DNA from: Escherichia phage vB_EcoM_WFbE185
DNA: 64,000 nucleotides
Reading direction: 5' to 3' (one strand)
Sequence record: MK373778.1
How positions within the stretch are numbered: position 1 is the first letter of the stretch; the number at the start of each line of letters is the position of its first letter. The notes under the pieces were generated by a model, which saw only the letters and a program-made list of their open reading frames with translations, was not told the DNA's origin and did no database searches. Made by a program: the position numbers and the translations under genes. Positions 1 to 64,000 of the stretch are shown here, one piece after another.

Positions 1-214
1 TTTTCTTTTCGACAGCATTCAAAGGCTTGGCCTGTTTACCTTCATTAGCGCCAGGAAGAGCGAGAATACGCTCTTTGTCAATATAAAGGCTTACAAGTTT
101 CTTACGGTCTTTATCGGACAAATCATGAAATGAATGGGCTTTTTTATTTATAGCGGCTTCTAATTTACCTGCACTCACTCGCGCTTCAGTAATAAATTCT
201 TGATATGTTTTCAT
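1..214 (-). CDS. internal head protein-like (IPI/IPIII-like); N-terminal part only, ORF runs off left window edge
   Basis: ATG at 212-214 on minus strand, not in ORF track because no stop in window; N-terminus MKTYQEFITEARVSAGKLEAAINKKAHSFHDL matches T4 internal-protein capsid targeting leader. Confidence 0.6.
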   Translation of the reverse strand, partial: MKTYQEFITEARVSAGKLEAAINKKAHSFHDLSDKDRKKLVSLYIDKERILALPGANEGKQAKPLNAVEKK

Positions 215-244
215 TTTTTGTTTCCTTGTTTGTTTGATAGAGTA

Positions 245-274
245 ATTATACCATATTAATACTTAAGCGTAAAC
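245..274 (-). promoter_or_regulatory. early sigma70-type promoter (-35 GTTTAC, 18 nt, -10 TATAAT)
   Basis: minus-strand reading GTTTACgcttaagtattaatatggTATAAT about 30 nt upstream of the ATG at 214. Confidence 0.5.
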
Positions 275-277
275 AAT

Positions 278-538
278 TTAAGCTTTACCGCCAGAAATAA
301 TTCCGAAGTTGTTAAAATCGTATCCAATATCGTCAACATCTACTTTAGGACTTGCTACAACATAAGCAATTTCACTACGTTTTGCGTAGGTGTTGATTTC
401 TTTACCATCGCCACCTAAGAAAGAATACCCATTACGTTTTAATGAGCCAAAATCTTCCGCATCACCAATGAAAGCTTTAACTTTAAATTTAGGACCTTTG
501 GCATCTGCTTCAGCGATAAATTCTTGATACATTTTCAT
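278..538 (-). CDS. internal head protein-like, capsid targeting leader MKMYQEFIAE
   Basis: ORF track 86 aa; N-terminal leader of T4 IP type ending in E. Confidence 0.7.
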   Translation of the reverse strand: MKMYQEFIAEADAKGPKFKVKAFIGDAEDFGSLKRNGYSFLGGDGKEINTYAKRSEIAYVVASPKVDVDDIGYDFNNFGIISGGKA

Positions 539-544
539 TTTTCC

Positions 545-958
545 TTAGTAAATTGATTTACCATAGTATTTGTACCAAGTAGGACGTTGAGCAATTTTTT
601 CGTCTAAGCGTGCTTGACTTATCGCAATGGACGCTTCGGACGGGACGTAATTATTACGAAATTCGGCAGGGATGTCGGAAATATCCTGGACTGTTGTGTC
701 CTTGATTTTGAAACCACGTTTCAAACATTCGGCGATTAGCTCGATTTGACGTAAACGTAAAAATTCGAGTTTGTCGTAAAAGAATGTTACGTGACCTGTG
801 CCTAAGATAAATGTTGGAGAGATTTTAAAATCCTTTACACGTTTACCGTTTTGAACATGTTTACGGACTGCACCAAATACGCGTGGTAATTCACGATACT
901 CAGCCATAAGATGTTGGTCGGTCAGTTCAGAAACAAGTGTTAAATTGATACGAGTCAT
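545..958 (-). CDS. denV: endonuclease V, pyrimidine dimer DNA glycosylase
   Basis: [12 protein letters not shown]...[10 protein letters not shown] near-identical to T4 DenV as remembered; start moved to ATG at 958 (ORF track 970 is an upstream extension). Confidence 0.9.
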
Positions 959-985
959 AATTTCCTCCAAGTAGTTGATGAATGT

Positions 986-1015
986 ATAGTATCAAAGTCC
1001 TTGGAGGAAGTAAAC
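986..1015 (-). promoter_or_regulatory. early promoter (-35 GTTTAC, -10 TACTAT) for denV
   Basis: minus-strand GTTTACttcctccaaggactttgaTACTAT then leader with GGAGG before denV ATG. Confidence 0.5.
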
Positions 1016-1016
1016 A

Positions 1017-1298
1017 CTATTTTTCTGAAGCGCCTGAAATATATTTTTCAAGACGTTGTTTCATTAGCGAGCCGTTCTTAGCGATTTCTTCCGGTTTATC
1101 GCACATACGTAACAAGGCTTCAAGCTTAGCGATATCGCTGGTACGTTCAAATTTGCGAGTATCTATCTTACTAGCAAGTTCAGAAATACGTGCTAATAGA
1201 CTTTCGGCTTCAACCAAAGCTGCACCTAGCTTAGTTGCAAATGTGTCGGTAGCTTCGTTAAGAATAGATTCTGATAAAAATTCACTATATGTTTTCAT
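1017..1298 (-). CDS. internal head protein-like, leader [10 protein letters not shown]
   Basis: ORF track 1017..1313; likely start at in-frame ATG 1298 giving [10 protein letters not shown]; ATGA overlap with lysozyme stop. Confidence 0.65.
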
Positions 1299-1783
1299 AT
1301 ATACGCTTTCCAAGTTCCTGTTTTAAATGTTGAGATTACGCGTTTCGCGCGATTAGGTGTCTGACGATACCATTTAGATTGGGCTAAATTTACTGCCGCT
1401 TCGTCCCAACGTTTCTGTTGAAGCATACGAAGAGAATTAGTAAAACCGGAGACGCCTGCTACACCCATTTGGAAGACCATATTGACCAATGCACATCGAC
1501 GAACCGCATCTAAAGAATCGTATACCGGTTTAAGTTTAGCATTACCCAAGATTCCGCGAACGGCTTTATCAACGTCTTCATTAAATAGCTTTTCAGCCTC
1601 ATCAAGGGTAATTGTACCGTTGCATTTACGTCCGATCATTCTGTCAAGTTCAGCTTTAGCTACGGCTAAAGACGGGTTCTTTGTTACTAAATGGCCTATG
1701 CCAATAGTCCAAAAGCCTTCGGTGTCTTTGTATAAAGTCAGTCTAAGACCTTCGTCATTACGAAGCATTTCAAATATATTCAT
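1295..1783 (-). CDS. e: lysozyme (endolysin, T4 lysozyme family)
   Basis: [15 protein letters not shown]...TGTWKAYI about 85 percent identical to T4 lysozyme as remembered; GGGAGG SD before ATG 1783. Confidence 0.95.
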
Positions 1784-1817
1784 AATACCTCCCACGTTTA
1801 TAGGAGGTATTTATTAC

Positions 1818-2276
1818 TTATAGGAGTGTAGTGAGCACCTTATATAATGATTTGCCCATTACATATTCCCATTGAGAAGGTTTAATTAAAGCGAATGCAT
1901 CAAATTCAGGAATCTGTCGTCCTTCTGGGAATGTATGATAGGAATTACAAACACTGTTTCTGAATTGCTCGTGCTCTACAGGGATGGTATATAGGAACAG
2001 ATGAATATTCTTATTGTCTGAGTAATGATGTTCACCTAGGTCTTTCAGGAAGGCAGGGTCATATTGTGTAAACCCAGTTTCTTCTTCGCATTCACGAATA
2101 GCGGCTTCAATAGGAGATTCACCCGGCTCGACACGTCCTTTAGGAATATCCCACCGATGAGCTAAAGAACCTTTAGGACGAGAACCAGTTACACGCCCCA
2201 TGAATAATTCTTTATCTTCGGTAAGGAAAATAATACCGGCTGATAGTTCTTTCACTTTATTTTTCTTACTCATCAT
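1818..2276 (-). CDS. nudE: Nudix hydrolase
   Basis: Nudix box G-x5-E-x7-REC-EE-TG in ORF; position next to e as T4 e.1. Confidence 0.85.
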   Translation of the reverse strand: MMSKKNKVKELSAGIIFLTEDKELFMGRVTGSRPKGSLAHRWDIPKGRVEPGESPIEAAIRECEEETGFTQYDPAFLKDLGEHHYSDNKNIHLFLYTIPVEHEQFRNSVCNSYHTFPEGRQIPEFDAFALIKPSQWEYVMGKSLYKVLTTLL

Positions 2277-2517
2277 CTCGGTCCCATGATTTGGCCATTA
2301 ATTCGGACATAAATTCTTCAATGCGCGTTTCTTTAGATGGACTTTCACTATTAGAGACCGCAAGTTTGTAATCTGCAATAGGACAGAACATATCAAGGTC
2401 CATATTAAGGTCGTCTTTGATTTTTTCTTCTGACACATCTTTATCGTATGTGTACAGATAACTATCACATGATTCTGATTTAATGTAAATTGCTATACTC
2501 ATCTCAAATTCCTGCAT
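2266..2517 (-). CDS. hypothetical protein
   Basis: ORF track 83 aa; overlaps upstream ORF end, consistent with translational coupling. Confidence 0.6.
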   Translation of the reverse strand: MQEFEMSIAIYIKSESCDSYLYTYDKDVSEEKIKDDLNMDLDMFCPIADYKLAVSNSESPSKETRIEEFMSELMAKSWDRDDE

Positions 2518-2990
2518 TCGGTAATAAAACGTTCAACTTCATTATTCTTGGCCTTTATCTTGTCTTTACGTTCCTGTAAACTACTTTTAACAAGATTAAT
2601 AATGATGCCTACAGTACCTCCACCAATAATACCACCAATAATACTTACGATAGTAGATGCTAATAAGATAGCAATAATATCAACAAAACCGAAAGAACTC
2701 ACCTTAGTACTAAAAAACCATACCGACGGTACAAATATAATCCATCCTGTTATCCATTGGCACTTATTGAAAAACTTTTCAAGCTCAGCTTGAGTTGTTC
2801 GTATTACTTCATCGATAGGTTGATATCCGTTAATGTATCTGTTCACGATAATACCTGCTGGCTGGTCGATTTTAAATTCTTGGCAAATACGTTTAACTAA
2901 GTAGGATGGACATCCTGTCCAATCTACTGAATAGTATGAAATACCTTCGTTGCCATCGTCTATATTAGACCAATATGTTTTGTTAATCAT
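2499..2990 (-). CDS. hypothetical membrane protein (two predicted TM helices), C-terminal FITECR
   Basis: ORF track 163 aa; hydrophobic stretches WIIFVPSVWFF and IIAILLASTIVSIIGGIIGGG. Confidence 0.65.
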   Translation of the reverse strand: MINKTYWSNIDDGNEGISYYSVDWTGCPSYLVKRICQEFKIDQPAGIIVNRYINGYQPIDEVIRTTQAELEKFFNKCQWITGWIIFVPSVWFFSTKVSSFGFVDIIAILLASTIVSIIGGIIGGGTVGIIINLVKSSLQERKDKIKAKNNEVERFITECRNLR

Positions 2991-3676
2991 TACCAGCCTT
3001 CCATAGGGAATTCCAGATAAACTTGAGCATTGACACGAATTTCATTGGTAATCTTTTTAACTCGGTCTGTATTACGAGATACACGTCCGAACCAACGCCA
3101 TCCGTTACTAATTGCACGAGAACCAGTGTGCCATGTTTGCCAATCAAACTGAAGAAGAGTACGATCTGGAGCTTCCCATTTCTCTAGTTCACCTTTTTCA
3201 ATTTTTTCGAGGACTTCTTTGTGCCACTGGCGATAGATAAGTTCGCCATCAGGAATCTGACTGAACTCTGCAGTTCCTGTTGCAAAATGAGTAGGACACA
3301 CGTCAGCGTTAACAAGACCAAGAATGTGTTCAGACAAATAGCGAGGATTGTCATAATCAGGTTGTCCTGCAGTAATAAAGTGTTGACCTACCGGAATATC
3401 CGGGCGTGGTACATCGTCATGGTGATAACCTGGGATAGCAGGGTACCAACCAGGCATCAGCATGTGGACTCGTGAATCAAATACAACCTGATCGGTGTTC
3501 CAATCATCTGGCAAGTTCATGATGAAGCTGCGAGTAATAGGACCGCCGTTATTATAAGCAAATTCTAAACTACAGTTGAAGAACATAGGCTCGTTTTTAA
3601 TCTGCTCGTTTTTAATCGCATGAGCAAAACCACCTACTGCACGAGCTTGACTATTAAACACTTTAGAACTATTCAT
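2990..3676 (-). CDS. hypothetical protein
   Basis: ORF track 228 aa; ATG preceded by GAGGA. Confidence 0.7.
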   Translation of the reverse strand: MNSSKVFNSQARAVGGFAHAIKNEQIKNEPMFFNCSLEFAYNNGGPITRSFIMNLPDDWNTDQVVFDSRVHMLMPGWYPAIPGYHHDDVPRPDIPVGQHFITAGQPDYDNPRYLSEHILGLVNADVCPTHFATGTAEFSQIPDGELIYRQWHKEVLEKIEKGELEKWEAPDRTLLQFDWQTWHTGSRAISNGWRWFGRVSRNTDRVKKITNEIRVNAQVYLEFPMEGW

Positions 3677-3677
3677 A

Positions 3678-3983
3678 TTATTTTCCTCGACATTCTTTAA
3701 TGAAATTTTCTAGATTGGTAGATTCAATAGCTTTTTTACGAGCTTCTGCGTGTTCTTCTTCAGACAATTTACGTTTATAATTGACCCAGACATTATGGTC
3801 TAAACCGGTCGTGGCATATAATATCAAAGCTCCGACGAATAATAAAAACGGTGATAAAAATATACAACCAGGAACACCATCCATACTGTAAGCCTTTTGT
3901 AATACTGCAACAGAAAGAGCTGCGTAAAAAAGTGATGCAAATATTGTAAAAAGACCAATTCGGTTGGTTTCGCCTAATTTCAT
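3678..3983 (-). CDS. hypothetical small membrane protein, C-terminal FIKECR
   Basis: ORF track 101 aa; two hydrophobic helices; own early promoter. Confidence 0.7.
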   Translation of the reverse strand: MKLGETNRIGLFTIFASLFYAALSVAVLQKAYSMDGVPGCIFLSPFLLFVGALILYATTGLDHNVWVNYKRKLSEEEHAEARKKAIESTNLENFIKECRGK

Positions 3984-4011
3984 AATATTCTCCTCATGTT
4001 TTAATAGGACT

Positions 4012-4041
4012 ACTATAACATAGCCCTATAATTGTGTAAAC
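4012..4041 (-). promoter_or_regulatory. early promoter cassette (-35 GTTTAC, -10 TATAGT inside ataggact/agtcctat palindrome)
   Basis: minus GTTTACacaattatagggctatgtTATAGT, leader with GAGGAG before ATG 3983. Confidence 0.55.
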
Positions 4042-4053
4042 AGTTTTGTGAAG

Positions 4054-5010
4054 TTATTTGAAAGGTTTTACCATATGGAAATTTTGTTTGAAACGTTTTA
4101 CGTAATCGTCATGTCCTAAGCTTTGGTACATACTTACAACTTTGCTGTAGTTTTCCCAGGCGTATTCACGGAACCAACCGGAGGTGATGCTTGTGCAGAC
4201 TTTTTCTAATGCCATCATGAAACTGGCTTCAGGGTTAATTTTAAAGTCATTAGGAATCTGAGAACGTTCTAATGCTAGTACACATGATTCTTCATATACA
4301 CCGGCCAATTTGACCATTTCTGGTAACGATTCGAACTTCTCGCGTGAGGTCATGACTTCAGAACCGTCTTTCATATAAAATGTATACGCTGGGCGGTCTG
4401 TTAGCGCAATGGCTTCGTGAATAGTGTCATGGTCATATGTATAGATGTCATCTTTAAAGAACGCACTTTTAGAAGTGTCAAGAACTGGGTGAGCATAGTT
4501 CAAGGTTTCTTTCTGGCGTTTCAGCATAATTTCAGTAAGTTCATCGTTCAGTGTAACACCTTTACCACGAAGATACTGAATATGGTTCATAGTCTTTAAA
4601 AAGAATGGATTATTTTTCTTGAAACGATGAGACATCTTAATTGCAAGGCACATCTCAGGAGTCGCCCAGTAAAACCCGTTCAAACGGTCTTTAGACAAAT
4701 TTTTCTTGGCGTATTTTAAAAGGTCATAAGAAGACGTGAAATCTTCAGGAGTGAGTTCACCTACTAATTCACGGACATTAGTGATTGCCGGAACAATATA
4801 TGCTTCAAAATGAGTTTCGCGTCCATTATGGAAGCATTTGAAAACTTGGACATCAGGGTTATCTTGGTGAACATATACACCCATCATTTGATTTTTGAAT
4901 GCATTCCAAGAACATTGGTCCGCAATAAAGTCCCAATCACTATTTTTGATAGCGCTAGAATCAATAAGACCGTGATAGTGAAGTGCACGAGAACCAATAA
5001 CTAACATCAT
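4054..5010 (-). CDS. hypothetical protein, possible nucleotidyltransferase fold
   Basis: ORF track 318 aa; N-terminal IGSRALHYHGL...SDWDFIAD resembles GS...DxD of Pol-beta-type NTases (weak). Confidence 0.7.
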   Translation of the reverse strand: MMLVIGSRALHYHGLIDSSAIKNSDWDFIADQCSWNAFKNQMMGVYVHQDNPDVQVFKCFHNGRETHFEAYIVPAITNVRELVGELTPEDFTSSYDLLKYAKKNLSKDRLNGFYWATPEMCLAIKMSHRFKKNNPFFLKTMNHIQYLRGKGVTLNDELTEIMLKRQKETLNYAHPVLDTSKSAFFKDDIYTYDHDTIHEAIALTDRPAYTFYMKDGSEVMTSREKFESLPEMVKLAGVYEESCVLALERSQIPNDFKINPEASFMMALEKVCTSITSGWFREYAWENYSKVVSMYQSLGHDDYVKRFKQNFHMVKPFK

Positions 5011-5038
5011 AATATTTTCCTCGGATTAATTCATTAAC

Positions 5039-5278
5039 TTAAATTTCACGACATGCGATATTATATTCATCCCAGAGGTCAACATGTGAAGCCTCTACCA
5101 ATGGAACGATTGTACCGTTTATGTCTTCATTATAAGGGCAAATTGTACAGTGCGCATCTTCGAATCGGATGCCTTTATGTTCAGATTTTTTATAACGCAT
5201 ATCGAATATCTTTGCAAACTTTTCACGACTAATAGTTTTAGCAACTACTTCAGTTCCGATACTTTCGTAATAAATCAT
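5039..5278 (-). CDS. hypothetical protein
   Basis: ORF track 5039..5290; second ATG (MIYYES) has GGAG SD, first does not. Confidence 0.6.
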   Translation of the reverse strand: MIYYESIGTEVVAKTISREKFAKIFDMRYKKSEHKGIRFEDAHCTICPYNEDINGTIVPLVEASHVDLWDEYNIACREI

Positions 5279-5306
5279 TGTGGACTCCATTTAATTTGAT
5301 AGGACT

Positions 5307-5336
5307 ACTATAACATAGCCCTATCTTGTTGTAAAC
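5307..5336 (-). promoter_or_regulatory. early promoter cassette (GTTTAC / TATAGT in palindrome)
   Basis: same gataggactactataacatagccctatc cassette as at 4000. Confidence 0.55.
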
Positions 5337-5340
5337 TGTT

Positions 5341-5538
5341 TTAGCAAGAATAACTAGATGATACCCAGCCTTGAACAGTAATACTATTGTGGGATAATGA
5401 GATCGCGTCCTGGAGATTCAGACCTGCGTTATCTTCAATCCATAATGTAACTTCTTCGCGTTCTTCTGTTGCAATCTGGAACAGGTTTTCCAGAGCAGCT
5501 ACTGCGGTACGCACAGCACAATCTAATTCACGAGACAT
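5341..5538 (-). CDS. hypothetical protein, paralog family member (C-terminal GWVSSSYSC)
   Basis: ORF track 65 aa. Confidence 0.6.
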   Translation of the reverse strand: MSRELDCAVRTAVAALENLFQIATEEREEVTLWIEDNAGLNLQDAISLSHNSITVQGWVSSSYSC

Positions 5539-5547
5539 ATTGTTTCC

Positions 5548-5820
5548 TTAACAAGTGTGAGAAGATGCGACCCAACCACCAGTTTCGAGGCTCAAGTTGT
5601 AGTCGTATTGGTAAACGTCAGCCCATTCAGCATAGCCGTTTTTTGTACAACGTTCAAGATCAGCTTTAAGATGTCCGGGTGAATGATAGGTTCCACCCAT
5701 ACCATAAGCTGGGTACAAGTTGAATGTTGTGTTTTGTTTATCGGCAATTTCTTTGGCAGCCTCAATAGCTGCATAGATTTTTGCTACAGCTTCAGCCAGT
5801 TCGGTTTGTTCTTTAGACAT
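5548..5820 (-). CDS. hypothetical protein, paralog family member (C-terminal GWVASSHTC)
   Basis: ORF track 90 aa. Confidence 0.65.
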   Translation of the reverse strand: MSKEQTELAEAVAKIYAAIEAAKEIADKQNTTFNLYPAYGMGGTYHSPGHLKADLERCTKNGYAEWADVYQYDYNLSLETGGWVASSHTC

Positions 5821-5829
5821 AATGATTCC

Positions 5830-6135
5830 TTAGCACAACGCAGAAGACGAAACCCAAGCACCTTCAGTAATAACGTAACCATTACCTTCACGCTTAACAT
5901 CGCCACCATTATTTTCAATTTCATCTTTCATCCACTGGGATACGATTTCACCCTTAGGATAATAAGTACGACCGCTACCATAATCACCTACAGAAAATGA
6001 TACGGCATATTGGTCTGCGATCTTTGTTGCTTCTTCTTCGATACGTTCAGCTTGATTCAGAAGTTTATAAATTGCATCTGAAGCGGATTTGGCATCATTA
6101 AACTCTGGTACTTTAATTTCAATAATCTTACTCAT
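5830..6135 (-). CDS. hypothetical protein, paralog family member (C-terminal AWVSSSALC)
   Basis: ORF track 101 aa. Confidence 0.65.
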   Translation of the reverse strand: MSKIIEIKVPEFNDAKSASDAIYKLLNQAERIEEEATKIADQYAVSFSVGDYGSGRTYYPKGEIVSQWMKDEIENNGGDVKREGNGYVITEGAWVSSSALC

Positions 6136-6205
6136 TTTCTACATTCCTTAATAAAGTTTTCGATTGTTTCATTTTCACGTTTAGCTAGGAGTTCATTATA
6201 ACTAT

Positions 6206-6490
6206 TCATTTGAGAAGCGTAAACCCTTTTATTTTCTTGTTATGGTTTATAAAATCGTAGTAAAAATAGACTACAGTACAAAATGATGCGATTGATGCAA
6301 AGGCTTGAGTATATCGTAAGTCCTGCCACTGGTCTGTGAATCCACCAGTGTTCCCTATAAATCCTAACACAACGCCGTCAATAAGAAATCCAACTAATCC
6401 AAAGGCAAATCCCATGCCAATACTCATAATAAAAATTAGAATGTTCTCACCAAGAGAAGGCCATACGGTTAAGAGTTGAGGCTTTTGCAT
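6206..6490 (-). CDS. hypothetical small membrane protein
   Basis: ORF track 94 aa; hydrophobic core ILIFIMSIGMGFAFGLVGFLIDGVVLGFIG; start overlaps upstream ORF. Confidence 0.6.
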   Translation of the reverse strand: MQKPQLLTVWPSLGENILIFIMSIGMGFAFGLVGFLIDGVVLGFIGNTGGFTDQWQDLRYTQAFASIASFCTVVYFYYDFINHNKKIKGFTLLK

Positions 6491-6864
6491 CTTATTTCCT
6501 TAACGAATTCCATAGCTTCTTCATATTCATACTTTTTAACAGCTTCATCATACTGAGCTTGGGCTTTTGCGCACTGAACTTTCCATTCTCTTAATCGGGC
6601 TCTGTGATGACGGCCTTGGTGCCAATATCCTGCCCAATTAATAGGCATTAATAAAAATGGTACAATAAGTGGGGCGACGAACATTAATGAAAATGCTGCA
6701 TCAGACGATATAACTTTACTAGAATCTAAAACAGCTCCTATAATCATAAAGATTAAAAATGCTAAAGCTAAAATAGGGCCAAATAGTACTTCGTTTGGGA
6801 TTAATTTACGTTTGTATTCGTATGCCCAGGGCTTAATTGGCATGTACAGGGTTGGCTTTGACAT
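6469..6864 (-). CDS. hypothetical membrane protein, C-terminal EFVKEIRC
   Basis: ORF track 6469..6894 begins with TTG; first ATG at 6864 (MSKPTLY); two hydrophobic helices. Confidence 0.6.
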   Translation of the reverse strand: MSKPTLYMPIKPWAYEYKRKLIPNEVLFGPILALAFLIFMIIGAVLDSSKVISSDAAFSLMFVAPLIVPFLLMPINWAGYWHQGRHHRARLREWKVQCAKAQAQYDEAVKKYEYEEAMEFVKEIRCKSLNS

Positions 6865-7435
6865 ATTCTCTACATTCCATAATAAATTGCTCAAGGATTA
6901 AATTGTTAGTGAAATTAGGACTAACAACCATAGTTTCATAAAGCGCATCAATAGCACTTAAAGCATCAACTCTTTTAAGCAAAGGCTTGCCTTCATACAT
7001 AGTTTCAGAATCAACGATTAACGTAAAGTAATATTTTTTATTATCGACTAGAACTTCTGTGTCGATATAAAACATATTAGACCTCAGAAGCTTATCTCTA
7101 AAACCATAATAATCTTCTGAACGTTCGCTGATATATTCCCATTCAGTGTTTAAACAACAAACAGACCACGTAGGAGAAACGAAATCAGTGAATCTAATAT
7201 CATGGTCTGCAACTAGTTTAGCAATAGCTCCGATATCATGAATCATAATACCTGGGGCTAATAAAGATTTTCTGCTATGGCTAGCCGTTTTCTCAGTGGT
7301 CTCATAAGAAGCTGACCAGTACCATTTACGTCCGGTTGCAACATATCGTAATGAATCAACTAAAGACGTAGGTGGATTTACCTTATCTCGGAACTCTTCG
7401 AACATTGAGTCAATATCATTATTTTGGTTTCGCAT
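6833..7435 (-). CDS. hypothetical protein, C-terminal FIMECR
   Basis: ORF track 6833..7456 begins with TTG; ATG at 7435 preceded by AAAGGAG. Confidence 0.7.
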   Translation of the reverse strand: MRNQNNDIDSMFEEFRDKVNPPTSLVDSLRYVATGRKWYWSASYETTEKTASHSRKSLLAPGIMIHDIGAIAKLVADHDIRFTDFVSPTWSVCCLNTEWEYISERSEDYYGFRDKLLRSNMFYIDTEVLVDNKKYYFTLIVDSETMYEGKPLLKRVDALSAIDALYETMVVSPNFTNNLILEQFIMECREYVKANPVHAN

Positions 7436-7458
7436 GTTAACTCCTTTATTATCCAAAA

Positions 7459-7476
7459 GGAGGACCGGAGTCCTCC
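7459..7476 (-). terminator. intrinsic terminator hairpin after ORF 7485..8078
   Basis: ggaggaccggagtcctcc stem-loop followed by T-run on minus strand. Confidence 0.5.
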
Positions 7477-7484
7477 GTATTATT

Positions 7485-8078
7485 TTATTTCAAAGAGTTA
7501 ATATATTCTTGTACATCAGCAGAAGTGGTTTCGACACCGGCTAGAGTGCCATTAAACGTTTCAACACGAGTCAGAGTGTCTTCGATATCAACCTTAGTCA
7601 GTGCAGCGATTTCAATTACATCATCGGCTGTAGAGATACCAAGGGCATTGGCTGCTCGAGTTTCACGAATGTATTCGAGTTTGATTGCCAGGTTCTGACG
7701 AGCATCGTCAAGTTCAACCACCTTACGAGCAATTTCAATTCGCATAGCGGCATACCCGTCAGCTTTTGTATTAAGTTGTTCGGCAGTTCGACGATACAGA
7801 AGACCAAGCTTAGCATGCATGGTAACATCTTGTCCTTCGGCCAAGAGCTTACGAATTTCACGTTCCTTAGAAGCGGCTTGCTTATTCTTTTCAATAACAA
7901 GTTCGCGAATACGTTTTTCTTCATTAATAGATTTAACAGAGGCCGTTTTTAGTTCTTTGATTTGGGTAATCAACTTATCTGCAGCTGCGTTATACTGTTC
8001 TTCGACAGTCAGATTTTTAGCCATAGCAGTACCCAGTTTAGTGCGGATGAATTCAACAAGTTTCTTCAGTGTGTTCAT
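7485..8078 (-). CDS. hypothetical coiled-coil protein
   Basis: ORF track 7485..8120; ATG at 8078 (MNTLKKL); charged heptad-like sequence throughout. Confidence 0.7.
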
Positions 8079-8147
8079 ATTATTACCTTTCAATTGGTGG
8101 TTTATTATCCATGAGAGCATTATACTCTGCTCTCAAGAGTTTGTAAA

Positions 8148-8375
8148 TTATTTTTTAATCAAATTGACATAAAACTCTGCGTCTTCGGGGTGCATGCCTT
8201 CGCAGTATTCTTCAACCATGAACTTCTTAACGGCTTCATAAGGACCACTCAGATTAAGCTCAGTTGTCCAGAACTTGGAATCTTGTACTGAATCGATACG
8301 AACTTCAGGGTGACGGTTGCGAATAACTTCTTCTGTGTATTCATAATCAACGACATCAATACTAACTTTAGCCAT
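8148..8375 (-). CDS. hypothetical protein
   Basis: ORF track 75 aa; early promoter cassette and GAGGA upstream. Confidence 0.65.
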   Translation of the reverse strand: MAKVSIDVVDYEYTEEVIRNRHPEVRIDSVQDSKFWTTELNLSGPYEAVKKFMVEEYCEGMHPEDAEFYVNLIKK

Positions 8376-8403
8376 TTTGTTTTCCTCTTGATTTGATAGG
8401 ACT

Positions 8404-8433
8404 ACTATAACATAAACTTACTTAGATGTAAAT
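8404..8433 (-). promoter_or_regulatory. early promoter cassette (ATTTAC / TATAGT in palindrome)
   Basis: gataggactactataacat motif upstream of ORF 8148..8375. Confidence 0.45.
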
Positions 8434-8586
8434 TATTTCAACGTCACCTTTAGCTGCTTTATAACCTTCAGCCCAAGATACAACAGAGTTTTTATCTGAG
8501 GATTCAAATTCAGGCATTGGACTTTCACCAATATTCACACAGTATGTTTCTTCATTTTCATCGAACCAAATAATTAAAGTAGTCAT
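8422..8586 (-). CDS. hypothetical small protein (54 aa), not in ORF track
   Basis: hand translation MTTLIIWFDENEETYCVNIGESPMPEFESSDKNSVVSWAEGYKAAKGDVEIIYI; GAGGAG SD and early promoter upstream. Confidence 0.45.
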   Translation of the reverse strand: MTTLIIWFDENEETYCVNIGESPMPEFESSDKNSVVSWAEGYKAAKGDVEIIYI

Positions 8587-8616
8587 TTTGTTTACTCCTC
8601 TGTAGTTGATAAGTCT

Positions 8617-8646
8617 ATAGTATCACCATCCTTGGTGCTTGTACAT
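8617..8646 (-). promoter_or_regulatory. early promoter (-10 TACTAT, weak -35) with conserved leader agacttatcaactacagagga
   Basis: leader shared with the cassettes at 8989 and 45058. Confidence 0.4.
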
Positions 8647-8654
8647 CGTTATTT

Positions 8655-8960
8655 TTAATTTTTCCAACTTAACAACTTGTAGTGTCCTTCATTCGTACGA
8701 GGTTTATCCCAAGAAATACTAATATATGATTCGCTATCAATAGAAGTCGCCGGGTTTTTCTCTACCGTAAGACCTTCACTTTCCAGCCATTCAATAGTAT
8801 TTGCGCATAAATCTGAAGAACACCTCATCGGAAACCGGCAAGATTTTTCACCTTTAGCTGCAGTGTTATACATCTTTTCTAAAATACGCTTTTGCACGTT
8901 TTTAAAAATAGTTTCAGCAGATTCTTCAGATTTTTTATTCAGTTCAGTGTAAAGACTCAT
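8655..8960 (-). CDS. hypothetical protein
   Basis: ORF track 101 aa; early promoter upstream. Confidence 0.65.
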   Translation of the reverse strand: MSLYTELNKKSEESAETIFKNVQKRILEKMYNTAAKGEKSCRFPMRCSSDLCANTIEWLESEGLTVEKNPATSIDSESYISISWDKPRTNEGHYKLLSWKN

Positions 8961-8988
8961 AATATTTTCCTCTGTAGTTGATAAGTCT

Positions 8989-9017
8989 ATAATATCATGC
9001 CCTTAGAAGAAGTAAAC
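8989..9017 (-). promoter_or_regulatory. early promoter (-35 GTTTAC, 17 nt, -10 TATTAT)
   Basis: minus GTTTACttcttctaagggcatgaTATTAT then conserved leader. Confidence 0.5.
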
Positions 9018-9055
9018 ATCTTTATGAAATATTTTTATGCCCTAGATACCAAAAA

Positions 9056-9077
9056 GCCCCAACCGTAAGGAAGGGGC
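9056..9077 (-). terminator. intrinsic terminator after IP-like gene
   Basis: gccccaaccgtaaggaaggggc hairpin then T-run on minus strand. Confidence 0.6.
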
Positions 9078-9085
9078 ATTCTATA

Positions 9086-9550
9086 TTATTTAATTTGTTT
9101 AGCAGACCAGATACGGTCTTTAATAAGTTTTTGGATATCTTCAACATACTCAAGGCTATGAGCGTGAGGATTATCTTTGAAGCTATGTGCTCGAGCGAGT
9201 TTCTGACCTTCAGTTTTGATTACCAAAAGTTCTTTAAGAATTGCTTCATACTTAGAAATAATTCCTTTGGCGATATTTTTTTCTTGAGCTGCTTTAGGGT
9301 CCGCTTTTGGTGATGGTGCTTTACCTGTAGCTTTCTGGAACAATTCACCTGATGCAGCTAGGCTTTTAAAAACTCGACTAACAGTATTAGCATTAGTAAA
9401 TCCTTCAGCTTTAAAATCTCTAATAAAACGGAAACGTTCTTCATCAGAGGCGTCTTTATAAGAATATTTACCTGCTTGAATTGCTGCAATTGCTGCGGCT
9501 TTTACATCTGAACTAGATTGTTCAGTCAAAAATTCTGCATATGATTTCAT
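9086..9550 (-). CDS. internal head protein-like, leader MKSYAEFLTE
   Basis: ORF track 154 aa; capsid targeting leader; flanked by near-identical hairpins. Confidence 0.7.
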   Translation of the reverse strand: MKSYAEFLTEQSSSDVKAAAIAAIQAGKYSYKDASDEERFRFIRDFKAEGFTNANTVSRVFKSLAASGELFQKATGKAPSPKADPKAAQEKNIAKGIISKYEAILKELLVIKTEGQKLARAHSFKDNPHAHSLEYVEDIQKLIKDRIWSAKQIK

Positions 9551-9594
9551 GTTACTTTTCCTAAGTTAATTAACTTATCTATTTATTATTATGC

Positions 9595-9622
9595 AAAAAA
9601 GCCCCAACCTTTCGGAAGGGGC
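9595..9622 (-). terminator. intrinsic terminator ending the tRNA-region transcript
   Basis: gccccaacctttcggaaggggc hairpin then TTTTTT on minus strand. Confidence 0.55.
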
Positions 9623-9654
9623 TATATACCTTGTCGGGGTCCCACCTGCTAAGG

Positions 9655-9700
9655 CAAGTGTTTGTACGAAACGCCGGGATTCGAACCCGGTTATTAAGCA
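9655..9700 (-). other. tRNA-like 3' element (T-arm plus acceptor-like stem), possible small stable RNA or tRNA remnant
   Basis: minus-strand ccgggTTCGAATcccgg followed by cgtttcg that can pair with cggaacg about 60 nt upstream; no full cloverleaf. Confidence 0.25.
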
Positions 9701-9925
9701 GTTGACGCTACTCAATATTTTTAAAAGGCCATATCTCGTCCATATCCGAACGTTCCGTCAAAAACGCTACTCGGCTTACGGCAAAGATATTTCCTCGAAT
9801 CGATAATTCTGTGCGCCGTTTCTGCTGTGATGTGAGGGGATATTAACAAATCGTAAAGATTTGTTAAGACCAGTCCTTACTCAGGGAACATCAGTCCGAC
9901 GTCTTGCCGGTAGCGACCCGGCTTC

Positions 9926-10270
9926 TTATTTTGGCATATCATCAATTTGCTCTCGACGCCGACGCCATAGATTAATCGCTTCATAGGCACATTCTGCGTT
10001 TGGTATATGACGGCAATAATATAATGATTCGCGTTTCTGGAACCGATGTTGCAACGGGATTTCGTTTAAAAGGTCTTTACGGTCAAAGTATTCAAAACTA
10101 GTTAACCCGGAACGGTTTTTAAGAAACTTCCAATGTCCGAATTCATTTTTAAAATAAACATAATCAGCATGTTGATATAATGAATTAATTAACCTATCGG
10201 AAATAACTGTTTCACGTTCGTTAAAATAAAACGTTAAATCATGAACTACCAGATACACATTGCCTTTCAT
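9926..10270 (-). CDS. hypothetical protein immediately downstream of tRNA-Arg
   Basis: ORF track 9926..10318 extension overlaps the tRNA; ATG at 10270 with GAGGA SD. Confidence 0.55.
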   Translation of the reverse strand: MKGNVYLVVHDLTFYFNERETVISDRLINSLYQHADYVYFKNEFGHWKFLKNRSGLTSFEYFDRKDLLNEIPLQHRFQKRESLYYCRHIPNAECAYEAINLWRRRREQIDDMPK

Positions 10271-10288
10271 ATTTTCCTCACTTGAAGT

Positions 10289-10365
<77 letters not shown>

Positions 10366-10371
10366 AATATA

Positions 10372-10445
10372 TGACCCAGACCAGATTCGAACTGGTAACC
10401 TTTCCCTTATGAGGGGACTGCTGCTAACCATTGAGCTACAGGGCC
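10372..10445 (-). tRNA. tRNA with anticodon CAU (Met or Ile2 type)
   Basis: T-arm ACCAG-TTCGAAT-CTGGT, acceptor GGCCCTG/CTGGGTC with one mismatch, anticodon loop CTCATAA; D and anticodon stems imperfect. Confidence 0.5.
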
Positions 10446-10524
10446 TAAATAACTTTCTATTATGAAAGGCACTTTAGAGCACCTTTGGTAATAGAGGGTA
10501 TGAATTAATAATAACACATAATTC

Positions 10525-11040
10525 TTAAAGCAAATCAATCATTTTAACAGTCGGCAAAACGATTTCTTCTTCAATATAAGCAAATTCAACACATTCAACT
10601 ACACGCAAGAAATCATAATCATAATATTCAGAAGCATGGCCAAGAATATCAATGAGACCTTCTGATACTAAATATCCATTCTCATGGAACAGGTCAAATA
10701 CACGCGATTCGTCTTCTTCAGATTTATTACCAAGGTCGACTTCAATATCAAAGACCTTTTTAATGAATTCTGGATAAAGCTGGTCCGAGAACAATCCTTC
10801 AACCAAGTATTCATAGATTAAAAGCGAGCAATCACTGAATAGTGTATTACCACAGTAACGTTCAGCTTTAGTGCTAGAATGACGACTCTTAAATTTCTTC
10901 AAAAGATATTTAAACTGTTGGAGCTCATGCTCTTCCACACCAAATAATGTTTTGGTTTTATAGTTGTCGCCGTCATTTTCCCAAGTAGTGACATCAATTA
11001 CGTAACCCTTAGGAATTGTACTGCCTAAACAAATATTCAT
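10525..11040 (-). CDS. hypothetical protein
   Basis: ORF track 171 aa. Confidence 0.65.
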   Translation of the reverse strand: MNICLGSTIPKGYVIDVTTWENDGDNYKTKTLFGVEEHELQQFKYLLKKFKSRHSSTKAERYCGNTLFSDCSLLIYEYLVEGLFSDQLYPEFIKKVFDIEVDLGNKSEEDESRVFDLFHENGYLVSEGLIDILGHASEYYDYDFLRVVECVEFAYIEEEIVLPTVKMIDLL

Positions 11041-11044
11041 TTAC

Positions 11045-11335
11045 TCACCGTACCATATTAATGTAATTATATTCAATGCAACGTAATTTCAAAGGATTTT
11101 TGAAAATATCATATTCAAGAGGACCTTTTTCTGTTTCAATAAAGAAATCAAAGTTCACTGTATTAAATTTACGGTCTTCCCATAGTAATTTGACCTGTGA
11201 AGACGAACGGTCGATATAAACCTTTTCAACCTCAAAGTTAGTCAGAATACCGTAGTCGTCAACTAGTGCTTTAGCTGCACGTTGATCGCTTTCATATCCG
11301 TTCTCAATAGATGACACTTTAGCATAAAGAATCAT
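11045..11335 (-). CDS. hypothetical protein
   Basis: ORF track 96 aa; ATGA overlap with upstream ORF. Confidence 0.65.
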   Translation of the reverse strand: MILYAKVSSIENGYESDQRAAKALVDDYGILTNFEVEKVYIDRSSSQVKLLWEDRKFNTVNFDFFIETEKGPLEYDIFKNPLKLRCIEYNYINMVR

Positions 11336-11694
11336 GAATGTTCCACCACTTCAAAGGTGTGAGCATCAACAATATGATACCAGTCAAAATTTTCTTCTGC
11401 GTTTTTATAAATTTCGCGAAGAGCCTCAACGGTTTTTCCTGTAGCAACAAGGTCGTCAATACCACCAAGAGGATAACAGTCGTAACCAGCAAACAGAAGG
11501 AAATTAATAGTTTCTGTAGGTTCTGGATGCAGTGTACCATTGTCATCGACTACTTCAAAGAACATATAACCAGGCGATTTAGATTTAATCCAAGCCCATG
11601 CTTGAGCTGCTGAATCAAATGGTTTGCGTATCAAACGACAATCAGGGTCTTTAGAAGGATTTGCTTCAAAATCCGCATATACGTGATATTTCAT
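11332..11694 (-). CDS. hypothetical protein
   Basis: ORF track 11332..11727; ATG at 11694 (MKYHVY) has AGGTGA SD. Confidence 0.65.
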   Translation of the reverse strand: MKYHVYADFEANPSKDPDCRLIRKPFDSAAQAWAWIKSKSPGYMFFEVVDDNGTLHPEPTETINFLLFAGYDCYPLGGIDDLVATGKTVEALREIYKNAEENFDWYHIVDAHTFEVVEHS

Positions 11695-11695
11695 T

Positions 11696-11902
11696 TTACT
11701 CACCTTTTGCAATTTTATCCATAACAATAGCGATTAAACCGATTAGAAATGCTACTACCAATGAGATAGAATTTTCAGTTGTTGTCAGTAGTCCGCAAAT
11801 GAATCCTACAAACATCGAAAAACTAAAAGCCATTGAAGCAATTACTACAGCAACATTACGAATCAGTTCAGCGCGTTTCATTTTATTTCTCCGTTTACTC
11901 AT
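11696..11902 (-). CDS. hypothetical small membrane protein
   Basis: ORF track 68 aa; hydrophobic stretches; real start may be second ATG at 11881. Confidence 0.55.
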   Translation of the reverse strand: MSKRRNKMKRAELIRNVAVVIASMAFSFSMFVGFICGLLTTTENSISLVVAFLIGLIAIVMDKIAKGE

Positions 11903-11918
11903 TTGTTTTGATAGGACT

Positions 11919-11948
11919 ACTATAACATAGTCCTATCATCATGTAAAC
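11919..11948 (-). promoter_or_regulatory. early promoter cassette (GTTTAC / TATAGT in palindrome)
   Basis: gataggactactataacatagtcctatc. Confidence 0.55.
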
Positions 11949-11950
11949 TA

Positions 11951-12214
11951 TTAAATTCCAGCTTCGCGTTTAACATAATCAACATAAGCTTCGATAGCTT
12001 TCTTGCTGGTAATTTTTACCTGGCCACGTCCATTGCCTTCTTTAGAGTTTTTCTTAACAACTACATTACCATCTTTAACACCCCATACATGGACATAAGT
12101 ACCGATGTTTCGGTCGTAGAACATTGCATGGTCGTTGTTGTAAGAGAATGATTCGTAGTTCTCCGACAGAGTAGAAGATTGAGATTCAGCGATAAATTCT
12201 TTATACGTTTTCAT
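11951..12214 (-). CDS. internal head protein-like, leader MKTYKEFIAE
   Basis: ORF track 87 aa. Confidence 0.7.
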   Translation of the reverse strand: MKTYKEFIAESQSSTLSENYESFSYNNDHAMFYDRNIGTYVHVWGVKDGNVVVKKNSKEGNGRGQVKITSKKAIEAYVDYVKREAGI

Positions 12215-12249
12215 TTGTTTTTCCGTTTGGTTGTTGATTTGATAGGACT

Positions 12250-12279
12250 ACTATAACATAGTCCTATCGGCATGTAAAC
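12250..12279 (-). promoter_or_regulatory. early promoter cassette (GTTTAC / TATAGT in palindrome)
   Basis: gataggactactataacatagtcctatc. Confidence 0.55.
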
Positions 12280-12282
12280 TAC

Positions 12283-12570
12283 TTACAGAAGAGTTTTTGC
12301 AATAATTTTAAGCTGAGCTACAGAAATATGCTTAGCTTTAAACAGTGCAGTCTCTTCGGCCGGAGAGATAACAATAGTAGCGCCGTCTTTCTTAGCAGAC
12401 CATCCGTCCCCTAAGTAAACAGTACCTTTTACTTCTTCACCGTCAACCAGACTAATCATTGGTTTACCCTCACGTCCTTTATTTGCTTTAATAACTTCGG
12501 AAGTAAGGGTTGCTTCGGTTAGAGTAGAAACGTTAGCATCAGGTGATATAAATTCTTTATAGGTTTTCAT
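12283..12570 (-). CDS. internal head protein-like, leader MKTYKEFIS...TLTE
   Basis: ORF track 95 aa. Confidence 0.65.
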   Translation of the reverse strand: MKTYKEFISPDANVSTLTEATLTSEVIKANKGREGKPMISLVDGEEVKGTVYLGDGWSAKKDGATIVISPAEETALFKAKHISVAQLKIIAKTLL

Positions 12571-12604
12571 TTTATTTCCTTGAGGTCGTTTATTTGATAG
12601 AATG

Positions 12605-12634
12605 ATAGTAACACACCATCATCCTTATGTAAAC
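12605..12634 (-). promoter_or_regulatory. early promoter (-35 GTTTAC, -10 TACTAT)
   Basis: minus GTTTACataaggatgatggtgtgtTACTAT. Confidence 0.5.
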
Positions 12635-12647
12635 TGTTTTGTGAAAA

Positions 12648-13333
<686 letters not shown>

Positions 13334-13337
13334 TTTA

Positions 13338-14072
13338 TTACCTTAAGATTGTTTCAATTTTAGAATAAAGCTCTTCTAAAGAGCCGTCGTTTGTAATAAC
13401 TAAATCGCCTTCTTCAATAGGCAACCCAGCTTCTGTAATATGTTTATCGGTGGATTCCGTACCAGAGCGAACCACATGAATAACTGTAGCACCCATCGCT
13501 CTAGCGGTTTCCATTTCATGGACTTGGCGTGTATCGGTTACAACATAGTAATCGAAATCACTTCCAATATAATCCATATAGTTTAATGCAAAAAGCTTAA
13601 CCCAATACATACGGTCAAATAAATTAACGACAACATCCGTACCGAGGGCTTGCATAAGACGGCGGATTGACCATGTGTCGTTGGTATTATTTATAGCTTC
13701 ACGCAGGGCTTCGTATGGTTTAATATCTAGATATGAATACCCACCTTCTAATGATGATAATACTTTAACATTATTAATTGGTAAATATTGACTTTGTAAA
13801 TAAATTAGCGCTTCTTCCATTAATTCAAGAACATCCAACTTATTGATATTTAATGGTGTTTCACGGTCGTATCCAACACCTTCAAAGTATTCATATTTCA
13901 ACTCAGTGAATACATCAGGGTTTTCAGCATGTTTACGTCCCCAGGCTATTGCTAGAGCGTCTTTAATCGGATATGCCAATTGGTATTTTACGGATTTAAA
14001 GTTTGAATTGATGTAATCAGCAGTGGTGTCTTTACCACTACGTTTGATGCCGCTTAAAAAGATTAGCTCCAT
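13338..14072 (-). CDS. 1: deoxynucleoside monophosphate kinase
   Basis: MELIFLSGIKRSGKDTTADY P-loop N-terminus matches T4 gp1; synteny. Confidence 0.9.
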   Translation of the reverse strand: MELIFLSGIKRSGKDTTADYINSNFKSVKYQLAYPIKDALAIAWGRKHAENPDVFTELKYEYFEGVGYDRETPLNINKLDVLELMEEALIYLQSQYLPINNVKVLSSLEGGYSYLDIKPYEALREAINNTNDTWSIRRLMQALGTDVVVNLFDRMYWVKLFALNYMDYIGSDFDYYVVTDTRQVHEMETARAMGATVIHVVRSGTESTDKHITEAGLPIEEGDLVITNDGSLEELYSKIETILR

Positions 14073-14125
14073 AGGTTTTCCTCATATAATTTATGAGTGA
14101 TTATAACATACGGAGCTAGAAGCGA

Positions 14126-14710
14126 TTAACGCAAGGAAGGGTGTCTAGAAATGGATTTAGATTCGGCTGCCTGACGTGGTTGTTGAGATACAATGACTTC
14201 GCCATCCTTTTCTATCGTCATATACGCGTAGTGAATAGTTGCTACGCACGTAACGGCAGGGTCAGAGTCTTCAGTGTAACTAAATTCAATTTCACTCAAA
14301 TCAGAAATCCATGGTTTATAGAAATTTGCCGTCAAAACGACTTCAGTCTTATTGTTGTTTAAAATGTGCAAAGTAACAAACTCAGGACCATCGGAGTGGG
14401 CCGTATTATGTCCGGTTATATAGTTATTAGTGCTGAGCATCCATTTATACATGTTCATCCAGGACGTCATGTCTTCATCAACTATAAATCGTACAACAAA
14501 AGGGTCATATTCAAATGTGGTGCCTGCACGCATTGCACGTCCTAACCCCATTGTGCCTGTCACAGTTTCAACAACAGGAATTCTCACACCTGGCAATGGA
14601 GCCGTTTGGGCATTGAGCACAAAACCCGAAGTTCGTGTACTATCTGGGATATCCACAACAAAGTTTGTTATATTTGTTTGGTTAAAAATCTGTCTCGCTG
14701 GACGAGTCAT
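14126..14710 (-). CDS. 3: gp3 tail completion / sheath stabiliser
   Basis: synteny between genes 1 and 2; ATG at 14710 with GAGGTG SD (ORF track starts 6 nt upstream at GTG). Confidence 0.75.
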   Translation of the reverse strand: MTRPARQIFNQTNITNFVVDIPDSTRTSGFVLNAQTAPLPGVRIPVVETVTGTMGLGRAMRAGTTFEYDPFVVRFIVDEDMTSWMNMYKWMLSTNNYITGHNTAHSDGPEFVTLHILNNNKTEVVLTANFYKPWISDLSEIEFSYTEDSDPAVTCVATIHYAYMTIEKDGEVIVSQQPRQAAESKSISRHPSLR

Positions 14711-14812
14711 AAGCACCTCAAAAACGCTTTAATAAAAATGCAGTATAATGGTTTTAGGTCTCTTCCATTAATCTGGTTCAACAGAATATCAGAAGAACGG
14801 AAGAGAATAGAA

Positions 14813-15634
14813 TTAAGATTTCCAAACAGTATTCGCAGAGAAACGTTTTCCTTTTGACATAAACTGCTGAGTAGGTAACATGATTATGTTAGCCCAGTCT
14901 TTAGGAGCTATTTCTGTTATTGTTCCTCTAATGTGGCCTGGCAGATATGCTTTAATCATTTTGTCAGCACCTTGAAATCCTTTCACCTTGCTCCAGTCTA
15001 TCTTCAACTTTGTGTTATTAGTAATAGTAGTTGTGCTAGCATATTGCTTCAGCAATTCTTCAAGAAACTGTTGACGTGCTTTAGGTGGGATATAGTGCAA
15101 GTTTAATCCATACATCAAATTATGTTTACCTAATCCTAAATAAATAATCAAAGGATATCTGTCCCAATACGGCAGAGTATCTTTATGTTTAGCATCATAC
15201 ACGTAAGTATAAATTTTGCCTGGCGTAGGCTTGACTACTTTATGACCTTTTACACTTTTCTTAATTGTTTCAACAAACCACTTAGATGATTTGTTGTTTA
15301 CTGCTGCGCCTTCATTTCTAATCTTTTCTCGTATTGAACTGCGAAACGAGTTTATCATCAGAAGTTGACGTTCTTGCTTATTGAGTTTATTTTTAGGTTT
15401 AGATTCAAGCGTTTCAATTTTCTGTGCGGTCTTAATAGATGATGCATATCTAGACATTGCAGATGTAAACGACGAGTATTTTATTCCTTTTGATTCTGCA
15501 AATGCTTTTGCAGTGATTCCTTTCTCTTTAGCTTTCTTGTATTCTAATCCTATCTCAATCCATTTTCTTTCATTCATAGACTGAGCAATCTTAGGGGCTT
15601 GTACGCCTTCAGATATAATTTGGAATATGCTCAT
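14813..15634 (-). CDS. 2: gp2 DNA end protector
   Basis: 273 aa, synteny and size as T4 gp2. Confidence 0.85.
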
Positions 15635-15636
15635 AA

Positions 15637-16086
15637 TTACCCCTTGTATCCGAGTTTTCTAAGACCATCTTCGGTTAGAACTCGAAATTTTATATTTCTC
15701 TTTTCTGCGACAGCAGAAGCAGCTTTCCATTTGTCGCAGTTCACAGACCAGGTGTATATTTCATTCATATAACGTTTCTTTGCTGCGGTAGTAAGATTTG
15801 CAGGCTTAATAGGTGGTTGAGTTTCTTTCTTTGGTTTTATTTCTACAAAGAACTCTTGACCTGATGCATCTTTCATCCATATGTCCATATAGTATCGACG
15901 TTTCTTACCTTCAGCATTACAAAAATATGGAATTACTGCTGTTTCACTACCCCATGCAATAATTTCCGGATTTTTATCCAACCATTCGAAAAAGAATTTT
16001 TCCCAGTTTGAACGATACGTTATTTTGGTATGGTCTCCACGGTATTTTTTTAAATTTTTTGGGACCCATTTACCAGAGTAGGCCAT
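15637..16086 (-). CDS. 4: gp4 head completion protein
   Basis: [11 protein letters not shown]... matches T4 gp4; ORF-track N-terminal extension to 16230 crosses the promoter region and is rejected. Confidence 0.9.
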
Positions 16087-16097
16087 GTTGTCCTCCT

Positions 16098-16105
16098 TAT
16101 AAATA
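16098..16105 (+). promoter_or_regulatory. late promoter TATAAATA for gene 53
   Basis: exact TATAAATA about 43 nt upstream of gene 53 start. Confidence 0.6.
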
Positions 16106-16112
16106 GTATTAT

Positions 16113-16120
16113 TATTTATA
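16113..16120 (-). promoter_or_regulatory. late promoter TATAAATA (minus strand) for gene 4
   Basis: TATTTATA on plus strand about 27 nt upstream of gp4 ATG. Confidence 0.55.
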
Positions 16121-16147
16121 CCAATTTCATATTGGAAGGAGACTATC

Positions 16148-16723
16148 TTGTTATTTACATTCTTCGACCCAATAGGATATAGTGCTAAAACAGTTAATAA
16201 GAATGCACCTACTATTCCTATGACAGACATATTTCGTAACTATAAAGAGTACTTTAAGCGTGTGGCTGCCAATTATAGATTACGTTCTTATTATATTAAA
16301 GGCTCTCCACGTCCTGAAGAACTAGCTAATATCATTTATGGCAACCCGCAATTATACTGGGTTCTTTTGATGTGCAACGATAACTACGACCCGTATTATG
16401 GTTGGATTACATCTCAGGAAGCAGCGTATCAAGCTTCTATTCAGAAATATGCAAATGCTGGTGGAGACCAAATTCTTTACCATATTAATGAGAACCGTGA
16501 GAAATTTTACAATTTAGTTTCATATCCAGACGAGCCTTTAGTGTGGTACGATAAAGGTGATGAAGCTCGTAAGTATCCGCAATATAAAGGACCTTTAGCT
16601 GCAGTAGATACTTATGAAGCGGCAGTATTAGATAACGAAAAACTTCGTAAAATAAAAATTGTTGCAAAAGAAGATATAAACTCGTTTATTACAGATTTGA
16701 TTCGTGAGATGGAGATTGCATAA
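16148..16723 (+). CDS. 53: gp53 baseplate wedge protein; TTG start codon
   Basis: MLFTFFDPIGY... matches T4 gp53; first codon reads ttg with AGGAG 6 nt upstream. Confidence 0.9.
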   Translation: MLFTFFDPIGYSAKTVNKNAPTIPMTDIFRNYKEYFKRVAANYRLRSYYIKGSPRPEELANIIYGNPQLYWVLLMCNDNYDPYYGWITSQEAAYQASIQKYANAGGDQILYHINENREKFYNLVSYPDEPLVWYDKGDEARKYPQYKGPLAAVDTYEAAVLDNEKLRKIKIVAKEDINSFITDLIREMEIA

Positions 16724-18456
16724 TGGAAATGATTAGCAGTAGCCTTAATTGGTTCGTGGGTGTTGTCGAGGACAGAATGGACCCATTAAAACAAGGGCGA
16801 GTTCGAGTGCGAGTAGTTGGACTTCATCCAGCACAGAGAGTACAAGGCGATGTGCAGGGTATTCCTACAGAAAAACTTCCATGGATGACTGTTATTCAAC
16901 CTATTACGTCTGCATCAATGTCAGGTATTGGTGGTTCTGTTACAGGTCCTGTTGAAGGAACTCGAGTATATGGTCATTTCTTAGACAAATGGAAAACAAA
17001 CGGGATTGTACTTGGCACATACGGCGGAATCGTACGTGAAAAGCCTAATAGACTTGAAGGTTTTTCAGACCCGACAGGCCAGTATCCGCGACGTTTAGGT
17101 AATGATACGAACGTATTAAACCAAGGTGGTGAAGCTGGTTATTATTCGAACTCTAACGTAATTCAAGATAACAACTTGGATTATGGTATAAACCCAGATG
17201 ATACAGATTTAGCAAATATTCCAGAAGATGATGACCCTAATTTTACAATAACAGAAATGTTACGTCGTGACGAAGGTCTTCGTGATAAAGTGTATTGGGA
17301 CCATCTCGGGTATCCTACAGTAGGTATTGGACACCTTATCGTAATGGAAAAGACCCGAGATATGTCTCGAATTAATAAATTGTTATCTGATCAAGTAGGG
17401 CGTGAAGTAACAGGAAATCCGGGAACTATTACATTAGAAGAAGCAACAGCGTTATTTGAGAAGGACCTTGCTAAGATGCAGAAAGACATTCGTTCTAATT
17501 CTAAAGTAGGTCCTGTTTATGCTAAAATGAACAGATCTCGCCAAATGGCATTAGAAAACATGTGCTTCCAAATGGGCGTTGGTGGTGTAGCAAAATTCAA
17601 TACTATGCTTAAAGCAATGGCCGAAGGTGATTGGAAAACTGCATACAAATCTGGGCGTGATTCATTATGGTTCCAACAGACTAAAGGACGCGCTTCACGT
17701 GTAACAACAATTATTTTAACCGGTAACATGGAATCATACGGTGTTCCTGTTAAAACACCGCCTTCACCAGGAGTTGGTGCCGATTTAGTTACTAGAAATA
17801 CCGATTCAGAAGACCCGGCAGGTCCTCCTGTTCCATTAGATTCACGCATCCTTTTTAAAGAACCGGAATCAAGTTATCGTGGTGAGTACCCATATGTTCA
17901 TGCTATGGAAACAGAAAGTGGCCATATCCAAGAATTTGACGATACTCCAGGTAATGAACGTTATCGCTTAGTTCATCCAACAGGGTCATATGAGGAAGTT
18001 TCTCCATCAGGCCGTCGTACTCGTAAAACTGTAGAAGACCTTTTTGACATCACTAATGGTGACGGGAACTTCTTGATTTCTGGCGATAAGCTTGTTAACG
18101 TTGGTGCTAATGAAATATATTATAACATGGCAGACCGCCTCCATCAAATAGACGGCAATGACACAATCTTTATTCGTGGTAACCAATCTAAAACTGTTGA
18201 AGGCGATGGAACTCTTTACGTTAAGGGTAATATCAAAATAGTTGTTGACGGAAATGCAGATATTCTTGTTAAAGGTGATGCTAAAACTCAGGTAGAAGGG
18301 AATCATGATTACACCGTCAACGGAAACGTTAAATGGACTGTTAATGGTAATGTTGATATGACTGTTGCCGGGGATTGGGCAGAAACAATGTCTACAATGA
18401 GCTCAGTAGCTTCAGGACAATACACTGTTGACGGATCTCGTATTGATATTGGGTAA
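16723..18456 (+). CDS. 5: gp5 baseplate hub and tail lysozyme with C-terminal beta-helix
   Basis: 577 aa; lysozyme motif DEGLRDKVYWDHLGYPTVGIGHL; VxGxxxxxV repeats at C-terminus. Confidence 0.95.
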   Translation: MEMISSSLNWFVGVVEDRMDPLKQGRVRVRVVGLHPAQRVQGDVQGIPTEKLPWMTVIQPITSASMSGIGGSVTGPVEGTRVYGHFLDKWKTNGIVLGTYGGIVREKPNRLEGFSDPTGQYPRRLGNDTNVLNQGGEAGYYSNSNVIQDNNLDYGINPDDTDLANIPEDDDPNFTITEMLRRDEGLRDKVYWDHLGYPTVGIGHLIVMEKTRDMSRINKLLSDQVGREVTGNPGTITLEEATALFEKDLAKMQKDIRSNSKVGPVYAKMNRSRQMALENMCFQMGVGGVAKFNTMLKAMAEGDWKTAYKSGRDSLWFQQTKGRASRVTTIILTGNMESYGVPVKTPPSPGVGADLVTRNTDSEDPAGPPVPLDSRILFKEPESSYRGEYPYVHAMETESGHIQEFDDTPGNERYRLVHPTGSYEEVSPSGRRTRKTVEDLFDITNGDGNFLISGDKLVNVGANEIYYNMADRLHQIDGNDTIFIRGNQSKTVEGDGTLYVKGNIKIVVDGNADILVKGDAKTQVEGNHDYTVNGNVKWTVNGNVDMTVAGDWAETMSTMSSVASGQYTVDGSRIDIG

Positions 18457-18459
18457 TAT

Positions 18460-18975
18460 ATGGCACAAATACTTCCTTTAAATACCGACTTAGGAGAAGA
18501 CATGGAAGGGGTGTCTATTGACGTCCTTTTTACTCCACAGTTAGAAACAACCGAAACTTTAGTGTCAATAAATATAACAGATTATGAACCGACACAAGGC
18601 ATTACGGTAGATGGTAATCGTTTATATGGAACATATGAAAGTGTGTTTAGCTTTTCTTCGGATGCATTGAAATACCGATTAAATGATGATTTTGAAACCG
18701 CATCTTCATGGGATGATTTACCAAAAGATGAATCAACACAGTTATATTTGTGGAGAGCTCCTCAGAATCTTCGTAAAGTGTTTAGTTATACGGTTGAAAT
18801 GATTTATAACCACCAAGAAGAAAGTTCATCAGGCGGTTCTAGAAGTGACTCTGGTACAGAACCTCCACCGGCCCCAGTACAAAAAACTCTTACTAAGGTT
18901 TATACAAAAACCATAGTAGGAAATTGGAGCAAATGGGCTCATCAATTACGAAACTATGTTTATGTGAGGCCGTGA
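18460..18975 (+). CDS. 5.1: gp5.1
   Basis: 171 aa ORF between 5 and 5.4. Confidence 0.8.
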
Positions 18976-18977
18976 AA

Positions 18978-19271
18978 ATGTCTGGCTTAAGTTACGACAA
19001 GTGCGTTACAACAGGTCATGAAGCATGGCCTCCTACTGTAATAAATGCTTCCCAATCTAAAGTATTCACCGGCGGTATTCCTGTTCTTGTGGCAGGAGAC
19101 CAAATAACACCTCATACAGAAATTAAAAAACCATACGAGACTCATGGAGGTGTTACTGAACCTCGTACATCTAAAGTATACGTCACCGGTAAAAAGGCCG
19201 TTCAAATGGCTGACCCAATTTCATGCGGGGATACTGTTTCTCAGGCCTCGTCAAAAGTCTTTATCAAATAG
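18978..19271 (+). CDS. 5.4: gp5.4 PAAR-repeat spike tip protein
   Basis: 97 aa from internal ATG; [11 protein letters not shown]...SKVFIK near-identical to T4 gp5.4. Confidence 0.9.
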
Positions 19272-19279
19272 GAATTAAA

Positions 19280-21253
19280 ATGGCAAACACTCCTGTAAAT
19301 TATCAATTAACCCGAACAGCGAATGCTATTCCCGAGATTTTTATCGGGGGCACATTTGCCGAAATCAAACAGAACATTATCGAATGGCTCAATGGGCAGA
19401 ATGAATTTCTTGATTATGATTTTGAAGGTTCGCGTTTAAACGTATTGTGTGACCTTTTAGCATATAACACTCTTTACATCCAACAGTTCAGTAATAGTGC
19501 AGTGTATGAAAGTTTTATGCGTACTGCAAACTTGCGTAGTTCTGTTGTACAAGCGGCTCAAGATAACGGATATCTGCCTTCATCTAAATCAGCAGCACAA
19601 ACAGAAATTATGCTCACATGTACAGATGCATTAAATAGAAACTATATCACCATTCCACGTGGCACTCGTTTCTTAGCATACGCTAAAGATACTTCTGTTA
19701 ACCCATATAACTTTGTTTCTACTGAAGATGTCATTGTAGTTAAAGACAAAAATAACCAATATTTTCCACGTCTTCGATTAGCTCAAGGACGTATTGTTCG
19801 CACTGAATTAACATTTGATAGATTAAAACCTATCATTATTCGTGATAAGAATATTGACCGTAATTTGGTTAAGTTGTATGTTGACGGAGCAGAATGGATT
19901 AACTGGACTCGTAAGTCGATGGTTCACGCTGGTTCTACGTCAACAATCTATTATATGCGTGAAACAGTTGATGGGAACACCGAATTTTATTTTGGTGAAG
20001 GCGAAATCTCTATTAACACGTCAGAAGGTGCGTTAACATCTAACTATATTGGTGGCCTTAAACCTGTTCAGGGTTCTAAAATCGTAATTGAGTATATTTC
20101 TACTAATGGCGCAGACGCTAACGGTGCCGTAGGATTTTCTTATGCTGATACATTAGCTAATATCACGGTGATCGATATTAACGAGAACCCTAGCAATAAC
20201 CCAGACTTTGTTGGGGCTGACGGCGGTGGTGACCCTGAAGATATTGAACGTATCCGCGAATTAGGCACAATTAAACGCGAAACTCAACAACGTTGTGTAA
20301 CCGCTTCCGACTATGACACATTCGTTTCTGAGCGGTTTGGTTCTATTATTCAAGCGGTTCAAACATTCACAGATTCATCTAAACCAGGGTACGCATATAT
20401 TGCTGCTAAGCCTAAATCTGGATTGTATTTGACTTCTGTTCAACGCGACGACATCAAAAACTATTTAAATGATTATAACTTAGGGACTATTACACCTGTT
20501 GTTATTTCGCCCGACTATTTGTTTATCAAAATGAATATCAAAGTTACATACGCGTTGAATAAACTTCAAGAATCAGAGCAATACCTTGAAGGACAGATTA
20601 TTAATAAGATAGACCGTTATTATATTGAAGATGTAGAAATTTTTAACTCATCGTTTGCAAAATCTAAAATGCTAACTTATGTCGATGATGCAGATATTTC
20701 TATTATTGGTTCTTCAGCTACTATTCAAATGGTTCGCGAAGTACAAAACTTCTATAAAACGCCTGAGGCCGGTATTAAATACAATAATCAGATTAAAGAT
20801 AGATCGATGGAATCTAATATATTCTCGTTTGATTCGCACAGACCTAATCCAGAAAATGCAAACGAAACTATTAAATATGGTGTTCGCATAGTATCTTCTG
20901 ACCGTAATGACCGTGGCATAGGTCAAGTTATTATTGGCCCATTTGCAGACGGCGATGTTGTTGAAAACGAAAATATACAACCTTATACAGGTAATGATTT
21001 TAATAAACTTACTGTTACTGACGGACGAAACAAATACTATTCAATTGGTGAAGTGAATTATCCTGCCGATTCGATTTATTGGAACATTGCTAAAATTGAC
21101 CTCACTTCAGACCGTTTTGAAGTTCAAACAATTGAACTTTATTCCGACCCTGCGGATGATATTATTTTTACAAAGGATGGTTCTTTAATCGTATTCGAAA
21201 ATGACTTACGTCCTCAGTACTTAACTATAGATTTGGAGCCTATTTCACAATGA
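19280..21253 (+). CDS. 6: gp6 baseplate wedge protein
   Basis: start at MANTPVNYQ; about 658 aa as T4 gp6. Confidence 0.95.
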   Translation: MANTPVNYQLTRTANAIPEIFIGGTFAEIKQNIIEWLNGQNEFLDYDFEGSRLNVLCDLLAYNTLYIQQFSNSAVYESFMRTANLRSSVVQAAQDNGYLPSSKSAAQTEIMLTCTDALNRNYITIPRGTRFLAYAKDTSVNPYNFVSTEDVIVVKDKNNQYFPRLRLAQGRIVRTELTFDRLKPIIIRDKNIDRNLVKLYVDGAEWINWTRKSMVHAGSTSTIYYMRETVDGNTEFYFGEGEISINTSEGALTSNYIGGLKPVQGSKIVIEYISTNGADANGAVGFSYADTLANITVIDINENPSNNPDFVGADGGGDPEDIERIRELGTIKRETQQRCVTASDYDTFVSERFGSIIQAVQTFTDSSKPGYAYIAAKPKSGLYLTSVQRDDIKNYLNDYNLGTITPVVISPDYLFIKMNIKVTYALNKLQESEQYLEGQIINKIDRYYIEDVEIFNSSFAKSKMLTYVDDADISIIGSSATIQMVREVQNFYKTPEAGIKYNNQIKDRSMESNIFSFDSHRPNPENANETIKYGVRIVSSDRNDRGIGQVIIGPFADGDVVENENIQPYTGNDFNKLTVTDGRNKYYSIGEVNYPADSIYWNIAKIDLTSDRFEVQTIELYSDPADDIIFTKDGSLIVFENDLRPQYLTIDLEPISQ

Positions 21254-24200
21254 CAGTAAAAGCGCCAGCAGTCACAAGTCTCAGAATATCCAAGTTGTCC
21301 GCTAACCAAGTTCAAATACGCTGGGATGACGTTGGTGCTAATTTCTACTATTTCGTAGAAATCGCTGAGACTAAAACGGCAGACGGGGAAATAATTCCCC
21401 CTGCCAGCTACAGATGGATAAATTTAGGATATACTCCTAATAGCAACTGGTTCGAAAGTAGCTTAGACCCATTAACTTCTTATATTATTCGTGTATCAAC
21501 TGCAGCCGAAGGCTTCGAGAGATCTGATTGGGTATATACCGAAATATTTGAATCATTTCAGACTAACGCGTATACATTTCAACATATGATTGAAATGCAA
21601 TTGGCTAACACTTTTATTAGAGAAAAATTTACAAATAATAACATGGCTTATGTCGATTTTAATAACGACACTATAATGGCAGCTCTAATGAATGAATCGT
21701 TCCAATTTAGCCCTGCTTATGCGGATATTTCATCTATTAAAAATTTCATTATTGGCGAAAATGAGTATCATGAAATTCAAGGTTCGATTCAACAGGTGTG
21801 TCATGATATAAACCGTGTTTATTTGATGGAATCCGAAGGAATTCTTTATTTGTTTGAACGGTATCAGCCTGTGGTTAAAGTCTCTAATGATAAGGGACAA
21901 ACCTGGAAATCGGTTAAATTGTTTAATGACCGTGTAGGGTACCCTGTATCAAGAACAGTGTATTACCAGACAGGTTATACCACGTATGTTCTTGGGTACG
22001 ATAAATTATTTTACGGTCGTAAATCAACAGACGTTCGTTGGTCTGCTGATGACGTGAGATTTAGTTCCCAAGATATAACATTTGCTAAAATTGGTGACCA
22101 GTTAAATTTAGGATATGATGTAGAAATATTTGGTAACTACGCATCATTACCTGCTAACGTATCACGTATTGCAGAAGCTATCGTTTGCAACGACGATTAT
22201 GTATACGTTGCTGCTCGAGATAAAGTTCGTTTTATTAAAACTAGTAATGCCCCTATTGATTCAGACCCGTTATCTCCGACATATTCCGAACGTTTGTTTG
22301 AACAAGAAACATTTAACATCACAGGTAACCCTAAGGCAGTTTGCTATAAAATGGATTCTGTTGGTGGTAAAATATTTGCACTGATTATCGGTGAAGTTGT
22401 TAATCTTAACGATGACCCGAGGACCACTCCTATTGTTGATTCTGCTGATAAGGGTGTTTACGTTCTAGACCATGACGCTGGCACATTTAAACGTGTGTTT
22501 GGTAATACTGAAGAAGAACGTCGCCGTATTGAACCAGGGTACACTAGTATGTCTACCGATGGTGTTGAGTTATCTATTTCATCTAGTAATTTTAAATTTC
22601 TAGAATCTGATATTGTTGATGACCCAAAAACACAAATCAAGTACGGTTTAATCGGTGCTGTTAAATATGAGTATCCTCGTGAATGGCTGGCTGATAAACA
22701 TTATCATATGATGGCATTTATTTCAACTGAAGACTCTCAATGGGAATCGTTCACTCCTCAACCGATGGAATACTATGCCGAGCCATTCTTTAGTTATTCT
22801 AGAAAGTCTGGTACTCGTTGTTGGATTAATAACTCAGACAAGGCCGTTGTAATTTATTCTGATTTACTTTACACTAAGGTTATTGAGAATCATCCACTTA
22901 GTTCTTCAGACCGTGAAGTTCATGAATATTGGAAGGACGGTGACTGTACAATAGTGATGCCTAACGTAGATTTCACCGGATTTAAAAAATATGCATCCGG
23001 CATGATTTTCTATAAATCATCAGGTGAGATTATTTCTTATTATGATTTTAGTTATCGTGTTAGAGATAATGTTTCTATAATTTGGAAGCCTACTAATATA
23101 TTCTTAACAGCATCATTACAAAACCAAGAAAAAGATACCACATGGACTCCTGTAGAAGAGAACGGTATTGCAGACCCAGATTTACGACCATTGCTCACTA
23201 CAATGATGCCGGAGTCTTATCTTTTAGATAATACAAACTTCGAAGCATTCTGCGAGGCTTATATTCAGTATCTTTCTGACGGTTATGGGACCCATTATAA
23301 CAACCTTTTAAATCTTATTAAAAATCAATATCCGCGCGAAGAACATGCGTGGGAATATTTATGGTCTGAGATTTATAAACGAAACATTTACTTAAACGCA
23401 GAAAAACGCGATTTAGTGTCTCGTTTCTTTGAATCAAGAAGTTATGACTTCTATTCAACTAAAGGAACTGAAGCATCATATAAATTCTTGTTTAAAGTGC
23501 TTTATAACGAAGATGTTGAAATTGAAATTGAATCTAGTTCCGGGACCGAATATGATATCATCGTTGAATCTGATTCGTTGACAGAAGATTTGGTCGGACA
23601 AACCATATACACCGCGACAGGACGTTGTAATGTGACGTATATCGAGAGAAGTTACTCTAAAGGTAAATTACAATGGACTGTAACAATTCACAACCTCTTA
23701 GGTCGTTTAATCCAAGGACAGGAAGTTAAAGCTGAAAGACTCCCTGGTTTTGAAGGTGAAATTGTTCGTGGTATTAAAGGTAAAGAGCTTTCTCAGAACA
23801 ACATCGATTACATAAATCGTGGTAGAGCATACTACGTAATGAAGATTAAATCTAAACTTCCATCATCTCGTTGGAAATCAGACGTATTACGTTTTGTTCA
23901 TCCGGTTGGATTTGGATTTATCGCAATTACCCTTCTCACAATGTTTATTAACACCGGATTAACACTTAAACATGTTGAAACCGTTATTAATAAATACAAA
24001 AACTATAAGTGGGATTCTGGATTACCGACTAAATATGCAGACCGAGTGGCTAAATTAGACCCACAAGGAAATGTTGAGTTTGACCCTATTACAGGTAAAG
24101 CGATATATGAAATAGGCCCTATGGCTGGTCAAGATTATCCATTACCTGAAGATTATAACGCTGAAAACAATAACTCCATATTTCAAGGTCAACTTCCATC

Positions 24201-24348
24201 GGAACGACGTAAACTGATGAGCCCATTATTTGATGCGTCCGGAACAACATTCTCTAAATTTAGAGATTTGGTTGAACAGCGGTTAATCGATAATGTAGGA
24301 AATCCAAGAGACCCCGTGAATCCACCACAGGTTAAATTAGATGAATGA
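21250..24348 (+). CDS. 7: gp7 baseplate wedge protein
   Basis: 1032 aa, synteny. Confidence 0.95.
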   Translation: MTVKAPAVTSLRISKLSANQVQIRWDDVGANFYYFVEIAETKTADGEIIPPASYRWINLGYTPNSNWFESSLDPLTSYIIRVSTAAEGFERSDWVYTEIFESFQTNAYTFQHMIEMQLANTFIREKFTNNNMAYVDFNNDTIMAALMNESFQFSPAYADISSIKNFIIGENEYHEIQGSIQQVCHDINRVYLMESEGILYLFERYQPVVKVSNDKGQTWKSVKLFNDRVGYPVSRTVYYQTGYTTYVLGYDKLFYGRKSTDVRWSADDVRFSSQDITFAKIGDQLNLGYDVEIFGNYASLPANVSRIAEAIVCNDDYVYVAARDKVRFIKTSNAPIDSDPLSPTYSERLFEQETFNITGNPKAVCYKMDSVGGKIFALIIGEVVNLNDDPRTTPIVDSADKGVYVLDHDAGTFKRVFGNTEEERRRIEPGYTSMSTDGVELSISSSNFKFLESDIVDDPKTQIKYGLIGAVKYEYPREWLADKHYHMMAFISTEDSQWESFTPQPMEYYAEPFFSYSRKSGTRCWINNSDKAVVIYSDLLYTKVIENHPLSSSDREVHEYWKDGDCTIVMPNVDFTGFKKYASGMIFYKSSGEIISYYDFSYRVRDNVSIIWKPTNIFLTASLQNQEKDTTWTPVEENGIADPDLRPLLTTMMPESYLLDNTNFEAFCEAYIQYLSDGYGTHYNNLLNLIKNQYPREEHAWEYLWSEIYKRNIYLNAEKRDLVSRFFESRSYDFYSTKGTEASYKFLFKVLYNEDVEIEIESSSGTEYDIIVESDSLTEDLVGQTIYTATGRCNVTYIERSYSKGKLQWTVTIHNLLGRLIQGQEVKAERLPGFEGEIVRGIKGKELSQNNIDYINRGRAYYVMKIKSKLPSSRWKSDVLRFVHPVGFGFIAITLLTMFINTGLTLKHVETVINKYKNYKWDSGLPTKYADRVAKLDPQGNVEFDPITGKAIYEIGPMAGQDYPLPEDYNAENNNSIFQGQLPSERRKLMSPLFDASGTTFSKFRDLVEQRLIDNVGNPRDPVNPPQVKLDE

Positions 24349-25345
24349 TTCAAGTGTTATCTATCGTGCAATAGTTACATCAAAATTTAGAACAGAGAAA
24401 ATGCTGAATTTTTATAATTCAGTTGGGGATGGAGATGATAAGAACTCCATTTATATTACGTTTGGACGTTCAGAGCCTTGGGCGTCAAATGAAAATGAGG
24501 TGGGCTTCGCCCCACCTTATCCTACAGATTCTGTTCTTGGTGTTACTGATATGTGGACCCATATGATGGGTACCGTTAAAGTTTTACCTTCAATGTTAGA
24601 TTCTGTTATTCCTAGACGTGATTGGGGAGATGTGCGATATCCAGACCCTTACACGTTTAGAATTAACGATATAGTCGCATGTAATACTGCTCCGTACAAC
24701 GCGACAGAAGTTGGAGCCGGTTGGTTAATTTACCGTTGTTTAGACGTCCCTGACGTAGGGCTCTGTTCAATAGAATCTTTAGATAATAAAGACGAATGTC
24801 TTAAATTAGGTGGTAAATGGACTCCGTCTGTTCGTTCTATGTCTCCTCCTGAAGGCAGAGGCGATGCTAATGGGGTTATCGAAACCGGTGATGGATATAT
24901 TTGGGAATATCTTTATGAGATCCCTGCCGATGTGTCAATTAACCGTTGCACTAATGAATATCTTGTAGTTCCATGGCCGGAAGAAATTAAAGAAGACCCC
25001 ACCCGTTGGGGATATGAAAATAACTTAACTTGGCAACAAGACGACTACGGCTTGATTTATCGTGTTAAAGCTAATACAATGCGGTTTAAAGCATATTTTG
25101 ATTCTGTTTATTTCCCTGAGGCAGCTTTGCCAGGTAACAAGGGTTTTAGACAGATATCAATTATCGCAAACCCATTAGAAGCTAAGAAAAATCCAAATGA
25201 CCCTAATGTTAAAGCAGAAAAGGATTATTACGACCCTAGAGACCTGCAACGTCATTCTGGTGAAATGATTTATATGGAAAACCGACCACCTGTTATTATG
25301 GCAATGGACCAAACAGAAGAAATTAACATTTTGTTTATGTTTTAA
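24341..25345 (+). CDS. 8: gp8 baseplate wedge protein
   Basis: 334 aa, synteny. Confidence 0.95.
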   Translation: MNDSSVIYRAIVTSKFRTEKMLNFYNSVGDGDDKNSIYITFGRSEPWASNENEVGFAPPYPTDSVLGVTDMWTHMMGTVKVLPSMLDSVIPRRDWGDVRYPDPYTFRINDIVACNTAPYNATEVGAGWLIYRCLDVPDVGLCSIESLDNKDECLKLGGKWTPSVRSMSPPEGRGDANGVIETGDGYIWEYLYEIPADVSINRCTNEYLVVPWPEEIKEDPTRWGYENNLTWQQDDYGLIYRVKANTMRFKAYFDSVYFPEAALPGNKGFRQISIIANPLEAKKNPNDPNVKAEKDYYDPRDLQRHSGEMIYMENRPPVIMAMDQTEEINILFMF

Positions 25346-25347
25346 TT

Positions 25348-25371
25348 AGGGAGCCTTCGGGCTCCCATTTT
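25348..25371 (+). terminator. intrinsic terminator after gene 8
   Basis: gggagccttcgggctccc then ATTTTT. Confidence 0.65.
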
Positions 25372-25376
25372 TGTAT

Positions 25377-25384
25377 CTATAAAT
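25377..25384 (+). promoter_or_regulatory. late promoter TATAAATA for gene 9
   Basis: exact TATAAATA about 35 nt upstream of gene 9. Confidence 0.65.
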
Positions 25385-25417
25385 AGAATATAATATCGGA
25401 CAACAAAAGGCAGAATT

Positions 25418-26290
25418 ATGGCATTTTTTAAGCAAACTCCTAAACAATTAATCGATACCGGCGAAATTGGTAATGCCTCAACAGGTGATATCTTATTCGA
25501 CGGTGGTAATAAAATAAATGACGATATCAACGCTATTTACAATGCATTTGGCGATCAACGTAAAATGGCCGTAGCAGATGGAACCGGACCTACAGGTCAA
25601 ACTATTCATGCCACAGGTTATTATCAAAAAGGAAAGGCGGTCGATTATCAAACTCCTATTAAACCAGGCACTATGCATGATATTGATGCTTCTGATGGTG
25701 GTGTGATTGTTATTATTGACCGTCCTGAATTAGGTGACTCTGTAGAATTCATAAACTCTAATGGGTCTATTTCTGTTAACAATCCTTTAAGTATCCAAGT
25801 AACTGATGGTTCAATTAAAGGTGTTCTTAATAATCTTGTTATTTCCACCCCTTATACCCATGTTGTTCTTCGTTGTGTTGAAATTAATGGGCCGACTTCA
25901 GTATGGAATTATTCTACTGATAGCATGTTTGGGCAGAAAGAATCTCCTGTCGATGGGACTTGGAGTCTTACAGGAAACACAGTTTCTATTCCTCTGTTTT
26001 ATCGCACAGATTATAACATGGCTAAATTGCTTGTTACATGTCAATCCGCTGACGGCAGAAAAATAAAAACATGTGAAATAAATATTCTAATAGATACAAT
26101 TAACTCAGAAGTTCTTTCTACCGAATTTGCAGTAATGCGAGTTGGTAATGTAGATGAAACCGACGAGATTGCTAATATTAGCTTTAGTATTATTAACAAC
26201 TTTGCTACTATGACGATTACATCCGATATTATTGGATTACGTTCGGCAGTTAAAATTATCTCAACTCAGAAAATTGGGGTCGCTCAATAA
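25418..26290 (+). CDS. 9: gp9 baseplate wedge, long tail fibre socket
   Basis: 290 aa; PKQLIDTGEIGNASTGDILFDGGNKIN conserved with T4 gp9. Confidence 0.95.
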   Translation: MAFFKQTPKQLIDTGEIGNASTGDILFDGGNKINDDINAIYNAFGDQRKMAVADGTGPTGQTIHATGYYQKGKAVDYQTPIKPGTMHDIDASDGGVIVIIDRPELGDSVEFINSNGSISVNNPLSIQVTDGSIKGVLNNLVISTPYTHVVLRCVEINGPTSVWNYSTDSMFGQKESPVDGTWSLTGNTVSIPLFYRTDYNMAKLLVTCQSADGRKIKTCEINILIDTINSEVLSTEFAVMRVGNVDETDEIANISFSIINNFATMTITSDIIGLRSAVKIISTQKIGVAQ

Positions 26291-28095
26291 TGAAACAAAA
26301 TATTAAAATTGGTAACGTCGTTGATGACGGACAAGGCGATTACCTTCGTCGAGGTGGTGAAAAAATAAATGAGAACTTTGACGAAATCTATTATGAATTA
26401 GGTGATGGTGAAGTTCCTTATGCCGCTGGTGCATGGAAGACTTATGATGCGGCTGATGGTCTTAATCTTAAGGCTGCTTGGGGTAAATCTTATGCAATTA
26501 ATACTACTTCTGGACGAGTTTCGGTAAATCTTCCTAAAGGGACAATTGCAGACTATAATAAAGTTATTCGTGCTCGTGACGTATTTGCAACTTGGAACAT
26601 TAACCCTGTTACTTTAATTCCGGCAAACGGAGACACGATTAAAGGTTCTTCATCTCCGGTGGAAATTAACGTTCAGTTCTCTGATTTAGAATTAGTTTAT
26701 TGTGCTCCTGGACGTTGGGAATACATCAAGAACAAACAAATTGACAAAATAGTTAGCTCTGACATTAGTAACGTTGCTCGTAGAGAATATCTGGTTGAAA
26801 CCCAAGGTCAGACCGATTTCATGGATGTTTTTAACGGGACCTCTTATAATGTTAACAACATTCGCGTAAAACATCGTGGCAACGAATTGTACTATGGTGA
26901 TGTATTCAGTGATAATAGTGATTTTGGTTCTCCAGGCGCTAATCCTGGTGAACTGGTTGCACTCGATGGATTTAATATTAGATTACGCCAACCATGTAAT
27001 GTTGGCGACACTGTACAAATTGAGACATTCTTAGATGGTGTTTCTCAGTGGCGTAGTTCATATACTCGTCGCCAAGTTCGCATTTTAGATAGTAAATTGA
27101 CTGCTAAAAAGTCTATTGATGGAAGTATTTACGTCACTGATTTGAGTACGTTCCGGTCTATTCCATTTACAGCATTTGGTATTAATCCTACGGAACCACC
27201 TAACCCTAATTCGTTAGAAGTTCGCTTCAATGGTATTCTCCAAGAATTAGCTGGTACTGTTGGAACTCCTATTTTCCGTTGTGAAGGTGTGGATGCTGAT
27301 TCTGAAGAGTCATGCGCTAATCTCGGTGGGACGTGGACTCAATCGTATACAGATTATGCGATTGAATATACTGATAATATCCCTAGCGCAATTCTGTTTG
27401 ACCGTCAATTTGAAGACCAAGACATTATTACCATCACATGGTTTAATAACGATTTAGGAACTCTTCTTGAAATGGAAGAAATCCTTGATGTCGCTGATGA
27501 GAAATATGTTTCTCAAGGGTCTAACATTGAAATTACTGGTGACGTTGCATTAACCGATTTCGATAAAATTGGATGGCCTAATGTAGAACCTGTTCCTAAG
27601 TATGAACGTGAATTCTCGACTATCTCAGCAATATTTGATACAATTTATCCTGTCGGGACTATTTACGAAAATGCGGTTAACCCTAATAATCCGGCAACTT
27701 ATTTAGGTTTTGGTTTGTGGAAAATTTGGGGACAAGGCAAAGTATTAGCAGGTTGGAATGACGACGCATCCGATCCTAATTTTGCATTAAATAATAATGA
27801 CCTTGACGTCAATGGTAACCCTACTCATACCGCAGGTGGTACCGTTGGTGTAACAACCATCACATTAGAAAATGCTGATTTACCAGCTACACAAACCGAT
27901 GAAAAGGTTCTTATTTCTGATGATAATGGTACAGTAATTATAGGCGGTTGCCAATATGACCCGGATGAAGAAGGTCCTATTTACACTAAATATCGTGAAG
28001 ACCATGCAAAGACTAATGGATCTCATGTTCCAGCGCGTTCTATAACTAATATTCAGCCATCTATAACTGTATACCGTTGGGTAAGGATTGCATAA
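26290..28095 (+). CDS. 10: gp10 baseplate wedge / short tail fibre attachment
   Basis: 601 aa, synteny. Confidence 0.95.
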
Positions 28096-28754
28096 TGACT
28101 GTACTTAATACAAAGGCGGGAGTTATTTCCCGTCATGCTGATTTTTTGAATTACAGAAAAAATCCAGCTCAAATTGATGTTTTAAACAACCAAGCTGTAG
28201 GTTCCGTGACTATTTCTCAGTTAGCTCGCGGTTTTTATGATGCTAACGTAGAATCTGCAATAAATGATGTCCATAATATGGCACGAGCTGATATTGGTAC
28301 TGTTGTCACAAACACTTCAGGCGTATCGCCTGAAGGTACAGCACAAGTTGATTATTGGACTTTTTCTGGTGATGTTCTCGACGATACTTTGACCACTGGA
28401 ACGCCAGTCGTTATTAACGTATTTGGACTTGCTGTTAAAGCAACAATCGGTATGACTGATAACGAATTAACGGCACAAGTTCGTATAGCTTTACAAGAAG
28501 CCATTGCTAATCAAATCGCTATTTCTTCTTATAAAGACCATCCATCCGAAGGTAATAAACTTCAGGTGACATATTTAGATAACCAACGTCATGTGTTGCC
28601 AACATATGCTTCGTTTGGTGTAACAATTTCGCAAGAAATTTTGTCTGAAGCAAAATCCGGATACGGAACATGGAATTTATTAGGTGCCCAAACGGTTACT
28701 CTTGATAACCATGATACTCCTACCGTTTTCTACCACTTTGTGAGAGCCTCATGA
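28095..28754 (+). CDS. 11: gp11 baseplate wedge
   Basis: starts at [13 protein letters not shown] (TAATG overlap with gene 10); 219 aa. Confidence 0.95.
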
Positions 28755-30334
28755 GTAATAACAATACATACCAACACGTTTCAAATGAATCTATTTACGT
28801 TGAATTTGACCCTACTGGGTCGAATTTTCCAGATACAGTCACTAATGTCCAAGCCGCATTAGCTGCTATTTCTCCTTCAGGTGTTAATGGCGTACCGGAA
28901 GCAACAACTACTACACCTGGAATTATTCAAATAGCCACTCCACAAGAAGTTATTGATGGATTAGATAATAGTAAAGCTGTTACTCCGGCATCACTGAATG
29001 CTCGTCTACAATATCCTAATGCAACCGAAATTCAATATGGTTTAACTCGTTATGCTACTGAAGATGAAGCAGTAGCCGGAGCTATTGACGATGCATCAAT
29101 TACTCCGCTTAAATTGAATCAAAAAATAGACAATGTATTCCAGACAAAAGTATCAACAGAAGCAACAAATGGTGTAATTAAAATTTCAACTTCTGCTGCG
29201 GCATTAGCTGGTTCTGACGATACAACGGCAATGACCCCGTTAAAAACACAACAATTAGCAATTAAACTTATTTCACAAATTGCTCCAAATAATAGCGACG
29301 CCACCGAATCTATTACAGGTGTTGTTCGTTTAGCTACAGTTGCACAAGCACAACAAGGCACCCTGCGTGAAGGCTATGCAATTTCACCTTATACCTTTAT
29401 GAATTCAGTAGCATCAGAAACTAATAAAGGTGTCGTTAAACTAGGGACACAGACTGAAGTAAATAGTAACAACTCTTCAGTTGTAGTGACCGGCGCAACA
29501 TTAAACGGACGTGGTGCTACAACTTCTTTACGTGGAGTTGTTCGTTTAACTACACAAGCGGGTAGCCAATCAGGTGGTGATGGTTCTTCTGTCCTTGCTT
29601 GGAATGCTGATGTTATCCACCAACGAGGCGGACAAACTATTAATGGCACTCTTCGCATTAATAATACGTTGACGGTTGGTTCTGGTGGCGCTAATATAAC
29701 GGGTAATGTCAATATGACCGGTGGTTATATTCAAGGCAATCGTATTGTGACTCAAAATGAATTAGACCGAATTCTTCCAGTTGGCGCTATTACAATGTGG
29801 GCTGCAGATAGTTTACCGAGTTCTGACTGGCGCTTCTGTCACGGTGGGACCGTTTCTGCTTCAGAATGTCCGGTATATGCTTCCAGAATTGGGACACGAT
29901 ATGGTGGTAGTTCTTCTAACCCAGGCTTGCCTGATATGCGTGGATTATTTGTTCGTGGCTCAGGTCGTGGCTCTCACTTAACAAATCCAAATGTTAATGG
30001 TAATGACCAGTTTGGTAAGCCTAGATTAGGTGTAGGTTGTACTGGTGGATATGTTGGTGAAGTACAGAAACAACAGATGTCTTATCATAAACACGCTGGC
30101 GGATTTGGTGAGCATGATGATTCTGGAGCATTCGGTAATACCCGTAGATCAAATTTTGTTGGTACACGTAAAGGACTTGACTGGGATAACCGTTCATACT
30201 TCACCAATGACGGATATGAAATTGACCCGGCATCACAACGAAATTCCAAATATACATTAAATCGTCCTGAATTAATTGGAAATGAAACACGTCCATGGAA
30301 CATTTCTTTAAACTATATCATTAAGGTAAAATAA
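28751..30334 (+). CDS. 12: gp12 short tail fibre
   Basis: 527 aa, synteny. Confidence 0.95.
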
Positions 30335-31782
30335 TGGCTGATATAACTCTGGTAGATTTACCATATGTTGACGGCCCGCCAGACGCGGGTCAGAGTCGTA
30401 TTGAATGGATTAAAAACGATGAAGAAATAACAGGTGCTGACACAAAATACGGTTCTGAAGGTGTAATGAACCGTCCTATTGTTGAAGTTCAACGTAACGT
30501 AGAAGCGTTAGATGTTAATATTAAAACTATAGCATCTTCTTTGAATACGGCCAACGAAGATATCAAAGTTATTCAAGGTATTTTAGATGTTTCTGGGGAT
30601 GTTGATGCTCTTGCACAGATAGGCCAGAACACCCAAGATATTGATGTCATTAAAGTCACAGTTCAAACCCATGCTAGTGAATTGAATGATTTGAATGAAC
30701 ATATTGATGCGAATACTGATGATATTGGTGTTTATAATCAGGAAACAGATTCAGTTTATAGAACGGTTCGTAACGACCTGCTTTGGATTAAAAATGAATT
30801 AGGACAATATACTGGTCAAGATATTAATGGGGTTCCTACTCCAGGAAATGATAGCACTGGTATGAAACGCCGTATTATGACTAATAGCTCCGTAATTGTT
30901 GACCACGGTGTTCGATTAACTGATTTAGAAACTAAATTTGCTGATTCTGACGTCGGCTCTTTAACTATTGAAGTCGAACACTTGCGCGAAGAAATGGGAC
31001 CTCGCACTTCTTTCACTACTCCAGTGTTTAGTCGTCTTTCCAGTATTGATTTAACTTTGTCGCGTCAAAATGCTGACTTGGATGGCATTAAACAGTCTAT
31101 TGGGTATCCTAATACGACTTCTATTATTACTACCACTAATGCAAATAGTTCAGCAATAAACGACATTAATCTTGAGCTCAATCAATCAGGTGGTATTAAA
31201 CCTCGTTTGACTACAGTAGAAACTGCCATTGGCGCTGATGATTTGCCTACTACAATCCAAGGACGTATTAAACTCAATACTGATGCTATCAGAGCATTGA
31301 ACACTGTTGTCGGCTCTGGTTCTTCGTCAGGACTGCGTTTTAATGTGTCATGGTTAAATAACGTAGTCGGTGTTGACGCTTCAGGTGGGAAACCGGAACC
31401 AGACGGCTCTTTGCTTTATCGTACTCGAGAGCTTGAAGGAACTATCGGTGGGATGAGTAATGACATTCAGAACATTCAAACTGATGTTGGGACTAATTCC
31501 ACAGGAATTAAGGGATCTGTAATCACATTAAATACTCTTATAAACGGCACCAACCCAAATGGTTCAACTGTTGAAGAACGCGGTATATTGCCTACAGTTA
31601 AAAGTCATGATACGACAATTAATGGTTTAACTTCTAGAATTGCTACTCTTGAAACTGATTTGGCCGCTGCAGAAGCCGAAATCCAAACTCTTAAGGACGC
31701 TGGATATATTGAAGATGCTCCTTCAGACGGTAAATTCTATGTTCGCAAAGATGGTTCATGGGTTGAACTTCCTACAGCTTAA
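30334..31782 (+). CDS. wac: fibritin (whisker) with C-terminal foldon
   Basis: C-terminus GYIEDAPSDGKFYVRKDGSWVELPTA is foldon-like. Confidence 0.95.
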   Translation: MADITLVDLPYVDGPPDAGQSRIEWIKNDEEITGADTKYGSEGVMNRPIVEVQRNVEALDVNIKTIASSLNTANEDIKVIQGILDVSGDVDALAQIGQNTQDIDVIKVTVQTHASELNDLNEHIDANTDDIGVYNQETDSVYRTVRNDLLWIKNELGQYTGQDINGVPTPGNDSTGMKRRIMTNSSVIVDHGVRLTDLETKFADSDVGSLTIEVEHLREEMGPRTSFTTPVFSRLSSIDLTLSRQNADLDGIKQSIGYPNTTSIITTTNANSSAINDINLELNQSGGIKPRLTTVETAIGADDLPTTIQGRIKLNTDAIRALNTVVGSGSSSGLRFNVSWLNNVVGVDASGGKPEPDGSLLYRTRELEGTIGGMSNDIQNIQTDVGTNSTGIKGSVITLNTLINGTNPNGSTVEERGILPTVKSHDTTINGLTSRIATLETDLAAAEAEIQTLKDAGYIEDAPSDGKFYVRKDGSWVELPTA

Positions 31783-31787
31783 TGAAA

Positions 31788-31803
31788 AGGGCCTTCGGGC
31801 CCT
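31788..31803 (+). other. GC stem-loop after wac (no T-run)
   Basis: agggccttcgggccct. Confidence 0.4.
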
Positions 31804-31814
31804 AAAGGATTTAT

Positions 31815-32741
31815 ATGTCAGGTTATAATGCACAAAACCCTAAAGAATTAAAGGATGTAATATTACGTCGTTTAGGCGCTCCTATTGTAAATGTTGAATT
31901 AACTACAGACCAAATTTATGATTGTATTTCACGAGCGTTAGAACTTTATGGCGAATACCATTTTGACGGGTTGAATAAAGGTTTCCATGTATTTTTTGTT
32001 GATGACGAAGAAAAATACCGTCACGGCGTATTTGATATGCGTGGTTCTAACGTATTTGCCGTAACAAGAATTATAAGAACAAATGTTGGCTCTATTACTT
32101 CAATGGATGGTAATGCAACTTATCCATGGTTCACTGATTTCCTTTTAGGAATGGCTGGTGTTTCAGGTGGTATGGGTAGTAATTGTGGTAAATTCTACGG
32201 TCCGAACGCTTTTGGCGCTGACCTCGGGTATTATTCTCAATTAGTATCTTATATGGGTATGCTTCAAGATATGATTGCTCCTCTTCCAGATTTTTGGTTT
32301 AACTCTGCAAACGAGCAATTAAAAGTAATGGGTAACTTTAGACAGAAAGATGTCATTATCGTTGAATCGTATGTTCGCTCTTATATCGAGACCCATAAGA
32401 TGGTAGGAAATACAGTAGGGTACGGTCAGGTCGGTCCTCGTGATTCATGGTCTATTTCTGAACGTTATGATAATCCAGACCATAATTTGGTCGGACGTCG
32501 AGTTGGTGAAGATCCTGCAACTAAACAAGGCGCATATAACAACCGATGGGTTAAAGATTATGCAACTGCATTAGCTAAAGAGCTTAATGGACAAATTCTT
32601 GCTAAACATCAAGGTATGATGTTACCGGGTGGCGTCACTGTTGATGGTGTTCGATTAATTGAAGAAGCTCGTTTAGAGAAAGAAGCTTTACGAGAAGAGT
32701 TATATTTACTGGACCCTCCTGCAGGTATTTTGGTAGGTTAA
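31815..32741 (+). CDS. 13: gp13 neck protein
   Basis: 308 aa, synteny. Confidence 0.95.
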
Positions 32742-32742
32742 T

Positions 32743-33507
32743 ATGGCAACTTATGATAAAAATCTTTTCGCCAAGCTAGAAAATCGTGGTGGGTATTCTC
32801 AGACAAATGAGACTGAAATCCTCAATCCATTTGTCAATTTTAATAATTATGAGAATAGTCAGACATTAGCCGACGTTCTAGTGGCAGAAAGCATACAGAT
32901 GCGCGGTATTGAATGTTTTTATGTTCCACGTGAATATGTTGCCGTGGACCTTATCTTTGGTGAGGACCTTAAAAATAAATTTACTAAAGCATGGAAATTT
33001 GCTGCATATCTGAACTCTTTTGAAGGTTATGAAGGAGCGAAATCGTTCTTCAGCAACTTCGGAATGCAAGTTCAAGACGAAGTTACATTATCTATTAACC
33101 CGGGTCTTTTCAAACACCAGGTCAACAATCAGGAGCCTAAGGAAGGTGATTTAATATACTTCCCAATGGACAACAGTTTGTTTGAGATTAACTGGGTTGA
33201 ACCATATGACCCATTCTATCAAGTAGGTAAAAATGCGATTCGTAAAATTACCGCAGGCAAGTTTATTTACTCTGGCGAAGAAATCAATCCGGTGCTTCAG
33301 AAAAATGAAGGTATCAATATACCTGAATTTAGTGACTTGGAACTTAACCCTGTTAGAAATCTTGACGGTATCCATGACATTAATATCGATGAGTATTCTG
33401 AAGTTGAGCAAATCAATTCAGAGGCAAGTGAATACGTTGAGCCGTATGTAGTAGTTAACAACCGTGGTAGACAAAATTCACCATTTGACGATGGGTTTAT
33501 GAATTAA
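32743..33507 (+). CDS. 14: gp14 neck protein
   Basis: 254 aa, synteny. Confidence 0.95.
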
Positions 33508-33556
33508 TAAATAGATAAGATAAAGCAAACACCGGTCGAAAGGCCGGTTAGGAGAA

Positions 33557-34381
33557 ATGATGTTTGGTTATTTTTACAACTCGTCGTTCAGGCGATATAT
33601 CACAATGATGGGCGATTTGTTTTCAAATATCCAAGTTAACCGTCAATTGTCTACAGGCAATAAATTAATTAGAGTTCCTATTACGTATGCATCTAAAGAG
33701 CACTTTATGATGAAACTTAATAAATGGACCTCTATAAACTCACAAGAAGATGTGGCTAAAGTCGAAACTATTCTACCACGTATAAATCTCCAAATGGTAG
33801 ATTTCGTTTATAACCCAACGTTTAAAACGAATATATTGAATAACTCTCTTTTGAGTAAATCGACTAAGGATATTGTAGACCAATACAACCCATCACCAAT
33901 TAAAATGATTTTTGAACTGAGCATCTTTACTCGTTATGAAGATGATATGTTCCAAATCGTTGAGCAAATTATTCCATATTTTCAGCCGCATTTTAATACG
34001 ACTATGATTGAGCAATATGGGCAGGATATTCCATTTGAAAGGGATATTAAAGTCGTATGGATGGCAGCAGCAATGGATGAACAAATAGACGGTGATAATT
34101 TATCTCGTCGACGTTTAGAGTGGTCATTAACATTTGAAGTAAATGGATGGATGTATCCTCCGGTAGGCGCAGCTGAAGGCCTTATTAAAACGACTTATCT
34201 TGATTTTCATGCTAATGAACGAGACCTTCAAACAGCCGCCAGTGTTTTTGAATCAGTTGATACAGAAATTAAACCGAGAGACGTTGAAGCACAAGATTGG
34301 AATGGCGAAGTTGAACAAACTTATACTCATGATATTCCAATCCCGACTCCACCAACCCCTCCTGGTCCTAGAAAACAATAA
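33557..34381 (+). CDS. 15: gp15 tail sheath stabiliser / tail terminator
   Basis: MFGYFYNSSFRRY conserved; start may be the second ATG at 33560. Confidence 0.95.
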   Translation: MMFGYFYNSSFRRYITMMGDLFSNIQVNRQLSTGNKLIRVPITYASKEHFMMKLNKWTSINSQEDVAKVETILPRINLQMVDFVYNPTFKTNILNNSLLSKSTKDIVDQYNPSPIKMIFELSIFTRYEDDMFQIVEQIIPYFQPHFNTTMIEQYGQDIPFERDIKVVWMAAAMDEQIDGDNLSRRRLEWSLTFEVNGWMYPPVGAAEGLIKTTYLDFHANERDLQTAASVFESVDTEIKPRDVEAQDWNGEVEQTYTHDIPIPTPPTPPGPRKQ

Positions 34382-36707
<2,326 letters not shown>

Positions 36708-36734
36708 AAATAAAGCAAATTAAGAGGAATTAAA

Positions 36735-38717
36735 ATGTCACTTCTCTCTCCGGGCGTTGAGCTCAAAGAAACTACCGTACAGAGTACTGTAGTTAATAAC
36801 TCCACTGGTACTGCTGCCCTGGCTGGAAAATTCCAATGGGGACCTGCATTCCAGATTAAACAAATCACTGATGAAGTTGCATTAGTTGATATGTTTGGTA
36901 CTCCTAATACGGATACAGCAGATTATTTCATGTCTGCTATGAACTTCCTTCAATATGGTAATGACCTTCGTGTTGTACGCGCAGTTGACCGTGATACTGC
37001 TAAGAACTCATCTCCTGTAGCAGGCAATATTGAATTCACAATCTCTGCTGCTGGTAGTAACTATGCAGTTGGTGATAAAATTATCGTTAAGTATTTGACC
37101 GAAACTGTTGAAGCAGATGGTTATGTCACTTCGGTTGATGTCGATGGTAAAATTCTTAACATTTATATCCCAACCGGTAAAATTATTGCTCGTGCAAAAG
37201 AAATTAATGAATATCCGGCATTGGGTTCTAACTGGACCGCCGAAGTTGCCAGTTCTTCTTCTGGTCTCTCTGGCGTTATTACAATTGGTTCTATCGTAAC
37301 CGATTCGGGTATTCTGTTAACTGAAGTTGAAACTTCTGAAGAAGCTATTACTTCTCTAACTTTCCAAGAATCTATTAAAAAATATGGTGTCCCAGGTGTA
37401 GTTGCTCTTTATCCTGGTGAACTTGGCGACCAGCTCGAAATTGAAATCGTATCTAAAGCGGACTATGACAAAGGTGCTTCAGCCCAGTTAAAAATTTATC
37501 CTGATGGTGGTACTCGTGCATCTACTGCTAAAGCAATCTTTGGGTATGGCCCACAAACTGATGACCAATATGCAATTATCGTTCGTCGTAACGATGCTGT
37601 AGTTCAGAGCGTAATTCTTTCTACTAAACGCGGTGAACGCGATATTTATGGTAGTAATATCTTTATTGATGATTTCTTTGCTAAAGGCGCAAGCAATTAT
37701 ATTTTCGCTACTGCACAAGGTTGGCCAAAAGGTTTCTCTGGCGTAATCAAACTGGGTGGTGGCTTATCATCCAATGAAACGGTTGACGCTGGTGATTTAA
37801 TGGAAGCTTGGGATTTGTTTGCCGACCGCGAATCTGTTAATGCGCAGTTGTTTATTGCCGGTTCTTGTGCAGGTGAATCTTTAGAAGTTGCTTCTACAGT
37901 TCAGAAACATGTTGTAGCAATTGGTGATTCTCGCCAAGATTGCTTGGTTCTTTGCTCACCGCCACGTGCAACTATAGTTGGTATTCCTGTTAATCGTGCA
38001 GTTGATAATCTGGTTGATTGGCGTACTGCGTCAGGAACTTACACTGATAATAACTTTAATGTAAGTTCTACTTACGCGGCTATTGACGGTAACTATAAAT
38101 ATCAATATGACAAATATAATGATGTGAATCGTTGGGTTCCATTAGCTGCTGATATTGCTGGTCTTTGTGCTCGCACAGACAATATTTCTCAGCCTTGGAT
38201 GTCTCCTGCTGGTTATAACCGTGGACAAATTCTTAACGTTATTAAGCTTGCAATTGAAACTCGTCAACCACAGCGTGATCGTTTGTATCAGGAAGCTATT
38301 AACCCTGTTACTGGTACCGGTGGTGATGGGTATGTTCTGTACGGTGATAAAACTGCCACTTCTGTTCCTTCACCATTTGACCGTATTAACGTTCGTCGTT
38401 TGTTCAATATGGTTAAAACGAACATTGGTTCAGCATCCAAATATCGCCTGTTTGAATTGAACAACGCATTCACCCGTTCTTCTTTCCGTACAGAGACTTC
38501 TCAATATCTACAGGGTATTAAAGCTCTCGGTGGTGTATATAACTTTAAAGTTGTTTGTGATACTACCAATAACACCCCAGCAGTTATCGACCGTAATGAA
38601 TTTGTAGCTACTTTCTACTTACAACCTGCCCGCTCGATAAATTATATTACGTTGAACTTTGTAGCAACAGCAACTGGTGCCGATTTCGACGAACTAATTG
38701 GTGCTGTAGGTGGCTAA
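36735..38717 (+). CDS. 18: tail sheath protein
   Basis: 660 aa, synteny. Confidence 0.97.
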   Translation: MSLLSPGVELKETTVQSTVVNNSTGTAALAGKFQWGPAFQIKQITDEVALVDMFGTPNTDTADYFMSAMNFLQYGNDLRVVRAVDRDTAKNSSPVAGNIEFTISAAGSNYAVGDKIIVKYLTETVEADGYVTSVDVDGKILNIYIPTGKIIARAKEINEYPALGSNWTAEVASSSSGLSGVITIGSIVTDSGILLTEVETSEEAITSLTFQESIKKYGVPGVVALYPGELGDQLEIEIVSKADYDKGASAQLKIYPDGGTRASTAKAIFGYGPQTDDQYAIIVRRNDAVVQSVILSTKRGERDIYGSNIFIDDFFAKGASNYIFATAQGWPKGFSGVIKLGGGLSSNETVDAGDLMEAWDLFADRESVNAQLFIAGSCAGESLEVASTVQKHVVAIGDSRQDCLVLCSPPRATIVGIPVNRAVDNLVDWRTASGTYTDNNFNVSSTYAAIDGNYKYQYDKYNDVNRWVPLAADIAGLCARTDNISQPWMSPAGYNRGQILNVIKLAIETRQPQRDRLYQEAINPVTGTGGDGYVLYGDKTATSVPSPFDRINVRRLFNMVKTNIGSASKYRLFELNNAFTRSSFRTETSQYLQGIKALGGVYNFKVVCDTTNNTPAVIDRNEFVATFYLQPARSINYITLNFVATATGADFDELIGAVGG

Positions 38718-38749
38718 TAAGACGCCTGATGGGCTATTTCGGTAGCCCA

Positions 38750-38757
38750 TATAAATA
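38750..38757 (+). promoter_or_regulatory. late promoter TATAAATA for gene 19, preceded by hairpin
   Basis: atgggctatttcggtagcccat hairpin then TATAAATA. Confidence 0.6.
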
Positions 38758-38829
38758 TATTATATCGTTTAAAAATTAATTCTATGGGCATCAGGTTAAT
38801 CCTAAGCCCATATTACTACAGAGGCTAAT

Positions 38830-39321
38830 ATGTTTGTAGATGACGTAACTCGTGCCTTCGAATCAGGTGATTTCGCTCGCCCTAACCTGTTCGAAGTAGA
38901 AATCTCTTATCTTGGGCAAAACTTTAGCTTCCAGTGTCGTGCTACGGCTCTTCCTGCTGCGATCGTTGAAAAGGTTCCTGTTTCTTATATGAACCGTAAA
39001 ATTAACGTGGCCGGTGATCGTACATTCGATGATTGGACTATTACAGTAATGAACGATGATGCTCATAGCATTCGTCAGAAATTTGTTGATTGGCAAGGTA
39101 TTGCAGCAGGACAAGGTAATGAAATTACCGGTGGTAAACCTGCTGAATATAAAAAGTCTGCTATCGTTCGTCAATTTGCTCGTGATGCTAAAACGGTCAC
39201 TAAAGAAGTTGAAATTGTCGGCTTGTGGCCTACTAACGTTGGTGAAGTATCTCTTGATTGGGATTCGAATAACGAGATTGAAACGTTCGAAGTAACTCTT
39301 GCTCTTGATTGGTGGGAATAA
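38830..39321 (+). CDS. 19: tail tube protein
   Basis: 163 aa, synteny. Confidence 0.97.
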   Translation: MFVDDVTRAFESGDFARPNLFEVEISYLGQNFSFQCRATALPAAIVEKVPVSYMNRKINVAGDRTFDDWTITVMNDDAHSIRQKFVDWQGIAAGQGNEITGGKPAEYKKSAIVRQFARDAKTVTKEVEIVGLWPTNVGEVSLDWDSNNEIETFEVTLALDWWE

Positions 39322-39369
39322 TCTGGTTGGGGAGAAATCCCCAGCTTCCCGTGATGACGGAGAAGTCCA

Positions 39370-39377
39370 TATAAATA
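39370..39377 (+). promoter_or_regulatory. late promoter TATAAATA for gene 20
   Basis: exact octamer 29 nt upstream of ATG. Confidence 0.65.
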
Positions 39378-39405
39378 TAACTATAATTCCCATTCGGAGA
39401 ATACA

Positions 39406-40977
39406 ATGAAATTTAATATCTTAAGTTTGTTTGCTCCATGGGCAAAAATGGACGAACGTGATTACAAAGACCAAGAAAAAGAAAATTTAGAATCGATCAC
39501 CACACCAAAATTAGACGACGGCGCTAAAGAATACGAAGTATCTGAAAATGAAGCACAGCAAACATATAATGCTATGTTTCAGAGAATGTTCGGTAGCCAA
39601 GAACCAGGGCTCAAATCAACGCGTGAATTAATCGATACGTATCGAAATTTGATGACGAACTATGAAGTGGATAATGCAGTCTCTGAAATAGTTTCGGATG
39701 CTATCGTATATGAAGATGATACAGAAGTCGTTTCTATAAATTTAGACAACACAAAATTTAGTCCAAATATCAAATCAATGATGTTGGATGAATTTAACGA
39801 AGTGTTAAATCATTTATCTTTCCAACGTAAAGGTTCAGATCATTTTAGACGTTGGTATGTGGATTCTCGAATTTTCTTCCATAAAATTATTGACCCTAAA
39901 CGCCCTAAAGAAGGTATTAAAGAGCTTCGTCGTTTAGACCCACGTCAAGTTCAATATGTCCGTGAAGTTATTACAACCACTGAAGCTGGTGTTAAAATAG
40001 TCAAGGGTTATAAAGAATATTTCATTTATGACACATCACACGAATCTTATGCTTGTGATGGTCGCATATATGAAGCGGGCACAAAAATAAAAATCCCTAA
40101 AGCCGCGATTGTTTACGCCCATTCTGGTTTAGTTGATTGTTGTGGTAAAAATATCATTGGTTATTTGCATCGGGCTATTAAGCCAGCGAACCAATTAAAA
40201 CTTCTTGAAGATGCCGTCGTAATTTATCGTATTACTCGTGCTCCCGATCGTCGTGTATGGTACGTTGATACAGGTAATATGCCTTCAAGAAAAGCAGCAG
40301 AACATATGCAACATGTTATGAATACGATGAAAAACCGTATTGCATATGATGCTACTACAGGCAAGATTAAAAACCAACAGCATATTATGTCGATGACCGA
40401 AGATTATTGGTTACAACGACGTGATGGTAAAGCAGTAACAGAAGTTGATACATTACCAGGTGCAGATAATACCGGAAATATGGAAGATGTACGTTGGTTC
40501 CGTAATGCGCTTTATATGGCTTTACGTATTCCTATTACCCGTATTCCAAGTGACCAAGGTGGTATACAGTTTGATGCTGGTACTTCTATTACACGAGATG
40601 AATTATCATTTGGTAAATTTATTCGTGAGCTGCAACATAAATTTGAAGAGATATTCCTAGACCCGCTTAAAACTAATTTAATTCTTAAAGGAATTATTAC
40701 AGAAGATGAGTGGAATGATGAAATAAATAATATTAAGATAAAATTTCATCGGGATAGTTATTTCTCGGAATTAAAGGATGCTGAGATTCTGGAGCGTCGC
40801 ATTAATATGCTTCAGATGGCCGAACCATTTATTGGTAAATATATTTCTCACAGAACAGCTATGAAAGATATTCTTCAGATGTCTGATGAGGAAATTGAAC
40901 AAGAGGCTAAGCAAATTGAAGAAGAGTCGAAAGAGGCTCGTTTCCAAGACCCCGACCAAGAACAAGAGGATTTTTAA
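39406..40977 (+). CDS. 20: portal vertex protein
   Basis: 523 aa, synteny. Confidence 0.97.
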
Positions 40978-41207
40978 TGGACGATTTAATTCAAGCTATT
41001 AAATCAAACGACCTCGTTGCTACTCGAAAGTTTTTTGAAAGTGCAATGGCAGAAAAAACGGTTCGTTTGATTGAAGCACGCAAAGCAGAAATCGCTTCTC
41101 AATTTTTGATTGAAGGCGAAGAACCTGAAGAAGAAAAGAAAGCTTCGGAAGACGACGCTGATGAAGGCGATGACGACGAAGACGAAGATGATGAGGACGA
41201 TGAATAA
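40977..41207 (+). CDS. 67: prohead core protein gp67 (acidic C-terminus)
   Basis: 76 aa, D/E-rich tail. Confidence 0.9.
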
Positions 41208-41632
41208 TGTATCTTATCCCTGAATCTTATGAATTGGTACTCGAAAATGTCGAAGCACTTATTCCTGAAGCACAGGGCCGAATCGATGCATTGTCTTCTG
41301 CTCTCGATATTGACGATATAAATACTATTATCGAGAACATGCTTGAAACTGAAACGGATTTAGCTGTTGCAATGGCTTCCATTATTAATGAAGAACAGTT
41401 AAATGAGTTTATCGTTAAACATGTTTCTTCTCGTGGTGAAGTCACCCGCACTAAAGACCGTAAAACTCGTGAACGTAACGCGTTCCAAACAACCGGTCTT
41501 TCTAAAGCAAAACGTAGACAAATCGCTCGTAAGGTCGTTAAAGCTAAAAAAGCTAACCCTTCAGGCCAAGTTAAAGGCCTGCGTAAGCGTAAAAAGGCTC
41601 TTAAACGTCGTAAAGCATTAGGATTAAGCTAA
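41207..41632 (+). CDS. 68: prohead core protein gp68
   Basis: 141 aa, synteny. Confidence 0.9.
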
Positions 41633-42273
41633 TGAATAAACCCGAGTTACTTATTGAAACTTGGGGTCAACCCGGTGAGATTATTGATGGCGTTCCAATG
41701 TTGGAATCTCATGATGGAAAAGATTCTGGCTTAAAACCAGGGCTTTATATAGAAGGTATTTTTCTTCAGGCAGAGGTTGTTAACCGAAATAAACGTTTAT
41801 ATCCTAAACGCGTTTTGGAAAAAGCAGTAAGTGACTATATTAAAGAACAAGTCGCAACCAAACAAGCCCTTGGAGAATTAAACCATCCACCTCGTGCAAA
41901 TGTTGACCCTATGCAAGCCGCTATCATTATTGAAGATATGTGGTGGAAAGGAAACGATGTATATGGACGTGCTAGAATTATTGAAGGCGACCATGGTCCC
42001 GGTGATAAATTAGCTGCTAATATACGAGCTGGTTGGATTCCAGGTGTTTCCTCTCGTGGTCTTGGTTCTTTAACCGACACCAATAAAGGGTACCGTATCG
42101 TGAACGAAGGATTTAAATTAACCGTCGGTGTAGATGCCGTATGGGGACCTTCTGCTCCAGATGCTTGGGTTACTCCTAAACAAATATCAGAATCAGAAAA
42201 TTCGGTGGAAACCACCAAAAACAGTGCTGATGAAGCATTTAAAGCTCTCGCAGAGAGTTTAAAAGCATTATAA
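41632..42273 (+). CDS. 21: prohead core protease
   Basis: 213 aa, synteny. Confidence 0.95.
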   Translation: MNKPELLIETWGQPGEIIDGVPMLESHDGKDSGLKPGLYIEGIFLQAEVVNRNKRLYPKRVLEKAVSDYIKEQVATKQALGELNHPPRANVDPMQAAIIIEDMWWKGNDVYGRARIIEGDHGPGDKLAANIRAGWIPGVSSRGLGSLTDTNKGYRIVNEGFKLTVGVDAVWGPSAPDAWVTPKQISESENSVETTKNSADEAFKALAESLKAL

Positions 42274-42276
42274 ATA
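42269..42276 (+). promoter_or_regulatory. late promoter TATAAATA for gene 22
   Basis: exact octamer overlapping gene 21 stop. Confidence 0.65.
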
Positions 42277-42306
42277 ATAATGTAATCTAAACCACAGGAC
42301 ACTAAA

Positions 42307-43119
42307 ATGATCAAAGAACAACTTTTGAAAGAAGCTCAGAACATCGAGACTTCAGTTGCTCTTAATAGTGTTTTCGAATCAGTAGAACTGTCTCCGGACG
42401 TTAAAGCTAATTTCAGCACTGTATTCGAAGCCACCGTTAAGCAGGAAGCAGTCAAACTGGCTGAATCTCATATCAAAGCCATCGCCGAAAAAGCCGAAGA
42501 AGAAGTTGAAAAGGCTAAAGAAGATGCTGAAGAGAAAGCTGATAAAAAATTGGCTGAACAAGCTTCTAAATTCCTAGACCATCTTGCAAAAGAATGGCTC
42601 GCAGAAAACCAAATCGCAGTTGATAAAGGCATTAAAGCTGATTTGTTCGAATCCATGCTTGGTGGTCTGAAAGAACTGTTTGTTGAACATAACGTTGTTG
42701 TTCCAGAAGAATCTGTAGATGTTGTAGCAGAAATGGAAGAAGAGCTGGCCGAACATAAAGAAGAAACCGCTCGTTTGTTCGAAGAAGTTACCAAACGTGA
42801 TGCATATATCAATTACGTTCAGCGTGAAACCGCTATTAATGAAAGCGTAAAAGACCTGACTGAATCTCAGAAAGAAAAAGTTATTGGCCTGGTTGAAGGT
42901 ATGGATTATTCTGACGCATTTGGTACTAAGTTAACTGCTATTGTAGAAATGGTTAAAGGTTCTACTAAAGAAGAAGCCGCTATTACCGAAAGTATAAATA
43001 CAGTTGACAATGACGCTGCCGGTCTTAATTTTGTTGCCGAAGCAGTTGACACTACCACAACTCAGGTAGAACAGAATTCTAATGTAAGTTTATATGCGAA
43101 AGTCGCATCTCGTTTCTAA
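42307..43119 (+). CDS. 22: prohead core scaffold protein
   Basis: 270 aa, E/K-rich coiled coil. Confidence 0.95.
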   Translation: MIKEQLLKEAQNIETSVALNSVFESVELSPDVKANFSTVFEATVKQEAVKLAESHIKAIAEKAEEEVEKAKEDAEEKADKKLAEQASKFLDHLAKEWLAENQIAVDKGIKADLFESMLGGLKELFVEHNVVVPEESVDVVAEMEEELAEHKEETARLFEEVTKRDAYINYVQRETAINESVKDLTESQKEKVIGLVEGMDYSDAFGTKLTAIVEMVKGSTKEEAAITESINTVDNDAAGLNFVAEAVDTTTTQVEQNSNVSLYAKVASRF

Positions 43120-43136
43120 TTTAAAGGTTAACACAA

Positions 43137-44705
43137 ATGACTACTATCAAAACTAAAGCTCAGCTCGTAGACAAATGGAAAGAACTGCTGGAAGGTGAAG
43201 GCCTGCCGGAAATCGCTAATAGCAAGCAGGCTATTATCGCTAAAATCTTCGAAAACCAGGAAAAAGATTTCGAAGTATCCCCTGAATATAAAGACGAGAA
43301 AATCGCTCAGGCATTTGGTTCTTTCTTGACCGAAGCTGAAATTGGTGGTGACCATGGTTATAATGCTCAGAACATCGCAGCAGGTCAAACCTCTGGTGCA
43401 GTAACCCAAATTGGGCCGGCAGTTATGGGTATGGTTCGTCGTGCTATTCCTAATCTGATCGCTTTTGATATTTGTGGTGTTCAGCCTATGAACAGCCCTA
43501 CCGGTCAGGTATTTGCTCTCCGTGCAGTATATGGTAAAGACCCTATCGCTGCTGGCGCTAAAGAAGCTTTCCATCCGATGTATGCCCCAGACGCGATGTT
43601 CTCTGGTCAGGGTGCTGCTAAGAAATTCCCAGCTCTGGCTGCTGACACTACTACTGTTGTAGGTGATATCTATACTCACTTCTTCCAAGAAACTGGTACT
43701 GTATATCTGCAAGCTTCTGCTGTCGTAACACTTGATTCTGGTGCAACTGATGCAGCTAAATTAGATGCAGAAGTTAAGAAACAAATGGAAGCTGGTGCAC
43801 TGGTAGAAATCGCTGAAGGTATGGCTACTTCTATCGCTGAACTTCAGGAAGGTTTCAACGGTTCTACCGATAACCCATGGAATGAAATGGGCTTCCGTAT
43901 CGATAAACAAGTTATCGAAGCTAAATCTCGCCAGCTGAAAGCTGCTTACTCTATCGAATTAGCACAAGACCTCCGTGCAGTACACGGTATGGATGCTGAT
44001 GCTGAACTGAGCGGTATTCTGGCTACAGAAATTATGCTAGAAATCAACCGTGAAGTTGTTGATTGGATTAACTACTCAGCACAGGTTGGTAAATCTGGTA
44101 TGACCCTGACTCCTGGTTCTAAAGCTGGTGTATTTGACTTCCAGGACCCGATTGATATCCGTGGTGCTCGTTGGGCCGGTGAAAGCTTTAAATCTCTGTT
44201 GTTCCAGATTGATAAAGAAGCAGTTGAAATTGCTCGTCAAACCGGACGTGGTGAAGGTAACTTCATTATCGCTTCCCGTAACGTAGTTAACGTACTGGCT
44301 TCAGTTGATACTGGTATTTCTTACGCTGCACAGGGTCTGGCTTCTGGTTTTAATACCGACACTACTAAGTCTGTATTTGCCGGTGTACTTGGTGGTAAAT
44401 ACCGCGTATACATCGACCAGTATGCTAAACAGGATTACTTCACCGTTGGTTACAAAGGTGCTAACGAAATGGATGCAGGTATTTACTATGCTCCTTACGT
44501 TGCACTTACCCCACTGCGTGGTTCCGATCCTAAGAACTTCCAGCCGGTAATGGGCTTTAAAACTCGTTACGGTATCGGTGTTAACCCGTTTGCTGAAAGT
44601 TCCCTGCAGGCTCCAGGTGCTCGCATCCAGTCCGGTATGCCGTCTATCCTGAACAGCCTTGGTAAGAACGCTTACTTCCGCCGTGTATATGTAAAAGGCA
44701 TCTAA
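43137..44705 (+). CDS. 23: major capsid protein
   Basis: 522 aa, over 95 percent identical to T4 gp23 as remembered. Confidence 0.98.
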   Translation: MTTIKTKAQLVDKWKELLEGEGLPEIANSKQAIIAKIFENQEKDFEVSPEYKDEKIAQAFGSFLTEAEIGGDHGYNAQNIAAGQTSGAVTQIGPAVMGMVRRAIPNLIAFDICGVQPMNSPTGQVFALRAVYGKDPIAAGAKEAFHPMYAPDAMFSGQGAAKKFPALAADTTTVVGDIYTHFFQETGTVYLQASAVVTLDSGATDAAKLDAEVKKQMEAGALVEIAEGMATSIAELQEGFNGSTDNPWNEMGFRIDKQVIEAKSRQLKAAYSIELAQDLRAVHGMDADAELSGILATEIMLEINREVVDWINYSAQVGKSGMTLTPGSKAGVFDFQDPIDIRGARWAGESFKSLLFQIDKEAVEIARQTGRGEGNFIIASRNVVNVLASVDTGISYAAQGLASGFNTDTTKSVFAGVLGGKYRVYIDQYAKQDYFTVGYKGANEMDAGIYYAPYVALTPLRGSDPKNFQPVMGFKTRYGIGVNPFAESSLQAPGARIQSGMPSILNSLGKNAYFRRVYVKGI

Positions 44706-44729
44706 TCTTAATTGATTAAATCTTATTTT

Positions 44730-44754
44730 GGGAGACTTCGGTCTCCCATTTTTG
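44730..44754 (+). terminator. intrinsic terminator after gene 23
   Basis: gggagacttcggtctccc then ATTTTTGGTTTT. Confidence 0.8.
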
Positions 44755-44757
44755 GTT

Positions 44758-45027
44758 TTATTTCTGTGCAATTTTGATGTAAGTTTTCAAAATATTTTGC
44801 CAATTAGGCATACCTTCTTGGACATATGCCGGAGAACCATCTTTGTTTTTGAATGATGCAAGTTTATCAGTGGCCCAATAACCTTTAGCTCGAGCTTCAG
44901 AATCAACTTTCATCCATACTTTGTTGAAGGCATTACCATTAACTTTTGCACCATATTTTTCTACTAACTTAACTGCTTCAGCTTCCAGAACTTTTAAAGT
45001 ATCTCGTAAGAAACGTGCTTTAGTCAT
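44758..45027 (-). CDS. hypothetical early protein antisense to the late cluster, at the position of T4 segD
   Basis: ORF track 89 aa; own early promoter and GGAG SD; no endonuclease motifs recognised. Confidence 0.65.
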   Translation of the reverse strand: MTKARFLRDTLKVLEAEAVKLVEKYGAKVNGNAFNKVWMKVDSEARAKGYWATDKLASFKNKDGSPAYVQEGMPNWQNILKTYIKIAQK

Positions 45028-45057
45028 TTTGTTTACTCCTCTGTAGTTGATAAGTCT

Positions 45058-45087
45058 ATAGTATCACATATCAAATACGTTGTAAAC
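45058..45087 (-). promoter_or_regulatory. early promoter (-35 GTTTAC, -10 TACTAT) with conserved leader
   Basis: GTTTACaacgtatttgatatgtgaTACTATagacttatcaactacagagga. Confidence 0.55.
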
Positions 45088-45093
45088 AATCTT

Positions 45094-45101
45094 TATAAAT
45101 A
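45094..45101 (+). promoter_or_regulatory. late promoter TATAAATA for gene 24
   Basis: exact octamer 28 nt upstream of ATG. Confidence 0.65.
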
Positions 45102-45128
45102 ATCTATATCACATAAGGAAAAAATGCA

Positions 45129-46412
45129 ATGAGTAAAATCCAAAAATTATTGCGTGAATCTACAACGTCTACTAGCAACTCAATTGGTCGCCCAAATCTC
45201 GTTGCTTTGACTCGCGCTACGACTAAATTAATATATTCTGACATTGTAGCAACACAAAGAACTAATCAACCTGTTGCTGCTTTTTATGGTATCAAATATC
45301 TTAACCCAGATAACGAATTCACATTTAAAACCGGTGCTACTTATGCTGGCGAAGTTGGATATGTAGACCGAGAAAAAATTACCGAGCTCACAGAAGAATC
45401 AAAAGTCACACTAAATAAAGGCGATTTTTTCAAATATAATAATATCGTTTATAAAGTATTAGAAGATACACCGTTTGCAGATATTCAGGAAAGTGATCTA
45501 GAATTAGCTCTTCAGATTGCGGTCGTTCATTTAAAGGTACGGTTGTTTTCAGATGCAGCGGTAACAAGCAAATTTGAAAGCTCTGGTAGCGAAATTTCTG
45601 ATGCAAGATTCCAGATTAATAAATGGCAAACCGCTGTTAAATCTCGTAAACTTAAAACTGGCCTAACGGTTGAATTAGCGCAAGATTTGGAAGCGAATGG
45701 ATTTGATGCCCCTAACTTCTTAGAAGATTTACTTGCTACTGAAATGGCTGATGAAATTAATAAAGATATTCTTCAGTCTTTAATTACTGTATCGAAACGT
45801 TATAAAGTTACTGGAATTACTGACACCGGATTTATTGACTTGAGCTATGCGTCTGCTCCAGAAGCAGGTCGTTCATTATATCGAATGGTGTGTGAAATGG
45901 TATCACACATTCAAAAAGAGTCAACTTATACCGCAACGTTTTGCGTAGCTTCAGCTCGTGCAGCCGCTATTCTTGCTGCTTCAGGTTGGTTAAAACATAA
46001 GCCGGAAGATGATAAGTATCTTTCACAAAATGCTTATGGATTCTTGGCAAATGGATTACCTCTTTACTGCGATACTAACAGCCCGTTAGATTATGTTATT
46101 GTGGGTGTTGTAGAAAATATCGGCGAAAAAGAAATTGTAGGGTCCATCTTTTATGCTCCATACACTGAAGGAGTAGATTTAGATGACCCGGAACATGTTG
46201 GTGCATTTAAAGTTGTAGTTGATCCAGAAAGCTTGCAACCGTCTATCGGATTATTGGTTAGATATGCTTTATCAGCAAATCCTTACACAGTAGCAAAAGA
46301 CGAAAAAGAAGCGAGAATAATTGATGGTGGGGACATGGATAAAATGGCAGGACGTTCAGACTTGTCTGTTTTACTCGGTGTTAAATTGCCTAAAATTATT
46401 ATAGATGAATAA
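45129..46412 (+). CDS. 24: capsid vertex protein
   Basis: 427 aa, synteny. Confidence 0.95.
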   Translation: MSKIQKLLRESTTSTSNSIGRPNLVALTRATTKLIYSDIVATQRTNQPVAAFYGIKYLNPDNEFTFKTGATYAGEVGYVDREKITELTEESKVTLNKGDFFKYNNIVYKVLEDTPFADIQESDLELALQIAVVHLKVRLFSDAAVTSKFESSGSEISDARFQINKWQTAVKSRKLKTGLTVELAQDLEANGFDAPNFLEDLLATEMADEINKDILQSLITVSKRYKVTGITDTGFIDLSYASAPEAGRSLYRMVCEMVSHIQKESTYTATFCVASARAAAILAASGWLKHKPEDDKYLSQNAYGFLANGLPLYCDTNSPLDYVIVGVVENIGEKEIVGSIFYAPYTEGVDLDDPEHVGAFKVVVDPESLQPSIGLLVRYALSANPYTVAKDEKEARIIDGGDMDKMAGRSDLSVLLGVKLPKIIIDE

Positions 46413-46415
46413 ACG

Positions 46416-46441
46416 AAAAAGGGACCGTACGGTCCCTTTTT
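46416..46441. terminator. bidirectional terminator between gene 24 and rnlB
   Basis: aaaaagggaccgtacggtcccttttt. Confidence 0.75.
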
Positions 46442-46443
46442 CG

Positions 46444-47442
46444 TTATGATACTAATTCAATCCATGCAGGACGCAGAACATCTTGCACCATTCGGACTAA
46501 TTCTTTCTTAACAAGATTCGGATTATCGGATGATGTTAATACAATACCTTCACGAGAAGTTTCTTCCAGAATATCTTGAACAGTCAATCCCATCACTTTG
46601 CCAAAATCTTTTGGCGTTACAGTCCCAATCTTAGAAATCACATTATTAACACGGTTTAATGTAACATAACAAGCTAGGACATCAAGCAAGTTTTTGTCAA
46701 TTTCGGTTAATGGAACCTGAGTTTTAATAGGCTTATCAGACTTTTTCTTTTCACTGAATTTAGAGTTCTTGCACTTAATAGCTACACGAGTACCGTTTGG
46801 CAGCCATTTAGGGAAACAAGGCTTCAGAACATAACCTTCTGCTGTATTATCGCCAATAACATTAGCATCAAATACACAATTATTTGCTTCTACAAGGTCT
46901 TCTGACGCAGTAGCATTATAAGCGGCTAAGACGGAATCAAGGTCATTTGGAATCGCGATAAGAGCATCGAATGTTCCACGACCGAGCATTGGTGCCATTT
47001 TAAAACCGAATTCATTACAGAAATCTTGCATTTCGTAATCGGTCAAATACGTATTATCACCACTTTCTGTATTGATAAGGATATCGAACACATAAAAATC
47101 TTTTTCACCGTAGTCAACACCTTTCTGGATTCCACCACCAGCGAATTCACCAAAGACCTGATATGATACAGCTCGAGAACTACCCATTACTTCTTGAACG
47201 TTTTTAATAGCCTTATCATACTTCTTGAGTACAATTTCATAACCATAAAAATCTTCTGCTGGAAGAATAGGGCCTGTGCGCTTGGCGCATGTGACGTTGT
47301 CACGTTCAATTATTAACGAGAAGTTAGTCCCATGGATTTTCTCACGTGCTACCCAAACACCAGTAGTCAAACCATTAGTGTAGAGTTTTTCAATAAACTT
47401 AGAGTTGTAGTGGTTTTCAAGACTGCTGTATTTCTTAAACAT
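46444..47442 (-). CDS. rnlB: RNA ligase 2
   Basis: [21 protein letters not shown]...EKIHGTNFS near-identical to T4 Rnl2 with ligase motif KxHGxN. Confidence 0.95.
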
Positions 47443-47561
47443 AAATCACCATTATAAATAATAATATCAAAATAATTAGCAGAGACTCTATCTCTGACCG
47501 GATGTTTAATTTGAATGGATAGAACCTAGATTCATTATACCATCAAAAATTGTAAAGCATA

Positions 47562-47813
47562 TTAGAACTTGATTTCTATCCAATGACCATCACGCTGGTC
47601 GTGATTAATTTTGTACTGAAAGCCGTTATCACGAAGCCATTGACCGACTTGTTCAGTTATAGTTAAATCATTCTTTGACGGATAGTATGTAAATTGTGTC
47701 TGGCCTTTGTCAGCGGCTTTCTCTGCCATCGCAGAGAAGTTAGTAATAAAATCACTCAACAAATTAGCTTTAGTGGCCAGAGCCCTTTCTCTTAATTCCT
47801 GTGCAAAACTCAT
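47562..47813 (-). CDS. hypothetical protein (position of T4 24.2)
   Basis: ORF track 83 aa. Confidence 0.65.
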   Translation of the reverse strand: MSFAQELRERALATKANLLSDFITNFSAMAEKAADKGQTQFTYYPSKNDLTITEQVGQWLRDNGFQYKINHDQRDGHWIEIKF

Positions 47814-48004
47814 TTCTTCACCTTTTTGTTAATCAAACGTTTACGGTATACAACTTTTTCTTTTGCTTTAAACTTTGACCGAGCTGTCTCGGCTTTAGTC
47901 CATAGTAATCCAACTTCTTTAGGTTGTAAACCGATTTTTTGAGCAATTTCTACGAATGAAAATCCCGCCTCATGTAATGTATAAACTTCAACTTCAGCTC
48001 TCAT
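47810..48004 (-). CDS. small helix-turn-helix protein (position of T4 24.3)
   Basis: LHEAGFSFVEIAQKIGLQPKEV resembles an HTH motif; ATG at 48004 (ORF track begins at TTG 48010). Confidence 0.6.
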   Translation of the reverse strand: MRAEVEVYTLHEAGFSFVEIAQKIGLQPKEVGLLWTKAETARSKFKAKEKVVYRKRLINKKVKK

Positions 48005-48072
48005 AATCAATCCCGTATTATTTGGTTTGTGCCATTATATACATCAATCTCAAGTTGTGTTTTGTATGCTTT

Positions 48073-48099
48073 AAAAACGAAGAAAGGGGCCGAAGCCCC
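48073..48099 (-). terminator. intrinsic terminator after hoc
   Basis: ggggccgaagcccc then T-rich tract on minus strand. Confidence 0.65.
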
Positions 48100-48105
48100 T
48101 TACGA

Positions 48106-49524
48106 TTATGGATATGTATAGATGATACCAGTTTCCAAAGCAGTTTTATGGATGACGTATCCATTACGTGATTCTTGAACATCAACTTCTGGATAGTCTT
48201 TCATCATCTTCTGAAGAGTGTAACGATGCAGGTAGTATTTACTATCTGCATCTTCAGTTTTCCAATCTTTACCTTCTTCAGTCATTTTTTGTATTTCATC
48301 CATAACCCACCAACCGCACCAGATGTAAGCTGAAGTACGATGTGGAAGAGGATGAACATAAGGTAATTCACCTTCTGGTTCTGGAGCAACTTTATCGGTT
48401 ACCTGAACTTGTCCTTCTGCTGTAATAGTTTTGCTATCATAATCAGTAGCAGTAACGACGGCAGTCACTTCAATAGTTTGACTTCCAATAGATGAGGTAT
48501 CAACGGTATATACATTAGTTGACCCTTCTACAGGAGAAGAATCTTTCTTCCATGAATAAGCAATTTGTGCTTCTTCTGGTGCACCAGTAACATTAGCTGT
48601 AAATGTAGCCGAAGCATCTTGTTGAACATTAATAGAAGGAGGAGTCAATGTAACCTGTGGATTCATTGTCTTCTTATTAACCGTTAATGATACTTCATTC
48701 GAAGTAACTTCCTTTGCATCATAATCTGTCGCAGTTACTTGGGCTACACATTTAATTCTTTTTACTCCACTTGTAGTTGGAGTATAGCTAAATGTAGAGT
48801 TAGTTTCTCCACCAATCTGTGAATCATCTACATACCACTGATACGTAGCAGACGCTCCAACCGGTTGAGAAGCTAAGGCGGCAGTAAATTGAACTGGGGT
48901 TCCAATTACTCCGGCTGAAGGACTATTGGGAGTTACTGCCAACGTAGTTGTCTGCGTCTTTTTATTAACAGTCAGTGACACTTCATTAGAAGTAACGCTT
49001 AGTGCGTCATAATCTGTTGCGGTTACTTGAGCCACACACTTAATTCTTTTTACCCCGCTTTCGGCAGGAGTGTAATTGAATGTAGCGTTAGTTGCTTCGC
49101 CAACAGGAGAATCATCTACATACCATTGATAAGTAGCGTTTGCGCCTGATGGCTGCGAAGCTAAAGCGGCAGTAAATTCAATAGCTGTTCCGATTACTCC
49201 AGCGTCAGGGCTATTAGGAGTTACAGCTAAGGTAGTCGTTTGTGTCTTATTTTGAACTGTGATAGTTGTAGAAGCTTCTGCTGTTTCAGCTTCAGCTTCT
49301 GGAACTGTATTTGTTGCAACTACTTTAATAGACTTTTGACCTGCAGGTCCTTTTAACACATAATCAAAAGTTGCTTCAGCTCCATCTTGCGAAACATCAT
49401 CTACAGTCCAAGCATATGTAATAGTTCCACCTCCAGTTTCACCACTGGGAGTAGCAGTAAACTGCTGAGTCTGATCTATAACTCCAGTAGGTGTTTTAGG
49501 AGTTATATCAACTGTAAAAGCCAT
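48106..49524 (-). CDS. hoc: Hoc outer capsid decoration protein, four Ig-like domains
   Basis: 472 aa; Ig-like repeats plus C-terminal capsid-binding region; synteny hoc-inh. Confidence 0.9.
   Translation of the reverse strand: MAFTVDITPKTPTGVIDQTQQFTATPSGETGGGTITYAWTVDDVSQDGAEATFDYVLKGPAGQKSIKVVATNTVPEAEAETAEASTTITVQNKTQTTTLAVTPNSPDAGVIGTAIEFTAALASQPSGANATYQWYVDDSPVGEATNATFNYTPAESGVKRIKCVAQVTATDYDALSVTSNEVSLTVNKKTQTTTLAVTPNSPSAGVIGTPVQFTAALASQPVGASATYQWYVDDSQIGGETNSTFSYTPTTSGVKRIKCVAQVTATDYDAKEVTSNEVSLTVNKKTMNPQVTLTPPSINVQQDASATFTANVTGAPEEAQIAYSWKKDSSPVEGSTNVYTVDTSSIGSQTIEVTAVVTATDYDSKTITAEGQVQVTDKVAPEPEGELPYVHPLPHRTSAYIWCGWWVMDEIQKMTEEGKDWKTEDADSKYYLHRYTLQKMMKDYPEVDVQESRNGYVIHKTALETGIIYTYP
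48670..49245 (-). repeat. tandem in-frame duplication (2 x 288 bp) inside hoc
   Basis: two consecutive 96-aa units about 85 percent identical. Confidence 0.85.
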
Positions 49525-49533
49525 AAGTTATCC

Positions 49534-50202
49534 TTATTTTAATGTTACGAAAGAAGAATTACGAGTTTCACGAATTAGAACTGATCCATCGCGATTAATA
49601 TAATAAATTAAGCTAAATAATGTTTGGTGAGCAGAAGCGTGCACAAAACTGGTTGGGCGAGATTTCCAATCTGGGGTTTCGTCTATCCATTGATAAATCC
49701 ACCAAGGAACAGTAACATATCCTGGGCCTTTGCCTAATTTAATGAGTGTAGGACTAAAATTTTCAGGCAGAACAAATTTTACTTCTTTATTTACCTCTGG
49801 CTCAGGCTCTTTTTCAGATTCAACAACCTGAGTAATTGCTTCTTCGAATTTATCATGGTCGAATTCTTTTTCTTGTTCGACAACTTCTAATACTTCAACT
49901 TGTTCTGTTGGAGAATCAAACAACAGAATAGCTTCTTCTTTAACTTCTTCGTTGGTGAAATTAACACCGTCCACATCATCTGCGGCAGTAATTAAATCGG
50001 TGATAGATAATCCATCAGTTTCAGGTAATGGTTCATCAGCCAGTGCGTTAAGAGCTTCTTCGATATCAATAACAATATTATCGAATGATTTTGTTTTCTT
50101 AACACTAATGCCAAATTGTTCCGCATATTCAAACAGTTTAGCTTTGGCTTCCTTTTTATCAGAAAGAGCACGTAACTCTTCAATATAGTCTTTATCGATC
50201 AT
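49534..50202 (-). CDS. inh: inhibitor of prohead protease
   Basis: 222 aa, synteny. Confidence 0.8.
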   Translation of the reverse strand: MIDKDYIEELRALSDKKEAKAKLFEYAEQFGISVKKTKSFDNIVIDIEEALNALADEPLPETDGLSITDLITAADDVDGVNFTNEEVKEEAILLFDSPTEQVEVLEVVEQEKEFDHDKFEEAITQVVESEKEPEPEVNKEVKFVLPENFSPTLIKLGKGPGYVTVPWWIYQWIDETPDWKSRPTSFVHASAHQTLFSLIYYINRDGSVLIRETRNSSFVTLK

Positions 50203-50215
50203 GATATTTCCTCAT

Positions 50216-50223
50216 TATAAATA
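50216..50223 (+). promoter_or_regulatory. late promoter TATAAATA for uvsW
   Basis: exact octamer 30 nt upstream of uvsW ATG. Confidence 0.65.
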
Positions 50224-50252
50224 TAACTATATTTATTACATGGTAATTTGAC

Positions 50253-51767
50253 ATGACTGACATTAAAGTACATTTTCATGATTTTAGTCACGTGCGCATT
50301 GAATGCGACGAAAGTACGTTTTACGAACTTCGTGACTTTTTTAGCTTTGAAGCTGACGGGTATAAATTTAACCCAAAATATCGCTATGGGCAATGGGATG
50401 GTAGAATTCGACTTTTAGATTACAATCGTTTGTTACCATATGGACTTGTAGGACAAATAAAAAAGTTCTGTAACAATATGAGTTATTCTGTATGGATTGA
50501 CCATAAAATCTTTGAGACCGAAGACCTTACCAGGGAAGATTTTGACGCATGGCTTTCTAAACAAGAAATTTATTCAGGCAACGCCAAAATCGAACCGCAT
50601 TGGTATCAAAAAGATGCAGTATATGAAGGACTAGTTAATCGTCGTCGAATTTTAAACCTTCCGACATCAGCAGGTAAATCACTAATCCAAGCACTTTTAG
50701 CTCGGTATTATCTAGAGAACTATGAAGGTAAAATTCTCATTATCGTCCCTACAACAGCATTGACAACCCAGATGGCTAATGATTTTGTTGATTATCGCTT
50801 GTTTAGTCATTCGATGATTAAGAAAATTGGCGGTGGCGCTGATAAAGCGGACAAATCTAAAAATGACGCTCCAATTATTGTTGGCACATGGCAAACTGTA
50901 GTTAAGCAGCCTAAAGAATGGTTCTCTCAGTTCGGTATGATGATGAATGATGAATGCCACTTAGCAACAGGCAAAAGTATTTCTTCAATCATCTCAGGAT
51001 TAAATAATTGCATGTTTAAATTCGGTTTATCTGGCTCATTAAGAGACGGAAAAGCCAATGTAATGCAGTACGTAGGTATGTTCGGTGAAATCTTCCGTCC
51101 TGTTAGCACGTCTAAATTAATGGAAGATGGACAGGTAACTGAGCTTAAGATTAATAGTATTTTCCTTCGTTATCCGGACGAATTCACCACCAAATTAAAA
51201 GGTAAAACATACCAAGAAGAAGTTAAAATTATTACCGGACTAAAACGTCGTACAAAGTGGATTGCTCAACTTTCAGTAAAATTGGCTAAGAAAGACGAGA
51301 ACGCCTTTGTAATGTTTAAACACGTTACACACGGTAAAGAAATATTTGAAGCTATTAAAGAGCTTGGATACGAAAAAGTTTATTACGTATCAGGTGAAGT
51401 TGATACTGAAACACGTAACGCGCTTAAAGTCATGGCAGAAAATGGTAAAGGCATTATTATTGTTGCATCATATGGAGTATTCTCTACTGGTATTTCAGTC
51501 AAGAATCTTCATCATGTTATTTTTGCCCATGGTGTTAAATCAAAAATTATCGTACTTCAAACCGTAGGTCGCGTGCTTCGTAAGCATGGTTCTAAAGCTG
51601 TTGCTACAGTTTGGGATCTCATCGACGATGCAGGTGTAAAACCTAAATCATTAAATACTAAAAAGAAGTATACTCATCTTAATTACTTGTTAAAACACGG
51701 TATTGATCGTATCCAACGTTACGCTGATGAGAAATTTAACTATGTAATGAAAACAATTAATTTATAA
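50253..51767 (+). CDS. uvsW: UvsW DNA/RNA helicase (SF2)
   Basis: 504 aa; Walker A PTSAGKS, DECH box; near-identical to T4 UvsW. Confidence 0.97.
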   Translation: MTDIKVHFHDFSHVRIECDESTFYELRDFFSFEADGYKFNPKYRYGQWDGRIRLLDYNRLLPYGLVGQIKKFCNNMSYSVWIDHKIFETEDLTREDFDAWLSKQEIYSGNAKIEPHWYQKDAVYEGLVNRRRILNLPTSAGKSLIQALLARYYLENYEGKILIIVPTTALTTQMANDFVDYRLFSHSMIKKIGGGADKADKSKNDAPIIVGTWQTVVKQPKEWFSQFGMMMNDECHLATGKSISSIISGLNNCMFKFGLSGSLRDGKANVMQYVGMFGEIFRPVSTSKLMEDGQVTELKINSIFLRYPDEFTTKLKGKTYQEEVKIITGLKRRTKWIAQLSVKLAKKDENAFVMFKHVTHGKEIFEAIKELGYEKVYYVSGEVDTETRNALKVMAENGKGIIIVASYGVFSTGISVKNLHHVIFAHGVKSKIIVLQTVGRVLRKHGSKAVATVWDLIDDAGVKPKSLNTKKKYTHLNYLLKHGIDRIQRYADEKFNYVMKTINL

Positions 51768-51792
51768 GGGCTTCGGCCCTTAGGAGATAAAA

Positions 51793-52026
51793 ATGGTACT
51801 TGAATTTAAACAATTTTTATACGAAGCATCTATTGACGAATTCATGGGTAAAATTGCTAGTTGTCATACCTTAGAAGGGCTTGAAGAATTGGAAGCTTAT
51901 TATAAGAAACGTATAAAAGAAACGGAATTAAAAGATACAGATGATATTTCTGTCAGGGATGCCTTAGCAGGTAAGCGTGCCGAACTTGAAGGCGACGATG
52001 ATGAGGATGTGGAAGAAGACTTCTAA
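51793..52026 (+). CDS. uvsW.1: UvsW.1 acidic C-terminal protein
   Basis: 77 aa, synteny. Confidence 0.85.
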   Translation: MVLEFKQFLYEASIDEFMGKIASCHTLEGLEELEAYYKKRIKETELKDTDDISVRDALAGKRAELEGDDDEDVEEDF

Positions 52027-52029
52027 TTA

Positions 52030-52062
52030 AAAAAAGGCCCGACCTTTTTGGAAGGGCCAAAA
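52030..52062 (-). terminator. terminator-like hairpin, mainly for minus strand
   Basis: ggccc...gggcc stem flanked by A-run on plus and T-run on minus. Confidence 0.45.
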
Positions 52063-52084
52063 ACCATAGGCAAAAAAGGTAACA

Positions 52085-52252
52085 CTATAGTAAAAGTTGG
52101 GTTTCATTCAATTGCTCTTCTGAACTTTCTGAAACCGGCAATTGTTGGACATAGTTATAACAAGGACCAGGGTGTGCTGGGCCTTTGTCTGTTTCAACAA
52201 CCAATGCAGAATCGATTGGAGTTTTACAGACAACACAAATCTTATCTGACAT
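52085..52252 (-). CDS. small Cys-containing protein (55 aa), position of T4 uvsY.-2; not in ORF track
   Basis: hand translation MSDKICVVCKTPIDSALVVETDKGPAHPGPCYNYVQQLPVSESSEEQLNETQLLL; CxxC...C pattern. Confidence 0.5.
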   Translation of the reverse strand: MSDKICVVCKTPIDSALVVETDKGPAHPGPCYNYVQQLPVSESSEEQLNETQLLL

Positions 52253-52284
52253 GATTGCCTCCTAAGTTGAAATTACATATCTAT

Positions 52285-52509
52285 TTATACAACTCTCATA
52301 TGCATATCAATGCCCATATCTTTAGAATAAAAATATTCATCAAGATATCCGGCAAACTTCCCTTTAATATAAAGGACGTCTTCGCCACAAGGATGGTCTG
52401 CCAGGATACGAATATCCTGACGACGTAGACGATACTTTTCCATTAAGAATTTAATTTCAGTTTCAAATTCTTCATCATTATTAAAGGCATCTTCAATTGA
52501 ATAACGCAT
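52285..52509 (-). CDS. hypothetical protein (position of T4 uvsY.-1)
   Basis: ORF track 74 aa; ATGA overlap with uvsY stop. Confidence 0.7.
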   Translation of the reverse strand: MRYSIEDAFNNDEEFETEIKFLMEKYRLRRQDIRILADHPCGEDVLYIKGKFAGYLDEYFYSKDMGIDMHMRVV

Positions 52510-52922
52510 TATTGCCCCGCTTCAAATTCTCGCATATCCTGGATATGTTTAAGTGCAAAACTACGAGATTTAACTGCGTCAAGTGCACCACTACAGAACT
52601 CAAGTAAAATTCCCCAGTATTGTAAAGTAGTCTCTATTTTAAGCACATCTTTATCTGCAGCCAGGACAGTTTTCATTTCAGATTTCTCGTATCGGTCCAT
52701 ACTGAATTCATCACCGTCACCTCGTCCTGAGTAGTAGTCTAATCTTGCTTTTAGAGCAGTTTTCTTCTGAGTCTCTATACGCAACATTTCTTTACGAATA
52801 AATGAGTGCTTACGTAGCCATTTGCTGTATAACTTAACATTATTCGCTGTCTCATATTGCAACTTTGTCGTATCAATAGCTAAGTCTGCGTCTAACTCTT
52901 CCTGTAAATCTTCCAGCTTCAT
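52509..52922 (-). CDS. uvsY: UvsY recombination mediator
   Basis: starts at MKLEDLQEEL; about 138 aa; near-identical to T4 UvsY. Confidence 0.95.
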   Translation of the reverse strand: MKLEDLQEELDADLAIDTTKLQYETANNVKLYSKWLRKHSFIRKEMLRIETQKKTALKARLDYYSGRGDGDEFSMDRYEKSEMKTVLAADKDVLKIETTLQYWGILLEFCSGALDAVKSRSFALKHIQDMREFEAGQ

Positions 52923-52977
52923 AATATTCTCTCTTTTAACTAATAATCTCCCGGCTGTATCGGAAGGACCTAAAACC

Positions 52978-53002
52978 ATTATACATAGGTTGTCTTGAAG
53001 CA
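52978..53002 (-). promoter_or_regulatory. middle (MotA-dependent) promoter for uvsY
   Basis: minus-strand aaTGCTTca, 12 nt, TATAAT. Confidence 0.6.
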
Positions 53003-53401
53003 TTACACTCTATTGCTTGATGCTAACTGAAGTTTGATTTGTTCGATATCATCAGGGTTATCTACGACCGAAAATCTAATCTCTACTATAACTGTATAGT
53101 CATCATATACTGGCGTTACACTTACAGAAAGTTTGTCGATGCGCGGCTCATAGTTACGGACGGCTGCCTGGATATTACGCTCAATCGTATCGGCTGTAAG
53201 TGGTGTCATGTTCTCGAAAAGTTCATCAACCAAATCGCATCCAAATTCAGGGTCGAAGGGGCGTGAGCCTTTTCTAGTTGTCACTATGCCAAGAAGACTA
53301 TTTTTAATAGAACGAAGTCCTACAGAACGAGCAACGTCCTTGTTCCAATCCATACGCATTTCTGGATCGATATCTGAATAAAGTTTATTGATATTAGACA
53401 T
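53003..53401 (-). CDS. 25: gp25 baseplate wedge protein
   Basis: 132 aa near-identical to T4 gp25. Confidence 0.97.
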   Translation of the reverse strand: MSNINKLYSDIDPEMRMDWNKDVARSVGLRSIKNSLLGIVTTRKGSRPFDPEFGCDLVDELFENMTPLTADTIERNIQAAVRNYEPRIDKLSVSVTPVYDDYTVIVEIRFSVVDNPDDIEQIKLQLASSNRV

Positions 53402-54027
53402 TATAGTAACTCAAAGAATTCTTTGAGGCCTCGTATTGTGTGAACGTGTGATGCCCCACATTTGGGACATTTAATAGGGGTTGCCAGATAAATTGATGGC
53501 GATACCAAAAGATTTTTAATATTGATCATGTCATCTTCTGTTATAAGGCCGTAAAGGTCGTTTATTTCTGCTTCAGTTAAATCTTCAACAGGGATGGACT
53601 CTCCATTGACAAAAACGGCCTCAATACATGAAGCAATCATTAATGCGATATTTTTATCGTCAAATAATTTAGGTTGACGGAACTTAATTTTAATACCACT
53701 GAACGAATACCAGGGATCGGCCTGTTCATCTAATTGAGTGTGCAATAAATTCATATAGACTTGAAATGAATGCCCACAGGAACAATTCCAGGTGTGTTCT
53801 TGATTCACTTCACCTAATGAATGTGCCCACAGATTTACCAACAATAACTCGGCTTCTTGTTTAGTCAAGTTTTTAGCATTAGAGCAATTAGTGATAATAT
53901 TGTTCACTGCGGATTCAATAGTATCGGTAGCCCGCGCACCTATGAGTCCTAAATATTCTTTTAAAGTAAAGGCTCTACAATTCACTTCTTTATCGCCTAA
54001 ACGTACGGTAAACGTATATTTGTACAT
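53401..54027 (-). CDS. 26: gp26 baseplate hub protein
   Basis: 208 aa, synteny. Confidence 0.9.
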   Translation of the reverse strand: MYKYTFTVRLGDKEVNCRAFTLKEYLGLIGARATDTIESAVNNIITNCSNAKNLTKQEAELLLVNLWAHSLGEVNQEHTWNCSCGHSFQVYMNLLHTQLDEQADPWYSFSGIKIKFRQPKLFDDKNIALMIASCIEAVFVNGESIPVEDLTEAEINDLYGLITEDDMINIKNLLVSPSIYLATPIKCPKCGASHVHTIRGLKEFFELL

Positions 54028-54045
54028 GTTAACTCCTTTATTGTG

Positions 54046-54053
54046 TATTTATA
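54046..54053 (-). promoter_or_regulatory. late promoter TATAAATA (minus) for genes 26-25
   Basis: TATTTATA on plus strand, overlapping the plus-strand octamer. Confidence 0.6.
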
Positions 54054-54057
54054 AATA
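54050..54057 (+). promoter_or_regulatory. late promoter TATAAATA for gene 51
   Basis: exact octamer 18 nt upstream of ATG. Confidence 0.6.
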
Positions 54058-54074
54058 ATAGAAAAGGAGTAATT

Positions 54075-54827
54075 ATGGCTAATATAATTCGTTGTAAATT
54101 ACCGGATGGTGTTCATCGTTTTAAGCCGTTCACTGTGGCGGATTATAGAGACTTTTTACTAGTTAGAAATGATATCGAACATCGTTCGCCGCAAGAACAA
54201 AAAGAAATAATTGCCGATCTGATTGATGATTATTTTGGCGAGTACCCTAAAACATGGCAACCATTTATATTCCTGCAAGTTTTTGCAGGCTCTATAGGCA
54301 AAACAAAAGTTCCCGTTATTTTCACTTGCCCTAAATGCTCTAAAGAAAAAACTGCACCATTTGAGATATATCAAAAAGAACTAGTCGAACCTGAACTTGA
54401 TGTTGCTGGTATAAAAATACGTTTTTCTTTCCCTGAAAAGTTTTATGACAACAAGGCATTAATGATAAGTGAAAACATAAAAGAAATATATTATAATGAC
54501 AAATGGTACCCATGGAATGATTTGACTGAAGAGAACCAAATCCAAGTAATAGAAGCAATAGACATTGACTCGCTCGAGAAGGTTATTGCTTCTATGAACC
54601 CTATTAATTTGACCCTTAGATTAGGCTGTTGTGAACGACATGTTAAAACATATACTGATATCTTAGAGGTTTTTAAATTGTTAGTTAACCCTGATGAGAT
54701 TTTTACATTCTATCAGATAAACCATTCACTGGTAAAGAGTCAATACACATTGGATTCTATTATGCAAATGATTCCTGTTGAACGTGGTATTGCTTTAACA
54801 TTAGTAGAAAAGGACCATAAAAAATGA
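54075..54827 (+). CDS. 51: gp51 baseplate hub assembly protein
   Basis: 250 aa, synteny. Confidence 0.9.
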
Positions 54828-55996
54828 AAGTATTCCAACGTCCAGGATATCCTAACTTAAGCGTTAAATTATACCAAGATTATTCGGCTTGGCAAGAAAA
54901 TAGATACGTTGAACTCGCGGCAACAATAACAACTTTAACCATGCGAGATTCGCTATATGGAAGAAATGAAGGGATTCTTCAATTTTATGACACTAAAAAC
55001 ATCCACACTAAAATGGACGGTAGACAGATAGTTCAAATCTCTGTTTCAAATTCAAACACACCTCTCCAAGTTAGAACTCGAATTTATGGATGCAAACATT
55101 ATTCTGTGTCTGTGGACTCAAAAGGTGACAATATTATTGCAATTGAGCTTGGAACAATACATTCTATAGAGAACCTTAAATTTGGGCGACCATTCTTCCC
55201 AGACGCAGGCGAATCTATACGTGAAATGTTAGGTGTCATATACAAAGACCGTGCGTTAATTACTCCGCCAATAAACACTATTAATGCTTATGTTCCTGAT
55301 ATCCCTTGGACAAGCACATTTGATGATTATTTGGCATATGTCAGAGAATTAGGACTTGCTACAGCGAGTGATAAGTTCGTATTCGTATGGCAAGATATTT
55401 TAGGCGTAAACATGATTGACTACGATACTCTTATTGGTCAGGAAGGCATTAAGATGATTGTAGGCGAGCCAAATACTGTAGGTCAGTATATTCAAGAGCT
55501 TGAGTATCCATTAGTATGGGATTTTACCTGGATGACTAAAGCTAACCAGTTTACAAGAGACCCTATTAAAAACGCCACGATATTCGCCCATTCATTTTTA
55601 GATACATCTATTCCGGTTATTGTTACAGGCGATGGTGATAATGCTATTGTTGTGTCAAGATCCGGTGGATATTCCGAAATGACCTATCGTAATGGATTTG
55701 AAGAAGCAAGTCGTCTTCAGACAATGGCTCAATATGACGGATATGCTAAATGCACTACTACAGGCAATTTTAACATAACTCCTGCTACTAAAATTATATT
55801 TGTTGACCAAAAGAACCAATTCAAATCCGAATTTTACGTCGATGAAGTTATTCATGAGTTATCAAATAACAACTCACAAACTCATCTGTACATGTTTACC
55901 AACTCAATGGTGTTAGAACCTGTTAACCCAGTTAAGGTTAAAAATGAACTTAAATCTGATTCTACCTCTAAAGAAAATAATTCTACCACAGTCTAA
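54824..55996 (+). CDS. 27: gp27 baseplate hub protein
   Basis: 390 aa, synteny. Confidence 0.95.
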
Positions 55997-56477
55997 TAAA
56001 AAGGTAATGATTCCTAAATTAGGGCTCAAACATTATAATCTTTTAAAGGACGTTAAAGGTCCTGATGAAAACATGAAAATCTTAGCTGATTCTATTTGTA
56101 AAAATATGAGCCCAGCAGATTTTGATTTTGCATGTCTACACATATTGGAATTTAATAACAAACTTAAGTCTGAAGTTGAAAAAGACGGATTCACATATAA
56201 ACTAGATGACGTCTATGTATGCCAACGAACAGAATTCCAATTCCAAGGCAATACCTTTTATTTTAGACCTCCAGGCAAATTTGAACAATTCGCTACAATC
56301 AGTGAAATGCTATCAAATTGCTTAATAAAAGTTAATGACGAAGAGAAAGAAATTTCTTTCCTTGAGATGCCTGCTTTTGTAATCAAATGGGCAGAAGACC
56401 TTTCGACAACTATTGCTATTCCAGGCCCTAATGGCCCTATTAAGGGTATAGCAGAAATTATTGGATTGCTTGAATGA
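55944..56477 (+). CDS. 28: gp28 baseplate hub distal subunit
   Basis: 177 aa, overlaps gene 27 end. Confidence 0.9.
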
Positions 56478-58246
56478 AACCTGAAGAAATGAAATCCATG
56501 CGTAGAAATAAGGTCATTGCCGATAATAAACCACAAAAAGTAGCTGCAACAGCAGCTACCGATTCATTAGAAGCATTGAATGACATTTCATCAAAACTAG
56601 ACGATGTCCAAGCCGCGTCTGAACTCACATCACAAAGTGTAGAAGATAAAGGCAATGGAATTATTGAATCAATTGGAGACTTAAAGAATTCGACAGATAA
56701 TACTGCTGAAGGCACAGAGCTTATCGCAGAAGTTATTGAAAAACAAACTGAAGTCACTAAAAGTATAAACGAAGTTTCTAGTGCAATAAGCTCTAAGTTA
56801 GACCGATTAGCTACATTATTAGAGCAAAAATTACAAACATCTACCGCTATTCAAAATACAGGAGGCACCTCTCTTGAAGTAATTGAGAACGCAATACCTG
56901 TTAAAGTGGTTGAGAATGAAACTTCTGACGAGTTGTTTAAAGCATTACCTACACCTGAAAAGATTGATAATAAGCCAGACGAAGATTTCTTCCCGGCCCC
57001 GGTTCAAGAAAGTGCTAATTCTACTTCCGATTCTAAAGGCGGAATTAGCTTTAAATTGAGTGATAAAATTGCAATGCTCACCAAAACAGTTCAAACCGGG
57101 TTTAATAAATCAATATCAATTTCAGACAGAATTGCTGGAATGCTTTTCAAATACACTATAACGGCTGCTATTGAAGCAGCAAAAATGGCCGCACTTATTC
57201 TTGGTATTGTTATCGGTATTGATTTATTGATAGTCCATTTCAAATATTGGACAGACAAGTTCACTTCTGCCTGGGATTTATTTGATGAAAACTTTACTAA
57301 ATTCTCCGATGAAGCTAAAGAGTGGGGTAAATTCTTAAGTGATATATTCACTTCTATTGACTCGATAAAACAAATGTGGGAAGCTGGAGACTGGGGTGGT
57401 TTAACCGTTGCTATTGTCAAAGGTGTAGGAACAGCATTAATGAACTTAGGTGAACTAATTCAATTAGGAATGGCTAAACTCTCCGCGTCTATATTGCGTG
57501 CTATAGGTTTTGGCGATACCGCGGACGAAATAGAAGGACGTGCTTTAGAAGGATTCCAAGAAACTACTGGGAACAAATTAAAGAAAGAAGACCAAGAGAA
57601 AGTCGCTAAATATCAAATGAAACGTGACGATGGGGAATTAGGAACCGTTTCTAAAGGTCTTGATATGTTACAACGCGGCAAAACATTCGTTACTAACTGG
57701 GTTCGTGGTAATGACAATAAAGAAGAGTTTAGTACAAGTGATGAGCGCGCTGCGGAATCAGCAAAATTAAAAGAGTTACCTGAAGAGGAACGTAAAGAGG
57801 CGTACATAAAAGCGAATGAAACTCGTGCCGCACTGGTTAGATTTGAGGATTATATCGATAAAATCGATATGACTAATCCAGAAAATGCTAAAAACGTCGA
57901 GAAGTCTTATGCTGATTTAAGTAAACTTATTAAAGACCCTGAACTTAATAAAACTCCTGTTGTTAAAAAGGAAATAGATGCTAGATTTGAAAAGCTAAAT
58001 AATAAAATGGCTGAAGCCAAAAAGGCTCAGACTACAGTTAAGCCTGAATCTTCGTCTAAATCTCCGGAAGCAAAACAAGTTCAGTCAATAGAGAAAGGAC
58101 GTGCTTCTGAATCTAAACAACAGCAACCGGTAGCGGCGATTAGTAACACAAATAATGTCGTCAAAAAGAATACCGTAGTCCAGAATATGACCCCTGTAAC
58201 AAGTACAACGGCTCCTGGAATTTTCCATGCCACCGGTGTTAATTAA
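56474..58246 (+). CDS. 29: gp29 tail length tape measure / hub protein
   Basis: 590 aa, synteny. Confidence 0.95.
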   Translation: MKPEEMKSMRRNKVIADNKPQKVAATAATDSLEALNDISSKLDDVQAASELTSQSVEDKGNGIIESIGDLKNSTDNTAEGTELIAEVIEKQTEVTKSINEVSSAISSKLDRLATLLEQKLQTSTAIQNTGGTSLEVIENAIPVKVVENETSDELFKALPTPEKIDNKPDEDFFPAPVQESANSTSDSKGGISFKLSDKIAMLTKTVQTGFNKSISISDRIAGMLFKYTITAAIEAAKMAALILGIVIGIDLLIVHFKYWTDKFTSAWDLFDENFTKFSDEAKEWGKFLSDIFTSIDSIKQMWEAGDWGGLTVAIVKGVGTALMNLGELIQLGMAKLSASILRAIGFGDTADEIEGRALEGFQETTGNKLKKEDQEKVAKYQMKRDDGELGTVSKGLDMLQRGKTFVTNWVRGNDNKEEFSTSDERAAESAKLKELPEEERKEAYIKANETRAALVRFEDYIDKIDMTNPENAKNVEKSYADLSKLIKDPELNKTPVVKKEIDARFEKLNNKMAEAKKAQTTVKPESSSKSPEAKQVQSIEKGRASESKQQQPVAAISNTNNVVKKNTVVQNMTPVTSTTAPGIFHATGVN

Positions 58247-58254
58247 GGATTATT

Positions 58255-59364
58255 ATGATTAGTGTAAAAGAAATAGTAGTAGATGCAAAGGATTTAAATA
58301 AAGCAATCCCAGTCTCAGAAAGTGCTGGGCAAAGCACTAAAACCGAAACAACTACTAAAACTTATGTTGCTCAATTTCCTACAGGAAGAGCAGCCGGAAA
58401 TGACTCCACAGGAGACTTCCAGGTAACAGACCTTTATAAGAATGGATTATTATTTACCGCGTACAATATGTCTGCACGCGATTCAGGATCCCTCAGGAAT
58501 TTACGTCCGGCATATGCCGGTACTTCATCTAATGGTATCATATCAGATTTAACCGATAATGTGAAAGATGCAGTGACTAAATTCTCTAATGGATTGCTTC
58601 CTGCCGGGGCTAATAAATCTACTATAAATAAAACTCCTGTTGCTAATATACTTTTGCCACGTTCCAAATCTGATGTCGATACAACTTCGCATCGTTTTAA
58701 TGATATCGGTGATAGCCTTATTACTAAAGGTGGAGGTACTGCTACGGGTGTTTTAAGTAACATTGCTTCTACTGCAGTCTTTGGTGCATTAGATTCTATT
58801 ACTCAAGGGCTTATGGCTGATAATAACGAACAGATTTATACGACTTCTCGTAGTATGTACGGTGGTGCTGAGAACCGTACCAAAGTCTTTACATGGGATT
58901 TAACTCCGCGTTCAACTGAAGACCTTATGGCTATTATAAACATTTACCAGTATTTTAACTATTTCTCATATGGTGAGACCGGTAAATCACAGTACGCCCA
59001 AGAGATTAAAAGTTATTTAGACGAATGGTACCGTTCAACGTTTATTGAGCCTATGACGCCAGATGATGCAGTAAAAAATAAGACATTGTTTGAAAAGATT
59101 ACTGCGTCATTAACAAATGTATTAGTTGTAAGCAACCCTACAATTTGGATGGTTAAAAACTTTGGTTATACGTCTAAATTTGATGGATTAACTGACGTAT
59201 TTGGTCCATGCCAAATTCAAAGCGTACGTTTTGATAAAACTCCAAATGGACAATTTAATGGTCTTGCTGTTGCTCCTAACTTACCATCAACATTTACGTT
59301 AGAGATAACAATGCGAGAAATTATTACATTAAACCGTTCTTCACTTTATGCGGGGACTTTCTAA
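58255..59364 (+). CDS. 48: gp48 baseplate-tail tube junction protein
   Basis: 369 aa, synteny. Confidence 0.95.
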   Translation: MISVKEIVVDAKDLNKAIPVSESAGQSTKTETTTKTYVAQFPTGRAAGNDSTGDFQVTDLYKNGLLFTAYNMSARDSGSLRNLRPAYAGTSSNGIISDLTDNVKDAVTKFSNGLLPAGANKSTINKTPVANILLPRSKSDVDTTSHRFNDIGDSLITKGGGTATGVLSNIASTAVFGALDSITQGLMADNNEQIYTTSRSMYGGAENRTKVFTWDLTPRSTEDLMAIINIYQYFNYFSYGETGKSQYAQEIKSYLDEWYRSTFIEPMTPDDAVKNKTLFEKITASLTNVLVVSNPTIWMVKNFGYTSKFDGLTDVFGPCQIQSVRFDKTPNGQFNGLAVAPNLPSTFTLEITMREIITLNRSSLYAGTF

Positions 59365-60326
59365 TGTACTCTTTAGAAGAATTTAATAACCAAGCTATAA
59401 ATGCAGATTTCCAACGAAACAATATGTTTAGTTGTGTATTTGCTACTACACCATCAACCAAATCGTCTTCACTAATTTCGTCAATTGGTAGTTTTGCTTA
59501 TAATAACTTAGGGTTGGATTCAGATTGGCTAGGATTGTCTCAAGGTGATATCAATCAGGGCGTAACAACCCTGATTACAGCAGGAACACAGAAATTAATT
59601 CGAAAATCAGGTATAAGTAAATATCTGATTGGAGCAATGAGTCAACGTACGGTACAAAGCTTGTTAGGTGAGTTCACAGTAGGAACTTATCTGATAGACT
59701 TCTTCAATATGGCATATAATAATACAGGTTTAATGATTTATTCTGTAAAAATGCCTGAGAACCGATTATCTTATGAAACGGACTTCAACTATAACTCCCC
59801 GAACATCCGAATTACCGGTCGTGAAATGGACCCGTTAGTAATAAGCTTTAGAATGGATTCCGAAGCATCTAACTTTAGAGCAATGCAAGACTGGGTAAAC
59901 TCAGTCCAAGACCCTGTAACAGGTCTTCGTGCTTTACCACAAGACGTCGAAGCAGATATTCAGGTTAATTTACACGCACGAAATGGTTTACCACATACCG
60001 CTGTCATGTTCACAGGATGTATTCCTGTTAGTGTCTCTTCTCCTGAGTTAACGTATGATGGTGATAATCAGATAACAGTTTTTGATGTAACATTTGCTTA
60101 TCGCGTTATGCAATCAGGTGCTGTAAATAGACAGGCTGCTTTAGAATGGCTGGAATCAGGACTTATTAGTAGTGTTTCAGGAATGTTTGGAAATAATCAG
60201 AATGATTCTGGGCTAGGAAGTGCAGTATCAAGACTTTCTAGATTAGGTGGGACTGCTGGTGGCGTGTCTAATATAAACACACTGACAGGTGTGGTGAATT
60301 CTGCGTCAAGAGTTTTAGGACTATAA
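59364..60326 (+). CDS. 54: gp54 baseplate tail tube initiator
   Basis: 320 aa, synteny. Confidence 0.95.
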   Translation: MYSLEEFNNQAINADFQRNNMFSCVFATTPSTKSSSLISSIGSFAYNNLGLDSDWLGLSQGDINQGVTTLITAGTQKLIRKSGISKYLIGAMSQRTVQSLLGEFTVGTYLIDFFNMAYNNTGLMIYSVKMPENRLSYETDFNYNSPNIRITGREMDPLVISFRMDSEASNFRAMQDWVNSVQDPVTGLRALPQDVEADIQVNLHARNGLPHTAVMFTGCIPVSVSSPELTYDGDNQITVFDVTFAYRVMQSGAVNRQAALEWLESGLISSVSGMFGNNQNDSGLGSAVSRLSRLGGTAGGVSNINTLTGVVNSASRVLGL

Positions 60327-60331
60327 GAAAA

Positions 60332-60350
60332 AGGGAGACAACGTCTCCCT
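60332..60350. terminator. bidirectional terminator hairpin
   Basis: agggagacaacgtctccct; T-run on minus side. Confidence 0.6.
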
Positions 60351-60358
60351 TTAGGGGT

Positions 60359-60652
60359 TTATTTACGGAATGAAAGGAATGCTGGTGCTCGGAATGGAGT
60401 ATCATCTTTAGAGTATTTAACTAATACGACCATTGGTACCTCTGTTTCTAAATGACCTGTCACTACACCGATAAAAATTTGATCAGTGTGCTCAGGGTCA
60501 CGAAAGTTTTTAAGAGGTTCCATAGCAATATGGAATGCACCTGGGAATACTCGATTCAATTCGTCAATCACAGCTTCGTTAAAAACATCATCCGCTGGGA
60601 TAGCATCTTCAACTACTAGTTCTTGACCATTAAAGCGAAGCATAGATTTCAT
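60359..60652 (-). CDS. hypothetical protein downstream of alt
   Basis: ORF track 60359..60691 (GTG); ATG at 60652 with GAGGA SD. Confidence 0.6.
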   Translation of the reverse strand: MKSMLRFNGQELVVEDAIPADDVFNEAVIDELNRVFPGAFHIAMEPLKNFRDPEHTDQIFIGVVTGHLETEVPMVVLVKYSKDDTPFRAPAFLSFRK

Positions 60653-60681
60653 AACGTTTTCCTCATGTTGTTGATGGGATG

Positions 60682-60711
60682 ATAGTATCACACATCCATG
60701 TGTTTGTAAAC
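60682..60711 (-). promoter_or_regulatory. early promoter (-35 GTTTAC, -10 TACTAT)
   Basis: GTTTACaaacacatggatgtgtgaTACTAT. Confidence 0.5.
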
Positions 60712-62798
60712 TATCCTTGGATAAATTTAAACGGAACTGATTCTAAATCCATTAAAGATGCTAACAATTTCAAACCTTTAGGTGCACTAGTTTTTTCTAC
60801 AAATGAGGCAAAAGATACCGGCTCATCTGATTCGATTTCACCCGTCATAGCAACTACCTCGCCTGTTTCCATGAGAACATCACCATCGTAAATGACAGCT
60901 TCGTCCAACTGGTCCGAGGACATGACTTCAGCTTGAATAAATTTAAGGTTGGATTCTAAACCTGCACCAGTGTCAGATGACGCATCTGTAATTTTATTTA
61001 TCTGCAAGAGAATGCCTCTAGGCAAAATAATTTCTTGCTCATTAGGGTGATTACTCAACTGACCCGGATAAATCACGTTAACTTTATGGGCGCCATCAAT
61101 AGCCCATCCAACGTTAACACGGATTTGTTCTGGTGCATGCATAGCTGTTCTTACTTGACTAGGAGAAATAGTAACACCTTCGTCGTTATTGTCAATGTTA
61201 AGCTCTTTGCGAACTTCTTCAGGAGCAAGTCCAAGGGCAACGTTCTCTTTAAACCCACCGAAAATAATAGGAGCTAGTGAAGTGGAAACATAGTTTCTGA
61301 AATAGAATACCTTATTTTTAACCATTGCTTCGTAAATAGGCATTCTGATAGACTGAGCTCTATATAACGTTAGTCCTTCAGGTAAACGGTCTCCATTTAA
61401 AAACGCCGAATCAAGACCATCAATAGCGCGTTTAACTTCATCTTCATCCGCAACATCGTAAAAATCTGGTTTATAACGACCTAACAACATATTATTGATA
61501 TCTGTATATGCAGAAGAGGCATATTCACGAATAGCTCGTTTTTCAGAAACAGAGTATTGTTTAGGGTCCCGATTCATTGTTATATTAAAGGTGCCTCTAG
61601 CCGATTCTCGGGCATAAGTATACATCACATTAGACAAGAACGCTGATTTACGTTGTTTCCAAGTTCTTTCAGATACTTCAGCTAAAACGTCGTCAGGCAG
61701 TTGGAAATTATCACGTCTAAAATCTTCAAACCATTCGTCTTTAATAGAGTCTGCAATTTCATTTGCAGCTTCAACAAAAGCAGCTAATGCTTTAACAGAT
61801 GTTGTTTTTTCGGTTTTAATTTTCTTAGCAAACTTTTCTAAAGTCGGCTTAATAACACCACCATAAGAAACTTCATCAGCAAATTTAAAGGATTCATCAA
61901 TACGATTATAAATCTTATTTTCGATATCAGCAACTAAAGTGCCTTTTGCTGTGGACGACGCTTGGGCTAGTACTATTTCATATGCTTCAGGAAGTAATTC
62001 GGCTGTAGCTGGGCCACTAACTTCTTTAGCAGAATTTTCATATTTCTGGAATAACTCACCTTCTTGTCGGTCCGCTTCTAAAGATTGACTTGCTGCAATA
62101 GCACGACGAGAAATTTTAGTACGAGCAATAACAGGCTTATCTTTACGTTTTTCTTCTACAGCAGCAATAGAACCAGCGATAGCCGTTTCTTTGGTGACCT
62201 TTTCGCCGGTCTTTTTACTAACATAAACTTCGCCAACATCAGAATCTACTTTCGTGTACAACTCTGTGTTAATGTTAGGGATGCCTTTAATATCTTCAAT
62301 GTTGGCATTTTTACGAACCATCATCACATAGGTGTGTTTACCTGTGAATTGATACATTGCCGACAATACTTTAAAACGACCACCGGTTTTAGTAGAAACT
62401 AAACGAGCAAGAAGAGTTTGAAGCTGTTGTCCACGTCCTTTCAATTTCTTGGTAGGGAATCGGAACAGAACTGCATCCATACGAAGAGCTTTAACTTGTT
62501 CATATACTGTATTGAAAATGGTGTTGATTGCATCAATAGGAGCAGGACCAAGGCCATTTTTCAATTCAGCGAGATTACCCTTTTCAGACAGACTCATAAT
62601 AACAACATGAGCGTATTTATCGCCGAGTTTAACTTGTTTTACAGCATCGCCTTCGGAAAGGTAAGAGAATAAACGAACTACAATATTTGTATCGATATCA
62701 CCAATTTTCCAGACTTGTGGAACTTTAGCTTTAGGGTTCAAATTGACGACAGGAAGACTGCCTTCAGATTCAAACACTTCATTTAATTGTTCAGACAT
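60711..62798 (-). CDS. alt: Alt, packaged ADP-ribosyltransferase
   Basis: 695 aa; position between 54 and DNA ligase; size as T4 Alt. Confidence 0.9.
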   Translation of the reverse strand: MSEQLNEVFESEGSLPVVNLNPKAKVPQVWKIGDIDTNIVVRLFSYLSEGDAVKQVKLGDKYAHVVIMSLSEKGNLAELKNGLGPAPIDAINTIFNTVYEQVKALRMDAVLFRFPTKKLKGRGQQLQTLLARLVSTKTGGRFKVLSAMYQFTGKHTYVMMVRKNANIEDIKGIPNINTELYTKVDSDVGEVYVSKKTGEKVTKETAIAGSIAAVEEKRKDKPVIARTKISRRAIAASQSLEADRQEGELFQKYENSAKEVSGPATAELLPEAYEIVLAQASSTAKGTLVADIENKIYNRIDESFKFADEVSYGGVIKPTLEKFAKKIKTEKTTSVKALAAFVEAANEIADSIKDEWFEDFRRDNFQLPDDVLAEVSERTWKQRKSAFLSNVMYTYARESARGTFNITMNRDPKQYSVSEKRAIREYASSAYTDINNMLLGRYKPDFYDVADEDEVKRAIDGLDSAFLNGDRLPEGLTLYRAQSIRMPIYEAMVKNKVFYFRNYVSTSLAPIIFGGFKENVALGLAPEEVRKELNIDNNDEGVTISPSQVRTAMHAPEQIRVNVGWAIDGAHKVNVIYPGQLSNHPNEQEIILPRGILLQINKITDASSDTGAGLESNLKFIQAEVMSSDQLDEAVIYDGDVLMETGEVVAMTGEIESDEPVSFASFVEKTSAPKGLKLLASLMDLESVPFKFIQG

Positions 62799-62837
62799 AG
62801 TGTTTTCCTTTTAGTAATAATTTATATTTATGCCAAA

Positions 62838-62855
62838 AAGAGCCCGAAGGCTCTT
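62838..62855 (-). terminator. intrinsic terminator upstream of alt
   Basis: aagagcccgaaggctctt then T-run on minus strand. Confidence 0.55.
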
Positions 62856-63042
62856 AATCCACAATCGGAAGCAAAGTACGATAAACTTCAAAATTAGAGC
62901 CTTTTTCGTACTTATCGAAATTGTCCATAAAAATATGATAGGAATCGTTATTAGGAAAATCTAATATAATCTGAGAGCAAGAGGTGGAAACATCTCCACC
63001 ATCCTTCTTAGCTACAATAACTGTTTCTAAATAAGCTTTCAT
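62854..63042 (-). CDS. hypothetical small protein between DNA ligase and alt
   Basis: ORF track 62854..63063; ATG at 63042 forms TAATG overlap with ligase stop. Confidence 0.55.
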   Translation of the reverse strand: MKAYLETVIVAKKDGGDVSTSCSQIILDFPNNDSYHIFMDNFDKYEKGSNFEVYRTLLPIVD

Positions 63043-64000
63043 TATAAACCTGTCTGGGACCACGGTCCAAATACGTCTTCAAACGAATCCGCTTCTGTTT
63101 TATCAAAACGGAACCCTTTAATAATTGGAAGGAAAATACCTACAGTACCTTCACGGCCTTTAGAATGAACCCAACCATTACATTCACAATCAGCGATACG
63201 TCCAATTAATTTACCTTCACGAGCTTCGGTCATTAATCGTTCACGGTCTAAATCATGACGCTCGTCTAAAGGAATAAGAACCTTTACACCGTCAACTGTT
63301 TTATGAGTTGTATCTTTAAAACCTGAACCACAATCGGTTGTAATACGACGACAACGTGATACGAGTTCGACACCACCTAATTTGTTAGGGTCTTTAGAGT
63401 GTTCATAGTATCCTACAACTTCTAAAGCGATATCAATAACTTCTTTAAATTTAATTAGGTTCTTAGAGCGTTTGTTTTCCCAATATGAATCACGGTTTTT
63501 AAGAATAATACCTTCAAGACCTTGGTCAACATATTTTTTATAAACCACTTTAGCTTCGTCAAGATTACGAACTAACTGATTTTCAATTGGCTCAATTCGC
63601 TTAAAGCCTTCAGCCATATTTTCAAGAGCAGCAAAACGAACATCGTATTTCTGACCTTTAATTTTGCCATCAGAATAGACTTCATCTAAAGGAACATAGT
63701 CCCAGGCTTGAAGAACAATACCTTCAGCTTCTTTAGGAGAAATAGTCCCTTGAAGAGATTTATTTGCTAAACCGTTTGAAGTGCTACGGTCCGCAACTTG
63801 TACTTCTTCGGATTCTTCATTATCACCAAATAAGAACGACAGGTCATTTCCTGAGCTCACAGCCTTTTTAATATCAAATGAATGGTAAACTAATTCACCG
63901 TCGATTAAAACCCCATTAGGGTGTCTTTCACGAGCTTCTTTAGTCATTTCCATTAGTTCATCCGCTAATAGAGTAAGACCATGATATTCGTTGCCGGCAC
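63042..64000 (-). CDS. 30: DNA ligase, C-terminal part (5' end outside window)
   Basis: frame open to window edge; LMEMTKEARERHPNGVLIDGELVYH ... ECNGW matches T4 ligase as remembered. Confidence 0.9.
   Translation of the reverse strand, partial: AGNEYHGLTLLADELMEMTKEARERHPNGVLIDGELVYHSFDIKKAVSSGNDLSFLFGDNEESEEVQVADRSTSNGLANKSLQGTISPKEAEGIVLQAWDYVPLDEVYSDGKIKGQKYDVRFAALENMAEGFKRIEPIENQLVRNLDEAKVVYKKYVDQGLEGIILKNRDSYWENKRSKNLIKFKEVIDIALEVVGYYEHSKDPNKLGGVELVSRCRRITTDCGSGFKDTTHKTVDGVKVLIPLDERHDLDRERLMTEAREGKLIGRIADCECNGWVHSKGREGTVGIFLPIIKGFRFDKTEADSFEDVFGPWSQTGL

Follow-up and report, generated by a model that had tools for sequence, protein, structure and literature searches.

Genes e.4 and e.3 of an RB69-like phage as tandem paralogs by profile similarity and candidate independent, cytoplasm-facing membrane modules

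By sequence, the two small overlapping genes at 6469..6864 and 6206..6490 on the minus strand of the window (the whole 64-kb stretch of DNA that was analysed) are genes e.4 and e.3 of T4 and RB69, and profile comparison identifies them as tandem full-length paralogs. Our best account, which we hold with moderate confidence, is that they belong to a T-even paralog family of independent, membrane-anchored binding modules facing the cytoplasm, and that the e.3 of the window is a truncated allele. An earlier note on this DNA had proposed a coupled two-component membrane module instead. Coupling may well hold, but the paralogy of the two genes, their separate occurrence and the truncation of e.3 argue against an obligate module.

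Both ORFs start with ATG and encode 131 aa (e.4) and 94 aa (truncated e.3). Their common stretch, 6469..6490, is exactly the 22-nt overlap of two minus-strand ORFs that had been reported before. RB69-like coliphages of the genus Mosigvirus match the window at 97-98% identity, and by this similarity the window is that of a Mosigvirus, i.e. an RB69-like T-even phage. According to the annotation tables, both genes occupy the same position and strand in T4 and RB69, with the same overlaps; in the RB69 and T4T tables e.4 stands directly after e.5 and ahead of e.3 on one strand, within the tRNA-e accessory region. The T4 genes (UniProt P39222 for e.4 and P32274 for e.3) and the RB69 genes (AAP76043 and AAP76042), labelled 'conserved hypothetical, predicted membrane proteins', are orthologs of like architecture, with e.5 on one side and the genes towards nudE/e on the other. 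The e.4 and e.3 of the window are thus previously annotated genes and not new ones.

At the protein level e.4 is about 97% identical to its RB69 counterpart and 48-54% identical to those of T4-type phages, while the identity of e.3 to T4-type phages is 35-39%. The GenBank entry for RB69 e.4 starts at M8; conservation favours M1, and we take M1 as the start because the N-terminus is conserved across genera. The e.4 protein matches PHROG 2604 over residues 1-130 (E 4e-63) and e.3 matches PHROG 2330 over profile positions 1-91 of 122 (E 5e-33). All close e.4 homologs in the protein database carry the precomputed label PF26873.

A tblastn search of phage records found e.4 in 643 and e.3 in 701 records, T-even types throughout; in 637 of the e.4 records the match covers 99-100% of the query at 48-99% identity. 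An exhaustive HMM search with the e.4 profile against 1.84 billion representatives returned 9 hits, all from one and the same family; the library carries no annotation, and three new, distant hits were placed in the e.4 family by sequence and layout. By these searches the e.4/e.3 family is narrow yet real and confined to T-even-type phages of enterobacteria. The dN/dS values range from 0.12 to 0.52 for e.4 and from 0.04 to 0.64 for e.3, compared with 0.01-0.20 for the neighbouring gene e.6, a pattern of purifying selection that is relaxed relative to e.6. The tblastn spread, the dN/dS values and the protein classes assigned by T4 proteomics together indicate that e.4 and e.3 are genes and not chance ORFs.

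Searches of Pfam (a copy without PF26873), NCBIfam and PADLOC gave nothing meaningful for e.4, e.3, e.5, e.6, e.2 or ORF133c. Sequence profiles of the PDB gave chance matches only for e.4, e.3 and e.6 (E >0.4), and a Foldseek comparison of the e.4 model with the PDB gave no match below E 4. In BFVD, fold matches had good scores only for orthologs and paralogs. We found no functional study of e.3 or e.4 in the literature. Since exhaustive sequence searches gave no characterised relative, the function of the two proteins has to be approached by inference alone.

The earlier note had called both products small membrane proteins, and the predicted hairpin, the positive-inside charge, the helical models and the annotation of T4 and RB69 all agree with this prediction. 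In e.4, hydrophobic segments at about residues 24-48 and 54-81 reach 19-residue Kyte-Doolittle means of up to 2.67 and 2.25, and the tail that follows them holds 11 K/R and 8 D/E, in line with the two hydrophobic helices and basic tail previously ascribed to it. For e.3 a single long hydrophobic segment had been described. The long stretch is there, at about residues 13-46 (KD up to 2.33), but it is not the only one: a weaker stretch at 63-81 (KD 1.41) had gone uncounted and corresponds to TM2 according to AlphaFold and to more hydrophobic orthologs.

AF2 models of the monomers (pTM <0.5) place helices at 24-48, 54-62 and 64-130 in e.4 (pLDDT 85.4) and at 13-44, 51-56 and 59-118 in intact e.3 (pLDDT 79). 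Topology prediction gives each protein two TM helices with both termini predicted cytoplasmic. The K/R counts of N-tail, loop and C-tail are 5/1/11 in e.4 and 1/0/9 in e.3, and therefore both ends of each protein should be cytoplasmic. The predicted layout of e.4 consists of a short cytoplasmic N-tail with a conserved Y-x-P-x-K-P motif, TM1 (about 24-48), a periplasmic loop of 5-7 residues and TM2 (about 54-81), which runs on as a predicted cytoplasmic helix to about residue 130; the protein ends in EFVKEIRC. For e.4 and e.3 alike, the models predict a TM hairpin whose second helix would extend by about 35-50 residues into the cytoplasm.

Conservation is distributed unevenly along this layout. 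Column entropy in e.4 is 0.69 in the N-tail, 0.82 in the juxtamembrane stretch and 0.67 in the tail motif, compared with 1.60 in TM1 and 1.92 in the loop, and within the juxtamembrane stretch R-x-R...W...C the residues R88, R90, W94 and C98 are invariant. The trend in e.3 is alike. This pattern suggests partners in the cytoplasm and makes the hairpin a putative anchor.

Evidence for a common origin of the two genes comes from profile-profile comparison. With small alignments, hhalign matched e.4 to e.3 over 110 columns at E 9e-7, while reversed-sequence controls for the hydrophobic composition gave E 0.13-0.17; with deeper alignments the match covered 113 columns, from residue 1 through to the tail (E 2.1e-7, probability 93.6%). 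Both proteins share a common start, M-[SQ]-K-P-x-L, and a common end, F-[VI]-K-E-x-R, and in BFVD the e.3 and e.4 families rank among each other's top fold matches.

Two further genes nearby on the minus strand of the window belong to the same family by profile similarity. The RB69ORF133c-like paralog (3678..3983, 101 aa) is built of two TM helices and one cytoplasmic helix and ends in ENFIKECRGK. Gene e.2 (2499..2990, 163 aa, RB69 annotation), which ends in ERFITECRNLR, has an N-terminal soluble domain followed by a TM region and helix paralogous to those of e.3 and ORF133c. The C-terminal half of e.2 matches ORF133c over 88 columns (hhalign E 4e-7), e.3 matches e.2 at E 2e-6, and ORF133c matches e.3 in its tail portion at E 4e-6; controls for the comparisons with ORF133c and e.2 gave E 0.002-0.007. 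The two genes resemble e.4 and e.3 in their hairpin-plus-helix layout and C-terminal tail. They differ from them in that e.2 is extended at its N-terminus by a soluble domain of about 75 residues, and ORF133c does not have the N-tail motif Y-x-P-S-K-P of e.4. In a natural chimera, P0115, the first 32 residues of e.4 are followed in register by the C-terminal half of e.2. The e.4 of the window has every feature by which the family is defined, namely a two-TM hairpin, a helix, an F-[IV]-x-E-[C/x]-[RK] end and end-to-end profile similarity, while its e.3 retains only the hairpin part.

A tail of the form F-[IV]-x-E-[C]-R-[K] closes five adjacent genes, namely soluble e.5 as well as e.4, e.3, ORF133c and e.2. 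In an RB69-type genome, for which L015, L016, the window and L017 were combined, the C-terminal motif is confined to the e.5-e.2 cluster. It is present in Tequatro-, Mosig-, Dhaka- and Gapriverviruses, and a looser [FW]-[IV]-x-x-C-[RK] tail is borne by the gene or genes after e.6 in Klebsiella phage JD18, Yersinia phage phiR1-RT, Aeromonas phage phiAS4 and Citrobacter phage Margaery. In the 'e.5-position' proteins of different genera, BLASTP similarity is limited to this tail.

Across the 8 genera that it spans, the tail is written with synonymous codon changes (AGA/AGG/CGA/CGC/CGT, TGT/TGC, TTT/TTC), and copies in phiAS4 and in JD18 (at L018:7168) have no abutting start codon. Because the codons vary synonymously and some copies do without an abutting start, selection appears to act on the tail peptide. 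In most cases the K-E codons (AAGGAA) also provide the following gene with its Shine-Dalgarno sequence, so that conservation of the tail could be partly at the RNA level. The codon variation and the copies that no start codon follows rule out, as sole cause of the motif, a function as ribosome-binding site for the following gene or as site of DNA recombination. The simplest reading would be that the shared tail is a common docking peptide. A more elaborate form, in which the tail, written [FW]-[IV]-x-x-C-[RK]-[RK], would link membrane hairpins and unrelated soluble proteins encoded directly after e.6 to one hub (e.6 or a single host factor) and a changeable set of adaptors would tie that hub to the inner membrane, is tentative and in our judgement rather improbable.

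The e.3 of the window departs from its relatives at 6232..6235 (minus strand), where a run of four A stands in place of the five found in relatives, with an A-to-G change beside the run. The 1-nt deletion is seen in the DNA alignment with RB69 and L004, the BLAST gap list of the window against RB69 agrees, and every 371-nt e.3 match in the phage collection spans 372 nt. Intact e.3, as found in RB69 and most other Mosigvirus records, has 119 aa. In the window, residues 1-86, TM1 and TM2 included, are those of RB69 e.3; the frame then shifts, residues 87-94 (IKGFTLLK) are out of the native frame, and translation stops at 6206, with the loss of the last 33 native residues. The 94-aa ORF described by the earlier note thus exists, but as an allele truncated by a 1-nt deletion and not as the native full-length protein. 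It is similar to the PHROG 2330 family and lacks the complete helix and FIKECRK tail of that family. In our look-up no other contig on record had the exact 94-aa product.

The lost C-terminus survives out of frame on the same strand as a 25-codon remnant at 6132..6209, MNSYNELLAKRENETIENFIKECRK, whose residues 4-25 equal RB69 e.3 residues 98-119 (position 2 is N vs I). Its ATG overlaps the stop of truncated e.3 (ATGA), and its stop overlaps the ATG of the next gene. Over 9 kb of the window compared with RB69 there is almost no further uncompensated coding indel. One such indel lies on the RB69 side: it splits ORF138c/139c there, an ORF left whole in the window. The A4 run could be a homopolymer sequencing error instead of a real mutation, in which case e.3 would be intact. 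As sequenced, e.3 has no cytoplasmic helix and its product is probably inactive or altered; e.4 is intact. Programmed frameshifting at the A-run was considered and rejected: relatives are in frame and a slippery heptamer in the right frame is absent. Among T4-type phages, 97-aa truncations of e.3 occur at the same lysine/A-run position and represent at least two separate events.

Both genes lie in a string of minus-strand genes that begins with e.6 (7485..8078), the first gene of the transcription unit, which is 72-88% identical across four genera and present in 1101 phage records. Next is e.5 (6833..7435), a soluble 200-aa protein by RB69 annotation (PHROG 2607) with the tail QFIMECREY.... 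Upstream of e.6, a consensus scan found a sigma-70 promoter-like site of early type at 8119..8147 on the minus strand (TTTACA-17-TATAAT, 11/12), which is the probable start of an e.6-e.5-e.4-e.3 transcript. Between e.6 and e.5, a terminator-like scan found a GC-rich hairpin with a T-run after it (7459..7476, minus strand). The transcription unit is flanked by repeated 66-nt early-promoter cassettes, and a search of the region with Rfam gave two tRNAs at 10292-10445 and nothing else. A guess from the length and helical coiled-coil look of e.6, that it might be PspA/ESCRT-III-like, was dropped for want of sequence support.

In T4, proteomics detected both the e.4 and the e.3 protein (PMC9697503). 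Genes e.4 and e.5 are early in RNA and protein, e.3 has early RNA and a late protein class, and e.2 and e.6 have early RNA and a middle protein class (PMC9697503, supplementary files 4 and 6). A CRISPRi-ART screen of T4 scored e.2-e.8 as 'Not Fit', meaning knock-down without a fitness defect (PMC11879866, supplementary file 15). Those negatives are weak, because the lysozyme gene e was likewise 'Not Fit' (PMC11879866).

We considered whether e.4 and e.3 form an obligate hetero-oligomer made in a fixed ratio because the 22-nt overlap couples their translation. The overlap is real and comes with an internal Shine-Dalgarno sequence, AAGGA, 6 nt ahead of the e.3 ATG; e.4 and e.3 are neighbours in Tequatro-, Mosig- and Gapriverviruses; and the long helices, with their heptad-like hydrophobic seam, could pair. 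Overlaps, however, run along the entire gene string (32 nt between e.5 and e.4, ATGA between the e.3 remnant and the next gene), so the 22-nt overlap is not peculiar to this pair, and at the e.4/e.3 junction its length varies by genus (22, 19, 14 and 44 nt). Translation of the e.5-e.4-e.3 run may well be coupled. A 239-nt deletion that destroys e.3 is found in about 30 of 139 Mosigvirus records (~22%); PTE-Eco05 combines it with a stop codon in e.4 and is thus damaged in both genes, as a hetero-oligomer would have it, but L003 has the deletion and an intact e.4. In the Dhakaviruses IME341 and IME540, e.4 is missing and e.3 follows e.5 directly. Because of the e.3 deletion alleles and of the Dhakaviruses without e.4, we conclude that neither gene needs the other. 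The truncation of e.3 in the window and the different protein classes in T4, e.4 early and e.3 late (PMC9697503), also go against a fixed-ratio complex, which we regard as unlikely.

Other rivals concern what the proteins do. A specific form of our best account, that they are anti-defence or host-takeover effectors against membrane-associated host systems, is possible, and we would not put it higher than that. Early expression and laboratory dispensability in T4 fit it, as do fast evolution, frequent loss, chimeras and copy-number change, which are typical of accessory host-range genes. The genes ipI, 57B and vs.4 are present in the annotation tables, and the T4 counter-defence genes ipI, 57B/acb1 and vs.4/acb2, which we take to be located in this part of the genome, would make a suitable neighbourhood. 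On the other side, homology to characterised anti-defence proteins is absent, no host-dependent phenotype is known, and the PADLOC scan, whose library consists of defence and not counter-defence proteins, was empty. Superinfection exclusion, suggested by the earlier note, would have e.4 and e.3 alter the inner membrane against DNA uptake from a second phage in the manner of T4 Imm (83 aa), which is likewise a small, early protein with two hydrophobic helices encoded by a T-even accessory gene. Imm, though, does not have the long cytoplasmic helix or the FIKECRK tail, and it is encoded elsewhere and present additionally, imm and sp already being found in RB69. Comparison by hhalign of e.4, e.3, ORF133c and e.2 with T4 Imm, Imm.1 and Sp gave only short TM matches (E 0.002-0.7), and on the hhalign comparison we dropped the idea of homology with Imm, Imm.1, Sp or gp40. 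The periplasmic loop is thought to be the active part in Imm, and by analogy the short periplasmic loop of e.4 and e.3 could be theirs, but their conserved residues are predicted to be cytoplasmic and the loop is their most variable segment. The two genes are also often lost in nature, and we consider an exclusion function quite unlikely.

The earlier note had also raised holin- or antiholin-like regulation, here of the nearby lysozyme gene e, and this now looks highly improbable. The two proteins resemble class II holins and pinholins such as S21 of phage 21 in small size, two TM helices, an N-in/C-in topology and a charged C-terminus, to which can be added the two Met codons (M1 and M8) of Mosigvirus e.4 and a position 4.7 kb upstream of e, whose strand they share. 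Unlike class II holins, however, e.4 and e.3 have a much longer C-terminal helix with a conserved motif and are not beside the endolysin gene, several unrelated genes separating the pair from e. M8 is a Leu in T4-type e.4 and in Gaprivervirus (MR--TLYLPSKP), so there is no conserved dual start. The T, RI and RIII proteins already explain T-even lysis; their genes t, rI and rIII are present in RB69-type genomes, and since T4 t mutants do not lyse, no second holin operates in T4. Expression is likewise early and not late with the endolysin: the T4 mRNAs and the e.4 protein are early (PMC9697503), and the site upstream of the unit in the window is only of the early type. Several GenBank/RefSeq records name e.3 and e.4 homologs sulfurtransferases, and the C-R-K of the tail is reminiscent of the rhodanese active-site loop. 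The same label, though, sits on two different proteins, no Pfam or NCBIfam match appears even at E<=10 or E<=1, and the models are all-helical membrane hairpins and not the alpha/beta rhodanese fold; we give this label next to no credence.

We return to the preferred account of independent, membrane-anchored modules. Because the hairpin and loop vary while the N-tail, juxtamembrane stretch and C-tail are conserved, each protein most likely acts alone as a cytoplasm-facing module. The TM hairpin would anchor the module, and those three conserved parts would face a partner. Early in infection, such a module may bring in, or obstruct, a partner in the cytoplasm or close to the membrane, a role that would make it a host-interaction accessory and not a lysis protein.

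As genes, e.4 and e.3 are ordinary: annotated T-even ORFs that T4 can spare in the laboratory and that are frequently lost among natural phages. Out of the ordinary is only the C-terminal tail shared across the cluster, which may mark a common site of docking. What is new is descriptive, namely that by sequence comparison they are paralogs and not partners, that their conserved surface is predicted to be cytoplasmic, and that they belong to a set of proteins with one C-terminal tail, found only in the run of genes that follows e.6. Work on e.3 and e.4 also corrects a spreading 'sulfurtransferase' misannotation. If the hub reading were true, e.4 and e.3 would be two interchangeable anchors of one unrecognised early phage system, and a tail that serves as a docking signal would offer an experimental entry to several T4 e.x genes together.

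Five adjacent genes on the minus strand of the window end in a common C-terminal tail, F-[IV]-x-E-C-R-K, which has the looser form [FW]-[IV]-x-x-C-[RK]. The motif lies within e.2 (2511-2528), the ORF133c-like gene (3687-3704), the out-of-frame e.3 remnant (6135-6155), e.4 (6490-6507) and e.5 (6869-6886). Across T4-like phages of eight genera, the genes that lie downstream of e.6 share this ending, among them ones encoding otherwise unrelated proteins, and the motif was also located in the comparison sequences L002, L006, L007, L011, L012 and L018-L021. Elsewhere in an RB69-type genome, C-termini do not carry the motif. An unannotated ORF of Yersinia phage phiR1-RT (L019, about 4930-5230), placed between the annotated genes g130 and g129, ends ...AFKDFISECRGR and has at least 98 open codons upstream of the motif.

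Directly downstream of e.3, three consecutive small soluble proteins (minus strand, 5830-6135, 5548-5820 and 5341-5538) share a different ending, W-V-[SA]-S-S-x-x-C, which is found again in phiR1-RT (L019 5559-6300). Two of the three match PHROG 899. These proteins form a second set of tandem paralogs, marked by a C-terminal signature of their own. The first, 5830..6135, is an intact 101-aa ORF of which GenBank RB69ORF138c and RB69ORF139c are the two halves; RB69 (L001 6831-7137) has one extra base in this split ORF relative to window position about 5931.

The window also contains repeated cassettes of about 66 nt (3981-4046, 5276-5341 and 8373-8438; also 8957-8998) that are 76% identical, each with an early-promoter-like TTTACA-17-TATAGT, a SD and a start codon on the minus strand. 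In this they are similar to PeSLs, the mobile promoter cassettes known from T4-type phages (PMC2839356, PMC4122927).

The gene e.6 (7485-8078) is far better conserved than the adjoining genes, with 72-88% identity between four genera and a dN/dS of 0.01-0.20, and is present in 1101 phage records, among them Klebsiella, Aeromonas and Citrobacter phages. Some records name it 'host specificity protein'; family, PDB and literature searches gave no assignment. Homologs of both e.3 and e.4 are named 'sulfurtransferase' in GenBank/RefSeq (matches H4, H6, H71 and H115; proteins P0004, P0013, P0033 and P0117), with some of the entries listed under the names of bacterial species. This name looks like a propagated misannotation because neither profile nor fold supports a sulfurtransferase identity.

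Truncation of e.3 has occurred repeatedly, in different lineages, at one juxtamembrane lysine/A-run: in the window (6232-6235) and, through at least two distinct events, in T4-type phages (database proteins P0170, P0174, P0176 and P0178; 97 aa). This recurrence could reflect either a mutational hot spot or repeated homopolymer sequencing errors. In about 30 of 139 Mosigvirus records (roughly a fifth), a 239-nt deletion removes the entire TM part of e.3 (L003 3375-3420; also L005, PTE-Eco05), and PTE-Eco05 additionally has a premature stop in e.4 (INWV*). The deletion of e.3 in Escherichia phage vB_EcoM-UFV05 is accompanied by a natural in-frame chimera (P0115; match H65), labelled PF26873+PF26896, that joins e.4 residues 1-32 to the C-terminal half of e.2.

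Dhakaviruses are without e.4 (L006 1972-2854 and L011 3903-4785, compared with L007 and L012). The Dhakavirus e.5 C-terminus, ...FIAECREYAKEVQNGTA, looks like an e.5 tail to which the last residues of Gaprivervirus e.4 (...KEVRNGTA) have been fused. Such an apparent fusion suggests that e.4 was lost or gained via recombination between the repeated gene ends.

Follow-up and report, generated by a model that had tools for sequence, protein, structure and literature searches.

The T4 e.6 ortholog of Escherichia phage vB_EcoM_WFbE185 very probably belongs to a divergent phage branch of the PspA/IM30/Vipp1 family

The stretch of DNA analysed here (the window) comprises 64,000 nucleotides of Escherichia phage vB_EcoM_WFbE185 (MK373778.1). 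Reading and translation of the open reading frames showed an ORF of 197 aa plus TAA at 7485-8078 on the minus strand. The sequence-only reading had placed a 197-aa ORF at exactly these coordinates, and this is confirmed, with the minus strand as the coding strand. The mechanical ORF extends to an upstream ATG at 8120. Because this ATG falls within the promoter's -10 box and the orthologs begin with MNTLKK, the start was set at 8078; MNTLKK is the start in T4 and in nearly all orthologs. A 211-aa reading from the ATG at 8120, which overlaps the -10 box and begins upstream of the position equivalent to the ortholog starts, was rejected. The DNA is 97.7% identical to that of Mosigvirus-type phages, and the protein is 88% identical to T4 msp3/e.6. 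Judged by these identities, the gene is the T4 e.6 ortholog in a Mosigvirus-like phage. By ORF reading, translation and homology searches, the CDS was recorded as an e.6 (msp3) ortholog in PHROG 1203, a putative divergent PspA/IM30-like family.

A pattern scan placed a sigma70-type (T4 early-type) promoter at 8119-8147 on the minus strand, with TTTACA at 8147-8142, a 17-nt spacer and TATAAT at 8124-8119; 11 of 12 consensus positions match. In the T4 record L13089, -35 and -10 signals are annotated at the equivalent site upstream of msp3/e.6. A Shine-Dalgarno-like GAAAGG, read from the sequence, lies at 8086-8091 (minus strand), 7 nt upstream of the ATG at 8078. Its surroundings are the small non-structural genes of the early e-to-tRNA region. 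The RNA of T4 e.6 has been classed as early, and the e.6 protein was detected in the middle phase (PMC9697503 supplements).

After the stop codon, the pattern scan and folding showed a GC-rich hairpin, GGAGGAC-UCCG-GUCCUCC followed by UUUU, at 7455-7476 on the minus strand, which resembles an intrinsic terminator or an mRNA 3'-end element. The hairpin itself occupies 7476-7459, is followed by UUUUGG and starts 8 nt past the stop codon. Its folding energy is -14.4 kcal/mol (z=-2.5 against shuffles). Independent annotations exist in two records: MK373782 calls it a terminator, and L13089 a stem-loop. GC-rich hairpins with different stem sequences occur at the same position after the orthologs of T4, Aeromonas phage 65 and Klebsiella phage May, giving four lineages with the window, and the promoter-CDS-hairpin layout is identical in the window gene and T4 msp3/e.6. 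The gene had been said to carry its own hairpin terminator. The hairpin is real by its fold, annotations and positional conservation, but strong termination is doubtful. The U-tract is only 4 U long in the window, and T4 lacks it. About 12 nt downstream of the hairpin, the Shine-Dalgarno site of the following gene already starts, with no convincing promoter in the interval. Rather than stopping transcription strongly, the element may therefore terminate leakily or stabilise the mRNA.

The encoded protein is predicted to be about 85% helical. It contains no Pro, Cys or Trp. D, E, K and R make up 32% of its residues, so that its earlier description as almost entirely charged was overstated. The heptad-like repeats and the lack of a hydrophobic helix reported in the same description were borne out: hydrophobic residues recur with a period of 3.5 residues, a level reached by only 0.15% of shuffles, and no transmembrane helix was found over the whole protein, the most hydrophobic 19-residue stretch scoring 1.06 on the Kyte-Doolittle scale. 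With helical coiled-coil proteins, profile and fold searches readily give spurious matches.

AlphaFold2 models (pLDDT 76-78) contain helices at residues 2-22, 25-80, 86-145, 166-174 and 186-196. Residues 2-22 (8013-8075, minus strand) form a predicted basic N-terminal helix with a net charge of +4, modelled at low confidence (pLDDT 43-58) and aligned to alpha0 of Vipp1/PspA in the profile alignments. K5, F10 and K14 are invariant among close orthologs. The hydrophobic moment of this helix is 0.35, against 0.40 in E. coli PspA and 0.50 in Vipp1; this is compatible with an amphipathic helix and not significant against shuffles (p ~0.17). Residues 25-80 and 86-145 (7644-8006, minus strand; pLDDT 83-97) are predicted to form a long antiparallel hairpin with its tip at 81-85, equivalent to alpha1 and alpha2+3. 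The predicted arms of about 56 and 60 residues agree with Vipp1 in length and register. Two short C-terminal helices, 166-174 and 186-196, lie within residues 166-196 (7491-7583, minus strand; pLDDT 51-89), and the linker beside them was modelled at a low pLDDT of 46-56. This region carries conserved V-E-T-F and Y-x-x-S-L-K motifs; among orthologs T174, F175 and T185 are invariant, and Y192, S195, L196 and K197 are nearly so. In the hhalign alignment, the block ending R-V-E-T-F is placed opposite A-R-F-E-S-F-E of PspA. The C-terminal part is about 25 residues shorter than its PspA counterpart, and the C-terminal third was modelled with low confidence. From the alignment and the models, the C-terminal helices can tentatively be taken as equivalents of alpha4/alpha5. 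As modelled, the helix order is PspA-like: an N-terminal helix, a long hairpin and short C-terminal helices.

The protein matches phrog_1203 from end to end (E=8.6e-86; protein 1-197, profile 1-199), as do T4 e.6 (8.1e-88) and Ackermannviridae members (1e-52 to 3.5e-65). PHROG 1203, annotated as 'unknown function', has members in both Straboviridae and Ackermannviridae, and more than 1,100 phage records carry the conserved gene. It is present in 541 of 636 Escherichia and 80 of 89 Shigella phage records with a gp23 homolog, although a few of the phages so counted may lie outside the T4-like group. Members in Aeromonas and Ackermannviridae phages are very divergent in sequence. Comparison of the Straboviridae-type and Ackermannviridae-type subsets nevertheless gave an hhalign probability of 100% (E=1.8e-47), and on this profile evidence the two sub-groups are certainly homologous. 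When 1.84 billion representative proteins were searched with a narrow profile built from 26 close e.6 orthologs (A1), only 45 matches were returned, all phage-type and mostly about 200 aa long, with some fragments; cellular PspA was absent from them. For T4 e.6 the current entry remains 'conserved hypothetical protein' or, wrongly, 'host specificity protein', and some GenBank and UniRef records label orthologs 'host specificity protein' or 'tail completion protein'.

PspA, IM30 (Vipp1) and LiaH are bacterial ESCRT-III-like proteins of membrane remodelling and repair. The window protein alone had no match to PF04012 at E<=10 in Pfam and no sequence match in the PDB (phmmer), and against NCBIfam it gave no PspA match, only weak coiled-coil noise. 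The narrow profile was also weak: Vipp1 ranked 4th to 5th among PDB matches with E=1.3, and the hhalign probability against the PspA alignment was 7%. The same profile matched two Ackermannviridae proteins of phrog_1203, P0057 (E=4.2e-20) and P0063 (E=6.6e-17), from end to end. These two proteins score 35.1 and 39.0 bits, respectively, against PF04012 (PspA_IM30), both above its gathering cut-off of 33.9 bits, and residues 6-146 align with profile positions 2-143. PF04012 membership is therefore reached transitively: homologs pass the gathering threshold, and the window protein itself stays below it.

With a family profile of 42 sequences (A2), Vipp1/PspA chains took ranks 1-7 in the PDB (hmmsearch; best E=3.7e-5), with residues 1-146 aligned to 1-147. 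The alignment to Vipp1 is gapless across alpha0, alpha1 and the turn, and its sole gap is one residue at the start of alpha2. The PspA alignment used for comparison (A3) was shallow (Neff 1.6) and consisted of E. coli PspA relatives at least 86% identical plus Vipp1 1-150. Against it, the family profile reached an hhalign probability of 91.6% (E=8.3e-7, score 47.6, 170 columns); the alignment reaches only PspA residue 171. Control scores were 12.8±2.5 for column-shuffled, 15.3±2.3 for heptad-block-shuffled and 18 for reversed profiles, with a shuffle maximum of 22. The Straboviridae-only subset scored 32 (E=4e-4) against PspA, versus a null of 15.1±3.0. Rz-like spanin profiles matched only about 50-70 residues (phrog_1267, E=0.043; TIGR03495, E=0.27). 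A spanin was rejected on these weak matches, the early gene and the absence of a hydrophobic anchor.

The predicted fold was compared with the PDB in Foldseek. For a first AlphaFold2 model, the six best matches were all Vipp1 and CdvB2 ranked 7th, with no match at E<=0.001. For a second model, the ten best matches were all Vipp1 (best E=1.2e-4, probability 1.0), followed by CdvB2 and PspA 7abk. The hairpin superposes on Vipp1 6zvs_A with a target-normalised TM of 0.70 and an rmsd of 2.9-3.0 A over about 122 columns. Full-length Foldseek TM-scores were just 0.45-0.53 with a large rmsd, and identity to Vipp1 in the structural alignments was 13-20%. BFVD matches included a 'Snf7 family protein' of a giant virus (E=0.03) and a 'PspA/IM30 family protein [Acinetobacter phage ME3]'.

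From these profile and fold comparisons, we believe that the window gene's family is very probably a divergent branch of PspA/IM30/Vipp1. Because the single protein has no match and the narrow profile is weak, the link is transitive and holds at the family level. The earlier suggestion of a possibly PspA-like protein is supported at this level only, by the relatives that pass PF04012, the ranks of the family profile, the hhalign score against its controls and the Vipp1 fold matches. A lack of any profile similarity to the PspA family had been named as the result that would refute the suggestion; such similarity was found for the family, and for the single protein there was no match.

The likeness to PspA/IM30/LiaH (PF04012) extends to a length of about 200-220 aa and to the order of alpha0 (about 2-22), alpha1 (about 25-80), a turn and a long alpha2/3. 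With PspA/IM30, the alignment is co-linear from residue 1, and Vipp1 is the best structural match. Shared motifs are an acidic E-[DE] after alpha0, A-K/R-x-x-L-x-x-R/K-R/K at the start of alpha2 and an F-containing motif in alpha4. Unlike the cellular proteins, e.6 comes from a lytic phage and stands under an early phage promoter, not in a sigma54/PspF stress operon; its alpha4/alpha5 region is about 25 residues shorter, and it is known from sequence and models. The similarity to ESCRT-III (Snf7/CHMP, CdvB; PF03357) lies in the hairpin-based helical fold, with CdvB2 filament chains and the giant-virus Snf7 protein among the matches. These matches were much weaker than those to Vipp1 (E ~0.03-0.2; for CdvB2, E 0.036-0.19 and TM 0.27-0.46). 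PF03357 (Snf7) gave no Pfam match and no sequence-level signal, and no Vps4-type ATPase was noticed among the neighbour genes examined. A relationship to ESCRT-III holds only via the PspA branch.

Of the genes downstream, e.5 has no transmembrane segment, e.4 has two and e.3 at least one. None of the three has a Pfam match or BLAST similarity to the genes that follow the PspA-like gene in Klebsiella phage May or Aeromonas phage 65. Together with the neighbours in Klebsiella phage May, they also gave no Pfam match to PspB/PspC at E<=10. In each of the three phages, small membrane proteins are encoded only a few genes further downstream; this was rejected as evidence for a PspBC-like module. The neighbour genes are not conserved between phage lineages, and no PspB-, PspC- or PspF-like partner was detectable adjoining the gene. 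The PspF/B/C association and sigma54 induction of the E. coli-type Psp system were therefore not found here, with no such partners and a sigma70-type promoter.

By analogy with its cellular relatives, e.6 would likely serve to protect the inner membrane and the proton-motive force during infection. The protein may bind the cytoplasmic face of the inner membrane via alpha0, as PspA/Vipp1 do. Polymerisation driven by the hairpin could then produce carpets, rings or rods that seal membrane under stress and so maintain the proton-motive force. In infections by T4-like phages, host transcription is shut off early (PMC9697503). With host transcription off within minutes, the host could not induce its psp operon, and the phage would for this reason supply a PspA-like protein of its own. 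The benefit would be protection from premature depolarisation in the latent period and lysis inhibition. Depolarising the membrane too soon would set off the holin or cause the infection to abort, and abortive-infection effectors that permeabilise the membrane may be one source of it. As a whole, a phage PspA-like protein guarding the inner membrane is the explanation that we favour, and with some reserve we consider it the probable one. The membrane-protective function taken by itself, argued by analogy, is plausible at slightly short of even chances. We also considered a broader version, in which T4-like phages, T4 included, would use their own ESCRT-III-type repair polymer early to keep the inner membrane energised, to control holin timing and lysis inhibition, and as a general counter-defence against depolarising Abi systems (RexAB-like, CBASS, retron transmembrane effectors, gasdermins). 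This version is speculative, and we incline to doubt it.

The family placement can also be read as the basis of an unlikely, but still serious, alternative. A true PspA homolog could act as a decoy or regulator that binds PspF, PspB/C or host PspA, or that co-polymerises with host PspA and poisons it. The part shared with PspA is the alpha0-hairpin region, residues 1-146, and in E. coli PspA this region holds the membrane-binding and PspF-binding determinants. In Vipp1/PspA polymers the lattice contacts are made by the C-terminal region, and in the phage protein this region is both shorter and divergent, as might suit a decoy. However, the early shut-off of host transcription by T4-like phages (PMC9697503) would leave little to gain from silencing or inducing a sigma54 regulon, and the very divergent members in Aeromonas and Ackermannviridae phages fit a self-contained function better than co-evolution with one partner.

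Two further explanations dispense with a PspA-like function. If the protein were a generic coiled coil whose likeness to PspA is convergent and driven by composition, it might act, for example, as a scaffold or adaptor in an early process. The lack of a single-sequence PspA match agrees with this, as do the many weak matches to HAUS6_N, SMC, BAR and spectrin and the BAR domains, designed bundles and axonemal coiled coils in the Foldseek lists at E 0.1-1. Composition alone, however, does not account for a nearly gapless alignment that is co-linear from the first residue and keeps the helix boundaries, nor for two family members above the curated PspA_IM30 cut-off. Shuffles that preserve composition or heptads cut the hhalign score from 47.6 to about 13-15 (maximum 22), and the top ranks were all Vipp1/PspA in two independent searches. 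We consider a generic coiled coil improbable. A virion or host-range protein, as the public labels have it, is extremely improbable: those GenBank and UniRef labels are all that speaks for it, whereas no tail, fibre or completion family was matched in Pfam, PHROG or NCBIfam, the promoter is of the early sigma70 type, the gene belongs to the early e-to-tRNA region, the e.6 RNA of T4 is classed as early and the predicted fold is PspA-like.

In the broader, doubtful version, e.6 would represent a new class of anti-defence that repairs damage rather than inhibiting a sensor or effector. If the preferred reading of a phage PspA-like membrane guard is true, it would tie lysis timing, the proton-motive force and Abi resistance to a bacterial ESCRT-III-like protein. 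The phage would exchange the host membrane-stress response that it has switched off for an early copy of its own, and the 197-aa protein would offer a minimal, genetically tractable member of the superfamily. If the protective role is false, the family would still be a clear example of how two families of large myoviruses took over a membrane-remodelling protein from cells and remade it. Since T4 serves as the reference among lytic phages, this matters beyond the window: the superfamily placement gives a cheaply testable hypothesis for a gene carried by most enterobacterial T4-like phages.

Literature searches linking T4 e.6, or PspA, to T4-like/Straboviridae phages returned nothing relevant. 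In Kuttervirus, the phrog_1203 protein SeF3a Gp_125 has been called a PspA homolog on the basis of HHblits against pdb70, and an anti-abortive-infection role was proposed for it (Gendre et al. 2022, Int J Mol Sci 23:8917, PMC9409062). The Kuttervirus gene is patchy, occurring in 4 of 15 genomes, and T4 e.6 goes unmentioned in that paper (PMC9409062). SeF3a Gp_125 and the Ackermannviridae members belong to the same PHROG as the window protein, with about 24% identity to it. The patchy distribution in Kuttervirus contrasts with the near ubiquity of the gene in T4-like phages of Escherichia and Shigella. The PspA homology of PHROG 1203 has already been proposed for Kuttervirus, and by sequence comparison T4 e.6 and the window gene would be added members. 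The PspA/IM30 protein of Acinetobacter phage vB_AbaM_ME3 is likewise phage-borne and has a similar predicted fold (BFVD rank 9, probability 0.97). Unlike e.6, it is 229 aa long and recognised directly by standard models; its identity to e.6 is 17% (E=0.075). It is a distinct lineage, probably acquired independently.

The 3 kb around the e.6-like gene showed 96-98% identity with Mosigvirus-type T4-like coliphages, and the window protein was 88% identical to T4 msp3, the product of gene e.6 (L13089). The coding sequence occupies 7485-8078 on the minus strand (197 codons plus TAA), and the protein ends in ...QEYINSLK. Read mechanically, the ORF reaches an upstream ATG at 8120. This ATG falls in a promoter-like site, inside its -10 hexamer. 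MNTLKK is the N-terminus annotated in T4 and present in nearly all orthologs, and the start was therefore placed at 8078, as in the sequence-only reading, whose coordinates were correct. The promoter is a near-consensus sigma70-type site on the minus strand (TTTACA 8147-8142, 17-nt spacer, TATAAT 8124-8119; 11 of 12 matches), and a GAAAGG ribosome site lies on the same strand 7 nt 5' of the ATG. The annotation of L13089, made in the 1990s, already shows the same layout of -35/-10 signals, CDS and putative stem-loop. Directly upstream of the promoter is an FRD3-family gene of 75 aa (8148-8375, minus strand; Pfam PF05798, E=1e-38). Its product aligns with only the last 74 of the 391 positions of phrog_1764, so this group seems to combine long forms with short ones.

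The window protein contains 32% D/E/K/R and no Pro, Cys or Trp. Its hydrophobic periodicity of 3.5 residues was significant, being equalled in 0.15% of shuffles. The earlier description of almost entirely charged heptad-like repeats was right about the periodicity and overstated the charge. No transmembrane helix was found; the maximum Kyte-Doolittle value over all windows was 1.06, too low for one, in agreement with the earlier remark that a hydrophobic helix is missing.

The window protein alone had no match to PF04012 at E<=10, none among PDB sequences and none in NCBIfam. A profile of 26 close e.6 orthologs (A1) gave only a hint in the PDB, Synechocystis Vipp1 (sll0617; E=1.3, 5-138 to 5-140). 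Searched against 1.84 billion representative proteins, A1 retrieved 45 proteins, most of them near 200 aa in length and the others fragments; judged by this search, the e.6 family is small and phage-restricted. The set includes divergent members with 17-27% identity, all assigned to phrog_1203, the group of 'unknown function' that matches the window protein end to end (E=8.6e-86). Two of them, P0057 (E=4.2e-20) and P0063 (E=6.6e-17), were full-length matches, and P0063 is closest in the databases to Ackermannviridae proteins, among them gp064 of Klebsiella phage May (genus Taipeivirus). P0063 and P0057 scored 39.0 and 35.1 bits on Pfam PspA_IM30 (curated cut-off 33.9 bits), with residues 6-146 on profile positions 2-143; a third divergent member, P0061, was below threshold (E=1e-4). 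On these profile scores, the divergent Ackermannviridae-type members form the bridge that links e.6 to PspA.

With the 42-sequence family alignment (A2), Vipp1/PspA chains took ranks 1-7 in an hmmsearch of all PDB sequences (best E=3.7e-5; 1-146 on 1-147, with one gap of one residue). In hhalign, A2 aligned with A3 (residues 1-150 of Vipp1 added to ten PspA sequences from enterobacteria) over 170 columns, e.6 1-176 on PspA 1-171, with a probability of 91.6% and E=8.3e-7. Because coiled coils are prone to false positives, shuffled and reversed controls were run. The score against the real A3 was 47.6, compared with 12.8±2.5 (maximum 20.7) for shuffled columns, 15.3±2.3 (maximum 22.3) for shuffled 7-column blocks that keep the heptads, and 18.0 for the reversed alignment. 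The Straboviridae-type subset (29 sequences with at least 27% identity to the window protein) scored 32.0 against PspA end-to-end (E=4e-4; null 15.1±3.0), and matched the Ackermannviridae-type sub-group with E=1.8e-47. The e.6 family is very probably homologous to PspA/Vipp1; the earlier guess of a PspA-like protein is supported at family level by the top PDB ranks of the family profile and by a score beyond every control.

AlphaFold2 models of the window protein had a mean pLDDT of 76.2 (A1) and 78.2 (A2). Both contain helices at 2-22, 25-80, 86-145, 166-174 and 186-196; pLDDT was 83-97 across the 25-145 hairpin, and confidence was low for the N-terminal helix and for the linker at 146-180. 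In the models, the predicted helix order alpha0, alpha1, alpha2+3 and, tentatively, alpha4 and alpha5 is that of PspA/Vipp1, and the boundaries of alpha0 and alpha1 are essentially the same. The six top Foldseek matches of the first model in the PDB were all Vipp1 (7o3w_A, E=6.4e-3, probability 1.00, 20% identity), archaeal ESCRT-III CdvB2 ranked 7, and E. coli PspA 4whe was also present. For the second model the top ten were all Vipp1 (best E=1.2e-4), followed by CdvB2 and the PspA rod 7abk. Full-length TM-scores were only 0.45-0.53 with large rmsd, as expected when a monomer model is set against open polymer conformers; the hairpin alone superposed on Vipp1 6zvs_A at about 3 A (target-normalised TM 0.70). 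In a viral structure library, family members came first, then 'Snf7 family protein [Megaviridae]' and 'PspA/IM30 family protein [Acinetobacter phage ME3]'.

The window protein and PspA/Vipp1 agree in size, in the order of their helices and in the length of the hairpin. The acidic E-[DE] pair right after alpha0 in the e.6 family has the PspA counterpart E-D-P, alpha2 starts with A-K-L-x-L-L-x-R-R where PspA/Vipp1 has L-A-R-x-A-L-x-x-K-K, and the conserved R-V-E-T-F motif aligns opposite A-R-F-E-S-F-E of PspA. However, the C-terminal third lacks about 25 residues relative to PspA and was poorly modelled, and the alpha0 hydrophobic moment of 0.35 is close to the 0.40 of PspA but not significant against shuffles. 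Among the e.6 neighbours no PspB-, PspC- or PspF-like genes were found.

By tblastn, e.6 homologs occur in 1,101 phage records. Relative to gp23-bearing records, they number 541 of 636 for Escherichia and 80 of 89 for Shigella, where the gp23 capsid-homolog counts may take in a few non-T4-like phages. Synechococcus, Vibrio and Acinetobacter phages were among the main gp23 match groups and outside the ten most frequent e.6 groups. A phrog_1203 member was already named a PspA homolog in 2022 (PMC9409062). The literature searched held no paper linking T4 e.6 or the Straboviridae branch to PspA, and the link was absent from the phage-record and protein-cluster names examined. For T4 itself to have an ESCRT-III-superfamily protein would come as a mild surprise to a specialist.

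PspA/Vipp1 proteins are described, in PMC9409062 among others, as binding stressed membranes, polymerising through the hairpin and preventing proton leakage. For e.6, the analysis shows homology, expression signals and fold, and from these we infer that the protein binds membranes and polymerises, as well as any phenotype. Early in infection, T4-like phages turn off the expression of host genes (PMC9697503), so the infected cell would be unable to induce its own psp operon. The supplements of PMC9697503 class the RNA of T4 e.6 (T4p129, P39224) as early and show its protein with middle-phase kinetics. A PspA-like protein that the phage itself makes early may preserve a tight inner membrane and a high PMF up to programmed lysis. 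Such a protein could further weaken those abortive-infection systems whose mode of action is depolarisation, an idea put forward for the Kuttervirus homolog by Gendre et al. (PMC9409062). The membrane-guard hypothesis is directly testable by standard T4 genetics.

A decoy derived from PspA and acting on host Psp proteins would start from the same homology; we consider it unlikely. With the heptad-keeping controls so far below the real score, a convergent coiled coil is improbable. Orthologs are called 'hypothetical protein', 'phage protein', 'host specificity protein' or 'tail completion protein' in public records, the last two in several GenBank and UniRef entries (e.g. MT630408, OK335775, MN478483). 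These two names have no support from sequence, fold or expression and look like propagated mis-annotation; a virion or host-range protein is very improbable.

A GC-rich hairpin (GGAGGAC-UCCG-GUCCUCC, then UUUUGG; 7476-7459, and 7455-7476 with the UUUU, minus strand) lies 8 nt past the e.6-like stop. Its folding energy is -14.4 kcal/mol, with z=-2.5 relative to dinucleotide-shuffled sequences. Stem-loops of this kind directly follow the e.6-family stop in four lineages: the Mosigvirus window, T4 (L001, 1581-1596), Aeromonas phage 65 (L004, about 3590-3625) and Klebsiella phage May (L003, about 4612-4640). Their stem sequences are unrelated, and the position kept despite different stems argues for a function. 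The T4 stem-loop is GGGGC-UUCG-GCCCC, with a UUCG tetraloop and no U-tract. In the window the U-tract is short (4 U), the Shine-Dalgarno site of the next gene begins about 12 nt past the hairpin, and a pattern scan found no convincing promoter in between. These features suggest a leaky terminator or a 3'-stabilising element more than a strong terminator; the hairpin noticed earlier is real.

The e.5-like (6833-7435), e.4-like (6469-6864) and e.3-like (6206-6490) genes lie directly downstream on the minus strand. Their mutual overlaps of 32 and 22 nt suggest translational coupling, and since no promoter was predicted between e.6 and e.5, they are probably expressed by read-through of the hairpin. 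All three products fall in PHROGs of 'unknown function' and had no Pfam match; e.5 has no transmembrane segment, e.4 has two predicted segments and a C-terminal charged helix, and e.3 has at least one. Small membrane proteins are encoded within a few genes downstream in the T4-type locus, phage May and Aeromonas phage 65; no relatives of e.5, e.4 or e.3 were detectable beside the e.6-family gene in the latter two. In phage May (Ackermannviridae; L003, 4001-5381), the PspA_IM30-like gp064 lies among helicase, DNA ligase and helicase loader genes, a DNA-replication neighbourhood. It is directly followed by genes for two small predicted membrane proteins, gp063 (185 aa, with a transmembrane segment at its N-terminus) and gp062 (60 aa, with a single segment), for which no sequence similarity to T4-type e.5, e.4 or e.3 was found.

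Three tandem paralogous ORFs of 65, 90 and 101 aa (5341-5538, 5548-5820 and 5830-6135, minus strand) share 31-34% identity. All start with MS[KR] and end with G-x-W-V-[SA]-S-S-x-x-C, and this shared motif with its C-terminal cysteine suggests a common modification or interaction site. The 101-aa product had a match in phrog_899, a group of 'unknown function'. The window also carries tRNA-Arg(tct) (10289-10365) and tRNA-Met(cat) (10372-10445), both on the minus strand; T4 has eight tRNA genes, and this two-gene set would thus be a reduced cluster.

What the first reader, a model, noticed from the sequence alone, without database searches (positions are those of the whole stretch)
9050..9625. 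Internal-protein gene 9086..9550 is bracketed by two near-identical terminator hairpins
Seen: gccccaaccGTAAggaaggggc at 9056-9077 and gccccaaccTTTCggaaggggc at 9601-9622, same stem with a different loop, each followed by a T-run on the minus strand. Inference: the gene sits in a cassette bounded by direct repeats that could serve as recombination points for module exchange between phages.
Basis: partly seen in the sequence, partly recalled or inferred. Interest (0 to 1): 0.5.

Follow-up and report, generated by a model that had tools for sequence, protein, structure and literature searches.

The report
Terminator repeats bracket a swappable phage gene
In this RB69-like T-even phage, two copies of one transcription-terminator hairpin bracket a small late gene that looks like an injected head protein. 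Related phages show that this hairpin-to-hairpin unit is gained, lost or swapped, which is a known kind of phage gene shuffling rather than a new one.

Summary
GCCCCAACC-GTAA-GGAAGGGGC lies at 9056-9077 and GCCCCAACC-TTTC-GGAAGGGGC at 9601-9622; none of 100 shuffles gave two matches. On the transcribed (minus) strand each is a G+C-rich stem-loop followed by a U-run.

The upstream copy is the conserved terminator after the stable RNA rnaC, annotated in T4 in 1985. The downstream copy ends a 154-aa gene. That gene has a late-promoter-like AATAAATA and an N-terminus, MKSYAEFLTE, like the capsid-targeting sequence of T4 internal proteins.

- In three genomic backgrounds, near-identical phages differ by exactly one hairpin-to-hairpin unit (545-557 bp). 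Pairs: T4 vs RB18, RB69 vs phiE142/PhAPEC2, NBG1 vs this window. The empty site keeps one hairpin.
- In JS09 an unrelated gene with the same targeting sequence fills the slot, starting right after the hairpin.
- About 97% of roughly 470 copies of the gene are followed by this hairpin.

This matches the promoter/stem-loop (PeSL) shuffling model and the polymorphic internal-protein loci of T-even phages, so it is a new member of a known kind. Termination, packaging and recombination at the hairpin are inferred, not shown.

The parts
9601..9622 (-). Upstream hairpin H2. The RNA is GCCCCUUCC-GAAA-GGUUGGGGC, followed by a U-run encoded at 9595-9600. It is the terminator of the tRNA-rnaD-rnaC transcription unit.
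   Evidence: Sequence. Fold. The orthologous T4 hairpin is annotated 'pot. stem-loop structure; pot. terminator' in X03016.1. PhAPEC2's copy is annotated as an ARNold terminator. It always lies directly after the rnaC trailer in relatives.
9056..9077 (-). Downstream hairpin H1. The RNA is GCCCCUUCC-UUAC-GGUUGGGGC, followed by a U-run encoded at 9051-9055. It is the terminator of the 154-aa gene.
   Evidence: Sequence. Fold. Annotated as a rho-independent terminator in SA79RD and PhAPEC2. The family hairpin follows the gene in about 453 of about 469 records.
9046..9077 (.). Copy 1 of the 32-nt direct repeat (hairpin, A/T-run and 5 nt of flank).
   Evidence: the repeat finder family D10. The repeat is 35 nt with one mismatch in RB18. 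Stem-loop plus T-run are identical over 27 nt in PhAPEC2.
9591..9622 (.). Copy 2 of the 32-nt direct repeat, 545 bp from copy 1.
   Evidence: the repeat finder family D10.
9086..9550 (-). Gene A: 154 aa, basic (pI 9.5), all-helical in the model. The N-terminus MKSYAEFLTE resembles the capsid-targeting sequence (CTS) of T4 internal proteins. It is an internal-protein-like candidate.
   Evidence: ORF. CTS motif. phrog_2280, function unknown, and no Pfam or NCBIfam family. Found in 511 phage records. AlphaFold2 model pLDDT 75, with no PDB fold match. Composition.
9580..9587 (-). Late-promoter-like element AATAAATA, which is TATAAATA in most relatives. It lies immediately after H2's U-run and 29 nt upstream of the ATG. 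The Shine-Dalgarno AGGA is at 9562..9559.
   Evidence: Sequence. Relatives carry a perfect TATAAATA at the same place. Position -13 of the late promoter is A or T in RB69-type phages (PMC1524935).
8989..9016 (-). Early-promoter-like site (TTTACT, 16 nt, TATTAT) about 40 nt downstream of H1. It drives the next gene. With H1 it forms a PeSL-like stem-loop plus early-promoter composite.
   Evidence: Promoter scan. It fits the T4/PST PeSL promoter consensus TTTACW N17 TAYWAT, apart from a 16-nt spacer (PMC4122927). A similar composite lies downstream of rI in RB69.
9665..9803 (-). rnaC (species 1 stable RNA) homolog. Its 3' trailer (9623-9664) runs into H2.
   Evidence: 136 of 139 nt identical to T4 rnaC. 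ATK47 annotates rnaC at the orthologous position.
9811..9929 (-). rnaD (species 2 RNA) homolog, upstream in the same transcription unit.
   Evidence: 101 of 118 nt identical to T4 rnaD.
8655..8960 (-). Next gene downstream (RB69ORF146c-like, 101 aa). It marks the right-hand conserved flank of the slot.
   Evidence: ORF. SA79RD annotation. In NBG1 this gene directly follows the single hairpin.

Best explanation
All genes here are on the minus strand. The two hairpins are two copies of one Rho-independent terminator.

**What each copy does.** H2 (9622..9601) ends the tRNA-Met / tRNA-Arg / rnaD / rnaC transcription unit. It is the ortholog of the T4 hairpin after species 1 RNA. Immediately after its U-run comes a late-promoter-like AATAAATA, a ribosome-binding site and a 154-aa gene. 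The gene's product starts with a capsid-targeting-like decapeptide, MKSYAEFLTE. H1 (9077..9056) ends that gene. About 40 nt further on, an early promoter restarts transcription for the next gene.

**Effect on expression.** The bracket turns the gene into an insulated, self-contained late transcription unit set inside an early/middle region.

**Effect on evolution.** The two copies form a 27-35-nt direct repeat. The 545-bp unit [late promoter + gene + one terminator copy] can be deleted by recombination or replication slippage between the copies, leaving one hairpin. It can also be joined to any site that ends in the same terminator. Across T-even phages, the slot after the rnaC terminator therefore holds nothing, this gene, or other unrelated genes with the same targeting sequence, in several combinations.

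**Shown here:** the sequences, the predicted folds, orthology with the T4 terminator, the exact hairpin-to-hairpin indels in three backgrounds, and the alternative occupants.

**Inferred:** that termination occurs, that expression is late, that the protein is packaged, and that the hairpin itself (rather than the wider flanks) is where the crossover happens.
For: **Structure and orientation**
- Each copy is a GC-rich stem with a tetraloop and a U-run, only on the transcribed strand.
- The transcribed-strand RNA is always more stable (-13 to -18.5 kcal/mol) than the opposite strand (-7.8 to -14.1 kcal/mol), because of G.U pairs.
- There is one compensatory pair (C-G to G-C at positions 2/21) and GA/AG wobble swaps. 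Loops vary while stems are kept.

**Independent annotation**
- T4's ortholog is annotated as a potential terminator in X03016.1.
- Both copies are called terminators in PhAPEC2, and H1 in SA79RD.

**Cassette geometry (unless stated)**
- T4 vs RB18: flanks 97% and 96% identical, with one 555-bp indel starting inside the hairpin.
- RB69 vs phiE142 (L005): flanks 98% and 99% identical, with one 548-bp indel.
- L072 vs L011: flanks 100% identical over 172 and 521 bp, with one 557-bp indel.
- NBG1 is the exact empty site for this window's arrangement.
- The same gene joins three different downstream contexts exactly at the hairpin's 3' edge. The contexts begin ggtatctaggcc (leading to e.8), agtttgaatcac (leading to gene C) and ggtatctagggcat (leading to ORF146c).
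- Junction counts are 278, 126 and about 49 records, against 16 with another terminator.

**Alternative occupants**
- Gene B (208 aa, MYTFNEFLAE) in JS09 and L016; gene C (187 aa, MKTYAEFLTE) in RB69; the DUF7338 gene in L102 and L010.
- Genes A and C align only over the 10-aa N-terminal CTS; A vs B and B vs C give only weak internal alignments (E 0.017 and 5.7), so there is no clear homology beyond the shared CTS motif.

**Internal-protein likeness**
- The motif M..[YF].[EQ]F[IL].E hits only 5 ORFs in six frames of the window. The other four lie at the two canonical internal-protein loci.

**Precedent**
- In RB49, ORFan192 is flanked by two PeSLs, while phi1 has a single PeSL at that site (PMC2839356).
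- T4 deletes and amplifies segments between 6-10-bp repeats, leaving one copy (PMC9391042).
Against: - No transcript 3' ends, promoter activity or virion proteomics are available for this gene.
- The Mosigvirus version of the stem has a tandem U.U mismatch and is about 4-5 kcal/mol weaker than the T4 version, so it may be a leaky terminator.
- The window's promoter element is AATAAATA rather than the canonical TATAAATA.
- The hairpin core is a generic terminator design. The 20-mer CCGAAAGGTTGGGGCTTTTT occurs in many unrelated metagenome contigs. Stem identity alone therefore does not prove common descent.
- Flanks on both sides of the slot are highly conserved. Transfer between phages with the same context could use ordinary homologous recombination in those flanks, with no role for the hairpin.
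- 16 records carry the gene with a different, shorter terminator.
- In the gene A / gene B replacement, the right boundary is not H1.
- Covariation support for the stem is weak: 12 variants and one compensatory pair.
Confidence: 0.75

Rival explanations
1. The hairpins are ordinary terminators and nothing more. The cassette carries its own terminator, which resembles the rnaC terminator because both follow one favoured design. Gene gain, loss and exchange happen by general homologous recombination in the long conserved flanks, so the repeat is a by-product rather than the recombination site.
For: - The same 20-nt core occurs in dozens of unrelated metagenome contigs, so the design is reused widely.
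- Flanks such as rnaC are 98% identical between T4 and this phage. They give ample homology for ordinary recombination.
- The right boundary of the gene A / gene B replacement is the next gene's promoter/5'UTR, not H1.
Against: - The repeat extends beyond the stem: 35 nt in RB18, including ATACCAAAAA and TAAG.
- Both copies share lineage-specific oddities: the tandem U.U in Mosigviruses, GA/AG in Tequatroviruses, and GGCCC..GGGCC in vB_EcoM_005.
- All three filled/empty pairs differ by exactly one repeat period.
- The same gene is joined to three unrelated downstream sequences precisely at the hairpin's 3' edge. Flank homology cannot explain this.
Confidence: 0.15
2. The hairpin is a specific recombination signal, recognised as a sequence or as a cruciform by a phage or host protein. 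It would act like an integron attC site and actively mobilise cassettes among several hairpin-marked loci.
For: - The identical hairpin, with its T-run, GGYATCT and an early promoter, is also found downstream of rI in RB69 and in metagenomic T-even contigs.
- The DUF7338 gene lies next to family hairpins at both loci.
- Arbiol et al. speculated that a GGGG...CCCC stem might be a protein target, and cite Mosig's GGGC/GCCC-associated T4 deletions (PMC2839356).
- The weak U.U variant is kept at three loci of one lineage.
Against: - No recombinase or integrase gene is associated with the cassette.
- The T4 recombination machinery acts on very short homologies without any specific site (PMC9391042).
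- The dispersed family is tiny. There are two copies in this 64-kb window, none in T4 52-64.5 kb, and only the rnaC copy in T4 66-76 kb.
- The sequence is a generic terminator found in unrelated organisms.
Confidence: 0.07
3. The repeat is the scar of a tandem duplication of a [terminator + gene] unit, and the two gene copies later diverged into different internal-protein-like genes.
For: - Arrays such as rnaC-HP-geneA-HP-geneC exist (L011, PhAPEC2).
- Genes A and C begin with nearly the same 10 codons.
Against: - Genes A and C share only the 10-aa CTS, and the other comparisons are not clearly significant.
- In this window the gene after H1 is not a CTS gene.
- Duplication does not explain the three different downstream contexts.
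Confidence: 0.03

Closest known systems
PeSL / PmSL elements (promoter-early or promoter-middle stem-loops) of T4-type phages: Arbiol et al. 2010 (PMC2839356); Comeau et al. 2014 (PMC4122927)
   Same: - An intergenic stem-loop terminator paired with a promoter, repeated on both sides of a small non-essential ORF.
- Close relatives have either the ORF with two elements or a single element at the empty site. The example is RB49 ORFan192 vs phi1.
- The elements sit at insertion, deletion and replacement boundaries.
- H1 plus the early promoter at 9016..8989 fits the T4/PST PeSL layout.
   Different: - The copy that precedes the gene (H2) is coupled to a late promoter, TATAAATA/AATAAATA, not an early or middle one.
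- The shared repeat is only 27-35 nt (stem-loop, T-run and a few nt), not the ~100-bp composite.
- The stem is GCCCC..GGGGC with a GNRA-type loop. The PST/T4 PeSLs are described as AGNA-loop-TCNT and more variable.
- Mini-circles were not tested here.
Polymorphic internal-protein (IP) loci of T-even phages: Repoila et al. 1994 EMBO J 13:4181, as summarised in PMC2839356, PMC4122927 and PMC12373910
   Same: - Genes that share only the N-terminal capsid-targeting sequence replace one another between related phages.
- They are bracketed by conserved regulatory repeats. In this window ipI (12214..11951) is itself bracketed by 48-nt early-promoter repeats.
- The ATK47 record notes a 43-bp direct repeat around Ip7/Ip9.
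   Different: - The papers read here describe two IP loci, the ipI locus and the ipII/ipIII locus. One states that IP genes are absent elsewhere in T-even genomes. This slot, directly after rnaC, is a third place and is empty in T4.
- The IP-locus repeats are AT-rich stem-loops built on early promoters. Here the repeat is a G+C-rich terminator.
- I could not read Repoila 1994 or Comeau 2007, so I cannot say whether this slot was already listed there.
T4 tRNA-region terminator after species 1 RNA (rnaC): GenBank X03016.1, 'pot. stem-loop structure; pot. terminator'
   Same: H2 is its ortholog. It has the same position after the rnaC trailer, the same 3' arm, the same GAAA loop and the same U-run.
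   Different: - T4 has GCCCCGACC (fully paired through G.U, -18.2 kcal/mol). This phage has GCCCCUUCC (tandem U.U, -13.9 kcal/mol).
- T4 has a single copy and no gene after it.
Lambdoid 'morons' (an ORF with its own promoter and terminator)
   Same: A single ORF carrying its own promoter and terminator, inserted between resident genes.
   Different: - G+C content is not foreign: 35.7% against 37-38% for the surroundings.
- The boundaries coincide with a conserved repeat, which is not part of the moron definition (contrast drawn in PMC2839356 and PMC1524935).

Membership tests
Rho-independent (intrinsic) terminator | G+C-rich stem-loop in the nascent RNA | tested here: met
   A 5-bp GC stem, a tandem U.U mismatch, a 2-bp stem and a tetraloop. 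Energies are -13.0 kcal/mol (H1) and -13.9 kcal/mol (H2) on the minus-strand RNA.
Rho-independent (intrinsic) terminator | A U-run immediately 3' of the stem, on the transcribed strand only | tested here: met
   UUUUUGG follows H1 and UUUUUUGC follows H2. On the plus strand the stems are followed by ATTCTA and TATATA, with no U-run.
Rho-independent (intrinsic) terminator | Located at the 3' end of a gene or RNA, in the direction of transcription | tested here: met
   H2 lies 42 nt after the rnaC homolog's 3' end. H1 lies 8 nt after the gene's stop codon.
Rho-independent (intrinsic) terminator | Transcripts actually end there | not testable with these tools
   Only predictions are available: 'pot. 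terminator' in X03016.1, ARNold in PhAPEC2, WebGeSTer/TransTermHP in SA79RD. No T4 3'-end mapping paper was found.
PeSL-type shuffling cassette (Arbiol 2010; Comeau 2014) | Stem-loop directly followed by an early sigma-70-like promoter (TTTACW N17 TAYWAT in T4/PST) | tested here: inconclusive
   H1 meets it: TTTACT, 16 nt, TATTAT at 9016..8989, about 40 nt after the stem. H2 does not: it is followed by a late-type AATAAATA.
PeSL-type shuffling cassette (Arbiol 2010; Comeau 2014) | Two copies flank an ORF that is absent from a close relative, which keeps a single copy | tested here: met
   Three filled/empty comparisons, with one to several genomes on each side: T4 vs RB18; RB69 and L072 vs L005, L011 and PhAPEC2; NBG1 vs the window.
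PeSL-type shuffling cassette (Arbiol 2010; Comeau 2014) | Conservation over a composite of about 100 bp (AT-rich region, -35, -10, stem-loop, Shine-Dalgarno) | tested here: not met
   The shared repeat is 32 nt at 84% identity in the window and 35 nt in RB18.
PeSL-type shuffling cassette (Arbiol 2010; Comeau 2014) | Excision as mini-circles by recombination between flanking copies | not testable with these tools
   This needs inverse PCR on lysates.
T-even internal protein (IP) | N-terminal capsid-targeting sequence resembling MKTYQEFIAE, ending in the prohead-protease motif (L/I)-x-E | tested here: met
   MKSYAEFLTE, compared with T4 IPII and IPIII MKTYQEFIAE. The motif hits only 5 ORFs in the window, and the other 4 are at the canonical IP loci. 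The cleavage rule itself comes from my own knowledge (Mullaney & Black 1996, cited in PMC9391042).
T-even internal protein (IP) | Encoded in one of the two known IP loci (next to ipI, or next to ipII/ipIII and denV) | tested here: not met
   The gene lies between rnaC and the ORF146c-like gene. T4 has no gene there.
T-even internal protein (IP) | Packaged in the head, processed and injected | not testable with these tools
   No record annotates it as an IP; every record calls it 'hypothetical protein'.
T-even internal protein (IP) | Small, basic, lysine-rich protein made late | tested here: inconclusive
   pI 9.5 and 13.6% Lys. The late-promoter-like element is 7 of 8 matches in the window and 8 of 8 in most relatives. 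Expression timing was not measured.
Moron | Atypical base composition indicating foreign origin | tested here: not met
   G+C content is 35.7%, against 37.0% for 7-12 kb of the window and 38.0% for the whole window.

The most novel reading that the evidence does not exclude
The site after the rnaC terminator would be a third, previously unlisted 'internal-protein' locus of T-even phages. It would work like a small integron. A dispersed family of one G+C-rich terminator hairpin (after rnaC, after the cassette genes, after rI) would be a specific recombination signal. Through it, self-contained late-expressed cassettes for injected anti-defence proteins would be captured, stacked and lost.
Probability: 0.1. 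Interest if true: 0.6.

Novelty: new member of a known kind. Interest (0 to 1): 0.3.

Why it matters
T4 internal proteins Ip1, Ip2 and Ip3 are injected inhibitors of different GmrSD restriction systems (PMC12373910). A slot where unrelated genes with the same targeting sequence are swapped in and out between otherwise identical phages is therefore a likely place for host-range and anti-defence variation. This matters when comparing or engineering therapeutic T-even phages.

The locus also gives clean natural examples of terminator-bounded cassette gain and loss. One pair has 100% identical flanks. These could be used to test the PeSL model experimentally.

The principle is already published, so the gain is an additional, well-documented instance and a candidate third locus for capsid-targeted proteins.

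Tried and rejected
- **Consensus terminator scan**: did not list either hairpin, because the interior mismatch breaks its contiguous-stem rule. It was not used as evidence against.
- **Rfam**: only the two tRNAs. There is no family for rnaC or the hairpins.
- **Pfam, NCBIfam, PHROGs**: gene A has no named family; phrog_2280 has unknown function.
- **Protein database search**: only 'hypothetical protein' names.
- **AlphaFold2 model and PDB Foldseek**: an all-helical model with pLDDT 75. The best hits were ferritins at E > 0.3 and TM about 0.3, which is meaningless.
- **IMG/VR scans**: few T-even contigs (8 and 5 loci). They were still useful.
- **Metagenome scan for the hairpin core**: mostly unrelated organisms. 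This showed the core is a generic terminator design, and it weakened 'stem identity means homology'.
- **Strict concerted evolution of the two copies**: rejected as stated. Tequatrovirus genomes mix GA and AG variants between the two positions. Only the lineage-level pattern holds (UU in Mosigvirus, GA/AG in Tequatrovirus).
- **Tandem gene duplication**: rejected, because genes A, B and C show no clear homology beyond the 10-aa CTS (A and C align only there).
- **Moron of host origin**: rejected on G+C content.
- **Transposon-like target duplication or homing endonuclease**: the cassette has no such gene, and a 27-35-nt repeat is too long for a target-site duplication. segB is nearby in T4 but absent from this window's tRNA region.
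- **Papers not held**: Repoila 1994 and Miller 2003.
- **T4 Term-seq**: no such paper was found.
Full report
**1. The observation**

GCCCCAACCGTAAGGAAGGGGC lies at 9056-9077 and GCCCCAACCTTTCGGAAGGGGC at 9601-9622.

A search allowing three mismatches finds only these two sites in the 64-kb window. None of 100 dinucleotide-preserving shuffles gave a match. The repeat finder reports a 32-nt direct repeat, 9046-9077 and 9591-9622, 84% identical and 545 bp apart.

All genes in the region are on the minus strand. On that strand each stem is followed by a T-run: TTTTTGG after H1 and TTTTTTGC after H2. The plus strand has no T-run after either stem.

The minus-strand RNAs fold as a 5-bp GC stem, a tandem U.U mismatch, a CC/GG stem and a tetraloop. 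The loop is UUAC in H1 and GAAA in H2. The energies are -13.0 and -13.9 kcal/mol.

The simple consensus scan missed both hairpins, because the mismatch interrupts the stem.

**2. Where the window comes from**

The window is from an RB69-like T-even phage of the genus Mosigvirus. It is 95-96% identical to O157 typing phage 3 and related phages.

In the direction of transcription the order is:
- an ipI-like gene, then trna.4, trna.3 and trna.2;
- tRNA-Met and tRNA-Arg;
- an RB69ORF150c-like ORF;
- rnaD (9929..9811) and rnaC (9803..9665, 136 of 139 nt identical to T4);
- H2;
- the 154-aa gene (9550..9086);
- H1;
- an early promoter (9016..8989);
- an RB69ORF146c-like gene (8960..8655).

**3. What the hairpins are**

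H2 is the ortholog of the T4 hairpin that follows species 1 RNA. The 1985 T4 tRNA-region record X03016.1 annotates that hairpin as 'pot. stem-loop structure; pot. terminator'. PhAPEC2's record calls both copies terminators, and SA79RD's record calls H1 one.

I compared 12 distinct variants from relatives.
- Loops vary (GAAA, AAAA, UUAC, UUAU) while stems are kept.
- One pair changes on both sides, C-G to G-C.
- GA and AG variants both pair with UU through G.U wobble.
- As a result the transcribed-strand RNA is always more stable than the opposite strand: -13 to -18.5 against -7.8 to -14.1 kcal/mol.

The covariation evidence is thin. The case for termination rests mainly on design, orientation and position, and termination itself is not shown.

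**4. The gene**

The 154-aa product has no Pfam or NCBIfam family and belongs to phrog_2280, of unknown function. Databases name it only 'hypothetical protein'.

It begins MKSYAEFLTE. T4 IPII and IPIII begin MKTYQEFIAE. The motif M..[YF].[EQ]F[IL].E occurs in only five ORFs across all six frames of the window. The other four are at the ipI locus and the ipII/ipIII-denV locus.

The protein is basic (pI 9.5, 13.6% Lys), and its G+C content matches the surroundings. An AlphaFold2 model is all-helical (pLDDT 75) and matches no solved fold.

Directly after H2's U-run lies AATAAATA. Most relatives have a perfect late promoter, TATAAATA, at this place. In RB69-type phages position -13 is A or T (PMC1524935).

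'Internal-protein gene' is therefore a reasonable inference, not a fact.

**5. The comparative test**

*Empty versus filled sites.* Each pair below differs by one hairpin-to-hairpin unit, and the empty site keeps one hairpin.

| Empty site | Filled site | Flank identity | Indel |
|---|---|---|---|
| T4 | RB18 | 97% / 96% | 555 bp, starts inside the hairpin |
| RB69 | phiE142 (L005) | 98% / 99% | 548 bp |
| L072 | L011 | 100% / 100% (172 + 521 bp) | 557 bp |
| NBG1 | this window | see text | about 545 bp |

- T4 has no gene between rnaC and e.8, and has one hairpin. Its left flank matches H1's flank and its right flank matches H2's flank.
- RB18 has a 70%-identical homolog flanked by a 35-nt direct repeat, ATACCAAAAAGCCCCAACCTTT[T/C]GGTCGGGGCTAAG. 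A TATAAATA follows directly after the upstream copy.
- I built the predicted empty junction for this window and searched with it. It matched as a single contiguous piece in NBG1, ECO111 5-P and LF82-4. The NBG1 sequence confirms rnaC trailer, one hairpin, TTTTTGGCATCTAGGGCAT... and then the ORF146c-like gene.

*Three downstream contexts.* The same gene is joined, exactly at the hairpin's 3' edge, to three different downstream sequences. Megablast with junction-specific queries gave these counts.

| Downstream context of gene A | Records |
|---|---|
| family hairpin, then e.8 | 278 |
| family hairpin, then gene C | 126 |
| family hairpin, then ORF146c (window type) | about 49 |
| shorter terminator AGCCCCGTCTGGGGCT | 16 |

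*Other occupants of the slot.*
- JS09 and L016 carry an unrelated 208-aa gene starting MYTFNEFLAE. Homology with the window runs through the hairpin and T-run, stops there, and resumes 13 nt before the next gene's start.
- RB69 carries a 187-aa gene starting MKTYAEFLTE.
- L102 and L010 carry a DUF7338 gene.
- Genes A and C align only over the 10-aa N-terminal CTS; A vs B and B vs C give only weak internal alignments (E 0.017 and 5.7).
- Gene A is found in 511 phage records, gene B in 135 and gene C in 165.

**6. Further context**

Both hairpin copies share lineage-specific features.
- Mosigviruses have the tandem U.U. In PhAPEC2 the two copies are identical at 22 of 22 positions.
- Tequatroviruses have GA or AG.
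- vB_EcoM_005 has GGCCC..GGGCC.
- Strict copy-to-copy identity does not hold, because GA and AG are mixed within some genomes.

The identical hairpin, with its T-run, GGCATCT and an early promoter, also lies downstream of rI in RB69 and in metagenomic T-even contigs. In one of those contigs a DUF7338 gene precedes it. The T4 stretches examined (52-64.5 kb and 66-76 kb) have only the rnaC copy.

One caution applies. The 20-nt core CCGAAAGGTTGGGGCTTTTT is found in many unrelated metagenome contigs. It is a generic terminator design, so stem identity alone would not prove duplication. The extended repeat and the indel geometry do.

**7. Mechanism**

The best reading has three parts.
- Two copies of one intrinsic terminator insulate a self-contained late transcription unit for a capsid-targeted, internal-protein-like product.
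- The same copies form a direct repeat. Between them the unit can be deleted, leaving one hairpin.
- At this repeat, cassettes can be joined to any site ending in the same terminator.

Laboratory evolution shows that T4 deletes and amplifies DNA between repeats as short as 6-10 bp and keeps one copy (PMC9391042).

Rivals:
- The repeat is a by-product, and exchange uses the long flanks (0.15).
- The hairpin is a specific, protein-recognised recombination signal (0.07).
- The repeat is a scar of tandem duplication (0.03).

**8. Comparison with what is known**

This is the configuration described for PeSL elements. In RB49, ORFan192 lies between two PeSLs, and phi1 has a single PeSL at that site (PMC2839356). 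The model was extended to T4/PST and nt-1/KVP40, including a middle-promoter version (PMC4122927). The same authors link it to the polymorphic internal-protein loci of Repoila et al. 1994.

Differences here:
- The copy preceding the gene is coupled to a late promoter.
- The shared repeat is only about 30 nt.
- The stem is G+C-rich.
- The slot is neither of the two described IP loci. [quoted passage not shown]

I could not read Repoila 1994 or Comeau 2007, so prior description of this slot cannot be excluded.

**9. Verdict**

The finding is a new member of a known kind, and interest is modest (0.3).

Noticed in passing
window 11903-11950, 12234-12281, 12589-12636 (also 3996-4043 and 5291-5338): The ipI-like gene (12214..11951) is bracketed by 48-nt direct repeats that are 94% identical. 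They are early-promoter elements (GTTTAC ... TATAGT) with an embedded palindrome, TAGGACTA..TAGTCCTA. A third copy precedes the next gene, which starts MKTYKEFISP. These look like the IP-locus repeats attributed to Repoila 1994 and the '43 bp direct repeat' noted in the ATK47 record.
   Followed up: partly
window 8596-8625 and 8968-8997: The ORF146c-like gene (8960..8655) is itself bracketed by a 30-nt direct repeat, 97% identical, made of the -10/5'UTR region of two successive early genes. In the gene A / gene B replacement, homology with JS09 resumes in this area.
   Followed up: partly
window 1017-1298, 278-538, 1-214 (all minus strand): Three more ORFs with a capsid-targeting-type N-terminus lie at the ipII/ipIII-denV locus: [20 protein letters not shown] and MKTYQEFITE. 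The last is IPII-like and is cut by the start of the window.
   Followed up: partly
L112 6142-6163 (RB69 record coordinates 58141-58162); also L084, L066, L077: The identical 22-nt hairpin, with TTTTTGGCATCT and an early promoter, lies downstream of rI in RB69, about 16 kb from the rnaC copy. In contig L077 a DUF7338 gene precedes it. That gene family also occupies the rnaC slot in L102 and L010.
   Followed up: partly
L021 (RB69) and L113 3089-3652 (PhAPEC2); 165 phage records: Gene C (187 aa, CTS-type) is at least 95% identical in protein sequence in 164 of 165 records across both Mosigvirus and Tequatrovirus. This is far more conserved than gene A between the same genera (about 72%), which suggests recent exchange between genera. 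In RB69 it is split into ORF149c and ORF148c.
   Followed up: no
Mosigvirus hairpin copies: window 9056-9077 and 9601-9622; L112 6142-6163: Every Mosigvirus copy, at three loci, has the tandem U.U mismatch (about -13 to -14 kcal/mol). Tequatrovirus copies are fully paired through G.U (about -18 kcal/mol). Why one lineage keeps the weaker stem at all its loci is unexplained. Possibilities are gene conversion among copies or selection for a leaky terminator.
   Followed up: partly
window 9623-9640, compared with T4 (L003) and most relatives: The rnaC 3' trailer of this phage, and of JS09, lacks 9 nt (within TTGCCGCAAGGCA) that most relatives have between the rnaC trailer and the hairpin. H2 therefore sits closer to rnaC.
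   Followed up: no
L016 12437-13058: In metagenomic contig L016, gene B is broken into 126-aa and 90-aa ORFs at an A9 run. JS09 has an intact 208-aa gene. This is either a sequencing error or a real frameshift.
   Followed up: no
L036 (contig Ga0209066_10000289, 60% G+C); many other loci among L024-L110: The 20-nt terminator core CCGAAAGGTTGGGGCTTTTT recurs in unrelated environmental contigs. L036 has three copies within 13 kb, each after a similar ~45-nt sequence. The same terminator design is reused well outside T-even phages.
   Followed up: no
alignment A2 (gene A homologs): The C-terminal half of gene A (from about residue 80) is nearly invariant between Mosigvirus and Tequatrovirus versions, while the N-terminal half is much more divergent. 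Tequatrovirus versions carry an extra LNE motif (MKSYAQFLNEAVLNE). This suggests either mosaicism inside the gene or different constraints on the two domains.
   Followed up: no

Follow-up and report, generated by a model that had tools for sequence, protein, structure and literature searches.

The window, that is the whole stretch of 64,000 nucleotides of Escherichia phage vB_EcoM_WFbE185 (MK373778.1) that was analysed, harbours at 10525-11902 a block of four ORFs on the minus strand, followed on the same strand by a series of RNA genes. The features of this region are given here in the direction of the minus strand:

11910..11948, minus strand: PeSL-type early promoter with hairpin, predicted, directly upstream of trna.4
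11696-11902, minus strand: 68-aa ORF, trna.4 ortholog (61-aa version at 11696-11881)
11332-11694, minus strand: 120-aa ORF from ATG (131 aa if begun at a TTG further upstream), trna.3 ortholog
11045-11335, minus strand: 96-aa ORF, trna.2 ortholog
10525-11040, minus strand: 171-aa ORF, RB69 ORF151c ortholog, phrog_2290
10508..10532, minus strand: candidate MotA-dependent middle promoter, overlapping the ORF151c stop, recognised by consensus only
10464..10485, minus strand: conserved leader hairpin, between ORF151c and the CAU tRNA
10372..10445, minus strand: tRNA with CAU anticodon, called Met (ARAGORN; Rfam tRNA, 54 bits)
10289..10365, minus strand: tRNA-Arg (UCU) (ARAGORN; Rfam tRNA, 71 bits)
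9926..10270, minus strand: RB69 ORF150c ortholog, 114 aa (phrog_3355, E 2e-50), between tRNA-Arg and rnaD
~9810-9929, minus strand: rnaD homolog (101/119 identical in the T4 alignment)
~9665-9803, minus strand: rnaC homolog (136/139 identical in the T4 alignment)
9591..9622, minus strand: intrinsic-terminator-like hairpin with T run (GCCCCUUCCGAAAGGUUGGGGC + UUUUUU, dG -18 kcal/mol)

The original prediction described four tightly packed ORFs between the tRNAs and the internal-protein genes. The packing is confirmed, with sizes that match the ORF listing, and so is the location: the tRNAs occupy 10289-10445, and beyond the other end of the block two ORFs with capsid-targeting N-termini (MKTYKEFI...) are found at 11951-12214 and 12283-12570. 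None of the four ORFs itself carries the N-terminal capsid-targeting sequence MKTY.EF of the T4 IPI/II/III type. The proposed stop-start overlaps exist at only one junction, where the trna.2 start overlaps the trna.3 stop (ATGA, 11332-11335), while at the other two the ORFs are separated by 1 nt and 4 nt. The 68-aa ORF is indeed small and hydrophobic (GRAVY 1.24). The statement that no motif can be recognised also holds, as scans against the local Pfam library, NCBIfam and PADLOC, as well as comparisons with PDB entries, gave nothing above threshold for the block proteins. The products would be three small acidic cytoplasmic proteins, with computed pI values of 4.5-5.0, and one membrane protein with two spans.

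The trna.4 ortholog matches T4 Trna.4 with 84% identity over 61 aa (E 7e-36) and phrog_1692 in the PHROG profile search (E 2e-32). All family features are present, namely the sequence similarity, the length of 61 aa and two hydrophobic spans (approximately residues 9-31 and 37-55), which are predicted from hydropathy to be transmembrane. This length presupposes that translation starts at the second ATG at 11881, which is most likely judging from the sequence, because GGAG precedes this ATG by 8 nt while the first ATG (11902) has no Shine-Dalgarno sequence. Further points against the first ATG are that the predicted start of transcription is only ~10 nt away, that T4 lacks this ATG and that JS98 has it in a different reading frame.

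The trna.3 ortholog (120 aa, pI 4.6) is 100% identical to RB69 tRNA.3, is assigned to phrog_1411 (E 1.3e-46, PHROG profile search) and has AGGTGAG upstream of its ATG; its homologs carry PF26894 in precomputed annotation. T4 Trna.3, in contrast, is 136 aa long and shows only 41% full-length identity (E 6e-28), the allele here being the deeply divergent RB69 or Mosigvirus type. The gene has been swapped for a deeply divergent allele with flanks that are still 84-89% identical, an observation which stands as a hint beside the counter-defence reading discussed below. A phosphoribosyltransferase was considered for trna.3 and rejected: the match covers 21 residues with E 0.03-0.2, far under the cut-offs, a type I PRT fold is expected to comprise about 170-180 aa, compared to 120 aa here, and a PRPP loop was dismissed because IDDLVATGKT is not conserved, T4 having DDLIAYAET.

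The trna.2 ortholog, which follows trna.3 directly and precedes the tRNA cluster as in T4, shows 89% identity to T4 Trna.2 over 87 aa (E 4e-57) and belongs to phrog_2023 (E 4.5e-46, PHROG profile search); PF27001 is found in the precomputed annotation of all 46 of 46 homologs. The last 8-9 residues of the T4 protein differ from the version here because the breakpoint of a T4 deletion lies there. A restriction-endonuclease-like (PD-(D/E)XK) protein was considered for trna.2 in view of a marginal match to the PADLOC model REase_II (E 0.0027 over 40 residues); D42, the putative catalytic Asp, is not conserved. The AF2 model of trna.2 is poor (pLDDT 55.6), and a fold search with it gave nothing significant; weak matches to hotdog folds (E ≥0.2, TM ≤0.44) were treated as meaningless.

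The 171-aa ORF is the ortholog of RB69 ORF151c, with 96.5% identity and no difference of note, and as in RB69 it sits between trna.2 and the first tRNA. It is acidic (pI 4.5) and matches phrog_2290 over residues 1-170 (E 2.5e-68, PHROG profile search), the PHROG that is also hit by 58 of 58 diverse relatives; the family is large and restricted to phages, and forms 962 or more clusters when grouped at 50% identity. E21, D23 and R146 are invariant in the family alignment, which shows the motif W-E-N-D-G-D, and the ortholog here has all the conserved positions (W-E-N-D-G-D, G-N and R). The AF2 model is confident (pLDDT 87.7, pTM 0.82). Foldseek found no match for it in the PDB (best E 0.87) and only uncharacterised phage proteins in BFVD; the family has neither a Pfam model in the local library nor a solved structure. 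Sequence and profile searches against the PDB with ORF151c, trna.2 and trna.3 were likewise empty, and a DGDNYKT hairpin turn resembling the DDGNYKT turn of GFP, seen in the PDB searches, is a chance match. A tBLASTn search with two divergent metagenomic relatives recovered the same groups of phages. Clustering the neighbours of 40 family loci gave recurrent neighbours only inside inherited Straboviridae synteny; a Phage_30_3 (AdfN, anti-DarTG) gene directly follows phrog_2290 in eight loci. A literature search on ORF151c, phrog_2290, PF27001, PF26894 and Trna.3 turned up nothing relevant.

Directly upstream of trna.4 lies a PeSL-type element, composed of a -35 hexamer TTTACA (11947-11942), a 17-nt spacer and a -10 hexamer TATAGT (11924-11919), which scores 10/12 hexamer matches with a TG extension in the promoter scan. 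Its stem (ATAGGACTA / TAGTCCTAT) spans the -10, and the hairpin at 11910..11948 has a dG of -17.6 kcal/mol; the PeSL hairpins in the window reach z -4.1 (this one) and -4.6. The 39-nt pattern occurs in three copies in the window, compared to none expected, and the copies at 11910-11948 and 12241-12279 flank an 87-aa ORF with capsid-targeting leader. This ORF varies among close relatives, as seen from two-piece matches, and a 43-bp direct repeat is annotated in ATK47. PeSL elements are known as a near-consensus early promoter plus stem-loop at the borders of variable genes (Arbiol et al. 2010; Comeau et al. 2014), which is also the arrangement here. However, the promoter deviates at one -10 position from the T4-type consensus TTTACW-N17-TAYWAT (PMC4122927), and the stem here encloses the -10 hexamer. 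In T4, SHFML-26 and JS98 a comparable element, with the same -35 and a hairpin, occupies the corresponding position upstream of trna.4, although in T4 and SHFML-26 the stem sequence differs. Promoter-like sites as such are not in excess in the region (14 compared to 13.4 in shuffled sequence). Judging from its sequence, the element at 11910..11948 probably has promoter activity.

A second, MotA-type match (TGCTTTA 10532-10526, 12 nt, TATTAT 10513-10508) corresponds to the combination of Mot-box TGCTT and -10 TATTAT (PMC4122927). T4 keeps the same string right after trna.2 even though ORF151c is absent, and it is kept in the other aligned loci too. The 85-nt spacer from ORF151c to the tRNA is predicted to be structured (dG -18.9 kcal/mol, z -3.5). 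Ten pairs of its hairpin are kept in seven loci, whichever tRNA comes next, with only one compensatory pair. Rfam hits within the block (snoR130, plastid UTR families) are sub-threshold and implausible.

As regards the RNA genes, the CAU tRNA is labelled tRNA-Ile in the related phages AlbertHofmann and ChristianSchoenbein, ORF150c is annotated in JK45 and ATK47, and an Rfam scan of 9665..9929, which covers rnaD and rnaC, reported no family. The terminator-like hairpin at 9591..9622, of which a second copy is found at 9046-9077, is likely to be the end of the transcription unit.

Taken from consensus matches, promoters, read-through and terminator would give the following scheme. Host RNA polymerase would start at the early promoter (11947-11919), and translation of the four ORFs would be coupled from one to the next, as suggested by the fact that each Shine-Dalgarno sequence sits within the end of the preceding ORF. 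The transcript would then run through the leader into tRNA(CAU), tRNA-Arg(UCU), ORF150c, rnaD and rnaC and end near 9600, and the MotA-type middle promoter may feed the RNA genes later in infection. We thus infer both the use of the promoters and the co-transcription.

In T4, trna.2, trna.3, trna.4 and the tRNAs are all early at the RNA level, and for trna.2 and trna.3 the protein is early as well (PMC9697503 supplement). All three T4 genes are non-essential by transposon saturation (HIDEN-SEQ, bioRxiv 10.1101/2025.11.20.689424 supplement), and the main text of that study reports no conditional phenotype for them. The block was proposed to be accessory, and these data bear this out; its products would be dispensable in laboratory hosts. 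Clear orthology to characterised T4 genes, which the original prediction named as the finding that would speak against it, is borne out only by half: the orthology is clear for three ORFs, for which a failing reciprocal best hit is already ruled out, but the T4 counterparts are genes which have been named and not characterised. In T4 trna.2, trna.3 and trna.4 (NP_049746-NP_049748) stand in the same order, on the same strand and at the same place between ipI and the tRNAs, and the synteny is shared with JS98 and SHFML-26 as well. The difference is the extra gene after trna.2, ORF151c, which is deleted in T4. The block is therefore very probably the promoter-proximal, protein-coding part of a T4-type early tRNA/stable-RNA operon, consisting of trna.4, trna.3, trna.2 and RB69 ORF151c. 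As a set of genes it is already catalogued, being the ordinary ORF set ahead of the T-even tRNA genes.

Which job these proteins do has to be concluded from the neighbouring genes, and on this basis host takeover or counter-defence appears the most likely one, although we propose it only tentatively. The reading is based on the fact that the block belongs to the same hyperplastic island as ipI and 57B/Acb1: 57B is Acb1 (anti-CBASS), and inhibitors of type IV restriction (IPI*, anti-GmrSD) are the products of the ipI locus. The anti-DarTG gene that follows phrog_2290 in eight loci points the same way, and the acidic pI values are a further hint. These genes are immediate upstream neighbours and share the early, hyperplastic and dispensable region with the block. 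However, the four ORFs have no sequence or fold similarity to them, and which neighbours a gene has in a hyperplastic region says little about its function. In a pulldown that enriched just two T4 proteins with wild-type DRT1, Trna.2 was one of the pair; the authors took it no further (PMC13275509). This physical link to DRT1, and the repeated association of the ORF151c family, which matches no solved structure, with tRNA genes, are the residual pointers. As conserved, early-expressed and dispensable genes beside proven counter-defence genes, the four are reasonable candidates for gene-by-defence screens on T4-like phages.

The tRNA association suggests another reading, in which ORF151c, perhaps with the whole block, acts on or with the phage tRNAs by maturing them, modifying them or shielding them from host tRNA-targeting nucleases. 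Such an action would explain why ORF151c is retained inside tRNA clusters. Among 50 full-length family members on IMG/VR contigs a tRNA lies within 500 nt in 19, within 2 kb in 30 and within 6 kb in 33 cases, whereas chance proximity, judged by how much of T4 its tRNA cluster spans, is estimated at about 3-6% of a genome. All tRNAs in these 50 loci share the strand of the family gene, and the tRNA-linked loci include contigs of 97, 200, 307 and 343-378 kb which are not standard T4-likes. Co-transcription of ORF151c with the tRNAs is likely, and the invariance of E21, D23 and R146 would suit an active or ligand-binding site. On the other hand, 17 of the 50 loci are without a tRNA within 6 kb, and since synteny was inherited in common by many of the positive loci, few of the observations are independent. 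Furthermore, hyperplastic regions gather both tRNA clusters and small accessory ORFs, T4 keeps eight tRNAs without ORF151c, and PDB fold, sequence and profile searches found no similarity of ORF151c to any RNA-binding or RNA-modifying fold. We therefore regard an action on phage tRNAs as unlikely. Similarly doubtful is the broader idea that ORF151c is an unrecognised factor tied to the tRNA clusters of several large-phage lineages; if true, it might guard or mature phage tRNAs while the host attacks its own tRNA pool.

For Trna.4, acting independently of the other three genes, a role in lysis (holin/antiholin) or in excluding superinfecting phages at the inner membrane is rather improbable. 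Its two hydrophobic spans within 61 aa, its charged ends and its wide retention, with 936 records the highest of the four genes, would be in line with such a role, as would a weak match to the holin family phrog_785. This match is non-significant, though (E 0.043), and T4 trna.4 is transcribed early and not late, which fits a holin poorly, and is non-essential with no phenotype reported. A holin identity, for which a significant family match and late expression would be expected, was rejected.

All four ORFs are under purifying selection: dN/dS is 0.10-0.13 for the 171-aa ORF, trna.2 (0.12-0.13) and trna.4 (0.11-0.12) at dS ~1, and 0.10-0.21 for trna.3, compared to 0.07 for 57B and 0.23 for gene 1 among the neighbouring known genes. 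It is thus barely credible that the ORFs, though dispensable and located in the 5' part of the tRNA transcription unit, are merely a translated leader which stabilises or times the tRNA precursor transcript: dN/dS values of ~0.1, the detection of the Trna.2 and Trna.3 proteins in T4 infection, and the confident model and invariant residues of ORF151c all speak for functional proteins.

Hardly tenable, too, is an accessory module specific to one phage lineage, as had been proposed for the four ORFs with no Pfam or NCBIfam match and, as it turns out, dispensable T4 counterparts, since three of them are T4 orthologs in T4 order, all four genes occur in hundreds of genomes from several genera (ORF151c in 561, trna.2 in 802 and trna.3 in 761 phage records), and trna.2 and trna.4 with 82-84% full-length identity to T4 are better conserved than the gene 1 dNMP kinase (63%). 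This false lead is removed, and the block is not special to a lineage. Its DNA is found in 750 records. ORF151c is present in many genomes of Tequatrovirus (T2, SHFML-26), Mosigvirus and Dhakavirus and in T4-likes of Klebsiella, Enterobacter, Yersinia and Aeromonas. The four genes are not an obligate module. ORF151c is found in 52 Aeromonas records, whereas no Aeromonas phage with trna.2, trna.3 or trna.4 appears in the organism tallies or among the matches listed, and in Klebsiella phage Mineola a part of the tRNA cluster lies between trna.4 and the ORF151c homolog.

The four minus-strand ORFs at 10525-11902 are the trna.4-trna.3-trna.2-ORF151c set catalogued in T-even phages, a block which is conserved, early and dispensable. 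The ORF listing confirms the place noted for them between the tRNAs and ORFs with the T4 capsid-targeting leader:

10289-10365, tRNA Arg-UCU
10372-10445, tRNA Met-CAU
10525-11040, minus strand, ORF151c, 171 aa
11045-11335, minus strand, trna.2, 96 aa
11332-11694, minus strand, trna.3, 120 aa
11696-11902, minus strand, trna.4, 68 aa as listed
11951-12214 and 12283-12570, ORFs with the leader MKTYKEFI, flanking the block on the side opposite the tRNAs

The phage is RB69-like, a T-even phage whose nucleotide sequence is about 96% identical to those of JK45 and O157 typing phage 3. In the T4 record trna.2, trna.3 and trna.4 occupy exactly the same place, with the tRNA cluster on one side and ipI on the other, and pairwise BLASTP matches the 96-aa ORF to Trna.2 (89% identity, E 4e-57), the 120-aa ORF to Trna.3 (41%, E 6e-28) and the 61-aa core of the 68-aa ORF to Trna.4 (84%, E 7e-36). 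The 171-aa ORF is RB69ORF151c (96.5% identity), a member of phrog_2290 with a homolog also in T2. T4 lacks it through an indel, whose edges in the window/T4 alignment lie in the last trna.2 codons (left) and about 10 nt ahead of the ORF151c stop (right). All four genes are present in unchanged order in Dhakavirus JS98 and in Tequatrovirus SHFML-26, there followed by a T4-type tRNA cluster. Within a collection of 50,697 genomes ORF151c was found in 561 phage records, trna.2 in 802, trna.3 in 761 and trna.4 in 936; 750 records match the block DNA, in three configurations (full block, all but the trna.3 allele, and T4 type without ORF151c). Because of this orthology, synteny and abundance, the original prediction of an accessory module specific to this lineage is wrong as to the lineage, while dispensability is borne out by the T4 orthologs. 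The four genes are no obligate travelling unit. ORF151c occurs in 52 records of Aeromonas phages, whereas the tallies by organism and the matches listed for trna.2, trna.3 and trna.4 contain none from an Aeromonas phage. In Mineola, a Klebsiella phage, some of the tRNA cluster stands between trna.4 and the ORF151c homolog.

All four ORFs are real genes. The Nei-Gojobori dN/dS against homologs (dS about 1) is 0.11 for ORF151c, 0.12-0.13 for trna.2, 0.10-0.21 for trna.3 and 0.11-0.12 for trna.4 (61 aa), compared with 0.07 and 0.23 for the known neighbours 57B and gene 1. In T4, early expression of trna.2 and trna.3 is seen in both RNA and protein, that of trna.4 and the tRNAs in RNA (PMC9697503 supplement). 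Transposon insertions were tolerated at 92-98% of sites in T4 trna.2, trna.3 and trna.4, all of them scored non-essential (HIDEN-SEQ, bioRxiv 10.1101/2025.11.20.689424 supplement).

The tight stop-start packing noted originally applies to the trna.3/trna.2 junction, a true ATGA overlap, whereas the other two junctions are 1-nt and 4-nt gaps. A good Shine-Dalgarno sequence (GGAG, AGGTGAG, GGTGG, GGTGAG) stands ahead of every start in the block, each time inside the last part of the ORF before it, an arrangement that points to translational coupling. Translation of trna.4 probably starts at the second ATG (11881), giving 61 and not 68 aa, because the first ATG has no Shine-Dalgarno sequence, is missing from T4 and is out of frame in JS98.

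The surrounding elements are compatible with one predicted transcription unit:

11910-11948, 39-nt element like a promoter-early stem-loop (PeSL), TTTACA-N17-TATAGT with a perfect hairpin, directly upstream of trna.4
10508-10532, candidate MotA-box middle promoter, TGCTTTA, 12 nt, TATTAT, built from the last ORF151c codons (TTG CTT TAA)
9665-9929, rnaD and rnaC homologs (stable RNAs in T4), 85% and 98% to T4, respectively
9591-9622, minus strand, terminator-like GC-rich hairpin and T run, after rnaC
9046-9077, minus strand, second GC-rich hairpin and T run, after a 154-aa ORF (9086-9550)

An early PeSL-type promoter would drive trna.4-trna.3-trna.2-ORF151c, a leader, the tRNAs, ORF150c, rnaD and rnaC up to a terminator, a layout mirroring that of T4, and a MotA-type middle promoter at the end of ORF151c would serve the downstream tRNA genes. 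The 39-nt element matches the T4-type PeSL consensus TTTACW-N17-TAYWAT (PMC4122927) save for one -10 position. Further copies lie at 12241-12279 and, less exactly (3 mismatches), at 5298-5336 (chance expectation 0 copies), and a like element stands at the same place in T4, SHFML-26 and JS98; counted over the whole region, promoter-like sites are no more numerous than in shuffled sequence. Exactly the same TGCTTTA/TATTAT string is kept in T4 after trna.2 (about 6600-6625 of the T4 locus) despite the loss of ORF151c, as expected if it is a middle promoter of the tRNA genes. The leader hairpin ahead of the first tRNA is conserved whichever tRNA comes first. Downstream of the tRNAs follow ORF150c, the rnaD and rnaC homologs, for which Rfam reported no match, and the terminator hairpin. 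Both hairpins, 84% alike, are likely intrinsic terminators, missed by a simple terminator scan because of an internal stem mismatch. rnaC is conserved far better than the surrounding protein genes. Weaker copies of the PeSL-like element lie near 8379-8438, 8596-8625 and 8964-9023.

As to function, the literature search found a description for none of trna.2, trna.3, trna.4 and ORF151c, and Pfam, NCBIfam and PADLOC scans gave nothing significant, in agreement with the lack of a recognisable motif remarked on at first. The AlphaFold2 model of ORF151c is confident (pLDDT 87.7, pTM 0.82) and has helices packed against a three-stranded sheet; Foldseek found no match in the PDB (best E 0.87) and only uncharacterised phage proteins in BFVD. 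A profile search against 1.84 billion representatives retrieved 962 clusters (416 at E <1e-10), and the 150 matches listed are all stand-alone proteins of 91-212 aa. Among 58 diverse relatives, all phrog_2290 and without Pfam or PDB match, E21, D23 and R146 are invariant, and conservation reaches 90% or more at G12, W20, N22, D25, F50, G64 and N65. For trna.2 the model is poor (pLDDT 55.6), and a fold search with it was uninformative. Weak leads to a phosphoribosyltransferase (trna.3), a restriction endonuclease (trna.2) and a holin (trna.4) failed conservation or significance tests.

We tentatively favour, by association only, a role of the block in host takeover or counter-defence, on four grounds. 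Upstream, the block has as neighbours 57B and a gene for an ipI-type internal protein (phrog_4363); their T4 counterparts act against CBASS (57B = Acb1) and type IV restriction (IPI*). A gene of Phage_30_3 (PF08010), the family to which T4 30.3/adfN, an anti-DarTG gene, belongs, adjoins the ORF151c homolog in eight related loci (L012, L014-L016, L025, L027, L029, L033; T4-likes of Klebsiella such as Mineola included), downstream in seven of them and at about 6.5-7.0 kb in L014, whereas T4 carries 30.3/adfN elsewhere in the genome. The three soluble proteins are acidic (pI 4.5-5.0). Finally, trna.3 looks like a gene replaced by an old allele rather than one that drifted gradually, because its identities are bimodal (133 records at ≥80%, 628 at <60%) and its dN against T4 is 0.55 (dS saturated, 41% identity), compared with 0.11-0.14 for the flanking trna.2 and trna.4 (84-89% identity).

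A tRNA-linked role of ORF151c seems to us improbable, though it deserves mention. In a set of 50 full-length phrog_2290 loci drawn from IMG/VR a tRNA lies within 500 nt in 19 and within 2 kb in 30, where we estimate a few percent by chance, but shared synteny inflates these counts. The tRNAs are always on the strand of the gene, and the loci concerned include contigs of 97, 200, 307 and 343-378 kb; however, 17 of the 50 have no tRNA within 6 kb, and T4 retains its tRNAs without ORF151c. Worth following up are phrog_2290, a large family without a solved-structure match and often in tRNA clusters, and the link of Trna.2 to DRT1: only two T4 proteins, Trna.2 among them, were enriched with wild-type DRT1 versus the reverse-transcriptase-dead control (PMC13275509).

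The near-identical PeSL-like repeats at 11910-11948 and 12241-12279 bracket the 87-aa ORF 11951-12214, which has a capsid-targeting leader and resembles a cassette that has entered the ipI locus; it differs among close relatives, which match this stretch in two pieces. Across the tRNAs from ipI, the 154-aa ORF (phrog_2280) starts with MKSYAEFLTEQ, resembling the leader of T4 internal proteins, and may encode another internal protein that is injected. In the JS98 record the stretch between 57B and trna.4 is without annotation; 975-1560 there holds two ORFs with such leaders, MKSYKEFLTE, from a GTG start codon, and MKTYQEFIKE. One PeSL-like promoter sits between the two, in front of the second, and one precedes trna.4. 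The CAU tRNA at 10372-10445, Met by ARAGORN and tRNA-Ile in some related phage records, may, as in T4, be an isoleucine tRNA that reads AUA; the tRNA closest to the ORF151c homolog has a CAU anticodon in many related loci.
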